Below, in pieces: positions 1 through 64,000 of a stretch of 64,000 nt of DNA (its first letter is position 1; each line of letters begins with the position of its first letter). The notes under the pieces are model-generated. The model saw nothing but the letters and a program-made list of their open reading frames with translations, did no database searches and was not told where the DNA came from. The position numbers and the translations under genes are program-made. The stretch comes from an uncultured Gemmatimonadales bacterium. GTDB taxonomy: Bacteria > Gemmatimonadota > Gemmatimonadetes > Gemmatimonadales > GWC2-71-9. The stretch covers positions 2,660,209 through 2,724,208 of the forward strand of contig CAWCMH010000001.1 of the NCBI GenBank assembly GCA_963796635.1, given 5' to 3'.

Positions 1-2637
1 ACCATCCTGATCGCGGCGTCGCTTGCGCTGCCCGCGTGCGCAACGCACTCGGCGCCCGATACGCCGCGCATTGAAACGGTGACCGTGCAGCGCGCCGCCG
101 GATTCGACCGCTCGCCGCCGCTCGCCGCGATGCCATCACCATCGACGTCACTCGACCCGCCGGACTGCGGCCAACCCGCCTGCGGCACGTCGCCCGATCC
201 CGACGTCGATGCGTCGCGCGACACCGACGCGATCATGGTCGCACCGCCTGTCGCCGCCGCCGCCGTGAATGTCGAGCAACGTGCGCAAGGTCCGCGCGCG
301 CCCCTGCCGGTCCTCACCGAGTTCGACGGGCTCGGCGCAGGTTTCAGCGGACCGCAGGGCGGCCGCCGCTTTGGCAATCCGTCGGACAACACGCTCGCCG
401 TCGGACCCGATCACATCGTGCAGATCGTCAACGGCGGCATGGCCGTGTTCACCCGGAAGGGCGCGCTGTTCGACACCACCGGCAAGGTGCTCTACGGTCC
501 CAATCGCAGCAATGCGATCTTCACCGGCTTTGGCGGGCCGTGCGAAACCCGCAGCAGCGGTGACGCCGTGGTGCGTTACGACCAGCTCGCGCACCGCTGG
601 CTGTACGTGCTGCCGGTCTTTCAGCGCGGCGAGACGCCGCCGATTCCCGTCACGCGTGAAAGCCAGCCTGGACAGACCGGACAGCCGGGCGACGCCGGCC
701 CGCGCGGGTTGATCAACGCACCGGTGCCGCCCGCCGTGCCGCCTCGCGCCCCCAACGCCGCGGGACGCGGGCGCGGGCGCAACCCCGGCGTGCCGCCGCT
801 GGAGCAAGCTCCGCCGCCGCAACCGCCGTACTCGATGTGTTACGCCGTGAGTGTGACCAGCGATCCGCTGGGCCCCTATTACCGCTACGAATTCCTGCGG
901 CCCCTCTTTCCCGATTACCCCCGGCCGGCCATCTGGCCCGATGGGTATTACGTGCCGAGCAGCACGAGCGACAACTTCATCCAGAAGCACGCGTGTGTCG
1001 TCGATCGCAACCGGATGTTGCAAGGCCTGCCGGCCACCGAGCAGTGCATCGTGATCGACGGCGTCAACTTCCTCAACAACGCCGACATCGACGGGCAGGC
1101 GTTGCCGCCGGCCGGTGCGCCCAACATCGTCATGGCGGCCGGCGGCGAGCAGCTGCACCAGCGCTTTGCCGACGACGCGATCTACGCGTGGCAGTTTCAC
1201 GTCGACTGGAACGATCCGGGCAAGACCGGCCTGCGCGGGCCGGTGCGGATTCCCGTCGCACCATATCACTATCTCTGCAACGGTCAGCTCACCAACTGCG
1301 TGCCGCAGCCCGACACCACGCGTCGTCTCGACGCGCAGGGCGACAAGCTGATGCAGCGGCTGGTCTACCGGAATGTCGACGGACACGAATCGATTGTCGC
1401 GGTGCACTCGATCAACACGTCGGCGGGCGGGGGCGGCGTGCGCTGGTATGAATTCCGCCTCGATGCCAACCGCACGCCGGTGCTCTATCAGCAGGGCACC
1501 TATGCCCCCGACAGCCTCTACCGCTGGCTGGGGAGTGCCGCGATGGATCGTCGCGGCAACATCGGCATCGGCTACTCGTTCGGGGGCAGCGCCGAGTATC
1601 CCGGTCAGCGATTCGCCGGCCGCCTGGCCGGCGATCCGCGCGGCCAACTCACGTTTCACGAAAGCGTGCTCGCGCAGGGCGAGGCATCACAGGGCAACCA
1701 GATGCGCTGGGAGGACTACACCACCACCGCGATGGATCCACGCGATGATTGCACCATGTGGTACGTCGGCGACTACCTCAAGCACGGCGAGACGAACTAT
1801 TCCACCCGCATCGGCGCGTTCCGTTTTCCCGGCTGCCGCCAGGGCACCGTCGCGGGGTCGGCGTTCTTTGATGTCAATCACGACGGCGTGCGCGACGGCA
1901 AGGAGCCGGGCCTGCCGCATGTCGACGTGCACTACGCCGGTGCGCAATCGGGGAAGCTCGTCACCGACGCCCACGGCGACTTCACCATCACGCTGCCGGC
2001 CGATTCGGTATACGCGAGCGTCGACTACCGCTTTGCCGCGGCCCCGGTCGCGCGCCGTGGCTGGACGTCGACGGCACCGCTGCACTCGCTTCCCGATGGC
2101 GTGACGCATTCCGACGCCGGCTTTCGGGTGCACCTGTCGCACGATGATCACGTGACCGCCGTCGCGTTCGGCAGCGTGTGCACCGTGCCGAGTCGCGGGG
2201 CGCGCGATGCCGCGTTCTGGACCAGCAATGTCGGCGCCGCCATCATGGCGAAACTTGATTCCAACTGGACCCGACTCTTCGATTCCATCGACGTGGTCGA
2301 TTCGGCGGGCGCGCGTTTGCGGACGCCGCGCGGGCCGGCCGGGTACGATGCGCTGCGCGCGTGGCTTCCGGGCGCACTCACCGGGACCCCGATGCAGCGG
2401 CAATCCGCCGCACTGGTGGTCGCCGGGCTCAACGTGGTGTCCGAGACGATCGACGGGAACGCAACGATCCAGGACCCGGTCGAACGCGACTGGCCGCAGG
2501 TGCGCGGCATCCTCGGCCGCGCCAGTGTGGCGCTGGCAACCGGCGACACCAGCGTGCCGCAGTACATCGCGCTGGTACGCGCGTTGAATGCCAACACCGC
2601 GCTGATCACGCCGGTGGACCCGGGAGGTTGCCGATAG
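1..2637 (+). CDS. Secreted lipoprotein of unknown function, 5'-partial at window edge, with SdrD-B/Cna-B-like C-terminal domain
   Basis: Frame 1 is open from nt 1. TILIAASLALPAC is the end of a lipoprotein signal peptide (lipobox L-P-A-C) upstream of the track start at 79. High GC3. FFDVNHDGVRDGKEPGLPHVDVHY..TDAHGDFTI resembles SdrD B-type repeats. The rest is unrecognised. Confidence 0.6.
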   Translation, partial: TILIAASLALPACATHSAPDTPRIETVTVQRAAGFDRSPPLAAMPSPSTSLDPPDCGQPACGTSPDPDVDASRDTDAIMVAPPVAAAAVNVEQRAQGPRAPLPVLTEFDGLGAGFSGPQGGRRFGNPSDNTLAVGPDHIVQIVNGGMAVFTRKGALFDTTGKVLYGPNRSNAIFTGFGGPCETRSSGDAVVRYDQLAHRWLYVLPVFQRGETPPIPVTRESQPGQTGQPGDAGPRGLINAPVPPAVPPRAPNAAGRGRGRNPGVPPLEQAPPPQPPYSMCYAVSVTSDPLGPYYRYEFLRPLFPDYPRPAIWPDGYYVPSSTSDNFIQKHACVVDRNRMLQGLPATEQCIVIDGVNFLNNADIDGQALPPAGAPNIVMAAGGEQLHQRFADDAIYAWQFHVDWNDPGKTGLRGPVRIPVAPYHYLCNGQLTNCVPQPDTTRRLDAQGDKLMQRLVYRNVDGHESIVAVHSINTSAGGGGVRWYEFRLDANRTPVLYQQGTYAPDSLYRWLGSAAMDRRGNIGIGYSFGGSAEYPGQRFAGRLAGDPRGQLTFHESVLAQGEASQGNQMRWEDYTTTAMDPRDDCTMWYVGDYLKHGETNYSTRIGAFRFPGCRQGTVAGSAFFDVNHDGVRDGKEPGLPHVDVHYAGAQSGKLVTDAHGDFTITLPADSVYASVDYRFAAAPVARRGWTSTAPLHSLPDGVTHSDAGFRVHLSHDDHVTAVAFGSVCTVPSRGARDAAFWTSNVGAAIMAKLDSNWTRLFDSIDVVDSAGARLRTPRGPAGYDALRAWLPGALTGTPMQRQSAALVVAGLNVVSETIDGNATIQDPVERDWPQVRGILGRASVALATGDTSVPQYIALVRALNANTALITPVDPGGCR

Positions 2638-2770
2638 GCGCCCGCACGTGACCAAAGCCCGGCGCGCGGCGACACCGCAAACGCGTTCGCCGTGGGCCAG
2701 GGCATGTGGGCTGTTGCGTGCGAACCACCGGGGCAGAAAACGTCACTCGGGTATCCACCGGGAGGACGTC

Positions 2771-3046
2771 ATGGCAGCCAGGCGTTGGTCAGGAAAGGTG
2801 ACGAAGCACAGCCACGCACTCGATCTCGATCCGGGCGTGTTCACCCGCGACGATCCGAAAAGCATCGCCCGGTCGCTCAAGCGCTCGGCGGAGCGGAGCA
2901 CCCAACGCAAGTCCGATCCGTATCGCTCCGCCATGAGCATGCTCACGTTCTACATCAATCGCGCGGGCACATCACTGCCAGCGCGGACGAAGCGCCGGCT
3001 GGAATCCGCCAAGACCGAGTTGCGGCGCCTCTACCACAAGCCATGA
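2771..3046 (+). CDS. DUF3175-family small protein
   Basis: ATG at 2771 preceded by GGAGGA at 2761-2766. Sequence WSGKVTKHSHALDLDPGVFT..SAMSMLTFYINRAGTSL..AKTELRRLY matches my recollection of the DUF3175 signature. Confidence 0.6.
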   Translation: MAARRWSGKVTKHSHALDLDPGVFTRDDPKSIARSLKRSAERSTQRKSDPYRSAMSMLTFYINRAGTSLPARTKRRLESAKTELRRLYHKP

Positions 3047-3148
3047 GAGAAGGAGAGAAGGAGAGACGATGGCGAAGGCGGGAGAGGCGCGGTTTTCGTT
3101 TTCTCTTTCTCTTTTTCTCCTTTTCTCCTTCTCTCTCCTTCTCTCCCG
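3045..3148. repeat. Polypurine/polypyrimidine (GA-rich then TC-rich) inverted repeat between convergent genes
   Basis: gagagaaggagagaaggagaga (3045-3066) is complementary to tctctccttctctcc near 3133-3147. The intervening ttttcgttttctctttctctttttctccttttctcc is a pyrimidine tract. It lies exactly between the stop codons at 3046 (+) and 3150 (-). Confidence 0.8.
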
Positions 3149-3149
3149 C

Positions 3150-4346
3150 CTACTTTCCGCCGCGCACCACGAACATCGCCACGCCGTGCGGCGGCACCCC
3201 CGCCGTGAGGACGTCGTTGACCGGCTGCTCGAAGTGACTCCACAGGTCACGCGCGACGTAACTGTGCGCGGGCGCCATGGCGAGATCCGCGAGGGTGATC
3301 GACATCGACTTGGCGACGGTATCGAGATTGAGGAACACGATCGCGCGCGAGCCATCGTGCATCGGCTTGGTCCAGATCTCGGTGTGCGCCGCCGAATCGA
3401 CGCGAAACCGCGATCCCTGTTCCCCGCCCCAGTCCTGGTCGACGGCAATGACGTCGGGATTGGTCAGGATGAAGCGCGTCGAATCATCCATGTGCCGCAG
3501 GTCGTTGCCGGCGATCAATGGCGCGTTGAGAATCGCCCAGAGCGAGAAGTGCGCGATGTACTCGTTGAATGTCATGTGCCCGTTGCCGACTTCGAGCATG
3601 TCGGGGTCGTTCCACCCGCCGGGACCGGAATATTTCGCGATCGGCACCTGTTGTTCGAGGTTGTCGATCATCGACTTCCAGTTGTCGCTGATGTCGCCGG
3701 TGGTCCGCCACAACTTGCCGCCCACCGACCGGCCCCACAACCACGGCACGCTGTCGCCCCACTCGCAGAGTGAGAAGACGATCGGCTTCCCTGTGGCCTT
3801 GAGCGCGTTGCCCATCGCCGTGTACCGCTCGATTTCCGGACGGTGCTCGCCATTGCAGTTGTCGTACTTGAGGTAATCGACGCCCCACTCGGCAAACTTC
3901 TTCGCGTCGGCCGCCTCGTGATCGAGCGATGCCGGGTAGCCCGCGCAGGTCTTCACGCCGGCCGATGAATAGATGCCGAGCTTGAGTCCCTTGGCGTGCA
4001 CGTAGTCGGCGACGCCCTTGATGCCCTGGGGGAAGGTGACCGAGTCGGCCTGGAGATTGCCTTGGGCATCGCGTTGCTTCGCCATCCAGCAGTCGTCGAT
4101 GTTGACATAGCGATACCCGGCGTCACGCATGCCGGAACTCACCATGGCGTCGGCGGTCTGCTCGATCAGCGCCGCACTCACGTGACAGCCGAACTTGTTC
4201 CAGCTGTTCCATCCCATCGGGGGCGTGGCGGCGAGCTGTCCGCCGCTCGGCAGCGGGGCCGTGGAGGCGTGGGAGCCGCCACAGGCGGCGAGGAGGGCGA
4301 GGGTGAGGGGTAGGCAGAATCTGTGTTGCATGGCTTCTCCGTTCAT
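3150..4346 (-). CDS. Alpha-galactosidase, glycoside hydrolase family 27, lipoprotein signal
   Basis: PPMGWNSWNKFGCHV, YVNIDDCWM and LKYDNC motifs typical of GH27. N-terminal LTLALLAACGG lipobox. The true start may be the ATG at 4331 (MQHRF). Confidence 0.85.
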   Translation of the reverse strand: MNGEAMQHRFCLPLTLALLAACGGSHASTAPLPSGGQLAATPPMGWNSWNKFGCHVSAALIEQTADAMVSSGMRDAGYRYVNIDDCWMAKQRDAQGNLQADSVTFPQGIKGVADYVHAKGLKLGIYSSAGVKTCAGYPASLDHEAADAKKFAEWGVDYLKYDNCNGEHRPEIERYTAMGNALKATGKPIVFSLCEWGDSVPWLWGRSVGGKLWRTTGDISDNWKSMIDNLEQQVPIAKYSGPGGWNDPDMLEVGNGHMTFNEYIAHFSLWAILNAPLIAGNDLRHMDDSTRFILTNPDVIAVDQDWGGEQGSRFRVDSAAHTEIWTKPMHDGSRAIVFLNLDTVAKSMSITLADLAMAPAHSYVARDLWSHFEQPVNDVLTAGVPPHGVAMFVVRGGK

Positions 4347-4821
4347 GTCATCCCGAGCGCAGCGAGGGATCGCTTTCCGGTCACGGCCGTCACCCGAAGC
4401 AGCGCGAGGGATCGCTTACCAACCGCGCGATCTGTCCCGCGTAATGATGTAACCCAATGCGTTGAAACATGCCAGCCTGCTCGCCCCGGTCGCCTACGAT
4501 GCGGCATGGCCCGGACCTACTTCGTCTACATCCTCGCTGGCCGCACACGCGTGCTCTATGTTGGCGTGACCAACAACGTCGTGCGCCGCGTTCACGAGCA
4601 CCGTGCGGGTGTCGGATCGCGGTTCACGAGACGATATGGGGTACATCAGTTGGTATATGTCGAATCAACCGCGAAAGTTGTCGCTGCTATTCGCCGCGAG
4701 AAGGAGATCAAGGGCTGGACCCGCTCCAAGAAAATGGCGCTGATCGAGAGCGCCAATCCTGGATGGGAGGATGTGATGATCGGCTTGACGGAGAACGATC
4801 CCTCGCTGCGCTCGGGATGAC
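4347..4821 (+). mobile_element. Candidate small mobile unit: GIY-YIG nuclease gene bracketed by inverted copies of the dispersed 25-27 nt repeat
   Basis: Forward repeat gtcatcccgagcgcagcgagggatcgc at 4347-4373, with a degenerate second forward copy at 4389-4415. Reverse copy gatccctcgctgcgctcgggatgac at 4797-4821 contains the nuclease stop codon. Confidence 0.45.
4506..4820 (+). CDS. GIY-YIG nuclease family protein (UPF0213-like)
   Basis: MARTYFVYILAGRTRVLYVGVTNNVVRRVHEHR..GSRFTRRYGV..LVYVE carries the GIY/YIG motifs and conserved Arg/Glu. The last 7 codons (DPSLRSG) are encoded by the repeat. The track ORF from 4323 reads through repeat copies and is an artefact. Confidence 0.85.
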   Translation: MARTYFVYILAGRTRVLYVGVTNNVVRRVHEHRAGVGSRFTRRYGVHQLVYVESTAKVVAAIRREKEIKGWTRSKKMALIESANPGWEDVMIGLTENDPSLRSG

Positions 4822-4862
4822 AGCGGCGGCCGGAGAGCGACCCCGAGCGCAGAAATCCGCGT

Positions 4863-7208
4863 CTATTCGGACCACGTCGTCGCGAGTACCTTCTTGCGAA
4901 GCGCGACGTAGCGCGGATCGCTGTCCATGCTGCGGAGCCACGGCATGTCCCATCCCAGAAAAAGCCGGATTCCGTACGTCTTCATCTGGTACGCCTCGTC
5001 GAGCATCGCCATGGCCTTGTCGCGGTCGCCAACGGCCGCGTACGAAATCGCCAGAAAATCCGGGTCGACCCACTGCCGCCGAGCGCGCGCCTCCATGGCG
5101 TGAATTTCGCGCAGCGCGTCATCGCGCCGACCCATGCGCGCATAGGTCATCACCAGCCCGTAGGACGGCAGATCGGACATCTTCTTGAAGTCCTCGAATG
5201 CCGCCAGCGATTCATCGAGCCGCCCGAGTTCGCGCAATGCATTGCCATCGGTGACATCGATCAGGACAACAGTGGGATCGATCTTCTTCGCGGCGATCTT
5301 CTGGTGCAGCGCCGCCTCGTACTGGCCGTCCCACAGCAATGCCTCGGCGCGCAAATGCGGTCCCAGCGGTGACAGGGGATCGACCTGAATCAGCGAATCC
5401 GCCAGGCCGATTGCCCGCTTGGTGTTTCCCGAAAGAAATGAAAACGTCGCCACCATGAACAGCGCGTCCGGCGAGCCTGGGTTGATGGCCAGACCGCGAT
5501 TCATCTCGGCGATGCCTCGCGGGAAATCCCAGTTGGCCGCAGCCAGCTCAAATCCGTAGATCACGCGTGCTTCAGGTAGCAGTGAGTCGGCGGCCAGCGC
5601 CAGGCGCGCTTGCTGGAGGGCAAGCGTGTGATACTCGTGCGACGGGGCGTAGGTGTCGGCGAGAATGTCGTACGAAAAAGCGAGTCCAGCGCGGGCCTGG
5701 GCATAGCCAGGATCGATGGCGAGCGCCTGCTGAAAGTAGTTCACGGCGCGCGCGAGTCCCGCCGAGTCGACCTTGTTTTTTTCGAATTCGCCGTGCATGA
5801 ACAAGTCGTGCGCCTCGGGGCTTTCGGTGCGCCCGGTCCGCGCGGCCGGCGACAGCGCGACGCGCATCTCGCTCGCGACGGCAGCGGCCACTTCGTCCTG
5901 CAGCGCGAAGTTGTCCTTCATCTCGCGGTCGAACTTCTTCGACCAGAGCAGCTTGCCCGATGCGTCGTTCAGCTGCATCTGCAGCCGGATGGCATTGCCC
6001 TGCGACTGCAGCGTGCCGCTCACCAGCATGCCGACGTGCAACTGGGAGGCGATGTCGTTCGGTGCAAGCCGAGTATGCTTGAACCGTGACGTGCTCAAGT
6101 CGCCGACCACCTCAAGTCCCGGGGTCTGCCGCAAGTTGCTGGCGAGTTCGCTGGTCATGCCGTCGGCCAGGTACTCCTTGGCTGAATCGCCGCCCGCGTT
6201 CTCGATCGGCAGCACGGCGAGCGATCGCGCCAGCGTGTGCGATGCTCCGGCTGACGGCCGTTTCACGATCATCACAGTCGCAATCGCGGCGATAGCAACC
6301 GCCGCTGCGTACCACGGCCAGCGCACACGACGGCGATTCGGCGGGGAGAAGGCAGCCGCTCCGCTCACTGGAACGCTATCCAGTGCGCGAGCAACATCCT
6401 CGGCGTGTTGCGGACGACGGTCGGGATCCTTCTCCAGGCACTGCGTCACCACGGCCGCGAGGGTTGGCGGCGTGTCGGCCCGCACGTCGCCGATCGGCAC
6501 CGGCGTCTCGGTCAACTGGGCGGCCATGACCCGCTGCAAATTGTCGCGAACGAATGGCGGTGTTCCCGCGAGTAGTTCGTAGGCCATGCACCCGAGGGAA
6601 TAGATGTCCGCGCGCTGATCGATGTGCGGATCACCCGCCGCTTGCTCAGGAGCCATGTAGGCGGCGGTCCCGATCGACATGCCGGTCTGGGTGAGATTCG
6701 CCGCCTCGCCGTGGGTGCGCGCGGCGCTGATCGCCTTGGCGATGCCGAAATCGGTCACGACAGCCGCTCCGGCCGACAGCAGCACGTTGTCGGGCTTGAT
6801 GTCGCGATGCACGACCCCGTGCTGGTGCGCGTAACTCAATGCTCGCGAGACATCACGAAGGACGTTGACCACGTCCGCAACTGGTAACGGGCCCTGCGCG
6901 AGGTGATGCCGCAACGATTCGCCGTCGACGAACGGCATGGTGAAATAGGGCAGACCATCGATGTCGCCGGCTGCCAGCACTGGGACAATGTTGGCCTGAT
7001 TCAGCGACGCCGCGAGCTGGATCTCGCGCTCGAAGCGCTCGAGCGACAACCCCTGGGCCAGCTCCGGCGACACGACCTTGATCACCACCTTCCGGTGCAG
7101 CCGCGTTTCCTCGGCGACGTAGACCCGCGACATGCCGCCGCCGCCGAGTTCACGGTCGATGACGTACTGGCCCGAGAGCGACACGCGGAGTTGCTCGAGG
7201 TGATCCAT
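4863..7208 (-). CDS. Ser/Thr protein kinase with C-terminal TPR-like repeats
   Basis: GGGGMSRVYVAEE..K (ATP site), HRDIKPDN, DFG and APE motifs. One predicted TM segment (WYAAAVAIAAIATVMIV), then a TPR-like helical region. ATG at 7208 (MDHLEQL) is preferred over the ATG at 7274. Confidence 0.85.
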   Translation of the reverse strand: MDHLEQLRVSLSGQYVIDRELGGGGMSRVYVAEETRLHRKVVIKVVSPELAQGLSLERFEREIQLAASLNQANIVPVLAAGDIDGLPYFTMPFVDGESLRHHLAQGPLPVADVVNVLRDVSRALSYAHQHGVVHRDIKPDNVLLSAGAAVVTDFGIAKAISAARTHGEAANLTQTGMSIGTAAYMAPEQAAGDPHIDQRADIYSLGCMAYELLAGTPPFVRDNLQRVMAAQLTETPVPIGDVRADTPPTLAAVVTQCLEKDPDRRPQHAEDVARALDSVPVSGAAAFSPPNRRRVRWPWYAAAVAIAAIATVMIVKRPSAGASHTLARSLAVLPIENAGGDSAKEYLADGMTSELASNLRQTPGLEVVGDLSTSRFKHTRLAPNDIASQLHVGMLVSGTLQSQGNAIRLQMQLNDASGKLLWSKKFDREMKDNFALQDEVAAAVASEMRVALSPAARTGRTESPEAHDLFMHGEFEKNKVDSAGLARAVNYFQQALAIDPGYAQARAGLAFSYDILADTYAPSHEYHTLALQQARLALAADSLLPEARVIYGFELAAANWDFPRGIAEMNRGLAINPGSPDALFMVATFSFLSGNTKRAIGLADSLIQVDPLSPLGPHLRAEALLWDGQYEAALHQKIAAKKIDPTVVLIDVTDGNALRELGRLDESLAAFEDFKKMSDLPSYGLVMTYARMGRRDDALREIHAMEARARRQWVDPDFLAISYAAVGDRDKAMAMLDEAYQMKTYGIRLFLGWDMPWLRSMDSDPRYVALRKKVLATTWSE

Positions 7209-7398
7209 GGATGCCGCTAATGGTACCTGTGGAGTGGCAGCGGGGCGAATCCGCCGTGCGAGAAGGTTGACCATACTGAATGCACGGCCTGTACCCCAGA
7301 CCCCGACTTCTGCCGCTTCCCCCGCGGTGACCTGTTTCGCCCCAGGAATACGCTTTTAGGGGTGACTCGTATTGCCGCCACCCGTTTCGGGAGATCCC

Positions 7399-9870
7399 AT
7401 GCAGCGCCTCGCGTCCCTGATCCTCGCCACCGCCTGCTGCCTGATTCCCGGGTGCAAGAGCAACTCCGGCGGCACCAGCGGCGGCAACGCTGTCGCCGCC
7501 GCCCAAGCCGCCACCGGCAGTGGCCAGACCGGCGAAGCAGGCGCCCAACTCGGCGCGCCGATCGTGATCTACGTCACCGACGGCAATGGCCAGGGGAAGG
7601 GCGGCGTGGTGGTCGAGGTGACCGTCACGGCGGGCACCGTCACGCCGGCGTCAACGACCACCGGCAACGACGGTAAGGCCAGCTTCACGTGGACCTTGGG
7701 CGACGTCATGGGTACCCAGACCTTCACCGCCCACGTCACCGGCCTCGATACCCCCGTCACTGTGACCGCAACCGCGACCGCTCCGGCATTGACGCTGGCG
7801 GCCGAAACGGGAAACAACCAGAGTGGCCCCGTCGGCATGCCACTGGCGCAACCGATCGTATTGCGCGTCACGCGAGTGCACGGCGGGGCCGGCGTCGCCA
7901 ACGTGCCGCTGACCCTCGCGGCTGGTAGCGACGGAACCCTGGATGTCACCAGCGTATCGACCGGCAGCGACGGCCGGGCGACGGTGCATTGGACGCTGGG
8001 GAGCACCGTGGGTTCGCAGAGCTTCACCGTGTCGGGGCCGAGCCTGACGACCCTCACGGTCAACGCCACCGGAACGGCTGCGCCAAACACATTGGCGGTC
8101 GATTCGGGAAATGGTCAGACCGGCGAAGTCGGCGCCGCGCTGGCGCACCAGATCGTCGCGCGCGTCACCCGGACGAGCGACGGCGGTGGAGTCGCCGGTG
8201 TGACGGTGTCATTCGCCGTGGCGACCGGCGGCGGCAGTGTCAGCGCGGCGACGGGAGTGACCGACGCCAATGGTCGCGCGCGCGTGACCTGGACGCTCGG
8301 TTCACTGGTTGGTGCGCAGACGTTGACGCTTTCGGCGCCGAACACCACGGGCCAGACCGTGACCGCCACGGCGACACCCGAAGCGCACGTGCTCCTGCTC
8401 GCAAGCGGTGGCGATCAGGCGGGCGCGGCCGGCGTGGCGCTGGCGCAGCCAATCGTCATCAAGGTGGCCCGAGCACGCGACAGCGCCGGCGTGGCGGGTG
8501 TGACCGTCAACTTCTCGGTGACTGCCGGTGGGGGCTCGGTCAACCACGCGTCGGTCACCTCTGCCGCCGATGGCACGACGAGCGTCATCTGGACCCTCGG
8601 CACAAGCGGAACCCAGACGCTGCAGGCCACCTCCACCGGACTCACCAGCGTGAACGTCAACGCAGTGGTCGGTTCGGCGTTGACGAACATCGTCCAGCTC
8701 TCGGCGGGTGATCAGCAGGTATGTGCCACGAACAGTGTGGGTGCCATCTATTGCTGGGGCGCCGACGGCTCCGATCAACTCGGTATTCCGGGCTACGGCG
8801 CCAACTACAGTCCCAGTCCGCTGCTGGTCCCGGCGAGCGGCAAGGTCTGGGCGCAGGCCGCCTCCGGGTACATCACCGGCTGTGGCCGCACCACCGCCGG
8901 CGCGGCGTACTGCTGGGGAGACAATGAGTACGGGTCGCTGGGAAACGGTTCGACCACGAGCACGGCGACGCCGACAGCGGTCGCCTCAAGCGGGCAGGTG
9001 TGGGCTCAGCTCGTCGGCGGGAGCTACTTCAACTGCGGTCGTACGACGGCCAATGTCGCGTGGTGCTGGGGCGACGACTATTACGGCGAGCTCGGCGACG
9101 GCGGTTCAGTCATCGAGCATGACTCGCCGATCATGGTGGCCGGCGGGCTGCAGTTCACCCAGCTGAGCACCAGTGGCGTCGATGGCGATGGCTACACCGT
9201 CTGCGGGTTGACGTCCGACGGATCGGCGTACTGCTGGGGATACAACGGCTACGGCGAATTCGGCGACGGCACGACCACCGACGAAAACGTCCCGACCGCA
9301 GTGGCCGGTGGTCACCACTTCGCGTCGATCGCCGCCGGCGCGTATCACACCTGCGGTGTGCTGCTCGGCGGCGCCGGTACGATGTGCTGGGGGTACAACG
9401 GCTACGGCGAGCTCGGCGACGGCACCACCATGGATCAGCTGACGCCGGTGATGGTGCAGACGTCACTCACCTTCGTGCAGGTGACGGCCGGCTATGAAAC
9501 GAGCTGCGGGCTCACCGCGACCGGGGCGGCGTATTGCTGGGGGAGCGGCGACTACGGCGAGATCGGCAACGGCGCCTACGACGACAGCAACGATCCGACG
9601 GCCGTCGCTGGCGGTCACGTCTTCGCGCAGCTCACGTCAGGGGACGAATTCACGTGCGGCGCCACCACCGGCGGTCTGGTCTACTGCTGGGGTGACAACT
9701 CGTATGGGCAGCTGGGGAACGACATCGATAACTGGAACGACCTGCCGTCGCTGGTGGGGGGTCCGGCGCTGCCGGGCTTGCGCCAACGCGTGGTGCTGCG
9801 GCGTAGCGCCGCAGCCGCATTGCGGGCCCCACGCGTGCCGCATTCGATCTTGCCGCCGCGTCATCCGTGA
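7399..9870 (+). CDS. Lipoprotein with about five Ig-like (Big_1-type) repeats followed by RCC1-like beta-propeller repeats
   Basis: MQRLASLILATACCLIPGC lipobox. Repeated units GNxQSG.VG..LAQPIV.RVTR..G.AGV..V...F.V..G...TGSDGRA.V.WTLGS.VG.Q. Then repeated YCWG.N.YG.LG.G blades. Confidence 0.8.
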   Translation: MQRLASLILATACCLIPGCKSNSGGTSGGNAVAAAQAATGSGQTGEAGAQLGAPIVIYVTDGNGQGKGGVVVEVTVTAGTVTPASTTTGNDGKASFTWTLGDVMGTQTFTAHVTGLDTPVTVTATATAPALTLAAETGNNQSGPVGMPLAQPIVLRVTRVHGGAGVANVPLTLAAGSDGTLDVTSVSTGSDGRATVHWTLGSTVGSQSFTVSGPSLTTLTVNATGTAAPNTLAVDSGNGQTGEVGAALAHQIVARVTRTSDGGGVAGVTVSFAVATGGGSVSAATGVTDANGRARVTWTLGSLVGAQTLTLSAPNTTGQTVTATATPEAHVLLLASGGDQAGAAGVALAQPIVIKVARARDSAGVAGVTVNFSVTAGGGSVNHASVTSAADGTTSVIWTLGTSGTQTLQATSTGLTSVNVNAVVGSALTNIVQLSAGDQQVCATNSVGAIYCWGADGSDQLGIPGYGANYSPSPLLVPASGKVWAQAASGYITGCGRTTAGAAYCWGDNEYGSLGNGSTTSTATPTAVASSGQVWAQLVGGSYFNCGRTTANVAWCWGDDYYGELGDGGSVIEHDSPIMVAGGLQFTQLSTSGVDGDGYTVCGLTSDGSAYCWGYNGYGEFGDGTTTDENVPTAVAGGHHFASIAAGAYHTCGVLLGGAGTMCWGYNGYGELGDGTTMDQLTPVMVQTSLTFVQVTAGYETSCGLTATGAAYCWGSGDYGEIGNGAYDDSNDPTAVAGGHVFAQLTSGDEFTCGATTGGLVYCWGDNSYGQLGNDIDNWNDLPSLVGGPALPGLRQRVVLRRSAAAALRAPRVPHSILPPRHP

Positions 9871-9912
9871 CCGGTGCGGCGGGGTGAGCCGTGTCGAACT
9901 CGCCGAGCGCGC

Positions 9913-11709
9913 CTACGCGATCCCCGCGCGCGCCTTCGCCTTCGCGCAGATCGCCGCCATCACGTCGCGATACTTATCGAACGTGTCGTCGACCACTTGC
10001 AGCGTGGGAATCGCCGTCGGCGACAACGACAGGGTGTCGGGGTTGAAGCGCGAGAAGCCCGACTCGTGCACGCCACTGCTGCCGCGGCCCGGCGCGGGCG
10101 ACGAGAGATGCTGGAAGTTGCGCCCGTATTGCTGCAAGCGGCCGAGCCCCACTTGGTACATCGGAATGAATTCGAGTAGTGCGTCGTAAGGCATTTCGCC
10201 CACGCAGGGCACGCCAGGATGCTTCGCGCGCAGATCGAGCACCAGTTGCCGCACGCCGTCGTGCATATCGCCGCTGGTGTTGTTCATCCAGCCGCCGACG
10301 ATGTCGAGAAAGTATGCGTCGGCGCCGTAGTTCGTGATCATCTCGTCGATGCGTCCCGCAAGCCAGTTGCGCCATGACGGGACACCCAGGTTCATGTACG
10401 ACAGCCACCCTTCCTGGTGGCGATCGTTGTCCCAGTCGACCCAGTTGATGTCGAGCACATCGCCGTCGATCTTCTGCACGGCCGCGTCCTGCAGCCGCTT
10501 GAACACCGGCTGGCGGCGATTGGCCGCGTTGGTGCCGAACATCGGCAGCATGCGGAAGCCCAGCTTGTGGGCACCGTCCATCAGCCGGCGAAAGCCGTCG
10601 GCACCGCCCATCCGCGCGTCAACCTGATAATTCGGATAGTTCCAGTAGTAGCGGCCATCCCACGCCGACAGAAACACCATGACGCGATCGGGCGGGATCT
10701 GTGTCGCGATCCACCGCAGAATGTCGAGTTGTCGCGCGTAGTCGTTGAAGATGTAGCCGGTGTAGTGCTGACCGTGCAGCGTCGTGACCATCGCCAGGTT
10801 GCGCATCCATGTGGGAACATCGGTCCGCGCATCCCACGTCGAGAGGTGAAAGGCGCGCTCGACGTGCGCGTAATGTGCGTTGACCGCGGCATCGGGCGTG
10901 GCGTGTGTCGCGAGACTCCACGTCGGTACGGTCCATTTCTTCTGCTGATTCCAGCCGTCGGCTTCGGCAATCATCTCGACGCGATAGCCGTCGGGTCCGG
11001 GCTGGAAGTAGAAGCGCTTGGCACCCACGCGCGAGTCGAGCGAGCGCAGCGCGAGATACTTGTCGTCGCCCGTCTTGACGATCGCGAGCGGCGTGCCCAG
11101 GCTGCCGGCTGTGTTCTCGCCCCAGAGATCGCCGGCGCCGAAGGGATAGCCGACCAGCAGTTCGTCGTCGCTGTCGCGGCCGAAATGCGTGCCCCCGCCG
11201 AACGCGATCGGCCCGCGCGGGATCCCGCGGAGGACCGTGGTCACCGCTTTGACCGGACGATCCATCGACACGGTCACATCCCACGTGATCGCGTTGTCGC
11301 TCTTCCGCAGCGTCGCCTCGAATCGACCCTGTGCCTTCTGCTGTCCACCGGCCCAGTCCAGGCCATCGCACGTCAGGCGCATCACGTCGCCATCGACCTC
11401 GGCCTTCATGTTCGCCTGATCGAGGCCGTAGGCGTTCTCGAAGGTGTAGACCATGAACCCGAACTGATAACCCCCAAACGCCACCGACGGCTCGGGAAAG
11501 TCGAACGAGAACTTGTCGAACCCGCGTCCGCGCGGCGGAATGAATACGTCGCTGGTGGACGTCTTGGGTAGAATGTCTACCAGAGCGGGTACTCTCGTCG
11601 CGTTGACCAGAGTGACCGCGTGGCGAATGGCGTCCGACGGAGCGAGCGCGCCCGCAGATGCGGCACCTATCAGCTTGACGGCGTTACGGCGGGAGAGTGG
11701 GTCGGGCAT
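9913..11709 (-). CDS. Exported (Tat-like signal) protein, possibly a TIM-barrel glycosidase-like enzyme
   Basis: N-terminal SRRNAVKLIGAASAGALAP resembles a twin-arginine signal. High GC3. Located in a sugar-utilisation cluster. I do not recognise the family, so the function is inferred from context only. Confidence 0.55.
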   Translation of the reverse strand: MPDPLSRRNAVKLIGAASAGALAPSDAIRHAVTLVNATRVPALVDILPKTSTSDVFIPPRGRGFDKFSFDFPEPSVAFGGYQFGFMVYTFENAYGLDQANMKAEVDGDVMRLTCDGLDWAGGQQKAQGRFEATLRKSDNAITWDVTVSMDRPVKAVTTVLRGIPRGPIAFGGGTHFGRDSDDELLVGYPFGAGDLWGENTAGSLGTPLAIVKTGDDKYLALRSLDSRVGAKRFYFQPGPDGYRVEMIAEADGWNQQKKWTVPTWSLATHATPDAAVNAHYAHVERAFHLSTWDARTDVPTWMRNLAMVTTLHGQHYTGYIFNDYARQLDILRWIATQIPPDRVMVFLSAWDGRYYWNYPNYQVDARMGGADGFRRLMDGAHKLGFRMLPMFGTNAANRRQPVFKRLQDAAVQKIDGDVLDINWVDWDNDRHQEGWLSYMNLGVPSWRNWLAGRIDEMITNYGADAYFLDIVGGWMNNTSGDMHDGVRQLVLDLRAKHPGVPCVGEMPYDALLEFIPMYQVGLGRLQQYGRNFQHLSSPAPGRGSSGVHESGFSRFNPDTLSLSPTAIPTLQVVDDTFDKYRDVMAAICAKAKARAGIA

Positions 11710-11760
11710 CGTGGCTCCTGTGTGAACGCCGGCGCGGCCAAGGCCGCGGCTCGGCCGTGC

Positions 11761-12040
11761 GAAGCGTCATGAATGACGCTGTCGATCCCAGCCCGCAGGG
11801 CTTCGCGGTGCCGAGCCGTCACTTCAGTGACGCCGGCATGAACGGCCATCCCCCGCGAAGCGTCATGAATGACGCTGTCGATCCCAGCCCGCAGGGCTTC
11901 GCGGTGCCGAGCCGTCACTTCAGTGACGCCGGCATGAACGGCCATCCCTCGCGAAGCGTCATGAATGACGCTGTCCATCCCAGCCCGCAGGGCTTCGCGG
12001 TGCCGAGCCGTCACGTCAGTGACGCCGGCATCGAAAGCTC
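11761..12040. repeat. Tandem repeat, 96 bp x about 3, each unit built from two short palindromes
   Basis: Unit starts (gaagcgtcatgaatgacgct...) at 11761, 11857 and 11953. Each unit holds agcgtcatgaatgacgct and cgtcacttcagtgacg palindromes. Intergenic between the ABC ATPase stop and the start of the 9913-11709 gene. Confidence 0.9.
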
Positions 12041-13548
12041 ACGCCGCCTCGAGCCCCGCCATCAACCGCAGCAGCGCATCCTGGCTCGCCATCTCGCGCG
12101 ACATCTGGCCCACAAGCCGGCCGTCGCGCAGCACGAGAATTCGATGCGACAGTGCCAGCAATTCCGGCAGCTCGCTCGAAATGAGCAGCACCGCCGCGCC
12201 ATCGTCGGCCAGGCGCGCGATCCACGCATGCAACTCGGCTTTCGCGCCTACATCGACGCCGCGCGTCGGCTCGTCGAGCAGCAACACGCTGCTTTCGGCC
12301 GCGAGCCACTTGGCAAGAACGATCTTCTGCTGGTTCCCCCCCGACAGCGTCAGGGTCGGAGTTTCCAGGACGGACGCGCGCGCTTGGGCGCCTTCGGCAC
12401 TGCGAGTCGCCACATCGCGTTCGGCAGTGCGATCGATCCACCCCTGATGGGCCACGCGATCGAGCACCGGCAGCGTGATGTTTTCGCGCGATCGCATGCC
12501 GAGCACCAGGCCTTGCCGCTTGCGATCTTCGGGCACCAGCCCGATGCCGTGCGCGAGCGCATCGCGGGGTGACGCGAGTGCGACCGGCTCGCCGCGCACG
12601 CTGACGCTGCCCGTCGACCTGTGAATCGAGGCCGAACAACGCCTGCGCCAGCTCGGAGCGCCCGGCGCCGGTCAGCCCCGCGACGCCAAGAATTTCGCCC
12701 GCGTGCAACGTGAACGACACGTCGCGAAAACGGCCCGGACTGGTGAGGTGGTCGACGCGCAGCACGGGTTTCGCGTGATCGGCGACCTGGACGGGCGCGG
12801 CCTCGTAGTGCTGCACGTCGCGCCCGATCATGCGCTGCACGATGGTCGGCTCGTCGACGAGCGACACCGGGTCAGTCGAGACATGACGCCCGTCGCGCAG
12901 CACGGTGACGTGATCGCAGAGCCGGAAGATCTCCGGCATCCGGTGCGAGATGTAGAGCAGCGTCACGCCGCGCGCGCGCAGCTGCGCCATCAGTGCGAAC
13001 AGCTGATCCGCCTCGCGCTCGCCGAGTGAGCTGGTGGGTTCGTCGAAGATGATCACCCGGGCCCCGCTGCCGATCGCGGCGGCGATCTGCACCAGCTGCT
13101 GCTGGGCGACGCTCAGTGTCTCCACCCGGCGCGCCGGGTCGATTTCGGCCCCGATCGACACGAGCAACGCACGCGCCTGTTCGCGCAATTGCGCGCGGTC
13201 GAGGAATCCGCCGTGCCGTGGTAGATGACCCAGGAACAGATTCTCGGCGACCGACAGGTTGTCGCAGAAGGCAAGTTCCTGGTGCACCATGGCGATGCCC
13301 GCGACCAGCGCATCGCGCGGCTCGCCGAACTCGACCGCCTCGCCGTGCAGAATGATTCGCCCGGCATCGGGCCGCATGATGCCGGCAAGGATGCGGCTGA
13401 GCGTGCTCTTGCCGGCGCCGTTCTCACCGCAGATCGCGTGGCACGATCCGGCCGCGACCTCGAACGACACCGCCGTCAGCGCCGCCACGCCGGGAAAGCG
13501 CTTGGTGATCGCGTCGAACCGGACGGCGGGAACGGGCGGCTCCGTCAC
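12039..13548 (-). pseudogene. Sugar (ribose/xylose-type) ABC transporter ATP-binding protein, two ATPase domains, interrupted by a 1-nt frameshift
   Basis: The N-terminal frame (13548 downwards) reads GENGAGKSTL..LSVAQQQLV..IIFDEPTSSL..GLTGAGRSELAQALFGLDS, then turns into Arg-rich nonsense. The second half (VSVRGEPVAL..LVPEDRKRQG..LSGGNQQK..LLLDEPTRGVD) continues in the +1 frame (track ORF 12039-12599). Confidence 0.75.
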
Positions 13549-13555
13549 TGAGTGC

Positions 13556-13720
13556 GATCCCTCGCCCTGCTGCGCACGGCTCGGGATGACCGGCGGTGCT
13601 GAGGCGAGAGATCCTCGTCGTGCTGCGCACGGCTCGGGATGACCGGCGGTGCTGAGGCGAGAGATCCCTCGTCGTGCTGCGCACGGCTCGGGATGACCGG
13701 CGCACTGGTGCGCCGGTCAT
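13556..13720. repeat. Tandem repeat, 53-54 bp x 3, variant of the dispersed palindromic repeat, ending in a perfect palindrome
   Basis: gatcc(c)tcg..ctgcgcacggctcgggatgaccggcggtgctgaggcgaga units start at 13556, 13610 and 13663. The terminal atgaccggcgcactggtgcgccggtcat overlaps the binding-protein stop codon. Lies inside the ABC operon. Confidence 0.85.
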
Positions 13721-14715
13721 TGCGGCAGCGCGAGATAGGTCGAATCGACGTCGGTGAATCCCCACGACTTGAGCTGCCGGGCCCAGATACCAAGGTTGTC
13801 CTTCGACACCCGGATCAGGTCCATCTGCACATGCGCCGGCACCGCCTGCTTGAGGTACACATGATCGATGATGGTGCGCACCGACACGCTGCCCCAGAGG
13901 TACACCGGCTGGGCGAGCAGCACCGGCGCGAGGCCCTTGGCGACATACGCGAGTTCGGCGGGCAGCGCGTCGACAGCGACGATCTTGACCTTGTTCGGAT
14001 TGAGGTCGCCCAGCAGCGCATCGGTGAACAGCGGCCAGCCGCCGATCATCGCCCACCCCTGGATGTTCGGATTCGCGTTCTGCGCCCGCAACACTTCGGC
14101 GGCGGCGTCCTGCGGCGTCTCCGGATGATTGAACACGCCGATGATGTGGATGCCGGGATACTTGGCCGCCTCATCCTTCACCCCTTGCACGCGCTTCTGC
14201 AGGTTGGTGGCGTTCTGGTTGCCGGCCAGGATCGCGACGTTGCCACTGTCGTGCATCTGGGCGGCAAGTTCCGACATCACCTGCGCGCCGATCGCATGAT
14301 CGTCGCCACCGTAGAACGCGAATCGCTTCGAGTCGGGCGCGTCGCTGTCGAACATCATGACCGGCACGCCGCGGTTGACGGCGTCGTTGATCGCACCGGT
14401 CACCTTGCCGGCGTCGCTCGCCGACATCAGGATGGCATTGTCGCCCGCGTTGACCGCCTGCTCGATGCGTTGCGCCTGCACCTGACCATCTTCCGTCGGC
14501 GGCGTGAGCCAGTCGATCACGATGGTGATGCCGAGCGAATCGCCCAGCTGCTTGGCCATGGCCTCGGCGCCGGTGCGCGCCGCGAGAAACACCGGATTGG
14601 TCGAACTCTTGGCGATCATGCCGATGCGGAAGGTCTTGCTGCCATTACTGGCACCCTTGCTGCACGCGGCCAGCGCCACGAGTCCAACGATTGCGAACGC
14701 ACGTTGACGAGTCAC
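13717..14715 (-). CDS. Sugar ABC transporter substrate-binding lipoprotein (RbsB-like periplasmic binding protein)
   Basis: MTRQRAFAIVGLVALAACSKG lipobox. Periplasmic-binding-protein type I pattern (FRIGMIAKSSTNPVF...GVPVMMFDSD...). Confidence 0.85.
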   Translation of the reverse strand: MTRQRAFAIVGLVALAACSKGASNGSKTFRIGMIAKSSTNPVFLAARTGAEAMAKQLGDSLGITIVIDWLTPPTEDGQVQAQRIEQAVNAGDNAILMSASDAGKVTGAINDAVNRGVPVMMFDSDAPDSKRFAFYGGDDHAIGAQVMSELAAQMHDSGNVAILAGNQNATNLQKRVQGVKDEAAKYPGIHIIGVFNHPETPQDAAAEVLRAQNANPNIQGWAMIGGWPLFTDALLGDLNPNKVKIVAVDALPAELAYVAKGLAPVLLAQPVYLWGSVSVRTIIDHVYLKQAVPAHVQMDLIRVSKDNLGIWARQLKSWGFTDVDSTYLALPQ

Positions 14716-14738
14716 GTGGATCTCCAGTTGAGGTGTGT

Positions 14739-14841
14739 GTCATCCCGAGGAAGCGTAGCGACCGAGGGATCGCTGTCACCCGGGCCGATCCCTCGCTGCG
14801 CTCGGGATGACATGCTGCGCGAGCGCTTCGCTCAGGATGAC
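14739..14841. repeat. Cluster of dispersed palindromic repeat copies (one forward, one reverse, one degenerate reverse)
   Basis: gtcatcccgaggaagcgtagcgaccgagggatcgc (14739-14773), gatccctcgctgcgctcgggatgac (14787-14811) and gagcgcttcgctcaggatgac (about 14821-14841), between the permease and binding-protein genes. Confidence 0.85.
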
Positions 14842-15962
14842 ACTGCTGTCCGCGCCAGCCGCTTCGCCAGCAATTTGCGTCCACTCTGATCGAGCACCAC
14901 AGCCAGGATCATCGCCGATCCGATGATGATCCATTCGTAATTCTGGTCCAGGTGCAGCGTCCGGATGGCCTGGCGGATCAGCACGATCAGCAGCGCGCCA
15001 AGCATCGCACTGAGCGCGCTGCCGCGGCCGCCGGTGAGCGACGCGCCGCCGACCACGGCCGAGGCGATCACGTACAACTCGTAACCGGTGCCGTCCGACG
15101 ACGTCGCGGAGCCGTAAAAGCCGGCCCCGAGAAACGCGGCGATGCCCGCAGTCAAGCCGGACCAGATGAAGACGCCGAGTTCGATACGCTTGACATTGAG
15201 TCCCGAAAAGCGGCTCGCTTCGGCGTTGCCGCCCACCGCAAAGATATGCCGACCCATCACCGTTCGAGTCAGGTAGATCGCGCCGACGACGGTCACCAGG
15301 ATCATCCCCAGCAATGGCACGGGCGACAGGGTCTTGCCGAGTCCGAGCGACGCCTTGGCGAAATTCGTCAACGACATCGGCACGAGAATGCTCTCGGCGT
15401 TGCTGATGACGAACGCCAGGCCGCGCAGGATCCACATCGTGCCCAGCGTGATGATGAAGGAATGCACGCCGAGACCGACCGTCATGACACCGTTGGCGAG
15501 GCCGCACAGCAACGACACCGCCATGCACACGCCCAGTCCGGTGACGACCGTAAGCACCGGGTTCATCGGGCCAAGGGCGCGCAGGGTCAGCGCCATCACG
15601 ACGCCCGCCAGGGCGTACACCGACCCGACCGACAGGTCGATGCCGCCCGCGATGATCACCATGGTGGCGCCGACGCCCATGATCGCGAACGTGCTCGCAT
15701 CGGTGGCCATCTGGATCAGCGTGTGCGCGTTGAGAAAGTTGTTGACCGTCCTGCCGGTCAACGCATCGGTGTGCGACCCCGCCACCGCCGTCAGCAGTGC
15801 GCCCATCGCGAGCAGAACGAGCGCCAGCCCCGCCGACTGGGACCGCAGAAACGACCGATGCACGTGCGGAAAGTCCTCGTGGAAGCGGATGCAAGAGTAT
15901 GGCGCGCCGGTGGGACTGTCAATAAAGAAGGCGGCCAGCCGTGAGCCCCCGCCTGTCGCCAC
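14832..15962 (-). CDS. Sugar ABC transporter permease (RbsC/branched-chain type)
   Basis: Multi-TM protein with the pattern IDLSVGSV..GLANG..ITLGTM..GGN.EA.R.SG typical of ribose-type permeases. The likely true start is the GTG at 15863 (VHRSFLRSQ); the upstream extension is uncertain. Confidence 0.85.
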   Translation of the reverse strand: MATGGGSRLAAFFIDSPTGAPYSCIRFHEDFPHVHRSFLRSQSAGLALVLLAMGALLTAVAGSHTDALTGRTVNNFLNAHTLIQMATDASTFAIMGVGATMVIIAGGIDLSVGSVYALAGVVMALTLRALGPMNPVLTVVTGLGVCMAVSLLCGLANGVMTVGLGVHSFIITLGTMWILRGLAFVISNAESILVPMSLTNFAKASLGLGKTLSPVPLLGMILVTVVGAIYLTRTVMGRHIFAVGGNAEASRFSGLNVKRIELGVFIWSGLTAGIAAFLGAGFYGSATSSDGTGYELYVIASAVVGGASLTGGRGSALSAMLGALLIVLIRQAIRTLHLDQNYEWIIIGSAMILAVVLDQSGRKLLAKRLARTAVSS

Positions 15963-16008
15963 TGCATCTATTCACCTCCATATTTGTATTCTCGTCCCGG
16001 AGCCCTCC

Positions 16009-17463
16009 ATGCCACTGCCCCAATTCACGCCCCCCGCGCCGCCCCCGCCACAGCCACTGCCCCCGGTCACGCTGGGGCTGGTGGTCGGCAACCGCGGCTT
16101 CTTCCCGGGCCATCTGGCCGAGCGGGGGCGTCGCGACATGCTGGCGGCCCTGGAGCAGGCCGGATTCCGGGTGGTGGTCCTCGATGCGGGCGACAGCCGC
16201 CACGGCGCGATTGAATCGCGCGACGAGGCCAAAGCCTGTGCGGCGCTCTTCCGCCAGCATCGCGACGCGATCGCCGGCATTGTCGTCACGCTGCCGAATT
16301 TCGGCGACGAGCGCGGTGTCGCCGAAACCCTCCGCCTCGCCGACCTGCGCGTCCCGGTGCTGATCCACGCCTGGGCCGACACGCCCGACCGGATGCTGAT
16401 CACCGATCGCCGCGATTCCTTCTGCGGCAAGATTTCGGTGTGCAACGTGCTCACGCAATACGGCATCCCGTTCACGCTCACCACGCGGCACACCGACACG
16501 GCCGGCAGCGAGACGTTCCGCGACGATCTCGCCCGGTTCGCGGCCATCTGTCGCGTGGTGCACGGCCTGCGTACCGCCCGGGTCGGCGCGATCGGCGCGC
16601 GGCCGGCCGCGTTCAAGACCGTGCGCTACAGCGAGAAGATCCTCGAAGCGAGCGGGATCGCCGTCGAGCCGATCGACCTGTCGGAGATTCTCGGCCGCAC
16701 CACCCGCATGGCCGACGACGATGCGCGCGCGGTCGCCAAGCTCGCCAGCATCCGCCAGTATGTCCCGACGCAGGGCATTCCCGAGGCGGCGTTGCTCAAG
16801 ATGGCCAAGCTCGGCGCCGTGATCGACGGGTGGATGGTCGAAGCCGATGTCACGATCAGCGCGGTGCAGTGCTGGACGTCGCTGGAGGAGTTCTTCGGCG
16901 TCGTGCCGTGCACGCTGATGAGCATGATGAGCAACGAGTTGTTGCCGAGCGCCTGCGAGGTCGACGTGTGCGGCACCGTCAGCATGTACGCGCTCGCACT
17001 CGCCTCGGGCAGCCCGAGTGCGCTGCTCGACTGGAACAACAATTACGGCGACGATCCCGACAAGGCCGTCTGCTTTCATTGCAGCAACCTGCCGAAGCAT
17101 TTCTTCGAATCGGCGCGGATGGACTACCAGGAGATCATCGCCGGCACGGTCGGCAAGGACAACACCTACGGCACGGTGGTGGGGACGGTGCGCGCCAGCC
17201 CGATGACGTTCGCCCGCTTCTCGACCGACGATCGTGCCGGGCGAATGCGCGGGTACGTGGGCGAGGGGCAATTCACCAGCGATCCGCTGACGACGTTCGG
17301 CGGCGCGGGTGTCGTGGCCATCCCGAATCTGCAACACCTGCTGCACGTCATCTGCCAACAGGGTTTCGAGCACCATGTCGCGGCCAATCTTTCGACAGTC
17401 GCGGCGGCGTTGCACGAGGCCACGACGCGGTACATGGGGTGGGATGTCGTGAGGCACGGGTGA
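16009..17463 (+). CDS. L-fucose/L-arabinose isomerase family protein
   Basis: ATG at 16009 (MPLPQF). The track ORF from 15334 is an antisense extension over the permease gene. LGLVVGNRGFFP, FCGKISVCNVL, MSNELLPSACEVDV and FHCSN segments resemble the FucI-like isomerase family. Confidence 0.75.
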   Translation: MPLPQFTPPAPPPPQPLPPVTLGLVVGNRGFFPGHLAERGRRDMLAALEQAGFRVVVLDAGDSRHGAIESRDEAKACAALFRQHRDAIAGIVVTLPNFGDERGVAETLRLADLRVPVLIHAWADTPDRMLITDRRDSFCGKISVCNVLTQYGIPFTLTTRHTDTAGSETFRDDLARFAAICRVVHGLRTARVGAIGARPAAFKTVRYSEKILEASGIAVEPIDLSEILGRTTRMADDDARAVAKLASIRQYVPTQGIPEAALLKMAKLGAVIDGWMVEADVTISAVQCWTSLEEFFGVVPCTLMSMMSNELLPSACEVDVCGTVSMYALALASGSPSALLDWNNNYGDDPDKAVCFHCSNLPKHFFESARMDYQEIIAGTVGKDNTYGTVVGTVRASPMTFARFSTDDRAGRMRGYVGEGQFTSDPLTTFGGAGVVAIPNLQHLLHVICQQGFEHHVAANLSTVAAALHEATTRYMGWDVVRHG

Positions 17464-17468
17464 GGAGT

Positions 17469-17532
17469 GTCATCCCGAGCGAAGCGAGGGATCGCTTCGT
17501 GACCATGGGATCCCTCGCTTCGCTCGGGATCA
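17469..17532. repeat. Inverted pair of the dispersed repeat forming a long hairpin
   Basis: gtcatcccgagcgaagcgagggatcgc (17469-17495) and ggatccctcgcttcgctcgggatca (17508-17532), separated by about 12 nt. Fills the gap between the isomerase stop (17463) and the araB start (17537). Confidence 0.9.
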
Positions 17533-17536
17533 GTAC

Positions 17537-19117
17537 GTGACCCTCGTCGCCGGCGTCGATTTCGGCACGCAGAGTGTCCGCGTCTCCATTGTCGATCATC
17601 TCGACGGGGTGATCGGATTCGGCGTCGCCGAATATCCCGTGCTGCGCGATCGGGCGGATCCCGACTTCGCCACGCAGGCGCACGACGCGCACATGCATGC
17701 ACTCGTCGACGCGATGCATCTCGCGCTGGCCGACGCCGGGGTCGATGGCCGCACCGTTCGCGCCATCGCGCTCGACACCACCGGATCGACCGTGATCCCC
17801 GTGGGCGCCGGTCTGCGTCCACTCAACGACTATTACCTGTGGTGTGATCACCGCGCCGCCACAGAGGCCGCGCGCATCACGGCATGCGCCCGCGAGCAGG
17901 ATCTGCCGGCGATCCGCGCGTGCGGCGGCGTGTATTCGTCGGAGTGGGGGTTTGCCAAGCTGCTGCACTGGCTCCGGCAGCATCCCGAGTTGCGCGGCGA
18001 GTTCGTCACCGCGCTGGAGCACTGCGACATGGTGGCGGCCGTGCTGTGCGGCATCAGCGACCCGGCCGACCTGCCGCGCAGCGTCTGCGCCATGGGACAC
18101 AAGTGGCTCTGGCGCGCCGCCGCCGGCGGACTGCCGTCCGACGAGTTCCTCACCAGCGTGGATCCGGCGCTCGCCGGCGTGCGCGACCGGATGCAGGGGC
18201 GGTATCACACGTCCGACGTCATCGCCGGCCACCTGACGCCTGCGTGGGCCGAGCGGCTGGGCCTGTCTCCCGGCATTCCGATTCCCGTCGGGGCGTTCGA
18301 CGCGCACTGGGATGCGGTCGGTGCCGGGATCGCCGAGGGTGACGTGGTCAACGTGATCGGCACGGCCACCTGCATCATGGCCATCGCGCGCGCGACGCCC
18401 GATATCCCCGGGCTCTGCGGCATTGTCCCCGGGTCGATTCATCCGGAATTCGTGGGCATCGAAGCGGGATTGTCGGCCACGGGATATCTGTTCGAGGCCA
18501 TCGCCCGGCGCGCCGGCGTGGCACCCAGCGAACTCGCCGCACAAGTACAAGAGCATCGCGCCGGGGAAACCGGACTGCTGCGGCTCACCTGGGACAACGG
18601 CGACCGCACCGTCCTGGTCAACCCGGCACTCGGTGGCGTGACACTCGGCTGGAATCTCAATCACACCGCCGCCGACGAACTGTTCGCGGCGATCGAAGGC
18701 ACCGCACTGCACACGCGGATCATCATCGATCGCATGCGCGAGTACGGTGTGCCGGTGCGACGGATGATTCATGCCGGGGGCATCCCGCAGAAGAACGAGG
18801 CGCTCAACCGCGTCTACGCCAGCGTGCTCAACACGCCGGTGCTCGTGCCCGAGCGTCCCATCACATCGCTGGGCTCGGCCATCTTCGCATGCGTCGCCGC
18901 CGGACTGCACCCGACCATCGAAGCCGCGCAGGCGGCACTCTGCCCGCCCTATCGCGAGGTGCCGCCCGACCCCGCAGCCGTCGCGGTCTATGACCGTCTG
19001 TACGGCCTCTATCGCTCGCTGTATTTCGCGCTGGGAGCAACCGGATCCGCGCCGATCGAACTGGGTGGCATATTGCCGACGTTACGCGAGATCGCCGCCA
19101 CTGCGCGTAACCGCTAG
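17537..19117 (+). CDS. araB: Ribulokinase (FGGY carbohydrate kinase family)
   Basis: GTG start. VAGVDFGTQSVRV N-terminal FGGY motif. C-terminal HAGGIPQKNEALNRVYASVLNTPV as in AraB. Adjacent to araD. Confidence 0.8.
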   Translation: MTLVAGVDFGTQSVRVSIVDHLDGVIGFGVAEYPVLRDRADPDFATQAHDAHMHALVDAMHLALADAGVDGRTVRAIALDTTGSTVIPVGAGLRPLNDYYLWCDHRAATEAARITACAREQDLPAIRACGGVYSSEWGFAKLLHWLRQHPELRGEFVTALEHCDMVAAVLCGISDPADLPRSVCAMGHKWLWRAAAGGLPSDEFLTSVDPALAGVRDRMQGRYHTSDVIAGHLTPAWAERLGLSPGIPIPVGAFDAHWDAVGAGIAEGDVVNVIGTATCIMAIARATPDIPGLCGIVPGSIHPEFVGIEAGLSATGYLFEAIARRAGVAPSELAAQVQEHRAGETGLLRLTWDNGDRTVLVNPALGGVTLGWNLNHTAADELFAAIEGTALHTRIIIDRMREYGVPVRRMIHAGGIPQKNEALNRVYASVLNTPVLVPERPITSLGSAIFACVAAGLHPTIEAAQAALCPPYREVPPDPAAVAVYDRLYGLYRSLYFALGATGSAPIELGGILPTLREIAATARNR

Positions 19118-19128
19118 TCCGCGCGGTC

Positions 19129-19815
19129 CTACTGTCCGTAGGTGGCGGCCTCGCCGTGCTTGCGCTGGTAGTGCCGATCGTGCAACGCCGGGGAGATCGC
19201 GCCGACGTCGCGATTGAGCGTCACGGTGTGGTAGGCCATCCGCGCGATCTCTTCCAGCATTGATGCCGTCTCCAGCGCCAGCTGCACCGACCTGCCCCAG
19301 CAGAACGGCGCGTGGCCAGTGACCAGCACCGCCGGCACCTGCATCGGATCGATGCCCGCAAACCGCTCGACAATGGCGTGCCCGGTGTTGGCTTCGTATT
19401 CGCCCGCAATCGCTTCGTCCGTCATTGGTCGCGTCACCGGCACGGGCCCGGCAAAGTGATCTGCGTGGGTGGTGCCCAGGCACGGCATGTCGCGACCGCA
19501 CTGGGCCCACGCCGTCGCGAAATGTGAATGTGTGTGCACCACCCCGCCGATCGCGGGGAACGCGCGATACAAGGCGAGGTGCGTCGGGAGATCCGACGAC
19601 GGCCGCAGCGTTCCCTCGACCACCTTCCCGTCGAGATCGGTAATCACCAGCATGTCGGCCGCGATCTGGCTGTATGGCACCCCGCTCGGCTTGATCACCA
19701 CCATCCCCGTCTCGCGATCGATGGCGCTCGCGTTGCCGAACGTGAATGGCGCCAACCCGCGGCGCACCAGCTCCTGGTTGGTATGCATGATGTCGCGGCG
19801 CAGGTTGCTCAACAT
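19129..19815 (-). CDS. araD: L-ribulose-5-phosphate 4-epimerase
   Basis: FGNASAIDRETGMVVIKPSGVPY, HTHSHFATAWAQ and class II aldolase/adducin fold motifs. Confidence 0.85.
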   Translation of the reverse strand: MLSNLRRDIMHTNQELVRRGLAPFTFGNASAIDRETGMVVIKPSGVPYSQIAADMLVITDLDGKVVEGTLRPSSDLPTHLALYRAFPAIGGVVHTHSHFATAWAQCGRDMPCLGTTHADHFAGPVPVTRPMTDEAIAGEYEANTGHAIVERFAGIDPMQVPAVLVTGHAPFCWGRSVQLALETASMLEEIARMAYHTVTLNRDVGAISPALHDRHYQRKHGEAATYGQ

Positions 19816-19821
19816 GGGCGG

Positions 19822-21030
19822 TTATTTCTCCACGCCAAAGGCAAAGACGGTGAACGCCCGGAACTCATGATTCGGCCGCAGGATGGTCGACGGAAAGCTG
19901 GCATGATTCGGCGAATCGGGGAAATGCTGGGTCTCCAGCGCCAGGCCGCCGCGGAAGCCGTACACCTTGCCGCCCTTCCCCACGATGGTGCTGTCGAGAA
20001 AGTTGCCGGTGTAGAACTGCAAGCCCGGTTGGGTGGTCGAGACGGTCAGCACGCGCCCGCTCCCGGGGTCGACCACGCGCGCCGCAAGCACCGTGTCGGC
20101 ACCGTGCTTGTGATTGAGGACGAAGTTGTGGTCGTAGCCGTTGGCGTACTTGAGCTGGGTATTGTGCTCGGCGATCCGGGCGCCGATCACCGTCGGCGTG
20201 CGGAAGTCGAGCGGCGTCCCCGCCACCGGCGCGAGCGCGCCGGTCGGGATCAGGGTCGAGTCGACCGGGGTGTAGCGATCGGCGTTGATCATGAGGGTGT
20301 CGCCGAGAATGTCGCCGTGCCCCTCGCCCGCGAGGTTGAAATACGAGTGCTGCGAGATGTTGAATGGCGTCGCCGCAGTCGCGGTCGCCATGTACGTGAT
20401 CTCCAGCGCGTTCGCGGGGGTCAGCGCATAGGTGACGCCCACCGCCACTGCGCCGGGATAACCCTGATCGCCGTCGGGGCTCAGGTGTGACAGCGTCACG
20501 CCGACCGTGCTGTCGCGATGAAACGAGTCGGCTTGCCAGACGACCTTGTCGAATCCCTGCACGCCGCCGTGAAGCGCGTTGGGGCCGTTGTTGGTCGCCA
20601 GCTGATAGGTCTTGCCGTCAAGCGTGAAGCGGCCCTTGGCAATCCGGTTGGCGTACCGCCCGACCACCGCGCCGAAGTACGGCACGTTGTGCAGATACCC
20701 CGCCAGCGAGTCATAACCCAGGACGACATCGCCGAACTGGCCGTTGCGATCGGGCACCTTGATCGACTGAATGATCCCGCCGTACGTGATCACCCGCACC
20801 TGCATGCCGTGCGGATTGGTCAGCGTGTACACGTGGATCGAATCACCACTCGGCATCACACCGAACGGCGCTTCGACAATCGATCCCAAAGGCGGCGTGG
20901 CAGACATGACGCTGGTGCTTTCGGCCGGAGCCTGGCTCGTGGTGGGGGGAGGTGCGCTGCGGTGACAGGCGCTGGCAGCAAGCGCTGCCAGCGCGCCGAG
21001 CGCGGCGGAACGAACAGTGCGTGTGGTCAT
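19822..21030 (-). CDS. galM: Aldose 1-epimerase (galactose mutarotase), secreted
   Basis: Signal peptide. GPNALHGGVQGFDKVVW, YPG...VTY, ISQHSYFNL and ETQHFPDSPN motifs of the mutarotase family. Confidence 0.85.
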   Translation of the reverse strand: MTTRTVRSAALGALAALAASACHRSAPPPTTSQAPAESTSVMSATPPLGSIVEAPFGVMPSGDSIHVYTLTNPHGMQVRVITYGGIIQSIKVPDRNGQFGDVVLGYDSLAGYLHNVPYFGAVVGRYANRIAKGRFTLDGKTYQLATNNGPNALHGGVQGFDKVVWQADSFHRDSTVGVTLSHLSPDGDQGYPGAVAVGVTYALTPANALEITYMATATAATPFNISQHSYFNLAGEGHGDILGDTLMINADRYTPVDSTLIPTGALAPVAGTPLDFRTPTVIGARIAEHNTQLKYANGYDHNFVLNHKHGADTVLAARVVDPGSGRVLTVSTTQPGLQFYTGNFLDSTIVGKGGKVYGFRGGLALETQHFPDSPNHASFPSTILRPNHEFRAFTVFAFGVEK

Positions 21031-23270
21031 GGGGTGATCGTCTCGTCGAGTCCGACGTCGATGTACTGACCGCCGGTGGTCTGATGCACGTGCACGGCCA
21101 GCGTGTTGATGCCGGGCTTGAGCAGCGCGCGCGCGCGGGAATCGAGCGGAATGCGGCGATAGCCGCCGGTATACCCGGCCTGATGCAGTGCCAGCGTGCC
21201 GTTGATATACAGGTCGACATCCTCATCGTGGTGGAGGCGCCACTGCAGGTGGGCCGGGACGGTGGCACCGAGCGTGAAGGTGCGGCGCAGCCAGATGTCG
21301 GCCGTGTTCCAGGTGGTCCGCACCACCGCGCCCGGCGTGCCGGTAGTGCCGAAACCGCCCGGTCCCGTCGACCAGCCGGCATCGTCGAAGGGCACCGCCA
21401 TCCAGCCGGCGGCCGGCGCACTGGTGGTGTAGCGCCACGATTGCGGGGTGACCTGCGACGTCGGCATGATCACGCGTGTCACCGGCAGCGGTGCCCACAG
21501 CGTCCTGATGGTCGCAATCGCCGACGGCGGCAACTTGATGATGGCCCGGTCGTAGGTCATCAAGCCGTTGACTTCGCTTTCGACGTCGGTGGTCTGCGTG
21601 TACACTGCCGCGGACAGTCCGTCGGCCACCAGCCAGCGCAATTGCTGCATCAGGTCGCCGAACGCCTGACCCAGCGTCGCGCGGGACGTGAAGCTGCGAT
21701 ACCCCCAGCTCTTGCTCGGAATCCACGTGTGTCCGGCGAGCGGCAGGCCGAGTCCGCCGAATTCACCGAGTACCGCGGCGCGATCCGGCTCCGGCGCCGG
21801 CATCCCGGGACCGGGATAATCGTGCATGTCGACGACATCACCGACATGCTGGTCGGTCCAGCCGCTGGCGTTGTCGACCAGGCGGCTCGGATCGTGGGTC
21901 TTGATCCACGTCACGTACATAGGCGTGTCGTGCTGGCCCCACCCCTCGTTGAACGGCACCCACATCACGATCGAGGGGTGATCGCGCAGCGCGTCGACGA
22001 CCCGATGCAATTCCGACGCGAATTCCGCCTTCCCGGCATCGGTGTTGTTGTCGCCGCTGGGCATGTCCTGCCAGACCAGCATGCCGATCCGGTCGGCCTC
22101 GGCGTACCACCGGGCCGGTTCGACCTTGACGTGCTTGCGGATCAGGTTGAATCCCAGCCGCTTCATGGTCAGCAGGTCGAACCGCATCGCCACATCGGTG
22201 GGCGCGGTGTACAGGCCATCCGGCCACCAGCCCTGGTCGAGCAGGCCGAACTCGAACAGCGGATGATTGTTGAGAAACATGCGGGTGACGCCCGCCGAAT
22301 CGCGGCCCAGCGAAATCTTCCGCATGCCGAAGTAGCTCTGCACCGTGTCGCCCGTCGACAACGTGACTCGCAGATCGTAGAGAAACGGATCCGACGGCGA
22401 CCAGAGATGCGCGCGCGGAACGCGAAGGACCAGCGTGGAGTCGTCGCTGCCGACGCCCGATGCCACCAGCCGACCATGACGGAGCGCCGTGGCGCGGAGC
22501 TGTGTCCCCGGGTTCGCGCTGTCGATGGCGACGTGCAGCGTGATCGTGCCGGCGTCGATGTCGGGCACCGCGTTGATGGCGCGGATGTGTTCGGCGCGCA
22601 CCGGCTCGAGCCAGACAGTCTGCCAGATGCCGGTGACCGCGGTGTACCAGATCCCGCCCGGCTTGAGCACCTGCTTGCCGCGAGGCTGCGGACTGCGATC
22701 GGTCGGATCGTACACCGAGACCACCAGATCCTGGTCGCCGGTGCCGCGCAACGCGCTGGTGATGTCGAAAGTGAACGGATCGTACCCGCCGCGATGCTCG
22801 CCGACCTCGACGCCGTTGACGATCACGCGCGCGTCCCAGTCGACCGCACCGAAATGCAGCAGCAGGCGATCGCCAGCCGGCAGCGCCGGTGCCTGGAAGC
22901 TGCGGTGATACCAGAGGCGTTGCGAGTCGCCGACCGCACGCGTGACGCCGCTCAACTGCGATTGAATCGGAAACGGCACCAGGATGATGCCGTCCCACCG
23001 CGGCGGCTGTGCCGCATCCAGCGCGGTGACGGCGTAGTCCCATCTGCCGTTGAGGTTGGTCCACGCCGTGCGGACCAGTTGCGGCCGCGGATACTCCGGC
23101 CACGGATGCTCGGCCGACACCGTCGCAGCCCAGCGGGTACGCAAGTGATGCGTCGCCGCGGCCGAATCGGCGGTCGCCGCCTGCGCCGGTGCGACGCACG
23201 GCGCGCCGATGACCAACAGCGCGGCGAGCCACTCGAACGGCGGCCGGACTGCTCGCGCATTCGTCAGCAT
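21027..23270 (-). CDS. Glycoside hydrolase family 2 protein (beta-galactosidase/mannosidase-like), secreted
   Basis: FNLIRKHVKVEPARWYAEADRIGMLVWQDMP and PSIVMWVPFNEGWGQ (catalytic NE) are typical of the GH2 TIM barrel. Signal peptide from the ATG at 23270 (MLTNARAV..APAQA). Confidence 0.75.
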   Translation of the reverse strand: MLTNARAVRPPFEWLAALLVIGAPCVAPAQAATADSAAATHHLRTRWAATVSAEHPWPEYPRPQLVRTAWTNLNGRWDYAVTALDAAQPPRWDGIILVPFPIQSQLSGVTRAVGDSQRLWYHRSFQAPALPAGDRLLLHFGAVDWDARVIVNGVEVGEHRGGYDPFTFDITSALRGTGDQDLVVSVYDPTDRSPQPRGKQVLKPGGIWYTAVTGIWQTVWLEPVRAEHIRAINAVPDIDAGTITLHVAIDSANPGTQLRATALRHGRLVASGVGSDDSTLVLRVPRAHLWSPSDPFLYDLRVTLSTGDTVQSYFGMRKISLGRDSAGVTRMFLNNHPLFEFGLLDQGWWPDGLYTAPTDVAMRFDLLTMKRLGFNLIRKHVKVEPARWYAEADRIGMLVWQDMPSGDNNTDAGKAEFASELHRVVDALRDHPSIVMWVPFNEGWGQHDTPMYVTWIKTHDPSRLVDNASGWTDQHVGDVVDMHDYPGPGMPAPEPDRAAVLGEFGGLGLPLAGHTWIPSKSWGYRSFTSRATLGQAFGDLMQQLRWLVADGLSAAVYTQTTDVESEVNGLMTYDRAIIKLPPSAIATIRTLWAPLPVTRVIMPTSQVTPQSWRYTTSAPAAGWMAVPFDDAGWSTGPGGFGTTGTPGAVVRTTWNTADIWLRRTFTLGATVPAHLQWRLHHDEDVDLYINGTLALHQAGYTGGYRRIPLDSRARALLKPGINTLAVHVHQTTGGQYIDVGLDETITP

Positions 23271-23301
23271 GGCAGAATGTACTGCCCCATCGCGCGCGAG
23301 A

Positions 23302-23994
23302 CTATGTGGCGTTCTCACGCTTCGACGTCATCATCCGCACCGAATCGACGCCGTGCACTTGCCGCAGACGGGCGACGGCTGCCATCACCCGGTGTTGTGT
23401 CGCGGGCGCCAGCGCCACCGCGACCTGCTCGGTCGCGTCGTCCGGTCCGGCGGTCACCGTGATCTGATCGACTGCCACGCCGCCGATCGCCTGCGTGATC
23501 GCCGCGAGGTCGAGTCCGTCGCGTTGCACGATCAGTTCCAGATTCGAGCCGATCCGCAGGTAGCGACGCAAGCGCTGCTCGACGGGCTTGAGGCCGGCAA
23601 GAATCAGGAGGATGAGCACCGTGGCCGAAATCGCCGTCACATACAGGCCGCCGCCGACGGCCAGCCCGACAGCCGCCACCGCCCAGAGACTCCCCGCCGT
23701 CGTGAGTCCGTGGATCACTTCGTGACGCAGCAGAATGGTGCCCGCGCCGAGGAAGCCGATCCCGCTCACGACCTGGGCCGCCACGCGTGACGGATCGAGC
23801 ACGGTATTCGGATGGGTCAGCGCGTCACGAAAACCATACGCCGACACGATCATGATCAATGCGGCGCCCACGCACACCAGCATGTGGGTGCGCAATCCTG
23901 CCGCCCATGTCAGGCGCTCGCGATCGATGCCGATCAGCGAACCCAGCACGGCGGCGAGCAGGAGGCGCAGCACGATCTCCCGGTCGAGCGGCAT
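23302..23994 (-). CDS. mgtC: MgtC/SapB family membrane protein
   Basis: LLLAAVLGSLIGIDRE...GLRTHMLVC.GAAL...VVSGIGFLGAGTI signature of the MgtC family. Confidence 0.85.
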   Translation of the reverse strand: MPLDREIVLRLLLAAVLGSLIGIDRERLTWAAGLRTHMLVCVGAALIMIVSAYGFRDALTHPNTVLDPSRVAAQVVSGIGFLGAGTILLRHEVIHGLTTAGSLWAVAAVGLAVGGGLYVTAISATVLILLILAGLKPVEQRLRRYLRIGSNLELIVQRDGLDLAAITQAIGGVAVDQITVTAGPDDATEQVAVALAPATQHRVMAAVARLRQVHGVDSVRMMTSKRENAT

Positions 23995-24360
23995 CTATCC
24001 CCCCGCGCGCCGGGCGCGAAATCCGAGTGTGAGCAGCTGCGCCACGATCGCGTCACGGTGATCGCCCTGGATTTCGATGGCGTCAGCCTTGACCGTCCCG
24101 CCGGAGCCGCAGCGTTTCTTGAGCTGCGTCGCCAGCGTGCCGAGCTCTGCGGCAGTCACCGGCAGGCCGGTAATGACGGTGACACCCTTGCCGGCGCGGC
24201 CCTTGGTCTCACGCGACACCCGGACGTTGCCGTCACCGAGCACCCGCGATGCGTTGGCGGCGCAACGGCAGTGGGCGAGCGACTGCCGGCAGGCAGGACA
24301 GGTGCGGCCCAGTTCGGTGGAGTAGACCAGCGCGCGATCGCGCGGACGCGGTGGGGCCAT
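23995..24360 (-). CDS. yciH: Translation initiation factor SUI1/YciH family
   Basis: VRVSRETKGRAGKGVTVITGL..LKKRCGSGGTVKADAIEIQGDHRD. Start ATG at 24360 (MAPPRPRD); the longer track ORF is an extension. Confidence 0.8.
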   Translation of the reverse strand: MAPPRPRDRALVYSTELGRTCPACRQSLAHCRCAANASRVLGDGNVRVSRETKGRAGKGVTVITGLPVTAAELGTLATQLKKRCGSGGTVKADAIEIQGDHRDAIVAQLLTLGFRARRAGG

Positions 24361-24421
24361 GCGTGATGATAGCGCGACGGCCGGCCGGACAGAAGCGCCG
24401 CCGATGCCGGTACCTTTCGTC

Positions 24422-25627
24422 ATGACTCCACTGGGCGGCTGGTGGCTGGCGTTGCTGGCAGGCATGCTGATCGGCGCGCTGCTGGTCTGGCTGGCGCTGC
24501 GTGGTCGCGCCACCGATTCGGCCGCACAGACCGCCAGGATGCGCGACGCATTCGCGGCGGTGTCACAGGACGCATTGCGCGACAATCACCGCGCCTTTCT
24601 CGAGCTCGCGTCGCTCCGTTTCGGCGAGTTGCAGGCGCAGGCACACGGCGACCTCGCGGCCCGGCAGCAGTCCGTCGATGAACTGGTCAAGCCGATCCGC
24701 GAACGCATGGATCAGGTGCTCGAAACGCTCGCACGCGTCGACGTGTCGCGCGCCGAATCCCACGCGGCCCTCCGCCAGCAGCTGGCATCGGTGGCCGAAA
24801 CCCAGCTCCGACTGCGCGACGAGACCGACAATCTCGTGAAGGCGCTGCGGGCGCCGCAGGTGCGCGGCCGCTGGGGGGAGATGCAGTTGCGTCGCGTGGT
24901 GGAAATGGCCGGCATGCTGCCCAACTGCGATTTTGCCGAACAGCGCAGCGTCGACACCATCGATGGGCGGCTCCGGCCCGACCTGATCGTGCACCTGCCG
25001 GGCGACAAGCTGATCGTGGTCGACGCCAAGGCGCCGCTCGATGCGTACCTCTCCGCGATCGAAGCCGGTGACGACGACAGCCGCGACGCGCTGCTCGATC
25101 GGCACGCGCGCCAGGTGCGAGACCATATCGACATGCTGGCCGCCAAGGATTACGCCGCACAGTTCACCGAATCGCCCGATTTCGTCGTGCTGTTCCTGCC
25201 CGGCGAGACCTTTTTCAGCGAGGCCTGCCGCCGCGATCCGGCGCTCATCGATTACGCCGTGGCGCGGAGCGTCATTCCCGCCAGTCCCACGACGCTGATC
25301 ACGCTACTCAAGGCGGTCGCATTCGGCTGGCAGCAGGAACGCATCGCGCGCGATGCCGAACACTTGCGCGACCTCGGCATCGAACTGCACGATCGCGTGG
25401 CGAAGGCCGCCGATCACATCGCGGCGGTGGGGCGCGGCCTCAACACCGCCGTGCAGGCCTTCAATCACGCCGTGGGGTCGCTGGAATCCCGCGTGCTTCC
25501 CACGGCGCGACGGTTTCGCGATCTTGGCGCGGGCGGTCGCCAGGAGATCGCGCCGCTGTTGCCCGTCGATCTGGTTGCGCGGGACCTCACCGCGCCCGAA
25601 CTGGCGCCCCCCGCCGACGTCGATTAG
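24422..25627 (+). CDS. rmuC: DNA recombination protein RmuC
   Basis: N-terminal TM helix, coiled-coil region and RGRWGEMQLRRVVEMAGML..CDF core typical of RmuC. Start is uncertain (24359, 24404 or 24422). Confidence 0.8.
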   Translation: MTPLGGWWLALLAGMLIGALLVWLALRGRATDSAAQTARMRDAFAAVSQDALRDNHRAFLELASLRFGELQAQAHGDLAARQQSVDELVKPIRERMDQVLETLARVDVSRAESHAALRQQLASVAETQLRLRDETDNLVKALRAPQVRGRWGEMQLRRVVEMAGMLPNCDFAEQRSVDTIDGRLRPDLIVHLPGDKLIVVDAKAPLDAYLSAIEAGDDDSRDALLDRHARQVRDHIDMLAAKDYAAQFTESPDFVVLFLPGETFFSEACRRDPALIDYAVARSVIPASPTTLITLLKAVAFGWQQERIARDAEHLRDLGIELHDRVAKAADHIAAVGRGLNTAVQAFNHAVGSLESRVLPTARRFRDLGAGGRQEIAPLLPVDLVARDLTAPELAPPADVD

Positions 25628-25840
25628 AGCGTCGGTTCCGCGGACCGCCGGCGCCACGACGCGGACCTAGAGCACGTGCCGGGAGAAGAGTCCCCAGACA
25701 CCGGACACCAGGAAATAGACGCCCAGCGACTGCGTGAAGCGGCGTGCCACAACATGCCAAACTCGCTCGAAGAGGTCGCCGGAGGGACGCCGCGCCGCGG
25801 CCCGGACGCACGCAAGGGGCCGCGCCATTAGAATCACGCC

Positions 25841-26335
25841 ATGCCCGCACTCACCCCGTATCGCACGCTCTCCACGGCGCAGCGCCTGGCGCTGGTGACG
25901 CACGACATCACCCGGAATCGCCCGTCGCGCGACGGGTACATCAGCCGGATCGTGGCACGCGGCGGCGGGTTTCGCGCCGACAAGCTGCGCCGCTGGCCGC
26001 CGGAGCAGCTCGCGCGCGAAGTGGTGCGGCACAACCTCGAAACCGCACAAGACGAACTCAACCTGCTGGTGGCCTTGTACGTCGAACTCGAGCCGCAGTT
26101 GCAGATCAGCTTTCTCGACGCAAGCGGTGTGGCCCATGACGGCGGCGCGATCCCCGAATCGCTGGAGCTCCCGTACGCCGACGCCGACCGCGTGCGCCGC
26201 GCCGCCGACATGCTGATCGCGCAGCACGGCGACGACGCGCGCCGCTATCTGCGGACCATCGCCATCTACAACGGCGACGCCTGGCCCGGCCTGGCCGAGC
26301 ATGTCACCGACCACGCCGGCGCGCCGCATGGATGA
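25841..26335 (+). CDS. Hypothetical protein
   Basis: High GC3 in this frame. The stop overlaps the next gene's start region (ATGGATGA). No recognised domain. The antisense ORF 25667-26437 was judged a shadow. Confidence 0.5.
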   Translation: MPALTPYRTLSTAQRLALVTHDITRNRPSRDGYISRIVARGGGFRADKLRRWPPEQLAREVVRHNLETAQDELNLLVALYVELEPQLQISFLDASGVAHDGGAIPESLELPYADADRVRRAADMLIAQHGDDARRYLRTIAIYNGDAWPGLAEHVTDHAGAPHG

Positions 26336-26810
26336 CAAGATCCTGCGTACCCACCTGGCCGACGCCCTGGGCTGGCACGAGGCACACGTCGACTTCGAGC
26401 GGGCCACCGCCGATCTCCCGGCCGCCGCGCGTGGCAAGGCACCCGCCGGCCTCCCCTACTCGCCGTGGCAGGTGGTCGAACACATTCGCCGGGCACAGCG
26501 CGACATTCTCGAATTCTGCACCCGCCCGGACTATCACGAACTCGACTGGCCCGACGACTACTGGCCCACGGAAGCGGCCCCCCCGCATGACGCCGCGTGG
26601 GAGCAGGCCGTGCGCGACGTCGCGCGCGACCGCGCTGCGCTGCAGGCGATGGTGCGCGACGCGCACACCGCCCTCGACGGCAAGGTCCCGCACGGCAAGC
26701 GGCAGACGTACCTGCGCGAAGTGCTGCTGGTGCTCGACCACACCGCCTATCACGTGGGCGAGTTGATCGTGATGCGCCGACTCCTCGGCGCGTGGCCCGC
26801 CGAGTCCTGA
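26328..26810 (+). CDS. DinB-family (four-helix-bundle metalloenzyme-like) protein
   Basis: PWQVVEHIRRAQRDIL...LDHTAYHVGELIVMRRLLG pattern of DinB/YfiT-like proteins. Confidence 0.7.
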   Translation: MDDKILRTHLADALGWHEAHVDFERATADLPAAARGKAPAGLPYSPWQVVEHIRRAQRDILEFCTRPDYHELDWPDDYWPTEAAPPHDAAWEQAVRDVARDRAALQAMVRDAHTALDGKVPHGKRQTYLREVLLVLDHTAYHVGELIVMRRLLGAWPAES

Positions 26811-26820
26811 GAGCAAAGCG

Positions 26821-27993
26821 ATGACGCGGTACCTCATCGTCGGCGGCGGGATGACGGCCGATGCCGCGGCCCACGCGATTCGCGAACGCGATCCCGACGG
26901 CGCTATCGTGATGGTCAGCGCCGAACCCGACCCGCCGTACAATCGCCCGCCGCTCACCAAGGGGCTGTGGAAGGGCGACGCCTTCGACACGATCTGGCGC
27001 CCGCCCGCACCTGGCAACGTCGATGTGCATCTCGGCCGTCGCATCGTCTCGCTGCGGCTCGCCGCCCACGAGGCCGTCGACCAGACCGGCGCCGTGCATG
27101 CGTTCGACAAGCTGCTGCTGGCGACGGGCGCCGCGCCTCGCCGACTGCCGTTCGGCGGCGACGACATCATCTATTACCGCACCGTCGCCGATTATAGGCG
27201 ACTCCGCACCGTCGCCGACGGGCACGGCTCGGCAATCGTGATCGGCGGCGGGTTCATCGGATCGGAAATCGCCGCGGCGCTCACGATGAACGGGTGCCGG
27301 GTGACCATGATCTTCCCCGAAGCCGGCATCGGTGCTCGTCTCTTTCCCGCGGATCTCGCCGCCCACCTGCTCGCATATTACCGCGACAAGGGCGTGACCG
27401 TGCTCGCGGGCGCACACGTGCGGAACATCCAGCGGACTGGCGCCAGCGTGACGGTGACCCTCGACGATGGGACGCAGCACGCCGCGGACGTCGTGGTGGC
27501 GGGCATCGGCGTGGCTCCCGACACGCAGCTTGCGGAGGCCGCAGGCATCGCGACCGACGACGGCATCCTGATCGATGCGCAGCTGCGCACCTCCGCGCCC
27601 GATGTGTTTGCCGCCGGCGATGTGGCCCGCTTTCACTCCCCGCAACTCGGCACGCTGATGCGCGTGGAGCACGAGGACAACGCGCTCACCATGGGGACGG
27701 CGGCCGGCCACGCCATGACGGGCGATGCCACGGCGTACACGCACCTGCCCTTTTTCTATTCCGACCTCTTCGAGCTCGGGTACGAAGCGGTGGGCGAGCT
27801 GGACCCGCGACTCGACGTCGTGGCCGACTGGAAGACGCCGTTCCGGGAAGGCGTGATCTACTACCTGCAACGCGATCGCGTGCGCGGCGTGCTGCTCTGG
27901 GGAATCTTCGGCAAGGTCGACGACGCGCGCGCGCTGATCGCAAATCCCGCATCGACCAGCGCCGCCGGGTTGCGCGGCCGGATCGTGACCTGA
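26821..27993 (+). CDS. FAD-dependent pyridine nucleotide-disulfide oxidoreductase (ferredoxin-reductase/AIF-like)
   Basis: YLIVGGGMTADAAA (FAD GxGxxA), VIGGGFIGSEIAA (NAD), FAAGDVA motif. Confidence 0.8.
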   Translation: MTRYLIVGGGMTADAAAHAIRERDPDGAIVMVSAEPDPPYNRPPLTKGLWKGDAFDTIWRPPAPGNVDVHLGRRIVSLRLAAHEAVDQTGAVHAFDKLLLATGAAPRRLPFGGDDIIYYRTVADYRRLRTVADGHGSAIVIGGGFIGSEIAAALTMNGCRVTMIFPEAGIGARLFPADLAAHLLAYYRDKGVTVLAGAHVRNIQRTGASVTVTLDDGTQHAADVVVAGIGVAPDTQLAEAAGIATDDGILIDAQLRTSAPDVFAAGDVARFHSPQLGTLMRVEHEDNALTMGTAAGHAMTGDATAYTHLPFFYSDLFELGYEAVGELDPRLDVVADWKTPFREGVIYYLQRDRVRGVLLWGIFGKVDDARALIANPASTSAAGLRGRIVT

Positions 27994-27998
27994 CCGCG

Positions 27999-28889
27999 AT
28001 GCAATACCGCCGCCTCGGCCGGAGCGGTATCCCGGTGTCGGTGATCGGCATCGGCACCTGGCAACTGGGCGGCGAGTGGGGCCATCAATTCACGCAGGAC
28101 GAAGCCGACGCGATTCTCGACGCCGGCGCCGATTGCGGCATCGACCTGATCGACACGGCAGAATGTTATGGCGACCACCTGTCGGAGCGGCTGGTGGGCG
28201 ACTATCTGGCGCGGCGCGACCGGTCGCGCTGGGTCGTGGCCACCAAGTTCGGCCACGAGTTCGAGGGCTTCCTCAAGCGTCGCGACGATTTTTCGGTCGA
28301 CGGCGTGCGCCGTCAACTCGAAGCATCGCTGCGGGCGTTGCGGGTCGATTGCATCGACCTGTACCAGTTCCATTCCGGGCCCGATCGCGCCTTCGCCGAC
28401 GATGCATTGTGGTCGATGCTCGATACGCAGCGTCGGGCCGGCAAGGTGCGCGCGCTGGGAGCGTCCCTCAACAAGACGACCACCGCGCAAGCCGACTGGG
28501 CGGCCCAGCGCGGCGTCGATGTCATCCAGGTGGTGTACAACCGGATCGATCGCGCCGCGGAAACGGTGCACTTTCCGTTTGCCGAACGCGACAACCTCGG
28601 TGTGCTGGCGCGCGTGCCGCTGGCGAGTGGATTGCTGTCGGGAAAATACGGCCCGGATGCGCACTTCCCTGCCGACGACGTGCGCGCACGGTGGTCCGTC
28701 GAGACGCTGCAGCGCCAGCTCGATGCCGTGGCGGAGGTCCGGCGCAGCGAAGTCCCGGCGGGTACCGCGATGGCGCCGTGGGCGATTGCGTGGTGTCTCC
28801 GGCATCCCCGGGTGACCGCGGTGATTCCCGGATGTCGCACCGCAGCGCAGGTGCGCGACAACGCGGCGGCGGTGGCCTTGATGGAGTGA
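27999..28889 (+). CDS. Aldo/keto reductase
   Basis: MQYRRLGRSGIPVSVIGIGTWQLGG, IDTAECYG, VVATKFGH and IPGCRTAAQVRDNA motifs. The track ORF from 27294 is an out-of-frame extension. Confidence 0.85.
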   Translation: MQYRRLGRSGIPVSVIGIGTWQLGGEWGHQFTQDEADAILDAGADCGIDLIDTAECYGDHLSERLVGDYLARRDRSRWVVATKFGHEFEGFLKRRDDFSVDGVRRQLEASLRALRVDCIDLYQFHSGPDRAFADDALWSMLDTQRRAGKVRALGASLNKTTTAQADWAAQRGVDVIQVVYNRIDRAAETVHFPFAERDNLGVLARVPLASGLLSGKYGPDAHFPADDVRARWSVETLQRQLDAVAEVRRSEVPAGTAMAPWAIAWCLRHPRVTAVIPGCRTAAQVRDNAAAVALME

Positions 28890-28924
28890 GAAGCGACTCG
28901 ACCGCGCGGGTGTCGTACCGGTCC

Positions 28925-29068
28925 CTCGATCACCGTCTCCGCCGGTCGCGCCGGTGTTGCCAAGCGACGCACGAGCCGGCGCGTGACGCGAATGCCTTCG
29001 GCGCGGCACCACGCCATCACGTCGCGCGCAATGGCACGCTGCGACAGCGTGGCGGCGGCGTCCGGCAT
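28925..29068 (-). pseudogene. 3'-truncated third copy of the 95-aa module gene
   Basis: MPDAAATLSQRAIARDVMAWCRAEGIRVTRRLVRRLATPARPAETVIE matches the first half of the 95-aa proteins at 31472-31759 and 33663-33950. Homology stops near 28925, about 35 nt from the aldo/keto reductase stop, and the frame then runs into antisense of that gene. Confidence 0.6.
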
Positions 29069-29784
29069 GCATCACGTCCCGTACACGCTTGCGCGGTGTC
29101 GCGCAGGGCATACGTCGGCGGCTCGTCGGGGCCGTGATACTGCACGACCCCATTCCGCCGCAGCGCTTCCGATTCCCCGTCCGCCTCGGCGCGCACGCGC
29201 GCGAGATACGGATCAACCCACGGGCCGGTGTACCGCGGCACTGTGACGGGATCATTGCGACGCGGTGGTGACACTGGCGGCTCCGGTCCCCACGGATACT
29301 GCAGCGGCGCGTGTGGCCGCCGCCAACTCGATGGCACCGAGCGCCGCAAGGGGGGCCGGCCCCAGCCGGGGAGCTCGAGACCAGTGGCGAGGCGGTGCGC
29401 GTCGGGTGTCTTCGCTGTCGCGCTCGGCGCGGAGTGTTCGACCGGATCCTTCGGTCGCCGCCGCCCGATGCGGAAGCCCACCGCGCCGGTTTCCAGTGCC
29501 AGATGCAGCGTACGCAGCTGCTTCAGGACCTTGGCCAGCGCGTCGACATCCAGATGTGCATACGCCGCGACGCCGTCCCGCTCCAGGGCCGCGCCCACCT
29601 GCTGCGCGGCCCAGGTCGCGGGGAGGGCTTCCACCAACCGCGCTGCGCCCGCGTGTGCAACTGCCAGGCACGAGTGAGGCGGGCGGGGTCGTGATTGTTG
29701 GTCATCGCAAATCCCGTGTCTAATCCCGAACGGCGCGGATGTCGCCGTTCGGGTAGCTTGATCTGGTTCCGCTACGCTGGCCAC
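29017..29784 (-). CDS. PGWGRP-motif module protein, paralog 1 (probably degenerating)
   Basis: The C-terminal GLELPGWGRPPLRRSVPSSWRRPHAPLQYPWGPEPPVSPPRRNDPVTVPRYTGPWVDPYLARVRAEADGESEALRRNGVVQYHGPDEPPTYALRD is conserved with the other two paralogs. Where the paralogs have a stop codon (TAA in the 33983 copy) this copy has CAA, giving a read-through tail. A paralog-like N-terminus (MTNNHDPARL, from 29705) sits in another frame. Confidence 0.45.
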   Translation of the reverse strand: MASVAEPDQATRTATSAPFGIRHGICDDQQSRPRPPHSCLAVAHAGAARLVEALPATWAAQQVGAALERDGVAAYAHLDVDALAKVLKQLRTLHLALETGAVGFRIGRRRPKDPVEHSAPSATAKTPDAHRLATGLELPGWGRPPLRRSVPSSWRRPHAPLQYPWGPEPPVSPPRRNDPVTVPRYTGPWVDPYLARVRAEADGESEALRRNGVVQYHGPDEPPTYALRDTAQACTGRDACRTPPPRCRSVPLRAT

Positions 29785-29805
29785 ATGGCTGCGCCGCCAC
29801 GCTGT

Positions 29806-30327
29806 TCAGTCCCACAGCAGCAGCAACGAACTGCTTGCGAGTGGATCGCCGTGTTGATCGAACAGGGTAATTCGGACGCCGGTGGGTGCCTTCACGTCGG
29901 GTACGGCGTACCGAGCGAATAACGCTCCTGGCGACAATACCGCTACGACGTACCCACCAGCCCAACGGGCCAGATTCTCAATGGACAAGGTGCGCTCGCT
30001 GACGGTGACGTAGCTCCCGGGACGGTTATCGCCACCGCCCCCTGCTTCCTTCGGGATAGGCGAAACGAATACCTCTTCACGAACTCTACCAACGAATCGG
30101 CTTGGTAATCCGAACGCAGCTACCTGGACAGTATCCGAATCATCGTTTTGCGACCATTCCGAATCGGGTGGCGGGTTGACCTCGTGTTGCCCTAGGAGCA
30201 GTCGAGGAAAAAACTGCACCATAACGTGTTCCGGATAACCGGCCCGCGATCCAATCGGTGCGCGTGTGCGTTCACAGGACGCTCCGCTAGACACGCAGGC
30301 GATGAGCAAGAGGATGCGATATTTCAT
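29806..30327 (-). CDS. Lipoprotein, putative immunity protein for the orphan LAS/M15-like toxin
   Basis: MKYRILLLIACVSSG lipobox. Its ATG overlaps the toxin stop (ATGA at 30324-30327). Visibly more A/T-rich than the flanks. Confidence 0.6.
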   Translation of the reverse strand: MKYRILLLIACVSSGASCERTRAPIGSRAGYPEHVMVQFFPRLLLGQHEVNPPPDSEWSQNDDSDTVQVAAFGLPSRFVGRVREEVFVSPIPKEAGGGGDNRPGSYVTVSERTLSIENLARWAGGYVVAVLSPGALFARYAVPDVKAPTGVRITLFDQHGDPLASSSLLLLWD

Positions 30328-31475
30328 GGCCACGCCAAGTGAATGTGATTCATGTGTTCGGCACGCAGCGGGTTGTTGACGATCGGCAGCGGACCTCGAC
30401 CGTTTTCGTATTTTCCAGCAGGACCCAGGTCTCCCCCGACCGCACGAAGTCCGCCCAGAGAATTGGCGACGGCTTGGACTCGTCCCGCGATTGCACCCAT
30501 GCCGGGGTTCGTGTGCCGGCCGTTGCCAATGTCCCTGCCGTTAATCCAACCGATGTCGGCTGCTAGCCCTTGCGCGTGGGCGCTCGACAGATGATGACCG
30601 TTTGTGGTCGCGTTTAGACCCAGATCGACATCGGCGGCGTCGGCAACTGCTTGCAAATGGGCCAACGTACTCCGTCGAAGCCCCGCGAGCGAAGCGCCTA
30701 ACACGCGGCCTTCAGGGCTGATCGTTACCTGACAGGCCCTCGGCTTGCCACTTGGATCTTCACAGGCCGCCAACCCCACCGGATCCCGGAAGCTATTGGG
30801 ATCATTCCCGTTGTACTCGTACAGATTGGTGCCGCCCGCCAGACCCGCGTGATCCTCCTGCAGCCAGCTCCCCGTGGCCGGATCATACTGCCGGGTTCGG
30901 AAACTCGAGATGGCACTCGTCGTATCCGTCGCCAGCCGGCGCGGGTCGAACGTCTGCGCCCGCTGCGTGATCCCGCTGGTCGCCCACGTGCCGCTCGCAT
31001 ACGTCGACGGGTTCTCGTACACATTGTTGTACGTCCCCGCCGAGTCCGCGATCGACACCAGCTGGCCCATCCCATCGGACACCAGCGACAATCGGGCCTG
31101 CGCCAGCTTCGTGTCGCCCACCCGCTTGATCGCCACCAGCGGCTCGTCGAGCCCGGGGGCGTACACGTAAAACCACCCCAGCTGCGGCGCCCGGATGGCG
31201 TCGTGGCCCAGGAGCGAGAACGGTGCGCCGCCGCAGCCCTGATACATCCGGCCGTCGGGATCGTAGCTGCAGCTGTTGGGCGCCGTGTTCAGGTTGTGCG
31301 TATAGCCCACCATCCGGCCGGCGCCGTCGTACTCGAACCCATTCACGTTCGTGAACGTGGCGTTGTAGTCGTCGCGCCGGGCACCATCGCGATCGTACTC
31401 GTAATACTGCGACGCCGTGCCGGCACCGACCAGCGTCCCGAGATCCGGTGATTCGCGCCACGGCGTACCTGTCAC
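30324..31475 (-). CDS. Orphan RHS C-terminal fragment (core tip + LAS/peptidase-M15-like toxin domain)
   Basis: Residues from TLVGAGT to [10 protein letters not shown] are near-identical to the main RHS protein. After DPVG a unique domain carries SAHAQGLAAD (SxHxxGxAxD) and EHMNHIHLAW (HxH), as in LAS-fold peptidoglycan peptidases. Confidence 0.8.
   Translation of the reverse strand: MTGTPWRESPDLGTLVGAGTASQYYEYDRDGARRDDYNATFTNVNGFEYDGAGRMVGYTHNLNTAPNSCSYDPDGRMYQGCGGAPFSLLGHDAIRAPQLGWFYVYAPGLDEPLVAIKRVGDTKLAQARLSLVSDGMGQLVSIADSAGTYNNVYENPSTYASGTWATSGITQRAQTFDPRRLATDTTSAISSFRTRQYDPATGSWLQEDHAGLAGGTNLYEYNGNDPNSFRDPVGLAACEDPSGKPRACQVTISPEGRVLGASLAGLRRSTLAHLQAVADAADVDLGLNATTNGHHLSSAHAQGLAADIGWINGRDIGNGRHTNPGMGAIAGRVQAVANSLGGLRAVGGDLGPAGKYENGRGPLPIVNNPLRAEHMNHIHLAWP
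30774..31437. repeat. rhs core-tip repeat (copy in orphan 1), 664 bp near-identical to 36304-36967
   Basis: Direct reading of the aligned sequence. Identity starts at ccccaccggatcccggaagc (the DPVG codons) and ends at caccgaccagcgtc. Confidence 0.9.
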
Positions 31476-31759
31476 CCCGTCTCGATCACCCGCGCGATGG
31501 CCGCCACTACCTGCACGACGTCACCCGCCTGGTACGACCACGTCGCTGTCCGATGCGGCATCCGCACCTCGACATGCTCCGTGTACACGGCGACCACGGT
31601 GTCATCGAGTTCCAGTTCGATCACCGTCTCCGCGGGCCGCACCGGCGCCGCCAGTCGACGCACGAGCCGGCACGTGACGCCAATCCCCTCGGCCCGGCAC
31701 CACGCCATCACATCGCGCGCGATGGCGCGCTGCGACAACGTGGCGGCGTCGTCCAGCAT
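31472..31759 (-). CDS. 95-aa module protein (unknown function), copy A
   Basis: High GC3. Differs from the copy at 33663-33950 at only a few residues. Its stop overlaps the orphan rhs GTG start (GTGA). Confidence 0.65.
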   Translation of the reverse strand: MLDDAATLSQRAIARDVMAWCRAEGIGVTCRLVRRLAAPVRPAETVIELELDDTVVAVYTEHVEVRMPHRTATWSYQAGDVVQVVAAIARVIETG

Positions 31760-31779
31760 GCATCAAGTGCCGCGCACGC

Positions 31780-32355
31780 TTACACGTTGTCGCGCAGGGC
31801 ATACGTCGGCGGCGCATCCGGGCCGTGATACTGCACCTCGCCGTGCCGTCGCAGCGCTTCCAATTCCCCGTCCGCCTCGGCGCGCACGCGCGCGAGCCAG
31901 GGATCAACCCAGTACGGGCCCGTGTACCGCGGCACCGTGACAGGATCACTGCGACGCGGCGGTGAGACCGGTGGCTCTGGTCCCCACGGGTACCGCAGCG
32001 GCGCGTGCGGGCGCCGCCAACTCGATGGCACCGAGCGCCGCAAGGACGGCCGGCCCCAGCCGGGGAGACCGGGACCGGACGCCTGATGGTGCACGCGCGG
32101 TGCGGGCGCTGGCAGCGTCGCTGCCGCCAGCCCCGTGTTGATCTTCCCGTTGCGACCCACGCCGAGCGCGCGAGCCAGGCGGTCGACTTCGTGGAGCAAA
32201 CCTCGAAAGCCGGTGAAATCGTTGTGGGCGATGTATCCCGTCGCACGGCGGCGCCACGCCCGTTCCAGGGGCTGCACGGCGGCGAGCCGCGGCAACGCTT
32301 CCAGCAGCATGCGCAACCGGTCGTCGAGTTTCAGGATGTCGTAGTTGAAGGGCAT
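31780..32355 (-). CDS. PGWGRP-motif module protein, paralog 2 (full length, 191 aa)
   Basis: High GC3. Variable N-terminal half (..HEVDRLARALGVGRNGKINTGLAA..) and conserved Pro/Trp/Arg-rich C-terminal half. 20 nt upstream of the 95-aa gene. Confidence 0.6.
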   Translation of the reverse strand: MPFNYDILKLDDRLRMLLEALPRLAAVQPLERAWRRRATGYIAHNDFTGFRGLLHEVDRLARALGVGRNGKINTGLAAATLPAPAPRVHHQASGPGLPGWGRPSLRRSVPSSWRRPHAPLRYPWGPEPPVSPPRRSDPVTVPRYTGPYWVDPWLARVRAEADGELEALRRHGEVQYHGPDAPPTYALRDNV

Positions 32356-32588
32356 GGTTCACCTCGGTTTCTTCTCGAGATCAGTTGCACTCGGCACAGC
32401 AGCGCTGGCGGCGTTACCGCCGCCACCGCCGTGTTGGTGTGTCCATTGCGGCCCACGTCCGGCGTGCAGGCCGTTGCATCCACTTCCTCGGCAACGCGAG
32501 GAACTCTGCCTCGTCGCGCTGCCGTTCGTACGCCGTCACCCCCGGCCTCGTCATGCGATTCGCCGAGTCCACGCAGGCAGTGCATCAA
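32331..32588 (-). other. Diverged N-terminal fragment of a PGWGRP-family gene
   Basis: EEVDATACTPDVGRNGHTNTAVAA aligns with HEVDRLARALGVGRNGKINTGLAA of the full-length paralog. Lies between the DUF2283-like gene and paralog 2. Coding status is uncertain. Confidence 0.35.
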
Positions 32589-32824
32589 TGGAATTCCACC
32601 ATCCGGACGACGCCATCGCGGTCGACATCGAGGATGACCATGAGGCCGTTGACTGATTCGAATACCGTCGAGTTCAATCCAACATCGGCGGTCGTCGACA
32701 CAGCTCCCTCAGCGATTACAATTCGCAGCGAGACGTCGGCCGGCGTGCGCCCGTCAAAATCCGTTTGGTACCGTGGACTGGCTTCGACAAGCTTGATTAA
32801 ATCTTCGAGCAGGATTCTTGCCAT
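32585..32824 (-). CDS. DUF2283-like small protein, putative immunity/antitoxin for orphan 2
   Basis: 79 aa ending LMVILDVDRDGVVRMVEFH, like the DUF2283 C-terminal strand pair. GAGG lies 5 nt upstream of its ATG and 8 nt after the toxin stop. Confidence 0.65.
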   Translation of the reverse strand: MARILLEDLIKLVEASPRYQTDFDGRTPADVSLRIVIAEGAVSTTADVGLNSTVFESVNGLMVILDVDRDGVVRMVEFH

Positions 32825-32832
32825 GGCAACCT

Positions 32833-33666
32833 CTAAGGAATTGGAGTCCAGCGCGGAGCACCGTCGAACAACGTTTCCGGGATAAATGTCATCTTTATGC
32901 TGGTGACGACGTTCGTGCTGGTAGCGTCGGTCACCACGTAGAGATCCTTACCGCTGGCCATGCCACCGCGAATTACATGCGCGATAGTGCCAGGATGTTT
33001 CGCATCCATGTATTTCTCGCCAACCCGAATAGCAGCCTTGGACATATCGGCCGATATCCCACGCTCCGCGTTGTCGACGGCTTGATGTCGACTTATACTG
33101 ACTGCGGCGTCGGTCGCTTCAACGGCATCGCCCACGGCGGATGTCAAGAGGCCCACGGCCCCAGAAACCAAAACGAGGATAGGGTCGTTGCCAGCTGAAA
33201 CTGGCCTGATCTCTCCGGGATCAGGATGGATTACATGCTTTGCACAGTCTGGACAATCGTCAGGCTGCAGACCCACCGGATCCCGGAAGCTATTGGGATC
33301 ATTCCCGTTGTACTCGTACAGATTGGTGCCGCCCGCCAGACCCGCGTGATCCTCCTGCAGCCAGCTCCCCGTGGCCGGATCATACTGCCGGGTTCGGAAA
33401 CTCGAGATGGCACTCGTCGTATCCGTCGCCAGCCGGCGCGGGTCGAACGTCTGCGCCCGCTGCGTGATCCCGCTGGTCGCCCACGTGCCGCTCGCATACG
33501 TCGACGGGTTCTCGTACACATTGTTGTACGTCCCCGCCGAGTCCGCGATCGACACCAGCTGGCCCATCCCATCGGACACCAGCGACAATCGGGCCTGCGC
33601 CAGCTTCGTGTCGCCCACCCGCTTGATCGCCACCAGCGGTTCGTCGAGCCCGGGGGCGCCGATCAC
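32833..33666 (-). CDS. Orphan RHS C-terminal fragment (short core tip + DUF4258-like toxin domain)
   Basis: [16 protein letters not shown]...[10 protein letters not shown] is identical to the main RHS tip. The unique tail contains SRHQAVDNAERGISADMSKAAI...LYVVTDATSTNVVTS, resembling the DUF4258 pattern (H.A..R...RgIs...v). Confidence 0.75.
   Translation of the reverse strand: MIGAPGLDEPLVAIKRVGDTKLAQARLSLVSDGMGQLVSIADSAGTYNNVYENPSTYASGTWATSGITQRAQTFDPRRLATDTTSAISSFRTRQYDPATGSWLQEDHAGLAGGTNLYEYNGNDPNSFRDPVGLQPDDCPDCAKHVIHPDPGEIRPVSAGNDPILVLVSGAVGLLTSAVGDAVEATDAAVSISRHQAVDNAERGISADMSKAAIRVGEKYMDAKHPGTIAHVIRGGMASGKDLYVVTDATSTNVVTSIKMTFIPETLFDGAPRWTPIP
33272..33658. repeat. rhs core-tip repeat (copy in orphan 2), 387 bp near-identical to 36305-36691
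   Basis: Direct reading. Same DPVG-side boundary as the other copies; the upstream boundary is at cccgggggcg. Confidence 0.9.
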
Positions 33667-33950
33667 CCCGTCTCGATCACCCGCGCGATGGCCGCCACTA
33701 CCTGCACGACGTCACCCGCCTGGTACGACCACGTCGCTGTCCGATGCGGCATCCGCACGTCGACATGCTCCGTGTACACGGCGACCACCGTGTCATCAAG
33801 CGCGAGCTCGATCACCGTTTCCGCGGGCCGCACCGGCGCCGCCAGTCGACGCACGAGCCGGCACGTGACGCCAATCCCCTCGGCCCGGCACCACGCCATC
33901 ACATCGCGCGCGATGGCGCGCTGCGACAGCGTGGCGGCTTCGTCCAGCAT
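33663..33950 (-). CDS. 95-aa module protein (unknown function), copy B
   Basis: Near-identical to 31472-31759. Same GTGA overlap with the downstream orphan rhs fragment. Confidence 0.65.
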   Translation of the reverse strand: MLDEAATLSQRAIARDVMAWCRAEGIGVTCRLVRRLAAPVRPAETVIELALDDTVVAVYTEHVDVRMPHRTATWSYQAGDVVQVVAAIARVIETG

Positions 33951-33982
33951 GCATCACGTCCCGTGCACTGACCAGGTGCGTC

Positions 33983-34333
33983 TTACGCGGTGTCGCGCAG
34001 GGCATACGTCGGCGGCTCATCCGGGTGACACTGCACCTCGCCATGCCGTCGCAGCGCTTCCAATTCCCCGTCCGCCTCGGCGCGTACGCGCGCGAGCCAG
34101 GGATCAACGAAACCCGGCGGACCGCTCCCGCGGGACACACAGGGATCGCTGCGACGCGCTGGCGAAACCGGCGGTTCATTGCCCCAGGGATACTGGAGCG
34201 GTGGCGCCTCGCGCGGACCGCTGTCCATCACCCGCTTGTTTCGCGCGCCGGACCGGCCCCAGCCGGGAAGGCCGGGACCAGTGGCGAGCCGATCAACCGC
34301 CTCGCGAACCCCTGAATTTATTGGGCTCATCAT
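33983..34333 (-). CDS. PGWGRP-motif module protein, paralog 3 (C-terminal part only, 116 aa)
   Basis: DRLATGPGLPGWGRS...YPWGNEPPVSPARRSDP...FVDPWLARVRAEADGELEALRRHGEVQCHPDEPPTYALRDTA. Its ATG overlaps the stop of the 171-aa gene (ATGATGA). Confidence 0.5.
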   Translation of the reverse strand: MMSPINSGVREAVDRLATGPGLPGWGRSGARNKRVMDSGPREAPPLQYPWGNEPPVSPARRSDPCVSRGSGPPGFVDPWLARVRAEADGELEALRRHGEVQCHPDEPPTYALRDTA

Positions 34334-34845
34334 AAGAGATGATATTCATGTCGCCGGATCGCGCGCTGCCAAGCCGACTTACAATGCCGCAAGTCCGCGA
34401 ACGAAGCGGACGGCTGTATATCGCCAGCCCAGTGTTGCAACCCCGATCCCGATTCCACGTAGGCGACGTTCTTGAGGGCCTCGTAGCATAGTATCCCGAC
34501 AAGTACGCGTTGTCCGCCGATCGTAGCACGAGCTCGCACCGGCCTGTCCAAGCACTCCACCAACTCCCTGACAGCTCGATCTCCGAAGGGCGCGATCGTC
34601 CGAAAGAGGCGCCGGTTACCGTCGAAGCGCCATGTACGGGCCGGTTGCGGCACGAAGGTGCCTGTGAGGGTATCCAGTTGTCGGACCAGCCAAGTCAACG
34701 AGTCAAGTCGAGCGCGTTCGCCACCTCCACTCACGACAACGCGATGCTCAACTTGCAGGCCTACGGTCACTGGCACGGTCTGAGCCGCCGCGAACAGCGC
34801 GGCCCAGAGGCACAACGGCAATTGTGGCGTGCTCAAGATTAGCAT
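34330..34845 (-). CDS. Secreted 171-aa protein (signal peptide), possible second immunity protein
   Basis: MLILSTPQLPLCLWAALFAAAQT signal peptide. GAGGAG upstream of the ATG. A/T-richer than the genome. Sits between the N- and C-terminal parts of a PGWGRP-family gene. Confidence 0.55.
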   Translation of the reverse strand: MLILSTPQLPLCLWAALFAAAQTVPVTVGLQVEHRVVVSGGGERARLDSLTWLVRQLDTLTGTFVPQPARTWRFDGNRRLFRTIAPFGDRAVRELVECLDRPVRARATIGGQRVLVGILCYEALKNVAYVESGSGLQHWAGDIQPSASFADLRHCKSAWQRAIRRHEYHLL

Positions 34846-34857
34846 GTTCTCAACTCC

Positions 34858-35061
34858 TCAGTGACATGACATCACTGCATAGTGGACGTGACTCCGATGT
34901 TCTAACATCAGGTCGCGCAAACGCTGGTCCGCCGCCAGCCCTGTGTTGACCTTTCCATTGCGGCCCATGTCCAACGCGCGGGCCACCGACTCGACTTCTT
35001 CGGACGTGCCGTTCGTCGTGGTGCTTATCCCCCGTGTCGAAATCCGTTGCCATCGCGCCAC
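34858..35061 (-). other. N-terminal fragment of a PGWGRP-family gene (67-aa ORF)
   Basis: EEVESVARALDMGRNGKVNTGLAA aligns with paralog 2 residues around GRNGKINTGLAA, then diverges and stops. The 5' part is overlapped by the lipoprotein gene end. Confidence 0.35.
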
Positions 35062-35828
35062 TTCGCGCTTCCACTCGAGCTCTCATGAACCGGCGTACGC
35101 GCCGGTCGCATTCGGTCTGCACCCGCCAATTGCGCGGCCCTATGCTCTAGACCGTCGATTGCCTGTAGCATGTCGCCGTTACAGCGTGCAGCCGGTGTGT
35201 GTCCGGCGCGCAACGCTTGCGCCAGTGCATTTGCACTGGCGCGATATACTGTTGACAAGCTGTCGTAAAACCTCGCGCCGGCAGCGGCGTCTTGCGCAAA
35301 AGCTCCATCAGGACCTTGGAATAGCACACGCTCCCAAGTCAGGTGATATGCGTGTACGCAAGGAGCGGCGGCGGCGTCTCCGCGACATTCGCCCCGACCG
35401 ATCGCACCGGCCAAGTGCTCAATGATGTCAATTCGACCATCACGGTTGACGTCACGGAGCTCCGGGAGCGCGCATGTACCCAGACCGGACTCGTATCGCT
35501 TGCTAACAGAGTCATGCAGGTCCAGAAGCAGCTCGGCGCTCAGCATCTCCTCAAAGTCGACCGTAACCCAGAGATCGGGCAGCGAGTCGTTGTTGGCAAA
35601 CAAAAGGCGGGCCGACGGCACGACAATCGCGCTGCCAGTAGACCACAACAACAATCGTCTGGCCGGGCTTGAGCGAAACCATTCCAAACGTCGTTCGGGA
35701 GTCTGAGCCACAACCACAGTATCCTGGCCCAGAGCCGTGACGACTGTGCCAAGCGGCGTCTGATCCGATCGTGGCGACGGCCGTCCGCACCCGAGAATGA
35801 CGAGAGTTGCGGCCAGAATCGTTCTCAT
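35025..35828 (-). CDS. Lipoprotein, putative immunity protein for the M23-like RHS toxin
   Basis: MRTILAATLVILGCG lipobox from the ATG at 35828. TAGGAGAAAGCACATG gives a strong SD 10 nt after the RHS stop. A/T-richer than the genome. Confidence 0.65.
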   Translation of the reverse strand: MRTILAATLVILGCGRPSPRSDQTPLGTVVTALGQDTVVVAQTPERRLEWFRSSPARRLLLWSTGSAIVVPSARLLFANNDSLPDLWVTVDFEEMLSAELLLDLHDSVSKRYESGLGTCALPELRDVNRDGRIDIIEHLAGAIGRGECRGDAAAAPCVHAYHLTWERVLFQGPDGAFAQDAAAGARFYDSLSTVYRASANALAQALRAGHTPAARCNGDMLQAIDGLEHRAAQLAGADRMRPARTPVHESSSGSAKWRDGNGFRHGG

Positions 35829-35838
35829 GTGCTTTCTC

Positions 35839-38800
35839 CTATGGCTGATCGACGTAAACGACAGGACCATACCCACTCAAGGAGCCGGCCACCACTACTG
35901 TTCCCGATATGGCTGCGTGAACCGGGGTACCAATTTGACTGCGGATGTCGATGCCTTGGTGTGTCCCGTACACTCCAGTAACGGGGTTCACGCGCGGCCC
36001 AAACGGGGACGTCACGTACTCGTTGCCCGAAATGGGATTCGTTCCGTGAATCCGTTGTAGCTCAATTTGTGGATCGACCGGCGTGCTTTGCCCATTCGCG
36101 AGCGCCGAACCGGCAACATTTATCACGCGTGTCTCGAAATGCAGGTGCGGTCCCGTCGAGCGCTCGCCACCTTCAGCGCCGCCACTCAATCCAATGACGT
36201 CGCCTTGATGAACCCGTTCGCCCTCATGCACGCAGATCTTTGAGAGATGACCGTATCGAGTCTGGACCCGCACGCTGTCATCATCAGGACTGTCTGGACA
36301 CGTCCCCACCGGATCCCGGAAGCTATTGGGATCATTCCCGTTGTACTCGTACAGATTGGTGCCGCCCGCCAGACCCGCGTGATCCTCCTGCAGCCAGCTC
36401 CCCGTGGCCGGATCATACTGCCGCGTCCGGAAGCTGGAGATGGCACTCGTCGTATCCGTCGCCAGCCGGCGCGGGTCGAACGTCTGCGCCCGCTGCGTGA
36501 TCCCGCTGGTCGCCCACGTGCCGCTCGCATACGTCGACGGGTTCTCGTACACATTGTTGTACGTCCCCGCCGAGTCCGCGATCGACACCAGCTGGCCCAT
36601 CCCATCGGACACCAGCGACAATCGGGCCTGCGCCAGCTTCGTGTCGCCCACCCGCTTGATCGCCACCAGCGGTTCGTCGAGCCCGGGGGCGTACACGTAA
36701 AACCACCCCAGCTGCGGCGCCCGGATGGCGTCGTGGCCCAGGAGCGAGAACGGTGCGCCGCCGCAGCCCTGATACATCCGGCCGTCGGGATCGTAGCCGC
36801 AGCTGTTCGGCGCCGTGTTCAAGTTGTGCGTATAGCCCACCATCCGGCCGGCGCCGTCGTACTCGAACCCGTTGACGTTCGTGAACGTGGCGTTGTAGTC
36901 GTCGCGCCGGGCGCCATCGCGATCGTACTCGTAATACAGCGACGACGTGCCCGCACCGACCAGCGTCGTGCGCGTCGAGTCGACGCGGTTGCTCGCCGCC
37001 GGATAGAACAGCGTCGTCAGCGTCGTGGCGAGTCCGTGACTGTTGTCGCCCGTGCGGTCGCCCGAGGCGTTGTAGCTGAAGGTGTCGGTCGTGGTGACGC
37101 CCGCCCGATTCATCAGCGCCTGCACGGCGATGCCGCCGGTGCGATAGTAGCGCGTCGTCGCCTCCGCGGGCATCCAGTCCCCGCAAGGATCGCCGGGGTC
37201 GCCGCCACCGTAGCTGCCTGCGCCAGTGCAATCCATCCATTGGTGCAGGACGCGGCCCATCACATCGACGCTGTCCTGCTTCAGGGCAAAGATGAACCGG
37301 TTGGGCGTGACACCCGAGGTGTTCGTCGACGACAGCTTGCGCAAGGTACCGAGACGGTCGTAGTGCGAGGTCACCGTCATGCCGTCGTACGGGTAGATGA
37401 TTTCGCGCCGACGCCCCAGTGTGTCCCAGAGAAATCGATACACTTCGCTGCGGGACCCTGCGCTCGTCGGCCACTGAGCCGCCAGGGTGTCCAGGTCACC
37501 CGTGCTGTAGTAGCTGTACGCAACGGACTCGCCGGCGCCCCACAACAGGGAATCCAGCTGGCCTTTGGCATTGTACGCCATACGCACCGAGTCGGTCACC
37601 AGCGGAGCCTCGGCGGGGAGATAGGTCGAATCGGGATAATCCGCCTCGGTGTGAATGGTGCCGTCGCTGAAGTAGGTACGCACGATCCGCCCGTGACGGT
37701 TCCGGTGTGTCAACAGATTGCCCACGATGTCGTACGTGCTCGTCACCGTGTCGGGCGGTGCGGTCAACAGTTCACCGCCGGTCGAGACGGTGTCGAACGG
37801 CATGGTCCACCGAGTCAATCGTCCAAGCGAATCGTAACGGAAGGTCAGCGTGTCGCCGAGGCGGGTCTTGCGCCACACCAACTGCCCCGTCGAGTCGTAG
37901 GTAAGCCGTTCGGCCTGCCCCGCTTCATCGGTGTCGGCGATCATCAAGCCACGCTGGTCGTAGCCGAAGCGCTGGGTGACACTGCGATAGTCCAGGACCC
38001 TGGTCAGGCGGCCCAACGTGAATTGGCGGTGAATCTGGATCGGGTGCGTGGTCAGATCATTCAGTATGGTTGGCGAGCACACGAATTCGTTGCCGAGACA
38101 GGCCGCACTGGTCGAATCGATGGTCCCATTGGCGATATCCAGCGTGTCGCGATCCATCGGGTCGTAGAAGTACGTCATCCGGAAATGCAGCGGATTGGTG
38201 ACACCCGTCACGCGACCGGCGCCGTCGCGATAGAAGAGCGTCGCACCACCAGCCGGGTTGTTGACGCGGGCGGAATTGCCGAGCGCATCGTAGCTGACGG
38301 TGGTGACCTGGTTGGTCGTGCTGTCGGCGGAAAGGCTCTGGATCCAGGTCGGCACCGACAGTTCGGTGACGCTGGTGAGCTGGCCCTCAAGCGTTCCACT
38401 GGTGTTGTAGGCATACCTGGTCGCATGCCCGCGCGGATCGAGGATCGAGTCGGTGAGCCCCATCGTGTTGTAGTGAAACTGCGTCACGGTCCCATCGGGC
38501 GCCGTGACCTGGCTCGGCGAGTCGTAGTCGTTGGCGTCGCCATAGACCCACGTGGTCACCTGCTTGGGGAACGCGCTGGTTCCCCACGCACTGTCGGTAA
38601 GCTGCGTCAGATTGCCGCGGGCATCGTATTGCATGAAGGCCTTGCGGCTGTTCGGATAATCGATCTCGCTCACCAACCCCGGTGCGTTGGCCGAGCCGCG
38701 CACATAGCTGGTGACGGTCCCGTAGGCATTCTTCTCCACAATCGGTGCGCCCCACCGGTCGACATGGAACACCGACACATGACCGCTGTTCGCCGGCGGA

Positions 38801-40626
38801 CCGTCGATCGTCGTCACCGCGTTCGCCGTGTCCGACGCACTGTAGCTGCCGCCGCCCGGCAGGCCGAATCCCGCCGCCTGCCATGCGGTGTAATTCGTGA
38901 CCGATGTCGCCGCCGCGCCATTCGACGTGTAGTACACGATCGACTGATCCACCAGCGCATCGGTGCCGTACGCCACCGCCACGGAGTCCTGCCCGCTGTA
39001 GGTCGACATCGCCAGGCGCCGGTCACCGTTGTAGGCAAAATGCATCTTCGTGCCGTCGGGCCAGACCCAGCTGGTCAACTCCGGCGTGCCGCTTACCGTG
39101 ACGGTCGTGTCGACGATGTTGCGCCCGTCGAGCCGCACTCCACTCAGCCGCCCGCTGGCATACTGCACCTTGAATGCCTTGCCGCTGCCACTGGGCGGCA
39201 ATAGCACGCTGTCCAGCTGGGTCGCGCTCGACCACGCAAAGGTCGTGATCTGTCCGGCTCGGTTCCTGGTCTGCACGTGCCGGCCCGTATTGTCGAACAG
39301 CACTTGCACCCCGTGCCGCGTCGTCAGGGTGTACTGGCTGCTCGCGTACGCGATGCTGTCCTGCCCATCGTCGGCTGCCGACATCCACTTGTTGCTCCCA
39401 TCGGCCCGGTAGAAACGTGTCGATCCGTCCCCGTCGACCCACAGAATGCCGGTCCCCGTGCCGGCGGGCTGGCTCAGCACCAGCCGCTCGACGCCAAGCC
39501 ATTCGAACCCGGCGCCGTAGGGACTCTGGTTGCGGTTGACGACCGTGCTGAGCCCGCTGATGCTGGCCGACACCGAATCACCGGACGACGCCGCATACAC
39601 CGTCAGCGTATATGGGTAGATCCCCGTCGCGGTGTTCACCGCGTTCCAGCTCAGTGCAATCTGCCGCGTGGCGTTCTTCCAGCCACCGTACTGCACAGTG
39701 GTTCGCACCGTGTCGTTCACGGTGAGCACCGCCGTGAGGTGATCCGGCACGGGGCCGAGCGGCATGCGGATGTTGGCCGTGATGACCGGCGCCGGCGCCG
39801 CGGTGTTCGACGCATACACGAGCGTCATGCTGCGATCGCGGTCCAGCGTGGTGTAACCGGGTGTCTCGAGGAAATACATCGCGTCGCCGCAGGACCAGGT
39901 GAGCGGACCGCGGCTCGTGGTGAGACAATGGCCACGATTGAAAACGGAATCGTTCTGCTGCGGTTGCGACAACACGGGCGTCGACGGCCCGGTGAATGTC
40001 ATCGCGTACCAGCCGGAGTCGCTGACCACGCCGTCGGTGGCGAAGAGCGAGATCGTGCCGGTGCCGCTCGACGCCGCGGGATAGTTGATGTCGATGTCGA
40101 CCTGCTCGTTGGGATCGAGCGAGACTTCTTCGATGTCGCTGCTGCACGACGGCACCACGCCGGAAACGTGGCAGCTGAGCGTGAACGTCCGCGTGGATGT
40201 CGTCGTGTTCTTGACGAAAAACGTCACGTCGCCGGCGGACCCGGCCCCGGCCGCGAGCGCGCTGTCATCGGGCGTGACGACCACCCATCCGATGATGAGT
40301 GGCCGCGCGGAGCCCTGGTTCGTGACGGGATTCTGCGCGCGCCCCGGCAACGGCAGGAGGGTGACGGCCGCGAAACCGGCGCACAGCGCGCCGGCTCCGA
40401 GCCGCAGGCGGGAACCCCCCGCAGCCACCGGACCGTCGGGGCGCATCGTGGATGCATCCCCGTTCCGATTCGGTCGAGCCGGCCACGGGTGGAGGGTCCG
40501 GTCGTCCAGGGGAGACAACCGGGGGAGCAGCGTCCGGTCCGGGACGGACCGGGGTGGGTGGTGGAGCGCCGCCGCCCAGCGGGCGGCGGTATCACGGGCG
40601 CGAAGCGCCAGTCCTCGGAAGTTCAT
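35839..40626 (-). CDS. RHS/YD-repeat polymorphic toxin with Sec-type signal peptide and M23-peptidase-like (permuted) C-terminal domain
   Basis: Many YD repeats ([40 protein letters not shown]). Core tip ...[16 protein letters not shown]. Signal-like [26 protein letters not shown] after the internal ATG at 40446, an alternative start. The C-terminal 150 aa carry M23 motifs. Confidence 0.9.
36304..36967. repeat. rhs core-tip segment of the full-length gene shared with both orphans
   Basis: Near-identical to 30774-31437 over its full length and to 33272-33658 over its first 387 bp, all in direct orientation. Confidence 0.9.
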
Positions 40627-40925
40627 TTTGCAACCTCGGCGTATGGGGGATACCGAAGAAACACCGTAACCCCACGATACTGCGAGTTTTTTCCGGCGTC
40701 AAGGGGCGCCGGAAAACGCGGGATCGACCGGACTTTTTCGCGAGCGAGTCCACGGAAGTGCCGTCGTGAGCGCGGTCGCGCGTGGCCGCGCGTGGGTGAG
40801 ATTCCTCGACGCAGCGCACTGCGTATGCGGCGTTCGGTTTGACAAGCGAGAAGGGGATTTCCGCGCGGAGTCGGACAGCGACCTGGCGGTCGCCGAGCCG
40901 CCACTTCAGTGGCGGGCGACCCGCG

Positions 40926-42656
40926 CTACCGTTTCTTCTTCACCACCACCGGGGTCGCAGCGCCCGCCGTAACCGGCTGCAGTTTCGCGCGCTCCTTCAT
41001 CACCAGCCACTGCTGCGGAATCGACGTGATGTTCTGCACGGCGTAGTACAGGTTGAGCCCCGCGGCAAAGCGCGCGAAGAAGATCAGCATCATCGCCGGC
41101 ATCATGTAGGTCATCATCTTGGTCTGCGGATTGGGCGGCAGCCCCATCTGGCCGATCTTCGACACCACCAGCATCGACGCCGCCATCACCACCGGAATGA
41201 TGTACAGCGGATCGGCCCGCGCGAGATCCGGCATCCAGAGAAACGTCACGCCGCGCACTTCGATGGTGTACGCCAGCACGAAGAACACCGCAACCAGCAC
41301 CGGATACGGCAGCAGCATCGGCCAGCAGCCGCCCAGCGGATTGACCTTGTTTTCCTTGTAGATCTTGAACGTTTCCTGCTGCAGTTGCTGCGGGTTGTCC
41401 TTGTACCGGGCCTGCAGCGCGGTGAGCTGCGGCTGGATCGCCTGCATCCTTGCCATCGACCGCATCGCGATCCGGCTCAACGGCCACAGCAGGATCCGCA
41501 CGATCAACCCGAACAGCACGATCACCAGGCCGTAGCCCAGGCCGAGTGCCGTGTGCATCCAGACGAAGATGGCGCGGATGTAGACCGCAATCGGCCGGAT
41601 CATCCAGCGCAGCCACGCCCAGCCGTAGGGATTGACGTCGTCGAACCCATGTCCCATATGGCTCAGCCGGTCGTATTCCATCGGGCCCAGGTACATGGTC
41701 CAGTGGAAATTGCCGGCCGACGTGACCGCCAGCGACGCCGCCACATGCGCGCGCGTGGGCTTGCTCTGCGTGTCGGCGGCAAACGCCTGCACCCCGCCGA
41801 TGTCGCCCCGCGTGCCCTGCGCCGTCGAGTCGTAGGCGAACAGCCCGGCCACGAAATACTTGGACTTGACCGCCGCCCACTCGAACGGCCCGCTCAAGGT
41901 CGTGGCGATCCGGGGCTTGAGGCTGCGGAACAACGTGACGCTGGTCTTGTCCAGCTTGGTCACCACGCCACTGTAATTCCAGTCATCGGCGGGTGTCCAC
42001 TCGGTCGCGCGGAAGCCGTCGCCCAGGTTGACCAGCAGCGTCCCGCCGGCCGGACCCAGGCCGCCGACGTGGCCAGTGACACCGATGCGATAGTCGGTAT
42101 TCGAGAAGGTGTAGGTGAGGTCGACCGTGTAACCGCCCGACTGGCCATGCAGCGTCAACGTGGCCGGCGCATGGACGGCGCTCAACGAATCCGCGCTCGC
42201 GGTGAAATGCATCCGCGACAGTTGCAGCGAGTCGCTGCCGGTCACCAGCGTGCCGCCGAGGAGGCCGTCTCCCGGCGGCAGTAGATGGAGCGTGTCGCGG
42301 TGGTCGGCCTCGGCGAGCGATTGATAGTTCAGGAACCAGCTCGAGATGATCTGACCGCCGCGCGTCGACACGCCATAGCGATACAGCGACGACCGGATCA
42401 CCACCGTGTCGGCCGGCCCGGCGTCGCGGCTGGTATCGGTCACCATTGCGGTCGGGGTCGGCGGGAGTGCGCGCGTCGAGTCGGGCGCCGCAGCCGCCCC
42501 GGCGGGCGATGTCCCGGTCGTGTCGCGCAACCCGGCGCTATCGGCCGCCGCCGCAGCGGCGGTCTGCCGCAGCGCAGCGCGTTTCATGAAGATCGTCGGC
42601 ACCACGGCGATCAGTACGATGGCGGCGAGCGCCAGCATCAGGCGGCGGTCGTTCAT
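40926..42656 (-). CDS. yidC: Membrane protein insertase YidC
   Basis: Large periplasmic domain followed by the conserved WGWAWLRWMIRP...LWPL...MQAIQP....KYKDNPQ...E..K.YKE..VNPLGGC.P.LLQ.P core. Synteny with yidD-rnpA-rpmH. Confidence 0.9.
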   Translation of the reverse strand: MNDRRLMLALAAIVLIAVVPTIFMKRAALRQTAAAAAADSAGLRDTTGTSPAGAAAAPDSTRALPPTPTAMVTDTSRDAGPADTVVIRSSLYRYGVSTRGGQIISSWFLNYQSLAEADHRDTLHLLPPGDGLLGGTLVTGSDSLQLSRMHFTASADSLSAVHAPATLTLHGQSGGYTVDLTYTFSNTDYRIGVTGHVGGLGPAGGTLLVNLGDGFRATEWTPADDWNYSGVVTKLDKTSVTLFRSLKPRIATTLSGPFEWAAVKSKYFVAGLFAYDSTAQGTRGDIGGVQAFAADTQSKPTRAHVAASLAVTSAGNFHWTMYLGPMEYDRLSHMGHGFDDVNPYGWAWLRWMIRPIAVYIRAIFVWMHTALGLGYGLVIVLFGLIVRILLWPLSRIAMRSMARMQAIQPQLTALQARYKDNPQQLQQETFKIYKENKVNPLGGCWPMLLPYPVLVAVFFVLAYTIEVRGVTFLWMPDLARADPLYIIPVVMAASMLVVSKIGQMGLPPNPQTKMMTYMMPAMMLIFFARFAAGLNLYYAVQNITSIPQQWLVMKERAKLQPVTAGAATPVVVKKKR

Positions 42657-42671
42657 CGGTCGCTCATGCGT

Positions 42672-42902
42672 TCAAGGTACCGGATCATAGCCACCTGGAT
42701 TCCAGGGGTGGCACCGCGCCAGCCGGCGGGCGGCCAGCCAGGTGCCGCGCACCGCGCCATGACGCCGCACGGCGTCGAGCGCGTACTGCGAGCACGACGG
42801 CGTGAACCGGCACGACGGCGGCAGCATCGGCGAGATCACCAGTTGGTAGCCGCGGATCAGGCCCGCCAGCAGCGCCGACGGAAGCCGGCTCAGTCGTCGC
42901 AT
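42672..42902 (-). CDS. yidD: Membrane protein insertion efficiency factor YidD
   Basis: [35 protein letters not shown]...[16 protein letters not shown] is the YidD signature. Confidence 0.9.
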
Positions 42903-42908
42903 GCCGAT

Positions 42909-43238
42909 TCACCCCGCCCGCGCCCCGCGCCACGCGTGCAGATCCTGACGCAGCTCGTCGAAGGTTCGCTGGTACGTGACACTCCGGGCGCGCAACACCA
43001 CGTCCCAGGCCGGCATGCTCGCCTGGAGCTCGCGCCGCCAGAGCTCCTTGAGCCGGCGCCGCAACTGGTTGCGTTCGACGGCGGTGTGCCGGAACCGGGG
43101 CACGATCACACCCAGCCGCGGGTGGCCCGCGACGCTGTCGGCCCAGAAAATGTCGAGATGAGTCTCGCGGGAACTACGACCGGACGTGAGCACGCGGCGC
43201 AGATCGGCAGCGCGAACCAACCGGCGCGAGCGCGGCAA
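42909..43238 (-). CDS. rnpA: Ribonuclease P protein component
   Basis: LPRSRRLVRAADLRRVL...RLGVIVPRF.HTAVERNQLRRRLKE. Start assigned to the in-frame TTG at 43238 just after the rpmH stop (uncertain). Confidence 0.8.
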   Translation of the reverse strand: MPRSRRLVRAADLRRVLTSGRSSRETHLDIFWADSVAGHPRLGVIVPRFRHTAVERNQLRRRLKELWRRELQASMPAWDVVLRARSVTYQRTFDELRQDLHAWRGARAG

Positions 43239-43252
43239 GCGCTCGGCGCCGG

Positions 43253-43411
43253 TCAGACGCGGGCGTGCTTGGAACCGATGGACACCGTCAGCCGCTTCCG
43301 CCCCTTCTTGCGGCGACGCGACAAGACGGCCCGACCCCAACGGTCGGCCATCCGCGTCCGGAATCCGTGCTTGGCAATCCGGCGCTTGTTCCGCGGTCGG
43401 TATGTCGGCAT
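43253..43411 (-). CDS. rpmH: 50S ribosomal protein L34
   Basis: Not in the ORF track (52 aa). My translation is [52 protein letters not shown], matching the L34 consensus (..HGFR.RM....GR.VL..RR.KGRK.L). Confidence 0.85.
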
Positions 43412-43477
43412 CATCGCGGTTAACTCCCTCCTGAAGAGCCGGGCAAGCTACCGGGCTGCGCCCGGAAAGGTCAAGGT

Positions 43478-43506
43478 TTGACTTTTCCACATGCGGACCG
43501 TAGAAT
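43478..43506 (+). promoter_or_regulatory. Candidate dnaA promoter with embedded DnaA box
   Basis: TTGACT (43478-43483), 17-nt spacer, TAGAAT (43501-43506). The spacer contains TTTTCCACA (43483-43491), 8/9 match to the TTATCCACA DnaA box. 48 nt upstream of the dnaA ATG. Confidence 0.55.
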
Positions 43507-43553
43507 CGGCCTCCCGAAATCACCGCGTTCCCTGCTCCCAAGAAATCGCCACG

Positions 43554-44942
43554 ATGCCGCTGTCAGCCAAAGATCTCTGGAAGCGCGTTCTCGATGGCGC
43601 CAAGCGCGACATCCCCGAGGCGATGATCCAGACCTGGCTGGCGAGCAACGAAGCTGTTTCGTTCGAAGGCGGCACCCTCGTCGTCACCACGCCGGATGAT
43701 TTTGCCAAGCGCTGGAACGAGGAAAAATACGGCGGTGCACTGACGTCTGCTGCCACCGAAGCGGCCGGCGAAACCGTCACCGTGGCGTTCCGCGTCGCGG
43801 CCGATCGGCAGAAGCGGCCGCAGATGGATCTGTTCGTCCCGGCGGCACCGATGGAAGCGCCCACGACGCCGCTGGTACCGGTCAACCCCAGCGCGCAGCC
43901 GCTCAATCCGCGGTATGCCTTCAATGCGTTCGTCATCGGCAAGTCGAACGAGCTCGCCGCCGCGGCCGCGCACGCCGTCGCCGAAGCGCCCGGTCGCCAG
44001 TACAATCCGTTTTTCATCTACGGCCCGACCGGCCTCGGCAAGACCCACCTGATGCAGGCGATCGCGCACGAGGTGGTCTTCAAGGCGCCCCTCACCCGGG
44101 TGCTCTACGTCGGCGCCGAACAGTTCATCAACGAGGTCATCGAGGGAATCCACTCGCGCACCATGGCCGACCTGCGCCGGCGCTATCGCACCGACGTCGA
44201 TCTCTTCCTGGTCGACGACGTGCACTTTCTCGAAGGCAAGGAAGCGACGCAGGAAGAGTTCTTTCACACCTTCAACGCGCTGTATGAGGCCGGCAAGCAG
44301 ATCGTCCTGACATCGGACCGCCAGCCCAAGGAGATCCCCGGCCTCGAAGCCCGGCTGGTGTCGCGCTTCGAATGGGGCATGGTGGCCGACGTCAAGCAGC
44401 CCGACCTCGAGCACCGGATCGCCATCCTGCGCAAGAAGCAGGAGCAGGATCACCTCGAAACCACGATGCCCGACGACGTGCTGCGTTTTATTGCCGAGAA
44501 CGTGCGTTCGAATGTGCGAGAGCTCGAGGGCTGCATCATCAAGTTGCTGCTCTACGCGTCGCTGCGGCACCGCGAGATCTCGATCGACCTCGCCCGCGAG
44601 GCGCTGGCCGACCGGATCCGACCGGGCGATGACGGCGACGCCAAGGGGCACACGCTCCCGTCGATCGAGAAGGTGCAGGAAGTCGTGGCCCGTCGCTGGG
44701 GTGTCACGCCCGAGGGGCTGCGCTCCAAGGCGCGGATCAAGACGCTGACGGTGCCGCGCCAGATCGCCATGTTTCTCGCGCGCGAACTGTTGCAGATGCA
44801 ACTGGTCGAGATCGGCCAGGCGTTCGGCGGGCGCGATCATTCGACAGTAATTCACAGCGTCGACAAGGTGCAGACGCAGCTCGGCCGCGACCGCCAGTTC
44901 CGCGAGCGGGTGGAATCGGCCCGCGCGGAGCTCCTCACGTGA
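43554..44942 (+). CDS. dnaA: Chromosomal replication initiator protein DnaA
   Basis: NPFFIYGPTGLGKTHL (Walker A), LFLVDDVHFL (Walker B), SNVRELEG, and the C-terminal DNA-binding region PRQIAMFLARELL..IGQAFGGRDHSTVIH. Confidence 0.92.
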   Translation: MPLSAKDLWKRVLDGAKRDIPEAMIQTWLASNEAVSFEGGTLVVTTPDDFAKRWNEEKYGGALTSAATEAAGETVTVAFRVAADRQKRPQMDLFVPAAPMEAPTTPLVPVNPSAQPLNPRYAFNAFVIGKSNELAAAAAHAVAEAPGRQYNPFFIYGPTGLGKTHLMQAIAHEVVFKAPLTRVLYVGAEQFINEVIEGIHSRTMADLRRRYRTDVDLFLVDDVHFLEGKEATQEEFFHTFNALYEAGKQIVLTSDRQPKEIPGLEARLVSRFEWGMVADVKQPDLEHRIAILRKKQEQDHLETTMPDDVLRFIAENVRSNVRELEGCIIKLLLYASLRHREISIDLAREALADRIRPGDDGDAKGHTLPSIEKVQEVVARRWGVTPEGLRSKARIKTLTVPRQIAMFLARELLQMQLVEIGQAFGGRDHSTVIHSVDKVQTQLGRDRQFRERVESARAELLT

Positions 44943-44958
44943 CGCGGGTCCCCGTCGG

Positions 44959-44979
44959 GGGCGCATCGATGATGCGCCC
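44959..44979. terminator. Conserved-sequence hairpin downstream of dnaA
   Basis: gggcgcatc-gat-gatgcgccc, a 9-bp stem with no U tract. The same motif recurs at 48448, 51409 and 51458. Confidence 0.45.
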
Positions 44980-44984
44980 GGCAT

Positions 44985-45209
44985 GTGCAGGTTGTGGATC
45001 GCGATGACGTGGACGCCGTGGGTGAATGCGGAAAGCGGTGGGTAACCGGCGGCACCGTCCCCATCATCCACGGAGAGTTCACAGCGACCGCGGGCCGCAT
45101 GCCGGTGCCGTCACGCGGGTTAGCCAGCGGGTCCACATGTGCGGGCCCTCTACTACTGCTACTAGAATCAGTTAACTGGTAATGCAGGTAGTTTTTACAG
45201 CAACCTGGG
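44985..45209. other. Candidate oriC (DnaA-box-like sites plus A/T-rich unwinding element)
   Basis: TGTGGATcg (44993-45001, reverse complement cgATCCACA), TCATCCACg (45064-45072), ggGTCCACA (about 45130-45138), then the locally A/T-rich tactactgctactagaatcagttaactggtaatgcaggtagtttttac (about 45150-45198) just before dnaN. Confidence 0.5.
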
Positions 45210-46328
45210 GTGCCGATGAAGTTCACCATCACGCGTGAACAGCTGCACGATGGATTGACCGCCGTCTACGCCGCCGTTCCGACCAAGACGACGCTGCCGG
45301 TGCTCGCGAACATCCTGCTCGAAGCCACGCGTGATGGCCTGCGTCTCTCCGGCACCGATCTCGACATCGCCGTCGGCACCACAGTACCCGCTGCGGTCGA
45401 CCAGGAGGGCGCTGTGACGCTGCCGGGTCGCAAGCTGATCGAACTGGTCCGCGAACTTCCCAGCGCCGGCATACGGGTCACCACGCAGGGTGAACAGCGG
45501 GTCACCATCGAGTGCGGTCGCTCGCGCTTCAAGCTCCTCGGCATGCCCCGCGAGGAATATCCCAGCTTTCCGCAGGTCACCTTCGACGGCGCCTCGAAGA
45601 CCACTGCGCGGGAACTCCAGAAGCTGATCGCGCACGTGTCGTTTGCCGCCAGCACCGAGGAAAGCCGGCCGGTGCTCAACGGCGTGCTCTGGCAGTTGCT
45701 TCCCGACCGGATGCGCATGGTCGCGACCAACGGGCACCGGCTCGCCAAGATGGAGATTCCGGTCCAGAGCACCGCCGAACAGCAGGGACAACTCATCGTG
45801 CCGCCCAAGGCGCTCGAGCAGTTCCGCAAGCTGTTCAACCCCGATGACGAAATCGAGATCGGCCGCTCCGACAACCACCTGGGCTTCCGGTCGGCGACGA
45901 CGCAGGTCTTTACCCGGTTGATCGAAGGACCGTATCCCAACTACGAGCAGGTCATTCCGCGCGAGAACGACAAGGTGGCGACCGCCGAAAAGTCCTCGCT
46001 GATGGCTGCGATCAAGCGGATGAACATTGTCGCGAGCGACCAGACGCACCGGATCCGCATGGCGTTCGGCGATGGATCGTGCCGCCTGTCGGTGACCACG
46101 CCCGACCTGGGTGAGGCGCAGGAAGAGATCACGGTCTCGTACGAAGGCGAACCGATCGACATCGGGTTCAACGCGAATTACCTGGTCGAAGTGCTCAAGT
46201 TCATGCCGACCGACGAGGTCCGGCTGACCTTCAAGGCCCCGGAACGCGCCGCCACCATCGAACCGGTGGGCTGGGACGATCCGGCAGCGTATCTCACGCT
46301 GGTGATGCCCCTGCGGCTGCTGGATTGA
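45210..46328 (+). CDS. dnaN: DNA polymerase III beta subunit (sliding clamp)
   Basis: MKFTITREQL...LPVLANILLEA...LSGTDLDI...NGHRLA...RLIEGPYPNYEQVIP...NANYL.E.L pattern of DnaN, following dnaA. Confidence 0.92.
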   Translation: MPMKFTITREQLHDGLTAVYAAVPTKTTLPVLANILLEATRDGLRLSGTDLDIAVGTTVPAAVDQEGAVTLPGRKLIELVRELPSAGIRVTTQGEQRVTIECGRSRFKLLGMPREEYPSFPQVTFDGASKTTARELQKLIAHVSFAASTEESRPVLNGVLWQLLPDRMRMVATNGHRLAKMEIPVQSTAEQQGQLIVPPKALEQFRKLFNPDDEIEIGRSDNHLGFRSATTQVFTRLIEGPYPNYEQVIPRENDKVATAEKSSLMAAIKRMNIVASDQTHRIRMAFGDGSCRLSVTTPDLGEAQEEITVSYEGEPIDIGFNANYLVEVLKFMPTDEVRLTFKAPERAATIEPVGWDDPAAYLTLVMPLRLLD

Positions 46329-46338
46329 CGGCGTAGCC

Positions 46339-46550
46339 GTCATCCCGAGCGCAGCGAGGGATCGCTCGCCGCACGCACTGATGTCATCCCGAGCGCAGCG
46401 AGGGATCGCTTTCCGGTCACGTGTCATCCCGAGCGCAGCGAGGGATCGCTTTCCGGTCACGCGATCCGTTGCACACCGTGACGGAGTGGTTCCCCGCAAC
46501 GCTATAGTTCACGTCCTGTCGCAGCGATCCCTCGCTGCGCTCGGGATGAC
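46339..46550. repeat. Cluster of four copies of the dispersed palindromic repeat (3 forward, 1 reverse)
   Basis: gtcatcccgagcgcagcgagggatcgc at 46339-46365, 46383-46409 and 46423-46449; the last two carry the tttccggtcacg extension also seen at 4374. Reverse copy gcgatccctcgctgcgctcgggatgac at 46524-46550. Confidence 0.9.
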
Positions 46551-46576
46551 ATTTTTACTCTCCGCTCGAGACCCTC

Positions 46577-48442
46577 ATGCGCTCCACGTACTTCGCCATT
46601 CCCTTGCTCTGCGCCGTCGGCGCGACGCCACTGATCGCACAAACCACGACGCACCCCACCCGCAAGTCGCCGAACACCGCGCCACTCGCGTGGCCCGATC
46701 AATCGGGTCCGATGAAGTGGGCGCCGCGCCCCACCGTGCCGGCGATCACCGCCAACGACCTGCGGACGCGGCTCTATCAATTCGCCGACGATTCGATGCT
46801 GGGGCGCAAGGTCGGCGAACTCGGTGATTACAAGGCAACGGCGTACATCGCGCGCGAGTTCAAGCGCCTGGGACTCAAGCCGGCCGGCGACAACGGCGGC
46901 TACTTCCAGGAGCTCGATTACGGTCCGCTCGGTTTCGACAGCACCACCGTTGCGCTGAGCATCGCCGGCCAGCCGCTGCGGCCGCGCGAAGACTGGATTC
47001 CGGTCGCGCCGACGGCGGCCAACGGCGCCGCCGTCCACGCCGACTTGCACGACGTGCCGGTCGTCTTCGCCGGCGAGCTCAACGACACCACGCCGCTCGA
47101 TCCCGCCGTCTACCGCGGCAAGGTCGCCGTGTTCATCGCGCCGCCGAGTCAGTTCCGCTTCGGCGGCCGGGGCGCGGGCAGCGAGGCAAGTTGTCCGGCC
47201 GATCTCGGGATGCCGAATCAGCGCGGCGCGGCCTATTCGCTGGCGCTGGCGGCGAGTGCCGCCGGTGGGGGTCGTGGTCGCGGCCGCGTCGGCGGCGCCG
47301 GCGGCACTCGCCGCGCCGAAGCGGCGGGCGTTGCCGGTGTACTGCTGATCGAGGACTCGATTGCCCCGGCGGCGGCGAATCTCGCCTTTGGCTCGCGCCA
47401 GGGGATGAAACCGGAATTGCCGGAGGGCGGCATTCCGACCGCGACCGTGCGCAGCGACGTGGTGCGCCAATTGCTCGGCAAGCCGGTGGCCGAACTGACG
47501 CCTGGCACGTCGGGCCGGAGCATCAGCGGCCGCTGGGCCTACAGCTGGCACAAGTCAGCGACGCCCGCGCGCAACGTGATCGGAATTCTCCCCGGCTCTG
47601 ATCCCGCGCTCGCCGGCGAATACGTGCTGCTCAGCGCGCACAACGATCACAACGGTGTCAATGCCGTTGGCGTCGATCACGATTCGCTGCGCGCCTGGAA
47701 TCGCGTGATGCGGCCGCAAGGCGCCAACGATCGTCCCACCTGCCCGCCGACGGCGTTGCAGCAGCACCTGATCGATTCGATGATCGCGCACGCGCGCAGC
47801 ATTCGTCCGCCGCGGCGTGACTCGATCAACAACGGCGCCGAAGACGACGGATCGGGCACCGTCATCCTGCTCGAGGTCGCCGAAAAGTTCGCCAGCGAAC
47901 ATCCGCACCCGAAGCGGTCGCTGATCTTCGTCTCCCACACCGGCGAGGAAGCCGGTCTCCTCGGCTCGGCCTGGTTCACCAGTCACCCGACGATTCCGCT
48001 CGATTCCATCGTCGCGGCGAACAACATGGACATGGATTCGCGTGGCCGCACGACCGACGTCGAGTTTGGCGGCCCGCACTCGATCCAGACGCTGGGATCA
48101 CGCCGACTGTCGCGCGCCTTCGGGGACATCATCGATTCGGTCAACGCGCTGTCGCCCACGCCCATGGCGATCGACAAGACCTGGGACGTGTCGGCCAATC
48201 CGTCCAACCGCTTCTGCCGCAGCGACCAGGTCAATTACGTCCATCACAATGTGCCGGTGACCTACTACTCGACCGGCTATTACGAGGACTATCACCAGGT
48301 CACCGACGAGCCCGAATACATCGACTACGACCACGGCGCAGCGGTGGGCAATTTCATGCACAGCATCATGACGGCATTGGCGAATCGAAAGGACAAGCCG
48401 GCGATCGACGGGCCGGACCCGACGTATCCGGCGTGCCGATGA
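46577..48442 (+). CDS. M28-family metallopeptidase with PA domain, secreted
   Basis: Signal peptide. ARNVIGILPGSDP..EYVLLSAHNDH, EDDGSGTVILLEVAEKF and SHTGEEAGLLGSAWF zinc-ligand motifs. Confidence 0.85.
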   Translation: MRSTYFAIPLLCAVGATPLIAQTTTHPTRKSPNTAPLAWPDQSGPMKWAPRPTVPAITANDLRTRLYQFADDSMLGRKVGELGDYKATAYIAREFKRLGLKPAGDNGGYFQELDYGPLGFDSTTVALSIAGQPLRPREDWIPVAPTAANGAAVHADLHDVPVVFAGELNDTTPLDPAVYRGKVAVFIAPPSQFRFGGRGAGSEASCPADLGMPNQRGAAYSLALAASAAGGGRGRGRVGGAGGTRRAEAAGVAGVLLIEDSIAPAAANLAFGSRQGMKPELPEGGIPTATVRSDVVRQLLGKPVAELTPGTSGRSISGRWAYSWHKSATPARNVIGILPGSDPALAGEYVLLSAHNDHNGVNAVGVDHDSLRAWNRVMRPQGANDRPTCPPTALQQHLIDSMIAHARSIRPPRRDSINNGAEDDGSGTVILLEVAEKFASEHPHPKRSLIFVSHTGEEAGLLGSAWFTSHPTIPLDSIVAANNMDMDSRGRTTDVEFGGPHSIQTLGSRRLSRAFGDIIDSVNALSPTPMAIDKTWDVSANPSNRFCRSDQVNYVHHNVPVTYYSTGYYEDYHQVTDEPEYIDYDHGAAVGNFMHSIMTALANRKDKPAIDGPDPTYPACR

Positions 48443-48447
48443 CCGTC

Positions 48448-48469
48448 GGGGCGCATCTTGATGCGCCCC
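48448..48469. terminator. Conserved-sequence hairpin between convergent genes
   Basis: ggggcgcatc-tt-gatgcgcccc, a 10-bp stem between the M28 stop (48442) and the mtgA stop (48494). Confidence 0.5.
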
Positions 48470-48493
48470 ATTCGGGGGAGCGCGTCGTCCGCG

Positions 48494-49291
48494 TTATCGG
48501 TAGCCCATCCGCGCCAGGATCAGATCGCGGCGCCACTCCATCCGCGCCGGGTGATAATCCGGATTGCTGCTGCGCGGAAACGGCAATAACGCGGCGAGCG
48601 TCGCAGCGTCCTCGGCGGTGAGGGCGCGCGCGGGCACATGGAAGTACGCTTCGCTGCCGGCCTGCACGCCCCAGATTTCGTTGCCCATTTCGACCGTGTT
48701 GAGATAGAGCTCGAGGATGCGATCCTTGGGCAGCCAGAGTTCGAGTCGCCAGGCGGTGACCGCTTCCTTGAGCTTGCGCAGCGGATTGCGGGTGGGCGAC
48801 AGGTAGAGATTCTTCGCGAGCTGCTGCGTGATGGTACTCGCGCCTCGCACCCCGCTCGGATGTTCCACGCTCCGCACGACGGCGTGCCACAGGTCCGCGC
48901 GATCGCGGCCGCTGCGCCACGCGAAAGTATCGCGCGGATACCCCATCGCACGTCGCAGCTCGACGTAGTCGACGCCGTGATGCTGGTAGAAGCGGATGTC
49001 CTCGCCGATCAGCGCGGCGCGGCCCATGTCGGGCGCGATCGCGCTCAACGGCACTGGCGCGTACCGGCGATGTTCGGCGGCCACCGGATTCTGGTGACGC
49101 CGCATCGCCATGAACGCGGTTTCGTGCGGGAAGTGCCAGCGATACCAGAGTGGTGGCGGCCAGACGAGGAACAGCCAGGCGAAGAATCCCGCCAGCAGCA
49201 ACGCGCTGCCAACGACGATCCGGCGCGGCCATCTGCGGGTACTAATCCGGGTTCGCTCCCGTGGTGAGATACCGGACCGAGGTGCGGGCAA
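48494..49291 (-). CDS. mtgA: Monofunctional biosynthetic peptidoglycan transglycosylase
   Basis: EDIRFYQHHGVD, GASTITQQLAKNLYL, RKLKEA...LE..L.K.RILELYLN and the GT51 signature. The start is uncertain because it overlaps the upstream gene by 50 nt. Confidence 0.85.
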   Translation of the reverse strand: MPAPRSGISPRERTRISTRRWPRRIVVGSALLLAGFFAWLFLVWPPPLWYRWHFPHETAFMAMRRHQNPVAAEHRRYAPVPLSAIAPDMGRAALIGEDIRFYQHHGVDYVELRRAMGYPRDTFAWRSGRDRADLWHAVVRSVEHPSGVRGASTITQQLAKNLYLSPTRNPLRKLKEAVTAWRLELWLPKDRILELYLNTVEMGNEIWGVQAGSEAYFHVPARALTAEDAATLAALLPFPRSSNPDYHPARMEWRRDLILARMGYR

Positions 49292-50093
49292 AACGCTGCG
49301 TGGGAACCACTTGCCGGTTGGCCGGCACGCTGATCAGCATCGCGACGGAATCATTCACCTCGGCCGACGTGAGCTGTCCCGCGCGGGTGACATAATACAC
49401 GGCACTGCGGCGTCCCTGCGCGGTCATCGTCATCCGGGTGCCACTTTCGGACCCGTCGCCCAGTTGCTCGAACGATTCGCGCATCCGGACCGGCAGCACC
49501 GCCGTCCCCTCATGCTGCGTCAAGGCGCCGGCCGACCAGGTGTCGATGCGCCGTTCATTCGCGTTGAACACGTCGACGCGCACGTGGCCCTGCGATGAAT
49601 CACTCCACGTCGTGTTGCTCTGTGCGCCGCCCGAGGGCAGCGTCGGCAAGAGGTCGCGCACCATGCGAGTGAGCCGGGCGGCCGCGTCGCCGCCCTGTTC
49701 CAGATGCACGCCGTCGATCTGGCTGTTGTCGAGGTCGGCACTCCAGGTGGCGCCGACGGGATCGTCGCGGTTCGGCTCCGCCGGCGTGGTGGCCAGCGAA
49801 TCGAGCCGCACCAGCACGTGTCCGTCGCGCGCCACGTCGATGGCGAACACGGCGCGCCGAGTGTAGCGCTGCAGCTGGCGATCACCCGACGGCAATGTCA
49901 GCACGATCGAATCGGTGCGTTCAAGCTGGGCAGTGGCGTGCCAGTCGCTGTGGAGCGCCATCGGCGGCGTATAGCTGCCGCCGCGACCGGCGATCGGATG
50001 GGGCGTGGGTGGGGGCGACGACGGCGCGCACGCGGCTATTGCCGCGAGCGCGAGCATCAGGGGTCCCAGTCGTTGTGCGCGGGGCTGCATCAT
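49242..50093 (-). CDS. Hypothetical lipoprotein
   Basis: LMLALAAIAACAPS lipobox. High GC3. No recognised domain. Confidence 0.55.
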   Translation of the reverse strand: MMQPRAQRLGPLMLALAAIAACAPSSPPPTPHPIAGRGGSYTPPMALHSDWHATAQLERTDSIVLTLPSGDRQLQRYTRRAVFAIDVARDGHVLVRLDSLATTPAEPNRDDPVGATWSADLDNSQIDGVHLEQGGDAAARLTRMVRDLLPTLPSGGAQSNTTWSDSSQGHVRVDVFNANERRIDTWSAGALTQHEGTAVLPVRMRESFEQLGDGSESGTRMTMTAQGRRSAVYYVTRAGQLTSAEVNDSVAMLISVPANRQVVPTQRFARTSVRYLTTGANPD

Positions 50094-50138
50094 GCCCCGA
50101 ACGACGTTGCCCGCACGGCCGCGCGCACATCCCGCCGC

Positions 50139-50903
50139 TCAGGGCGCCGGCGTCAACTCCAGCGAGCCACTGGTCTTGCCCGGGATCGGGTTGGACAGTT
50201 GCGGCGCGGTCAGCGAGAGGTCGTTCGACGTCTGGATCGAGGCGCGGCGTACCGGTCCCGTTGGCGGCACCACCATATGTTCCTGGCTGGTGCCGTTCAT
50301 GGTGATCACCTGCCCGTTGCCGTCGTCGGCGCGGGTGTGCGATTCCGAGGTCCCGTCGAGCACCAGCGCATCGCCTTCGGCGCTGGACACCTTCCACGTG
50401 GCGATGACTTCGCCGGTGCGGGCGCCGGGGCCGCCCTGGTTGGCGAGGTGGGTGGTGTCGGCCCAGTGGTCCCCGACTTTCACGCCGCGGCGTACGCCGG
50501 GATAGAGTACGCCAATCGCCTGGGTCACCACCGAGATGACCGGATTGGTGGAGTCGGAGAGCACCATCGGGCCGCTGACCTTGCCGTGCGACACGTAGAC
50601 GCTCACCGAACTGCCGGCGGCGTCGTGCGCCGCGGTGGGATGCTGCTGCAACTGTTCGGCGACCGTGCCGGTGGGCGTCAGGGTCACCGAATCCAGCGTC
50701 ACCTTGACGATCATCCCGTCGGCGCTGTCGGTCGAACTCACGGTGATACGAGCGTCGGCGTCGAGTGTCCCGCTCACCTTGCCGTGGCCTTGCGACGTCA
50801 GATCCTGTTCACCCGAGGTCTTGACGACCAGGTGGTAGTGTTGCGGTGGCGTGGCGGGGGCCGGGGCCGGCGGGATCGCCAGCAGCGCGAACCATGCGAA
50901 CAT
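50139..50903 (-). CDS. Hypothetical secreted protein
   Basis: N-terminal hydrophobic segment MFAWFALLAIPPAPAPA. High GC3. Beta-rich composition. No recognised domain. Confidence 0.5.
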   Translation of the reverse strand: MFAWFALLAIPPAPAPATPPQHYHLVVKTSGEQDLTSQGHGKVSGTLDADARITVSSTDSADGMIVKVTLDSVTLTPTGTVAEQLQQHPTAAHDAAGSSVSVYVSHGKVSGPMVLSDSTNPVISVVTQAIGVLYPGVRRGVKVGDHWADTTHLANQGGPGARTGEVIATWKVSSAEGDALVLDGTSESHTRADDGNGQVITMNGTSQEHMVVPPTGPVRRASIQTSNDLSLTAPQLSNPIPGKTSGSLELTPAP

Positions 50904-50962
50904 GTCGAGTCATCCACGAAGAAAATGTGATGGTGCTGGTCCGCGCCGCTGGTGTGCGGCGC

Positions 50963-51336
50963 GGTTGGGCAGAACCGTAAGCCGAGTTCTGTTGCCCGCC
51001 GAAGCGGGCGATGATCATCTCTCTACGGCGGTCGTCGCCGACCGCCTCCAGCGGCCTACCCGCGGCTCAGACGGTGCGGGCCGCACCTTGCCGCTTATTT
51101 GGCCTTGCTCCGACCGGGGGTTGCCGTGCCCCCTTGCTTGCGCTCGGGGCGGTGAGCTCTTACCTCACCGTTTCACCCTTACCCCTTGCGCCGCTTGCGC
51201 GTCACTCGGGGCGGTCTGCTTTCTGTTGCCCTGTCCGTCGCCTCTCGGCGCCCAGGCGTTACCTGGCGGTCTGCCCTGCGGAGCTCGGACTTTCCTCGGT
51301 CCCTCGCGGAACCGCGATCATCGCGTTCTGCCCGCG
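50963..51336 (-). ncRNA. rnpB: RNase P RNA, bacterial type A
   Basis: The reverse complement contains GGAAAGUCCGAGCUCC, CAGGUAACGCCUGGG, GUAAGGGUGAAACGGUGAGGUAAGAGCUCACC, GAGCAAGGCCAAAUA and ACAGAACUCGGCUUAC. P1 pairs gggcagaac (5') with gguucugccc (3'). TATATT lies just upstream, and the ccgcgccgc/gcggcgcgg hairpin just downstream (50941-50964). Confidence 0.85.
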
Positions 51337-51360
51337 CCAAATATAACGCGCGACCGGTAA

Positions 51361-51479
51361 GGGCGAATGATCATTCGCCCCTACTTCCGCACGCCGCGAT
51401 CTCTGTACGGGCGCATCATCGATGCGCCCCTACCCCCGCACGCCGCGATCTCTGTACGGGCGCATCGTCGATGCGCCCC
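51361..51479. repeat. Three tandem hairpin units (about 49-bp period) between the OMP gene and rnpB
   Basis: gggcgaatgatcattcgccc (51361-51380), gggcgcatcatcgatgcgccc (51409-51429) and gggcgcatcgtcgatgcgccc (51458-51478). The first two are each followed by ctac..ccgcacgccgcgatctctgtac; the third runs into the OMP gene stop codon at 51479. Confidence 0.8.
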
Positions 51480-52138
51480 TAGAACCTCGCGACCAGCCCG
51501 AACGAAATGACCGGATACACCTTGGCGTACTTGTCGACGTCGGTTTGTGTCTTCTTCTGCTGCGCGGCGATGTCGCTCTGCAGATTCGGATCCTGATTGG
51601 TCGAGCTCAGCGTGATGGTCGGCTTGCCGATCGCCGCGCCCAGGTCGAACACGAACTTGAGCCCGAAGTGCTTGGCGGCCGGCGTTCCCCATCCCAGCCC
51701 CGCGTATGGCGACGTCTTGTACGCGGCATGCCCCGACAGCGTCCCCACCTGGGCGCCCGTATACGTCGTGCCGTTGATGTCGTAGGTGCCGTTGCCGCTC
51801 GGTACCGCGGTCGCGTCGACGGTCACCGGGTTGCTGATGACGCCGCCGGTGAGATGAAAGGAACCCCGGTTCGACGGGTAGATGTCGACCAGTCCGGTGA
51901 ACGCCTTGAGCTTGATGTGGGCGTCGAAGTTGAGATCCGACTGGGTCTGGGTGGTACTCGCCGAGAAGGTGTTGACGCTGGCGCGGACACCGAAGTGTCC
52001 GGTGATCAGCTTGTTGACTTCGGCGCCGATGCCGAGCGTACCGGCGCGCACGCCAATGGAAAGATCGGTGCTCTGCTGGGCCGGCAGCGTTACGAAAGGC
52101 ACTGCGGCCACGATAACCATCAGGAAACGCGCGCGCAT
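51479..52138 (-). CDS. Outer-membrane beta-barrel protein (OmpW/porin-like)
   Basis: Signal peptide MRARFLMVIVAAVPFVTLPAQ. Alternating amphipathic strands. C-terminal ...ISFGLVARF ends in Phe as in OMP beta-signals. Confidence 0.75.
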   Translation of the reverse strand: MRARFLMVIVAAVPFVTLPAQQSTDLSIGVRAGTLGIGAEVNKLITGHFGVRASVNTFSASTTQTQSDLNFDAHIKLKAFTGLVDIYPSNRGSFHLTGGVISNPVTVDATAVPSGNGTYDINGTTYTGAQVGTLSGHAAYKTSPYAGLGWGTPAAKHFGLKFVFDLGAAIGKPTITLSSTNQDPNLQSDIAAQQKKTQTDVDKYAKVYPVISFGLVARF

Positions 52139-52450
52139 GCAACCTCCGGAAGAGGGATAGACGCCCGGAAGTCTGCACGAGTTGTGCCGGAGCGGTCGGG
52201 ACTGTCCGCCGTCATCCTTGCGCCGCAGGGTTCGGATCCTTGGAATCGGTGGCGTGATGATTTGAGCGTATCGCGTGCGGTCACGGAACGGCTCTTCCCA
52301 TGGGCGCAGCTCGACGTCACGGATGCATCAGGCGCACGACGTAACTGACGACTTCGTCCGGGTTCGCGTTGATCGGTCACCCCACTCGCTTGATCCGTGG
52401 TTGACACCCTCTCGCCATCCTGTGGCACCCTTCCCATCGGAGTCTGCCGC

Positions 52451-53290
52451 ATGCCGGTATCGGTTACCCCCACCGTCGCTGCTGTGCTCGAACCGGGTGA
52501 ACGGACGCGTGTCGACGCGGCAGGCGCCGGCTGTTTTGCGCTGGTCCACCGCGAATCGCTGCGCGACGCCCTGCACGTGGTGCGCGAGCGACCGGTCGAT
52601 GCGGTCCTGGTCTCGGTCCGACGTTGCATGGCCGACGCCCCGGGACTGCTCGAACAATTCAGTCGCAGCTTTCCCGGGGTGCCCACCGTTGCACTGGTGA
52701 CCAGTCGCGAACCCGGTGACGCGGAAGCATTGCTGCGGCTGGGTGCGACGGGTGTGCGCCAGGTCATCGACGCCTGCGACGCCTCGGGCTGGCGTCGCCT
52801 TCGCGAAGTCCTCAGCGCGCCACCCAATGAACGCGCGCAGGCGATCCTGCAACCGGTGCTCACCGCGCTCGGGCCGATCACGCCGAGCGGTCGTCGATTC
52901 TGGGATGAGCTGGTCAAGTCCGCGCCGCAGACGACCACCGTGCGCCAACTCGCGCGGGCCTTGTCGATCGGCCCGTCGACGTTCGTGTCCCGCTTTGTCC
53001 GCGCGAACATACCCAGCCCCAAGGATCACCTGGTGGCGGTGCGCATCTGCCACGCGGCCCGCTTGTTCGACGAGGGCGATCTCAGTGTGGCCGACGTCGC
53101 CTACCGGCTCGATTACGCCAGTTCACAGTCTTTCGGTCGCCACCTGCGCATCGTGCTCGGCATCACGCCCACCGAGTTCCGCGCACGGTTTCCCTTCTGC
53201 TCGGTCCTGGACCGCTTTCTCGACCATTTCGTGCGACCGTACAAGCTCGTCTGGCGGGAGTTCCGGCCGCTGATTCCGGGGCGGGGGTGA
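52451..53290 (+). CDS. AraC-family transcriptional regulator with receiver-like N-terminal domain
   Basis: The C-terminal TTTVRQLARALSIGPSTFVSRF....VADVAYRLDYASSQSFGRHLRIVLGITPTEFR is a double HTH_AraC. Start ATG at 52451, or the GTG at 52397. Confidence 0.75.
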   Translation: MPVSVTPTVAAVLEPGERTRVDAAGAGCFALVHRESLRDALHVVRERPVDAVLVSVRRCMADAPGLLEQFSRSFPGVPTVALVTSREPGDAEALLRLGATGVRQVIDACDASGWRRLREVLSAPPNERAQAILQPVLTALGPITPSGRRFWDELVKSAPQTTTVRQLARALSIGPSTFVSRFVRANIPSPKDHLVAVRICHAARLFDEGDLSVADVAYRLDYASSQSFGRHLRIVLGITPTEFRARFPFCSVLDRFLDHFVRPYKLVWREFRPLIPGRG

Positions 53291-53475
53291 CGGCAGTCAT
53301 CGTCCGCGCGTCGTGCGCGGGCTCTCCGGGCGCCGCCACGCGCCGGCCTGGGCCGGCCCTCGATCGTGCTCCGAGTTCGCTACAGTAGATTTCGCGACCT
53401 TCGGCTGCACTGACCGGGAGTTCGTGTGAACGAACAGCGACGCTCGTTGGGCAGGCATCGCCGGACCGCTCTCGC

Positions 53476-54441
53476 GTGACCGCCACCGAGCCATTCGCCG
53501 GTTCGTCCCGGGGCGATGCCTCTGCCGGCACGGGCGCGCCGCTGGTATCGGTGATTACGCCGTGCTACACCCACGCGCACTTTCTCGCCGACGCGTTGCA
53601 GAGCGCGCTGGCTCAGCAACACCCCGCGATCGAACTGCTCGTCGTCAACGATGGCTCGCCGGACAGCGACATCATCGAGGGCGTCCTCGCCGCACTGCCG
53701 CATCCGGTCGTGTACATCCGGCAGGAGAACGCCGGCATCGGCGCGGCGCGCAATGCCGCCCTCGCCCGCGCCCGCGGCACGTTCATCCAGTTCCTCGATG
53801 CCGACGACCGCCTCCTGCCCAACGCCGTGCGTGACGGTCTCGCCGCCTTTGCGCGTCATCCGGCGTGCGGACTGGTCTGGGGACTGCGGCGTACGATCGA
53901 CGGCCATGGCGACGTGATGTATGACAACGTCGGCCAGCTCCCGCAGGAATGCGGCTACATCGATCTGCTCGAGACCAACATCGTCGGTCCGCCGGTCGGA
54001 GTTCTGGTGCGGCGCGATTGCCTGGTCGATATCGGCGGCTTTTCGACCGAGCGATGCGTCGAGGACTACGAGATGTACCTCCGCATGGCGTCCCGGTACC
54101 CGATCCACTGCCACCGCAGCGTGGTGGCCGAGTATCGCTGGCACAGCCACAATCTGTCGCGCGACAACGCATTGATGCTGCGTGGCGTGCTGCGCGCGCT
54201 CGAGCTGCAGCGCGCGCAGGTCGGTCGCGATCCCGGCTTGCGCCGTGCGCTGCGCCGCGGTCACCGCGATGCGTGGCTGCGTTACCACTGGCATCCCGGC
54301 GTCGCCCGCATTGGTGAGCATGTCCGCGCCCGACAGTGGGGCGCTGCGCTCCGGAGCGGTGCGCCACTCGCGCTGCGGTATCCGTGGCGGTTTACCCGCG
54401 CGGTGTTGCGTTCGTTGGGCCGCTCGTTCCGGCGCCGCTAG
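53476..54441 (+). CDS. Glycosyltransferase family 2
   Basis: VSVITPCYTHAHFL..AL.S.L.Q......LLVVNDGSPD...FLDADD... GT-A fold motifs. GTG start. Confidence 0.8.
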   Translation: MTATEPFAGSSRGDASAGTGAPLVSVITPCYTHAHFLADALQSALAQQHPAIELLVVNDGSPDSDIIEGVLAALPHPVVYIRQENAGIGAARNAALARARGTFIQFLDADDRLLPNAVRDGLAAFARHPACGLVWGLRRTIDGHGDVMYDNVGQLPQECGYIDLLETNIVGPPVGVLVRRDCLVDIGGFSTERCVEDYEMYLRMASRYPIHCHRSVVAEYRWHSHNLSRDNALMLRGVLRALELQRAQVGRDPGLRRALRRGHRDAWLRYHWHPGVARIGEHVRARQWGAALRSGAPLALRYPWRFTRAVLRSLGRSFRRR

Positions 54442-56029
54442 CGAGCAATTCCGACACGATTCTGCCGTCGTCCGTCGGCATGTCGCATCCCATGATCCAG
54501 GCCATGGTGGGTGCGAGGTCGTGTACCGAGATGTCGCGCTCGATCCGGCCCGACGCGAATGCCGGCCCGCGAGCCACCAGGAATCCGTGCGGCCGGTGTT
54601 CGCCCGTGCGCCCCTCCGTGTTCACCGCCTCGACCCGACCCGCGCGCGGTGACTCAACCCGGATCATGGCGCCTTGTCCGTTGCCCGCACGCGTCGAGCC
54701 AAACGACGTGCCCAAGTTCCATTCAACCAGCAGGTCCGGAAGTCGGTCGATCAGGGGCCCGTGACAGACATCGGCGATGCGCAGCACGCGCTGCACCGCG
54801 GGCTGCCCGGTGTCCGGGTCGACAAGCGCGAGAAGATCCTGGGTCAGCCGTTCGCAGAACGCCGCCGCGTCGTCGCCGGCGGTCAGCGTCCCCGCTGGCT
54901 CGCGGCCGCGGATATTGAGCCGGATCCCGCCGACCATCGGCCCCAGCTCGACCGGGAAGCAGTAGCTCCGGCCGGGATCGAGATTCACTCCGTGGCTCGA
55001 TCCGGTCCGCCGTCGAGTCGCTGCCTCACGCATCCGGAAAATCGGCATCCGGATCGCCAGCGGCAGTCGCCGGTATGCGCCCTTGACTCGGCCTCGCCAT
55101 CCGGGCGGCGGCGGCGGCGGCGGCGGCGACGCTTGGGCATCGGTCGGTCGCGTCATCACACCGAGTCGCACCAACAGCTCGGCCAGCAGCCGGCTGCGTC
55201 CTGCGAGTGCCGCCATGCCGTGCAATGAGCACACCATGACAGTGGTGTCGGAGGGCACGACGGCAAGGATTCTCGCGATCGCCGCATCGATCGCGGCGTA
55301 CACGGCGCGCAGCAGGTCTCCTTGGTCGGCCACCGCGGCCGGATCGGCGCCAGGGTGGTCGAGATCGTGGTAGTGCCAGAGCTGATGACCGGCGCAGTGC
55401 GCTTCGCTGAACACCTGGATGGCGAAATCCCACGGCTCCTCGCGCAGTAGCTCGGTCGCCAGACTTGCCCGCGCCTGCGTACCCCGAATCAGCTGGTCTG
55501 CGAAAGCGCCGTACTCGGCTGCTGTTCGGTCGAGCCGATCGCACGCACCCGACAGCGGGTGAGCACCCACGAGTTGGCGGATCCGTTGCTCGAGCTCTGG
55601 AGGTGTTGTCCGGTGGCCGAACAGATGATCGTGGGTGCCCCATTCAACGATCTGCAAACCATTCAGATCGGGCGACAGCCGGCACACCGGCGCGTCGAGC
55701 ACCAGCACGCGATGCCCCGCGGCACTCAGCACGTCCCACAGCGGCGGATTCATGGCGAAATCCGCTTCCTGCGCCGGGCCGATCCGGTACGTTCCCGGAA
55801 TCAGTCGTTCAAGCCAGTAGACCCCGTGCTCGCCCGGGTTGCGGCCGGTATAGAAGTTGGGCCACGCCGAGCCGTTGAACAGACCGGCGGAGTTCCGTAC
55901 CCGGGCCACCACGCCGCCATCGATCAGGGCGCCGAGTGTGGGCATGGTGCCGTCGGCCGCCCACCGCTGCAGCAGCTCCGGACTGGCAGCATCGATCACC
56001 AGCGCCAGCAGCTTGCGCGTGTTGGTCAT
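54392..56029 (-). CDS. Alkaline-phosphatase-superfamily protein (nucleotide pyrophosphatase/phosphodiesterase-like)
   Basis: MTNTRKLLALVIDAASPELL...MPTL..L...G........FNGSAWPNFYTG..PGEHG N-terminal metal-site pattern. An unusual internal PPPPPPPP run. Start ATG at 56029. Confidence 0.65.
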   Translation of the reverse strand: MTNTRKLLALVIDAASPELLQRWAADGTMPTLGALIDGGVVARVRNSAGLFNGSAWPNFYTGRNPGEHGVYWLERLIPGTYRIGPAQEADFAMNPPLWDVLSAAGHRVLVLDAPVCRLSPDLNGLQIVEWGTHDHLFGHRTTPPELEQRIRQLVGAHPLSGACDRLDRTAAEYGAFADQLIRGTQARASLATELLREEPWDFAIQVFSEAHCAGHQLWHYHDLDHPGADPAAVADQGDLLRAVYAAIDAAIARILAVVPSDTTVMVCSLHGMAALAGRSRLLAELLVRLGVMTRPTDAQASPPPPPPPPGWRGRVKGAYRRLPLAIRMPIFRMREAATRRRTGSSHGVNLDPGRSYCFPVELGPMVGGIRLNIRGREPAGTLTAGDDAAAFCERLTQDLLALVDPDTGQPAVQRVLRIADVCHGPLIDRLPDLLVEWNLGTSFGSTRAGNGQGAMIRVESPRAGRVEAVNTEGRTGEHRPHGFLVARGPAFASGRIERDISVHDLAPTMAWIMGCDMPTDDGRIVSELLASGAGTSGPTNATPRG

Positions 56030-56103
56030 CGCCGAACTGCTGCCGCAGCGGTGTGACGGAGCATGCGGGTATAATAGCTCTTGCCCTCCGGCCAAAGGCC
56101 CAT

Positions 56104-57627
56104 GTGGATCTCCACGCACACTCCCTCGACGATGGTACCGTCCTCGCCGCGGATTTTTGCGTGGTGGGGGCCGGACCGGTTGGCCTGACGCTGGCCAACG
56201 CGCTGCGACAGCGGGGCCGCACCGTCGTGCTGGTGGAAAGCGGCGATCGTCCCGGCAGCGCCGAACACGACGCACTCAACATCGGCGAAGTACACGGGGT
56301 ACCGGGGCCACCATTGCACACCACACGCGCGCGCGGCGTGGGCGGCACGGCCAACGTGTGGAACACGACGGCCCACAACGCGATCTTCGCCAAGCTCGCT
56401 CCGCTCGACGCGTGCGACTACCCGGTGCGTGACTGGGTCGATTTCAGCGGATGGCCGTTCGATGCGTCCGAGATGGAGCCGTGGTATGCGCGCGCTCACG
56501 AGGCCCTCGGCATCGGCCCGTTCGACGACCGCGACACCCGGTGGCGCGACGCCATGCATCCGTCGCTCGACCTGGCCGACGGTCTGTTCCGTAGTGCCGC
56601 CTTTCAATGCGTTCCCACGACGCGGTTCACGGTGCAGTTGCCGGCCATGTTGCGCGATGCGTCGAACGCGACCCTGCTGCGCGGTGCCACGGTGGTGGCG
56701 CTGCCGCGCCGCAGCGACGGCGCGGTAGAGGCGGTCCGCTGGCGCACCATCGCGGGCACGAGCGGCATCGTCCGTGCCGGAGCGTTCGTTCTTGCGCTCG
56801 GCGGAATCGAGAATGCGCGGATGCTGCTGATCGATGCCCAGCAGCGCGGTGACATCGCGGCAGCGGCGGGGTGGCTCGGTCGTGGATTCATGGGACATCC
56901 GCGGGACGTGACGCTCGACCTGTTCACCCGCGCGCCGGCACTCACGACAGTCCCCGGCTTCTACACGCCGCACCGCGGACCCGACGGCGTCGTGGTCGCC
57001 GGGCGCCTGGCGGTGTCGAGCACGGCGCTGCAGCAGCTGCGGTGCTCCAATGCGTCGGTTCAGCTGGTCAACGACGATGAGGCGAGGTGGGCGGCGGCAG
57101 CGGAACGCCAGTCCCGGTGGCGTTCAGGCCCGCGGCGTGCCGTGCGCAAGCTCACGCGTGTCGTCGGACCACATGTCATGCGGGCGCGCCAGGCGGTGGT
57201 GGGACACCACTACCAGGTCATCATCAACCTCGAAGAGCGTCCCCATCGCGACAATCGCGTGGAGCTCACGGCGGAGGTGGATCATTTCGGGATGCCGCGC
57301 GCTGCACTGCATTGGCGTTGGCACGACGACGACGAACGTTCGCGTGTCGCGATTCGCCGCACCGTGGTCGATGAATTCGCACGTCTGGGTCTCGGGCGCG
57401 TGCGCATCACGCCCGCCCGTCCGCTCGACCCGGACGCGCATCACCACGCCGGCACCACGCGGATGCACGTCAACCCGGCGTCCGGCGTCCTCGACGCCGA
57501 TTGCCGAGTGCACGGCGAACACAATCTGCATGTCGCCGGCTCGTCGGTATTCCCGACGGCGGGCTGGGCCAATCCGACCCTGACCGCGATTGCGCTCGGC
57601 CTGCGGCTCGCCGCGCGCTTGCCGTGA
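56104..57627 (+). CDS. GMC-family FAD oxidoreductase
   Basis: ADFCVVGAGPVGLTLANAL (FAD GxGxxG). C-terminal HHAGTTRM...GVLDADCRVHGEHNLHVAGSSVFPT. GTG start at 56104, divergent from the 56029 gene. Confidence 0.8.
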   Translation: MDLHAHSLDDGTVLAADFCVVGAGPVGLTLANALRQRGRTVVLVESGDRPGSAEHDALNIGEVHGVPGPPLHTTRARGVGGTANVWNTTAHNAIFAKLAPLDACDYPVRDWVDFSGWPFDASEMEPWYARAHEALGIGPFDDRDTRWRDAMHPSLDLADGLFRSAAFQCVPTTRFTVQLPAMLRDASNATLLRGATVVALPRRSDGAVEAVRWRTIAGTSGIVRAGAFVLALGGIENARMLLIDAQQRGDIAAAAGWLGRGFMGHPRDVTLDLFTRAPALTTVPGFYTPHRGPDGVVVAGRLAVSSTALQQLRCSNASVQLVNDDEARWAAAAERQSRWRSGPRRAVRKLTRVVGPHVMRARQAVVGHHYQVIINLEERPHRDNRVELTAEVDHFGMPRAALHWRWHDDDERSRVAIRRTVVDEFARLGLGRVRITPARPLDPDAHHHAGTTRMHVNPASGVLDADCRVHGEHNLHVAGSSVFPTAGWANPTLTAIALGLRLAARLP

Positions 57628-57660
57628 GGTCGCGGCGTTGACGACCCCGACGCGCCATCG

Positions 57661-58212
57661 CTACAACACGAACGGCAGCAGCATCCGGGTGCGGGCGCGA
57701 TACGCGGGATACGCATCGGGAAATTGTGTGGTGAGGTACTGCTCCTCGGTGCGGGCGCTCCAGATGAAATACGCCGTCATCAGGATCAGCAGGATGCCCC
57801 ACGCGGACCCCATGACCAGCGCCGTGCCGAACATCGCGAGCAGCACGCCACTGTAGATGGGATGCCGCACGTAGCGGTAAGGCCCCCCGGTGACGAGGTC
57901 CGGTTCCGCTTTCCGGGTCATCGGCATCCCCCAGTTGCGTCCGATGAAGAAGCGCGCCCAGAAGGCGATGGCAATGCCGGCCATGCACAGCACGACGCCA
58001 ATGACCCCGATCGTGAAGTTGCCCGTCAGCGCCGATGGCGTGCCGTGCGCGGGTCGGCGCATTGCATACACGATCAACACGACGACCGCGATGCGCATCA
58101 GCCAGAAGCGTGACGCCCAGCCCGTGGCGCGCTTGGCAAACAGGCTCGACACGAACCAGACCACGATGAACGCGGTCCACGTGAAGCCGATCAGCGCGCC
58201 CAGGAATCTCAT
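57661..58212 (-). CDS. Isoprenylcysteine carboxyl methyltransferase (ICMT/PEMT) family membrane protein
   Basis: Multi-TM with LVTGGPYRYVRHPIYSGVLL.MFG, the family signature. Confidence 0.8.
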   Translation of the reverse strand: MRFLGALIGFTWTAFIVVWFVSSLFAKRATGWASRFWLMRIAVVVLIVYAMRRPAHGTPSALTGNFTIGVIGVVLCMAGIAIAFWARFFIGRNWGMPMTRKAEPDLVTGGPYRYVRHPIYSGVLLAMFGTALVMGSAWGILLILMTAYFIWSARTEEQYLTTQFPDAYPAYRARTRMLLPFVL

Positions 58213-58424
58213 GTCGCGGCTCCTCGCCGCCTCATTGCCTCGGCACCGCTCCCGGCGCCGGCCAGTCGGTGCCGCCGACGCGCGTGAGGTGCATTCGCGA
58301 GTGTGAACACGGGACGCGGTGACAACATGCGGGCTCCGCCGTGTAGGTGGTCAGGCACGAGTACGGTGGATGATAGCGTCCGGAGCTGATGTCTGTTCTG
58401 CTCGTCGCGGTGCGACGGCAACGC

Positions 58425-59234
58425 CTACGGTTGAGAGATAGCCCGGCCCGTAAGTTCCGGCAACACTCCGCCGGCGCGGCCGTAATGGGGGACGACATCG
58501 CCAGATGCATCGCCGGCACTGGTCATCACGAAGCGGTCGCGGGACCTGGAGTAGTACAGGCAGCCGGCTTCGTTAGCTGGTCTCGAACGGATCCAGTCGT
58601 CGGCACGGTCAAGCGCGCCGAGCCACTGGTGCTTGGCGGACTGCAGGTCGAATGGCACGACGAGGTCGAGACGTTCGAAGTCGACGGCCTGGTAACGGCC
58701 TCGCCGCTTGAGCAACTCAAGCAACGACAGCGGATTGAAGCCGGGATCCTTGCCGACCGCGGCCCAGATCAGGCCGCCGAGCGGCAGCACAGTGCGGTCG
58801 ACATAGAGGATGTCGACAAAGTCGCGCGCTTCGTCGCGGCCGGCGAGCGCCAGGGTCTTGTTGACCGCGAGATCGACGTCGTGCAACAGGAACCCGCCCA
58901 GCGGATCGATCACCGTCGGCATGAACCGCCAGGCGGAATCGTGCGCCCAGTCAATTCGCGTGACGGAATCGTCGCGACGAATGATGGCGCGCACAAATCC
59001 CGGCTGGCTGATTTCTGTCTCGACGTCGATTCCGGCACCGACCAGCGTGTCGGCATCCTCGGCGAAAGCGGATGCCACGCGAGCCACCGAGTCGTGAAAG
59101 AAGCCGAGGTCGTTGCTGATGCGCTCCGAATTTGGCGCGAAGTGCAGCGCCGCACCGCCAGCGAGATAACTGTCGGGAGTGCGATGACCGGCCAGCAATG
59201 CGAGCACCTCGTGCTGGAATCCGCTCAGCGGCAT
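58425..59234 (-). CDS. Nucleotidyltransferase AbiEii/AbiGii-like toxin family protein
   Basis: LAGGAALHFAPNSERISNDLGFF (GGxAL..R.S.DlDfF) and later ARDFVDILYV resemble DUF1814/AbiEii. Confidence 0.65.
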   Translation of the reverse strand: MPLSGFQHEVLALLAGHRTPDSYLAGGAALHFAPNSERISNDLGFFHDSVARVASAFAEDADTLVGAGIDVETEISQPGFVRAIIRRDDSVTRIDWAHDSAWRFMPTVIDPLGGFLLHDVDLAVNKTLALAGRDEARDFVDILYVDRTVLPLGGLIWAAVGKDPGFNPLSLLELLKRRGRYQAVDFERLDLVVPFDLQSAKHQWLGALDRADDWIRSRPANEAGCLYYSRSRDRFVMTSAGDASGDVVPHYGRAGGVLPELTGRAISQP

Positions 59235-59491
59235 AGCGCATTTCCGATCCGCCAGGATTCGCGGTCACCGTGCTTCATCAGCTGCTCGGCCACCCACGCC
59301 ACATCATCCTTGCCGATCTCGAGGTCGGCACGATACGACCAGAAACAGGTCGCGTGAAATCGGCGGAAGGCGCGCCGCGCTTCGCGGACCTGCACCATCC
59401 GGCGGGCGTCGGCCGGTTCGAGGCGGCGCCGGCTCTTGATGCCACCCTTCCGCCCGATCTTCGCCAGATATCGACCGACATGATTCGACAT
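59225..59491 (-). CDS. Small basic protein, candidate cognate antitoxin/partner of the AbiEii-like gene
   Basis: 88 aa. A 10-nt overlap with the downstream nucleotidyltransferase gene. N-terminal KIGRKGGIKSRRRL basic motif. Preceded by the most A/T-rich intergenic stretch of this part of the window. Confidence 0.45.
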   Translation of the reverse strand: MSNHVGRYLAKIGRKGGIKSRRRLEPADARRMVQVREARRAFRRFHATCFWSYRADLEIGKDDVAWVAEQLMKHGDRESWRIGNALCR

Positions 59492-59798
59492 GGCTGCAAC
59501 GTAACTCGCTTATGATCGCAAGTCAATGAAAACAAGATGGATAATGACGATGACGAAATGATATTCTGACGCGCGCTGGACGCCGTGGCTGCGTCATATT
59601 CTCTCAGTCATCGGATCTTCCGCGCACACCACCCGGATGACGCCGATGCCGCGGGGCACGCCGCTGCACGTGCTTGCCGTACGCACGACCCAGCCCTGGG
59701 TCCAGCGACCGGCTCTGCTGATCGACGAGAGCACCGGCACGTCGCGATTGCCTTACTATTGAGCCATCCCCCGCCCCGCTGCTCAGGAGAAGGTCGCC

Positions 59799-62700
59799 GT
59801 GCGTGCCTCGCTGATCCCGTCCGCTGCTGCCGCCGTGTTCGCCGCAATCTTTTGCGCACCTCTCGCCGCTCAATCCACCCCCATCACCTTCGATTCCGCC
59901 CTGCACTGGCGCGAGATCGGGCCCACGCGCGCCGGTCGCGCGCGCGCCGTGGAAGGCGTGCCGAGCCAGCCGGGAACGTTCTACGCCGGCTATGATGACG
60001 GCGGCGTGTGGCGCACCACCGATTACGGTGCCAACTGGGAGCCGATCTTCGACGCCGAACCCACCGGCTCGATCGGGGCCATCGCGGTGTCGCCGTCGGA
60101 TCCCAACGTGATTTACGTCGGCACCGGCGCCGGGATCATCCGGCCCGACCTCGCCACCGGTGACGGCGTCTACAAATCCACCGACGCCGGCAAGACCTGG
60201 ACGCACCTGGGCCTCGACAACACGCAGATGATCGCCATGATCGACATCGACCCCAAGGACCCGAATCGCATCTTCGTCGCGGCACTCGGGCATCCGTACT
60301 CGCCCAATCCCGATCGCGGCATCTATCGCTCGACCGATGGCGGCAAGACGTTCGAGAAGGTGCTGTACAAGGACGAGTACACCAGCGGCAACGATGTGCG
60401 CATCGATCCCGATCATCCCAACATCGTCTACGCCGTGCTCTGGCAGCAGCAGGAATCGTTTTCGGAGAATGGCGCGTCGTTCGGCGGCAGTAGTGGCGGC
60501 ATCTTCAAGTCGACCGACGGCGGCACCAACTGGACTCAGCTCACCGAGGGTCTCCCCGTGGTGCAGCAAGCCAACCTCGGCATCTCCGCCAGCAATCCCG
60601 ACGTGATCTACGCCATGGTCGCGGAGGCGGCCGTCCCGAACGCCGGCGGTCGCGGCGGCTTTGGCGCCGCACGCGGCGGTACGGTGGGTCTGTTCAAGTC
60701 GACCGACGCCGGAGCGCACTGGGCCCCGGTCGACCCGAACCCCGCGGATCGCTCGACCGCCGACAATCGTCCGCTGGCCCGTATCGGCGGCGGCGACCTG
60801 CCCACGCTCGCGGTCGACCCGAAGAACCCCGACGAGCTGTACAGCTGCTCGACCGTGTTCTGGCGCAGCGACGACGGAGGCGTCACCTGGACTGCCGTGC
60901 GCGGTGCGCCTGGCGGCGACGACTACCAGAAGACCTGGATCAACCCCGACAACACCAACCTGATCGTCGTGGTGTCCGACCAGGGCGCCGTCGTGTCGGG
61001 CAATCACGGCAAGTCGTGGAGCAACTGGTACACGCAACCCACCGCGGCGATGTATCACGTCTCGACCGACGATGGCTTCCCGTACAGCGTCTGCGGCGGC
61101 CAGCAGGATTCGGGCTCCGCCTGCGTCGCCAGCCGGTCGAACGACGGCGAGATCACCTTCCACGACTGGCACCCGGTCAACATTCAGGAATACGGCGAAG
61201 CGGCACCCGACCCGCGCGATGCGACCTGGGTGTACGGCAGCGGGCGCACCAGCGTGTCGCTCTACAATCGCACCACCGGCCAGACGACGCAGGTCGGTCC
61301 CGATCTCGGCGGCCGCGGCGGGCCGGGCGCGCCGAGCTTCAGTCGCAATGTGCGCACCATGCCGATCGAGTGGTCGCCGATCGATCACAACACGCTGTAC
61401 TACGCGTCAAACGCGGTGTGGAAGACCACCGATCATGCGCACAGCTGGACGCGCATCTCCCCCGATCTCGCGCGGCAGACATGGCCTGTGCCCGCCACCA
61501 CCGGCAAGTACGGCGAAACCGTCAAGCCGGCGCCGATCGGCACGATCACGGCGCTGTCGCCCTCGCCGCGCAGCATCAGCATCATCTGGGCAGGCACCGA
61601 CGACGGCAACATCCAGGTGACCACCGATGGCGGCGTCAAGTGGACCAATGTGACGCCGGCCGCGATCAAGCCGTGGAGCCGCATCTTCAATCTCGACGCA
61701 GGCCACTTCAGCGCCGCCACCGCCTACGTGGCCGCCAACACGCTGCGGCTCGACGACATGAATCCGCACTTCTGGCGTACGCACGACGGCGGCAGGACAT
61801 GGACCGAGATTGACAACGGCATCGCGCCGGGCGCGCCGTCGAACTCGATCCGCGAAGATCCGCACACGCCCGGCCTGCTCTACGCCGCCACCGAAACCCA
61901 GACCTGGGTCTCGTTCGACGACGGCGATCACTGGCAATCGCTTCGGCTCAACATGCCGGCGATTTCGGTGCGCGACATCGAACTCAAGGACGACAGCACC
62001 TGCATGTGCTCCGACCTGATCGCCGGTACCCACGGCCGCGGCTACTGGATCCTCGACGACGTGACACCGCTGCGCGCCATGGCGGCGATCCGCAAGGCGC
62101 AGGCAAGTGGTGCGGCCTATCTCGTCAAGCCCGCCACCGCGATCCGGGTGCGCTACGGCACCAACGATCCGACGCCGTGGCCCCCCGAAGTGCCGGCCGG
62201 TGAGAATCCGCCTCCCGGTGCATTGATCGACTACTACCTCGGAGGCAACGCGTCGAGTCCGGTGACGCTCGACGTGCTCAACGCGACCGGGCATGTGATC
62301 CGCTCCTACACCAGCGCCGATACGGTGTTGAATCCCGATCCCGCTCGCGATCCAGTGGCGTACAACGCGCTCTGTCAGCGCACGCCGACGGCCGCCGATT
62401 GCTCCGTTCCGCTCTACTGGCCCGCGCCGTCGACCGCGCTGTCGAGCAGCGCCGGGTTGCACCGCTTCAGCTGGGACATGAAATACGATGCCGTTGGTCC
62501 CGCCGGTGGCGGCTCCGGTGCCGTGGTGCCGGGCCACACCTATCCGTCGCTCAATTCGCCGTGGGTGCCACCGGGGCAGTACACCGTCCGTCTCACGGTC
62601 GACGGCAAGGCATACACGCAACCGATCACCGTGCGCATGGATCCGCGCGTCACGACATCGACGGTGGCGATCGCACAGGTGAGCACGTTGACGCGCGAGT

Positions 62701-63134
62701 TGCGCAGCGACGCCCAGTCGGCGCAGACGGCGTACGAACAGGCGCGTGGGTTGGCTGCCGAACTTGCCGATGCCAGTGATAACGCGTCAACCGCGTTTCG
62801 GGCCAGGCTCGATTCGCTGGCGCCGCCGCCGCCCGCAGCGGGGCGCGGTGGTCGCGGCGGGCGCGGTGGATTTGGTGGCGGCCGCGGTCGCGGGGGCCCC
62901 ACCACGGCGCCGAGCACCCTCGACGGTGTCAGCTCCGCGCTGGTCGCCGCCGCGATGCCGATGCAGGCGGCCGATATCGCGCCGACCGCGAATGACCTGA
63001 ACACGATCACGCACGCCCGCGCCGACTATGCCGCGGTGATGGCGCGCTGGATGGCGATGAAGTCGACCGGACTGGCGGCGCTGAACGTCCGCCGCAAGGC
63101 GGCGGGCGAGCCGGCGATCGCGATGCCGCAGTAG
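59799..63134 (+). CDS. BNR/Asp-box repeat, sortilin/VPS10-like two-propeller secreted protein
   Basis: Signal peptide. About 10 Asp-box-like motifs (STDAGKTW, STDGGKTF, STDGGTNW, STDAGAHW, SDDGGVTW, TTDGGVKW, THDGGRTW...). C-terminal helical region containing an RGG tract. Confidence 0.8.
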   Translation: MRASLIPSAAAAVFAAIFCAPLAAQSTPITFDSALHWREIGPTRAGRARAVEGVPSQPGTFYAGYDDGGVWRTTDYGANWEPIFDAEPTGSIGAIAVSPSDPNVIYVGTGAGIIRPDLATGDGVYKSTDAGKTWTHLGLDNTQMIAMIDIDPKDPNRIFVAALGHPYSPNPDRGIYRSTDGGKTFEKVLYKDEYTSGNDVRIDPDHPNIVYAVLWQQQESFSENGASFGGSSGGIFKSTDGGTNWTQLTEGLPVVQQANLGISASNPDVIYAMVAEAAVPNAGGRGGFGAARGGTVGLFKSTDAGAHWAPVDPNPADRSTADNRPLARIGGGDLPTLAVDPKNPDELYSCSTVFWRSDDGGVTWTAVRGAPGGDDYQKTWINPDNTNLIVVVSDQGAVVSGNHGKSWSNWYTQPTAAMYHVSTDDGFPYSVCGGQQDSGSACVASRSNDGEITFHDWHPVNIQEYGEAAPDPRDATWVYGSGRTSVSLYNRTTGQTTQVGPDLGGRGGPGAPSFSRNVRTMPIEWSPIDHNTLYYASNAVWKTTDHAHSWTRISPDLARQTWPVPATTGKYGETVKPAPIGTITALSPSPRSISIIWAGTDDGNIQVTTDGGVKWTNVTPAAIKPWSRIFNLDAGHFSAATAYVAANTLRLDDMNPHFWRTHDGGRTWTEIDNGIAPGAPSNSIREDPHTPGLLYAATETQTWVSFDDGDHWQSLRLNMPAISVRDIELKDDSTCMCSDLIAGTHGRGYWILDDVTPLRAMAAIRKAQASGAAYLVKPATAIRVRYGTNDPTPWPPEVPAGENPPPGALIDYYLGGNASSPVTLDVLNATGHVIRSYTSADTVLNPDPARDPVAYNALCQRTPTAADCSVPLYWPAPSTALSSSAGLHRFSWDMKYDAVGPAGGGSGAVVPGHTYPSLNSPWVPPGQYTVRLTVDGKAYTQPITVRMDPRVTTSTVAIAQVSTLTRELRSDAQSAQTAYEQARGLAAELADASDNASTAFRARLDSLAPPPPAAGRGGRGGRGGFGGGRGRGGPTTAPSTLDGVSSALVAAAMPMQAADIAPTANDLNTITHARADYAAVMARWMAMKSTGLAALNVRRKAAGEPAIAMPQ

Positions 63135-63155
63135 GCATCGCGACCGCCGCCGGGC

Positions 63156-63695
63156 TCAGTGCTTCGGGGCGCCCGGGATGTTCTTGAACAACGGCAGGTA
63201 CTTGCCGTATCCGTCGGCGGCGAGCTTGTCGACCGGGATGAACAGCATGGCCGCGGAATTCATGCAGTAGCGCAGCCCGGTCGGCTTGGGACCGTCGTCG
63301 AACACGTGGCCCAGGTGCGAGTTCGCGTGGACCGACCGCACCTCGGTGCGGTCCATGCCCAGGCTGCGATCGTCAGCGACCTTGATGTCGGCCGGCTCCA
63401 GCGGTTTGGTGAATGACGGCCATCCGGTGCCCGACTCGAACTTGTCGAGTGAACTGAACAACGGCTCGCCCGACACCACGTCGACATAGATCCCGGCCGC
63501 GTGATTGTTCCAGTAGGCGTTGTGGAATGGCGTCTCGGTGGCGGCGTTCTGCGTCACGTCGTACTGCTCGGGAGTGAGCTTCGTGCGGAGCACGGCGTCG
63601 CTGGGCTTGGTGTATGTCTGTGCCGACGCTAGCGTGGCGGCGCCGGCGATCGCGGCAACAGCGACAAGTGCGGAGCGGACGGCGGTGCGCATCAT
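63156..63695 (-). CDS. msrB: Peptide-methionine (R)-S-oxide reductase, exported form
   Basis: Signal peptide. [35 protein letters not shown] signature of MsrB. Confidence 0.9.
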
Positions 63696-63782
63696 GACCT
63701 CGGCTTCGGGATCGTCAAGTCTTCGACAGTACAGAGATAACGACGCGAAACCGCGATCGGTTTCTTTCCCTGCCCGGTTGCG

Positions 63783-63974
63783 TCAAGGTCGATCAACGCC
63801 CGCCGAGCTCGGGCCGCCGCCGCAACGATGGGGCGCTTTCGCCGTGAGCCACGCGTCGCCGATCGCTTGCTGGATCGCGAATCCCTTGATCGCCTCGCAG
63901 GCTTCGTCGCCCTGATCGAGCACCAGGATGAATCGGCGCAAGCCGCCCAGCGCATCAATCAACTTGGACCGCAT
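63783..63974 (-). CDS. Short ORF with PPC/DUF296-like N-terminus, possibly truncated or frameshifted
   Basis: MRSKLIDALGGLRRFILVLDQGDEACEAIKGFAIQQAI resembles the start of PPC-domain proteins, and GGAAGG lies upstream of the ATG. The ORF stops after 63 aa, much shorter than that family. Confidence 0.3.
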   Translation of the reverse strand: MRSKLIDALGGLRRFILVLDQGDEACEAIKGFAIQQAIGDAWLTAKAPHRCGGGPSSAGVDRP

Positions 63975-64000
63975 GGCACCTTCCCCGCTCGCGCTCGCCT

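Follow-up and report, generated by a model that had tools for sequence, protein, structure and literature searches.

The Rhs gene in the window (here, the whole stretch of 64,000 nucleotides that was analysed) ends in a tip in which two halves of an M23 (LytM/lysostaphin-type) peptidase follow each other in the wrong order. This raises the question of whether the tip is a natural circular permutant of the M23 domain, made to attack peptidoglycan, or a by-product of faulty assembly, recombination or some other use of M23 sequence. The features of the locus are listed in Table 1. The Pfam RHS_repeat profile (PF05593) matched the Rhs protein in 5 stretches with 68.4 bits, so that a YD/RHS repeat core is present, and the protein was colinear with the Rhs protein P0135 across 1549 aa, tail included, at 31% identity. 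An identical Rhs protein was also found in a public collection, on a 3.2-Mb contig. The gene upstream is yidC, and no PAAR, VgrG or other trafficking domain was detected in the Rhs protein with Pfam at E<=1. Met61 is followed by a stretch that, judged by reading the sequence, resembles a Sec signal peptide.

Table 1. Positions in the window of the Rhs gene, its predicted M23 tip and the neighbouring features
Feature	Position	Strand	Details
Rhs/YD-repeat polymorphic toxin gene	35839..40626	minus	ORF and translation; 1595 aa counted from the first ATG
Rhs core 3' end	36304..36967	minus	recurs in both downstream orphan tips
Cleavage-type motif closing the Rhs core	36304-36333	minus	last 10 residues of the core, at the end of DHAG-(19)-DPVG
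Predicted circularly permuted M23 (LytM/lysostaphin-type) peptidase domain	35842..36303	minus	154-aa toxin tip
First encoded half, the canonical C-terminal M23 half	36112..36267	minus	YGHL (H18), HLH (H53, H55)
Connector, old C-terminus to old N-terminal lead-in (YVTSPFGPR)	35965..36111	minus	~10-aa family-specific insert after HLHFETR
Second encoded half, the canonical N-terminal M23 half	35845..35964	minus	HQGID (H115, D119), GYG strand
Stop codon TAG, 35841-35839, overlapped by AGGAG ribosome-binding site	35840-35836	minus	read from the sequence
Putative cognate immunity gene, 267-aa lipoprotein	35025..35828	minus	lipobox ILG followed by C; DVNxDGxxD motif; conserved cysteines
171-aa ORF after the immunity gene	34330..34845	minus	hydrophobic N-terminus; ORF list; gene call in L092
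Orphan (displaced) Rhs tip 1	32833..33666	minus	core end DPVG followed by LQPDD, then an unrelated 135-aa tip
Orphan Rhs tip 2	30324..31475	minus	core end DPVG followed by LAACEDP, then a 149-aa tip

We found that the Peptidase_M23 profile (PF01551) matched the tail with 82.7 bits (cut-off 28.7; E 2.1e-23) and that this match was split into two stretches, with profile positions 45-90 falling on tail residues 13-64 and positions 2-41 on residues 114-153. Each half was also recognized by itself, the first with 50.7 bits (E 2.2e-13, PF01551 positions 45-90) and the second with 37 bits (E 4e-9, positions 2-41). An earlier note on this DNA had predicted just such a pair of partial profile matches in swapped order, and the half-wise matches bear out its description of the tail as a C-terminal M23 half with the Y.HL and HxH motifs, followed by an N-terminal half with HxxxD and the GYG strand. 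The elements run YxHL, HxH, HxxxD and GYG along the tail, whereas canonical M23 has HxxxD, GYG, YxHL and HxH. When the halves were artificially re-joined in canonical order, a single colinear PF01551 match resulted (positions 2-90, 92 bits); joining the protein end to the start of the tail does, as the note had suggested, restore a normal M23 segment. The profile aligned colinearly only once the halves had been re-ordered.

The same exchange was apparent against a solved structure, the TagE chain 5j1l_A, whose residues 32-104 correspond to tail residues 82-152 and whose residues 110-155 correspond to tail residues 14-62. As judged by coverage of PF01551 and of TagE 5j1l, the two M23 halves are each present exactly once, with no part duplicated or lost. 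The permutation cuts the hairpin that links the GYGxxVxIxH and xxTxYxHL strands; since the chain begins at the YxHL strand and finishes with the GYG strand, its ends fall at a canonical beta-hairpin. The connector occupies about 35-50 residues of the permuted chain. By its sequence, the tip is homologous to the M23 family, but a topological variant of it in chain order. The tail also gave weak Pfam matches to RnfC_N and biotin-lipoyl hybrid motifs.

A frameshift or a missing second M23 domain was considered as a source of the swapped order and was ruled out. A six-frame scan of the entire window with half-domain HMMs returned no additional M23 half, and the same stop is present in an independent Logan assembly of run ERR11594399 (L092, 2279 bp), which is 100% identical to positions 34055-36333, stop included, and reproduces the tail, the stop codon and the next gene. 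The end of the ORF, which the earlier note had taken to be genuine, is therefore backed by a second assembly, and about 30 homologs terminate at the same place. An erroneous stop with a second complete M23 domain beyond it is at odds both with the identity of L092 and with the lack of any further M23 piece in the window. The next ATG lies at 35828, so that 10 nt separate the Rhs stop from the downstream start, which is preceded by its Shine-Dalgarno sequence as had been described.

We also rejected the idea that the permuted order is an artefact confined to a single sequence. A word-indexed search gave canonical M23 proteins only, and an exhaustive HMMER search then exposed a permuted family: about 30 proteins share the swapped order, and most of them are C-terminal Rhs/YD tips right behind DPxGL. 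Half-domain HMMs placed the C-half before the N-half in 30 proteins besides that of the window, with 311 proteins in canonical order and 32 in tandem. Matches colinear with the whole tail include P0121 (61% identity, E 1.4e-52), and the same search also found Rhs proteins (P0135, P0162) and Rhs/YD fragments (P0149, P0155). The roughly 30 proteins of swapped order, at 40-61% identity, have their break points and their end exactly as in the window tip, and the chain of the 30 permuted proteins stops 0-25 residues past the GYG strand (GYGxVxYINH). The median distance from HxHxE to xP is 18 aa for the 30 permuted proteins versus 8 aa for 307 canonical ones; the insert of ~10 aa after HxH is, on this comparison, a derived feature common to the permuted family. 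Some relatives stand alone: one adjoins phage terminase and portal genes (L008) and another lies within a run of small genes (L090). One relative, P0132, has a PG_binding_1 domain.

A metagenome scan with a strict DNA pattern added two more loci of permuted order, and a scan of genomes gave one Gemmatimonadota MAG and one tandem-M23 false positive; these counts are undercounts because the pattern allows only set codons for His and Leu. The Gemmatimonadota MAG is the sole taxonomically named genome that carries the permuted tip. The best 80 viral loci of an IMG/VR scan all had canonical order or the C-half only, and none of the PHROG families was colinear with the tail. In a neighbour-joining tree (117 core columns, 100 bootstraps), the permuted proteins were not resolved as one clade, so that a single origin of the permutation is suggested rather than proven. 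The order itself is, to judge by the same break point in diverged homologs, inherited.

This family bears on whether the tail could be a non-functional recombination scar, in which the Rhs core was fused into the middle of an M23 gene and part of another M23 gene came to lie after it, leaving an inactive remnant. The locus is indeed recombinogenic. In blastn comparisons, positions 30774-31437 matched the core end at 36304-36967 with 97.9% identity and positions 33272-33658 matched 36305-36691 with 99% identity, and the identity of the core end with the orphan tips breaks off exactly between DPVG and T. The threefold occurrence of the core 3' end, the two orphan tips and the atypical T after DPVG would fit such a scar. 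However, identical break points, an identical end and invariant catalytic residues are common to about 30 proteins (40-61% identity), the pair of toxin and lipoprotein genes is conserved, the halves add up to exactly one domain that has neither gaps nor overlaps, and AlphaFold2 (AF2) returns a confident single domain. Conservation largely refutes the scar, to which we assign hardly any probability.

By its arrangement of a variable tip, an adjacent putative immunity gene and two orphan tips, the locus is of the classical Rhs type. Orphan tip 2 was tried as an M15/LAS peptidase and rejected, as no Pfam or PDB sequence match was obtained even at E<=10. The 171-aa ORF had no Pfam match and no homolog in related loci, and its membership in the toxin cassette is uncertain. 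The conserved family, the two displaced orphan tips and the T after DPVG are observations that go beyond the earlier note.

AF2 folded the tip into one compact domain (pLDDT 89.6, pTM 0.84), with a pLDDT of at least 93 for both terminal strands (residues 13-18 for the first and 146-152 for the last) and of 86-97 for the connector. Foldseek, which follows sequence order, fitted only one half of the tip model at a time to canonical M23 (65 columns with an rmsd of 1.3 A in one case; TMq 0.33-0.43) and gave nothing at E<=0.001 against PDB and BFVD; because the aligner follows sequence order, this half-only superposition is uninformative on the fold. The new termini lie centrally in the sheet, a position that could favour swapping, and the two halves might then pair between two chains, either in a domain-swapped dimer or by complementation with another M23 fragment. 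The model speaks against this, as the single chain is compact and both terminal strands are placed with high confidence, and the conserved connector, at about 35-50 aa, is long enough for a single chain to complete the domain. Pairing between chains is, in our judgement, highly improbable, and the five M23 residues of the tip would be expected to converge on one zinc site.

All five of these zinc/catalytic positions are kept in the tip (H18, H53, H55, H115 and D119). H115, G117 and D119 of HQGID were invariant in permuted-family alignments of 19 and 20 sequences, H53 and H55 were invariant in alignment A1 and the YxHL histidine was invariant in alignment A3; across the permuted family, the HxH and YxHL histidines are invariant or at least 90% conserved. 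P0135 is the exception, as G replaces its first HxH histidine. The best NCBIfam matches of the tail were the active endopeptidases MepM, ShyA and Pgp3, and weaker similarities included the amidase activators ActS, EnvC and NlpD. The latter similarities, and the missing catalytic histidine of P0135, would be compatible with a permuted M23 fold that does not hydrolyse its target and instead acts in the manner of EnvC or NlpD, mis-activating the amidases of the target cell or binding peptidoglycan. Degenerate LytM factors are typically without these catalytic and zinc residues, whereas the window tip and nearly all of its relatives retain all five, and the active endopeptidases rank above the activators among the NCBIfam matches. 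We consider a non-hydrolytic role very improbable.

The downstream gene had been described as encoding a lipoprotein, and this holds: its product begins with MRTILAATLVILGC, which carries the lipobox, and its homologs adjoin the permuted tip in eight other loci. The lipoprotein had no significant match in Pfam or NCBIfam, and its family is very small, with only 7 matches among 5.8 billion clusters; some of these 7 bear faint FG-GAP/VCBS Pfam marks. Homologs were located directly 3' of permuted tips in L001, L002, L003, L004, L007, L009, L093 and L094, so that, the window included, tip and lipoprotein genes are adjacent in nine loci, with gaps that range from an overlap to ~10 nt wherever the start call can be relied on. 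Lipoboxes in the relatives read IAG, VVA or LAA followed by C, and in the L007 and L009 homologs a cysteine closes a hydrophobic N-terminal segment. The AF2 model of the lipoprotein was poor (pLDDT 63.7), and Foldseek searches with it gave weak beta-propeller-blade-like matches only. We expect the lipoprotein to be the immunity partner of the permuted tip, given their repeated adjacency.

The peptidase could also serve its producer, as a housekeeping enzyme or export aid that opens the producer's own peptidoglycan for passage of the Rhs protein, and as a lysin in phage relatives. The stand-alone relatives beside phage terminase and portal genes (L008) and among small genes (L090), as well as the PG_binding_1 domain of P0132, agree with such uses. 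In the Rhs context, however, the domain takes the variable tip position after DPxGL, where it is exchangeable with the unrelated tips of the locus, and a dedicated lipoprotein gene comes after it in every case. A variable tip position, exchangeable tips and a dedicated lipoprotein gene are the signature of a toxin-immunity pair, and a role in export or housekeeping appears very unlikely to us.

Together, these results support that the Rhs tip is a circularly permuted M23 domain, the interpretation with which the earlier note began, through the swapped halves, their colinearity on re-ordering and the conserved family. We think it likely that this conserved permutant is a peptidoglycan endopeptidase toxin with periplasmic lipoprotein immunity. 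The scheme that we infer for its enzymatic activity, toxicity, immunity, active-site geometry, export route and origin would run as follows. The Rhs protein, with its signal-peptide-like N-terminus, would first be exported, and Rhs autoproteolysis at the DPVG motif would release the tip. The released tip would adopt an M23-like fold with zinc bound by H115, D119 and H55, and would cleave peptide cross-links of the peptidoglycan in the periplasm of a competitor, while the lipoprotein encoded 10 nt downstream would protect the producer from within its own periplasm. A tandem duplication of M23, followed by loss of the outer halves, is the likely origin of the permuted order.

The release step calls for some caution. 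The boundary motif reads DHAG-(19)-DPVG and then T, compared with the conserved form DPxG-(~18)-DPxGL, and the aspartates are retained. DPVG is followed by T in the Rhs protein, but by L in both orphan tips and in the Rhs-linked relatives with a visible junction. Because of this T, and of DHAG at the first DPxG of the protease motif, autoproteolytic release of the tip is not assured.

It is also conceivable, though doubtful, that the permutation is adaptive rather than neutral, in that ends at the central hairpin and a new connector alter the shape of the substrate groove or the course of folding. If so, the tip could be kept unfolded within the Rhs shell until its release allows it to fold, and its cleavage specificity and immunity interface could differ from those of canonical M23 enzymes. 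An adaptive permutation would explain why the permuted tip has a dedicated lipoprotein family while the canonical-order M23 that L007 also has as an Rhs tip uses a different one. On this reading, phages may also have acquired the permuted lineage for use as a lysin (L008).

M23 peptidases are much studied as cell-division enzymes, as bacteriocins and as candidate enzybiotics such as lysostaphin. Neither the literature that could be searched nor Pfam, NCBIfam or PHROGs yielded a description of a permuted M23, and such a form goes unmentioned in M23 family reviews and in the main catalogue of polymorphic toxins. As the order recurs in about 30 other proteins and goes together with a putative lipoprotein immunity gene of its own, the tip would represent an undescribed natural variant of the M23 fold. 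The existence of a natural, conserved permutant indicates that this fold tolerates termini moved into the central hairpin, which should help the engineering of fusions and of split or switchable lysins. The Rhs repertoire would gain a toxin tip and, for immunity, a lipoprotein family that lacks annotation. The permuted proteins also expose a blind spot in annotation: profile searches label them as plain 'M23 peptidase' or 'MepM/NlpD', and structure searches that depend on sequence order overlook them.

The tip has the HxxxD, YxHL and HxH residues and the PF01551 family in common with canonical M23 peptidases, and differs from them in the order of its halves, in chain ends that lie in the central hairpin and in the insert and connector that join the old termini. 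M23 bacteriocins such as lysostaphin and zoocin A are known cell-wall weapons (M23 review PMC9662197), and M23-domain effectors are mentioned in T6SS and T4SS papers. According to titles cited in the same review (PMC9662197), immunity to lysostaphin and zoocin works through FemABX-like cell-wall modification, whereas the putative partner of the tip belongs to an unannotated lipoprotein family. Circular permutation has long been described for NlpC/P60 lineages, among them YaeF/poxvirus G6R and the LRAT-like families (Anantharaman and Aravind 2003, as relayed in PMC6403190), but none has been described for M23, and the permuted NlpC/P60 proteins have a papain-like fold and Cys/His chemistry, unlike the M23 of the tip. 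A paper on hybrid-barrel domains includes M23 in its structural superposition of them and states that three topologies of the motif, found in different families, are related by circular permutation; those permutations separate distant families (such as NusG and RNA polymerase inserts) and concern neither M23 variants nor toxins.

A further comparison is with tandem M23-M23 proteins (for example P0125, P0126, P0133, P0137, P0142, P0146, P0181 and the ORF of L006), which are common and in which each domain is complete and in canonical order. None of them is an Rhs tip or has the lipoprotein gene after it, and several carry long membrane-anchored N-terminal regions with HExxH, which we take to be BlaR1/M56-like. 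The C-half of their first domain, the linker and the N-half of their second domain align colinearly with the permuted tail along its entire length (36-45% identity). Such tandem proteins are the intermediate expected on a route of duplication followed by truncation, and since they still exist, the permuted tip may offer a natural worked example of permutation by duplication.

The Rhs protein carries RHS repeats that score 68.4 bits over five stretches in Pfam, which detected no PAAR or other trafficking domain, and the gene upstream of it is yidC. The first 60 codons of the longest ORF (40447-40626, minus strand) encode an Arg/Pro-rich leader, and a signal-peptide-like stretch, recognised by eye in the translation, follows Met61 and ends before QNP; Met61 may be the true start of the protein. 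The 1595-residue version is present in a public protein collection, and a shorter version is absent there. At the other end, the 154 residues after the Rhs boundary motif (the tail; 35842-36303, minus strand) were identical in translation to those quoted in an earlier note based on sequence reading alone, and the next ATG (35828) lies 10 nt from the Rhs stop, as had been stated there, with AGGAG overlapping the stop. In the main gene (36304-36420, minus strand) and in both orphan tips downstream, DHAG stands in place of the first DPxG of the Rhs protease-type motif.

Coordinates of the features of the Rhs locus
Feature	Position	Strand	Description
Rhs ORF	35839..40626	minus	1595 aa; RHS repeats and Peptidase_M23 (Pfam)
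Stop codon of Rhs ORF	35841-35839	minus	TAG, overlapped by AGGAG
Partner lipoprotein ORF	35025..35828	minus	267 aa; begins MRTILAATLVILGC, a lipoprotein signal
Core 3'-end repeat	36304-36967 vs 30774-31437	minus	97.9% identity
Core 3'-end repeat	36305-36691 vs 33272-33658	minus	99% identity
Orphan tip 1	32833..33666	minus	core end ...DPVG, L, then unrelated tip
Orphan tip 2	30324..31475	minus	core end ...DPVG, L, then unrelated tip

The tail matched the Pfam Peptidase_M23 profile in two stretches, with 82.7 bits against a cut-off of 28.7. Taken alone, its first half (tail residues 13-64) aligned to profile positions 45-90 (50.7 bits, E 2.2e-13) and its second half (114-153) to positions 2-41 (37 bits, E 4e-9), whereas rejoining the halves in canonical order gave a single colinear match over positions 2-90 with 92 bits. 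The two partial matches in swapped order are what the earlier note had expected of hmmscan. Likewise, in the solved TagE chain 5j1l_A, tail residues 82-152 align to 32-104 and residues 14-62 to 110-155. Every part of the M23 domain occurs once in the tail, and the break point is the turn linking the GYGxxVxIxH and xxTxYxHL strands. NCBIfam models such as MepM, ShyA and Pgp3 were matched half-wise, and NCBIfam holds no dedicated model for the tail. The swapped order is thus confirmed, and the proposed reading as a permuted M23 domain is supported. The tail is an M23 homolog with all catalytic features retained, but since it lacks the canonical order of elements, we class it as a variant of M23 topology and not as a regular member.

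An apparent permutation could also come from a false stop or a frameshift that hides a second, complete M23 domain. A six-frame scan of the window with half-domain HMMs built from the family found no further M23 piece, so no second domain lies hidden behind a frameshift. Moreover, an independent assembly of run ERR11594399 (L092, 2279 bp) is 100% identical to window positions 34055-36333, a span with the lipoprotein gene and the tail down to its stop codon; the contig breaks off at the repeats of the locus, as a short-read assembly would be expected to do. Together, the scan and the assembly exclude a hidden second domain, and the stop at 35839 is not a sequencing error, a possibility that the earlier note had raised. 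A word-indexed search returned canonical LysM-M23 proteins alone, covering 30-60% of the query; run with a 163-residue tail, it missed the window's own Rhs protein (cluster P0386) as well as all permuted relatives, and its lack of close matches was misleading. An exhaustive HMMER search over 1.84 billion representatives found proteins aligning to the whole tail in a single colinear stretch. The permuted arrangement is therefore inherited, and all three lines speak for a real feature and against an artefact.

Sorting 387 retrieved proteins by half-domain HMMs gave 311 canonical, 32 tandem (N-C-N-C order of the halves) and 30 permuted besides the window's own. The permuted proteins end 0-25 residues, typically 0-5, beyond the GYG strand (n=30). 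The Rhs C-terminal fragment P0121 is 61% identical to the tail (E 1.4e-52) and ends ...YGPIVYINHP, while P0135 (1481 aa) and P0162 (1713 aa) are complete Rhs proteins with a permuted tail. The family also includes Rhs/YD fragments (P0149, P0155, P0131, P0128, P0123, P0170 and P0161), a relative bearing a PG_binding_1 domain (P0132) and a number of short proteins that stand alone; nine more relatives came from a profile search and two further loci from a DNA-pattern scan of metagenomes. The sole member in a taxonomically named genome belongs to a Gemmatimonadota MAG. Two stand-alone permuted M23 genes, one adjoining phage terminase and P22-type portal genes (P0141, L008 40-597) and one within a run of small genes (P0144, L090 595-1074), lie in contexts that suggest a role as phage lysins. 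The best 80 IMG/VR matches, all canonical or half-only, included no permuted copy, and no PHROG family colinear with the tail was found.

Across 19- and 20-member alignments, the histidines of HxH and YxHL, as well as H, G and D of HxGxD, were invariant or at least 90% conserved; the tail keeps every catalytic feature of M23. The exception is P0135 (L002 224-4669), where GPGLHFE stands for the family's GPHLHFE at about residues 1378-1384 and glycine thus replaces the first HxH histidine; this copy may be inactive, or the change may be a sequencing error. Common to the permuted family is an insertion of about 10 residues after HxHxE and before the xP motif, a stretch with a median length of 18 residues in permuted versus 8 in canonical proteins (n=307). 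AlphaFold2, given the family alignment, predicted one compact domain (mean pLDDT 89.6, pTM 0.84). Both terminal strands (13-18 and 146-152) and the connector are modelled with high confidence, and weakness is confined to the 41-50 loop and the N-terminus ahead of the domain. Foldseek, an aligner bound to chain order, gave no match to this model at E<=0.001 in PDB and BFVD; the best PDB match was the M23 protein 3slu (TMq 0.33), and BFVD matches superposed one half alone, e.g. 65 columns at 1.3 Å rmsd. Half-only superposition is expected of a permutant because Foldseek follows chain order, and is not proof of a reconstituted active site.

The locus is a classical Rhs tip-displacement array. Of the core 3' end, each orphan tip retains 387-664 nt that are 98-99% identical to the main gene, and this identity ends exactly at DPVG. 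The next residue is T in the main gene and L in the orphans and in Rhs-linked relatives with a visible junction. A second repeated module precedes each orphan (31472-32076 and 33663-34279, 84% identity), and G+C falls from 63-69% in the core to about 58-60% in the tail and the genes that follow. The orphan 2 tip (30324-30773, minus strand) contains SSAHAQGLAADIG and a C-terminal EHMNHIHLAWP, which we take to resemble the SxHxxGxAxD and HxH motifs of LAS/M15-type D-Ala-D-Ala peptidases; it had no Pfam or PDB sequence match even at E<=10. If LAS/M15-like, as these motifs give the impression, it could be a second cell-wall-directed tip of the locus.

The gene directly downstream of the tail encodes a lipoprotein, as previously noted, with a signal at its start. 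It had no significant Pfam or NCBIfam match, its AlphaFold2 model was poor (pLDDT 63.7), and Foldseek found nothing significant for that model. Homologs lie directly 3' of permuted tips in eight retrieved loci (L001, with 42% identity and E 2e-59, L002, L003, L004, L007, L009, L093 and L094); their genes overlap the toxin gene or start no more than about 10 nt from it, and full-length homologs have lipoprotein-type signals. Its members have DVNxDGxxD and CRGD...C motifs in common, and the family is very small, with seven matches in 5.8 billion clusters, some bearing faint FG-GAP/VCBS marks. Immunity genes are typically marked by lying next to a variable Rhs tip in one locus after another, and from this kept adjacency we infer that the lipoprotein is probably the immunity protein; a lipoprotein partner would fit a toxin acting in the periplasm. 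One metagenomic orphan-tip array (L007) encodes a canonical-order M23 Rhs tip followed by a 183-residue lipoprotein-like partner (4514-5678) and, after it, a permuted tip followed by a 268-residue family lipoprotein (5866-7222). Thus Rhs tips come in both M23 topologies, and each topology has a partner of its own. After the putative immunity gene, inside the M23 cassette, lies a 171-residue ORF with a hydrophobic N-terminus (34330-34845, minus strand), which has no Pfam match and no homolog in any related locus.

The permutation would have arisen by duplication of an M23 domain followed by truncation. The permuted tail aligns colinearly across the domain junction of tandem M23-M23 proteins at 36-45% identity, and with 32 such proteins retrieved, the required intermediate is common. 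Several tandem M23-M23(-M23) proteins (P0125, P0126, P0133, P0181 and L006 2340-4769) have long membrane-spanning N-terminal regions with HExxH, presumably BlaR1/M56-type sensors. This sizeable group among the matches is a plausible pool of duplication intermediates. By neighbour-joining over 117 core columns, the permuted proteins were not resolved as one clade (largest pure split 13/28; bootstraps 4 to 27), and the nearest neighbour was also permuted in 24 of 28. Together with an insert in common and one identical break point, these neighbours lead us to favour a single origin of the permuted family.

M23 enzymes are well known as cell-wall weapons, and the tip is quite probably a zinc peptidoglycan endopeptidase toxin that is neutralised by the periplasmic lipoprotein. 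In full-text searches of the literature, no relevant account linked permutation to lysostaphin, LytM or M23. Zhang et al. 2012 (PMC3482391), in their catalogue of polymorphic toxins, mention neither M23/LytM nor permutation, and a 2022 M23 review (PMC9662197) does not mention permutation. The tail represents a clean natural M23 permutant with its own putative immunity family and no earlier description, useful for protein engineering and toxin annotation, and leaves the understanding of such systems unchanged. Precedent for such a permutation comes from NlpC/P60, where the permuted YaeF and LRAT families are known (PMC6403190). A further precedent concerns barrel-sandwich hybrid domains, a superposed set that includes M23: from one protein family to another, their topologies differ by circular permutation (PMC11515920).
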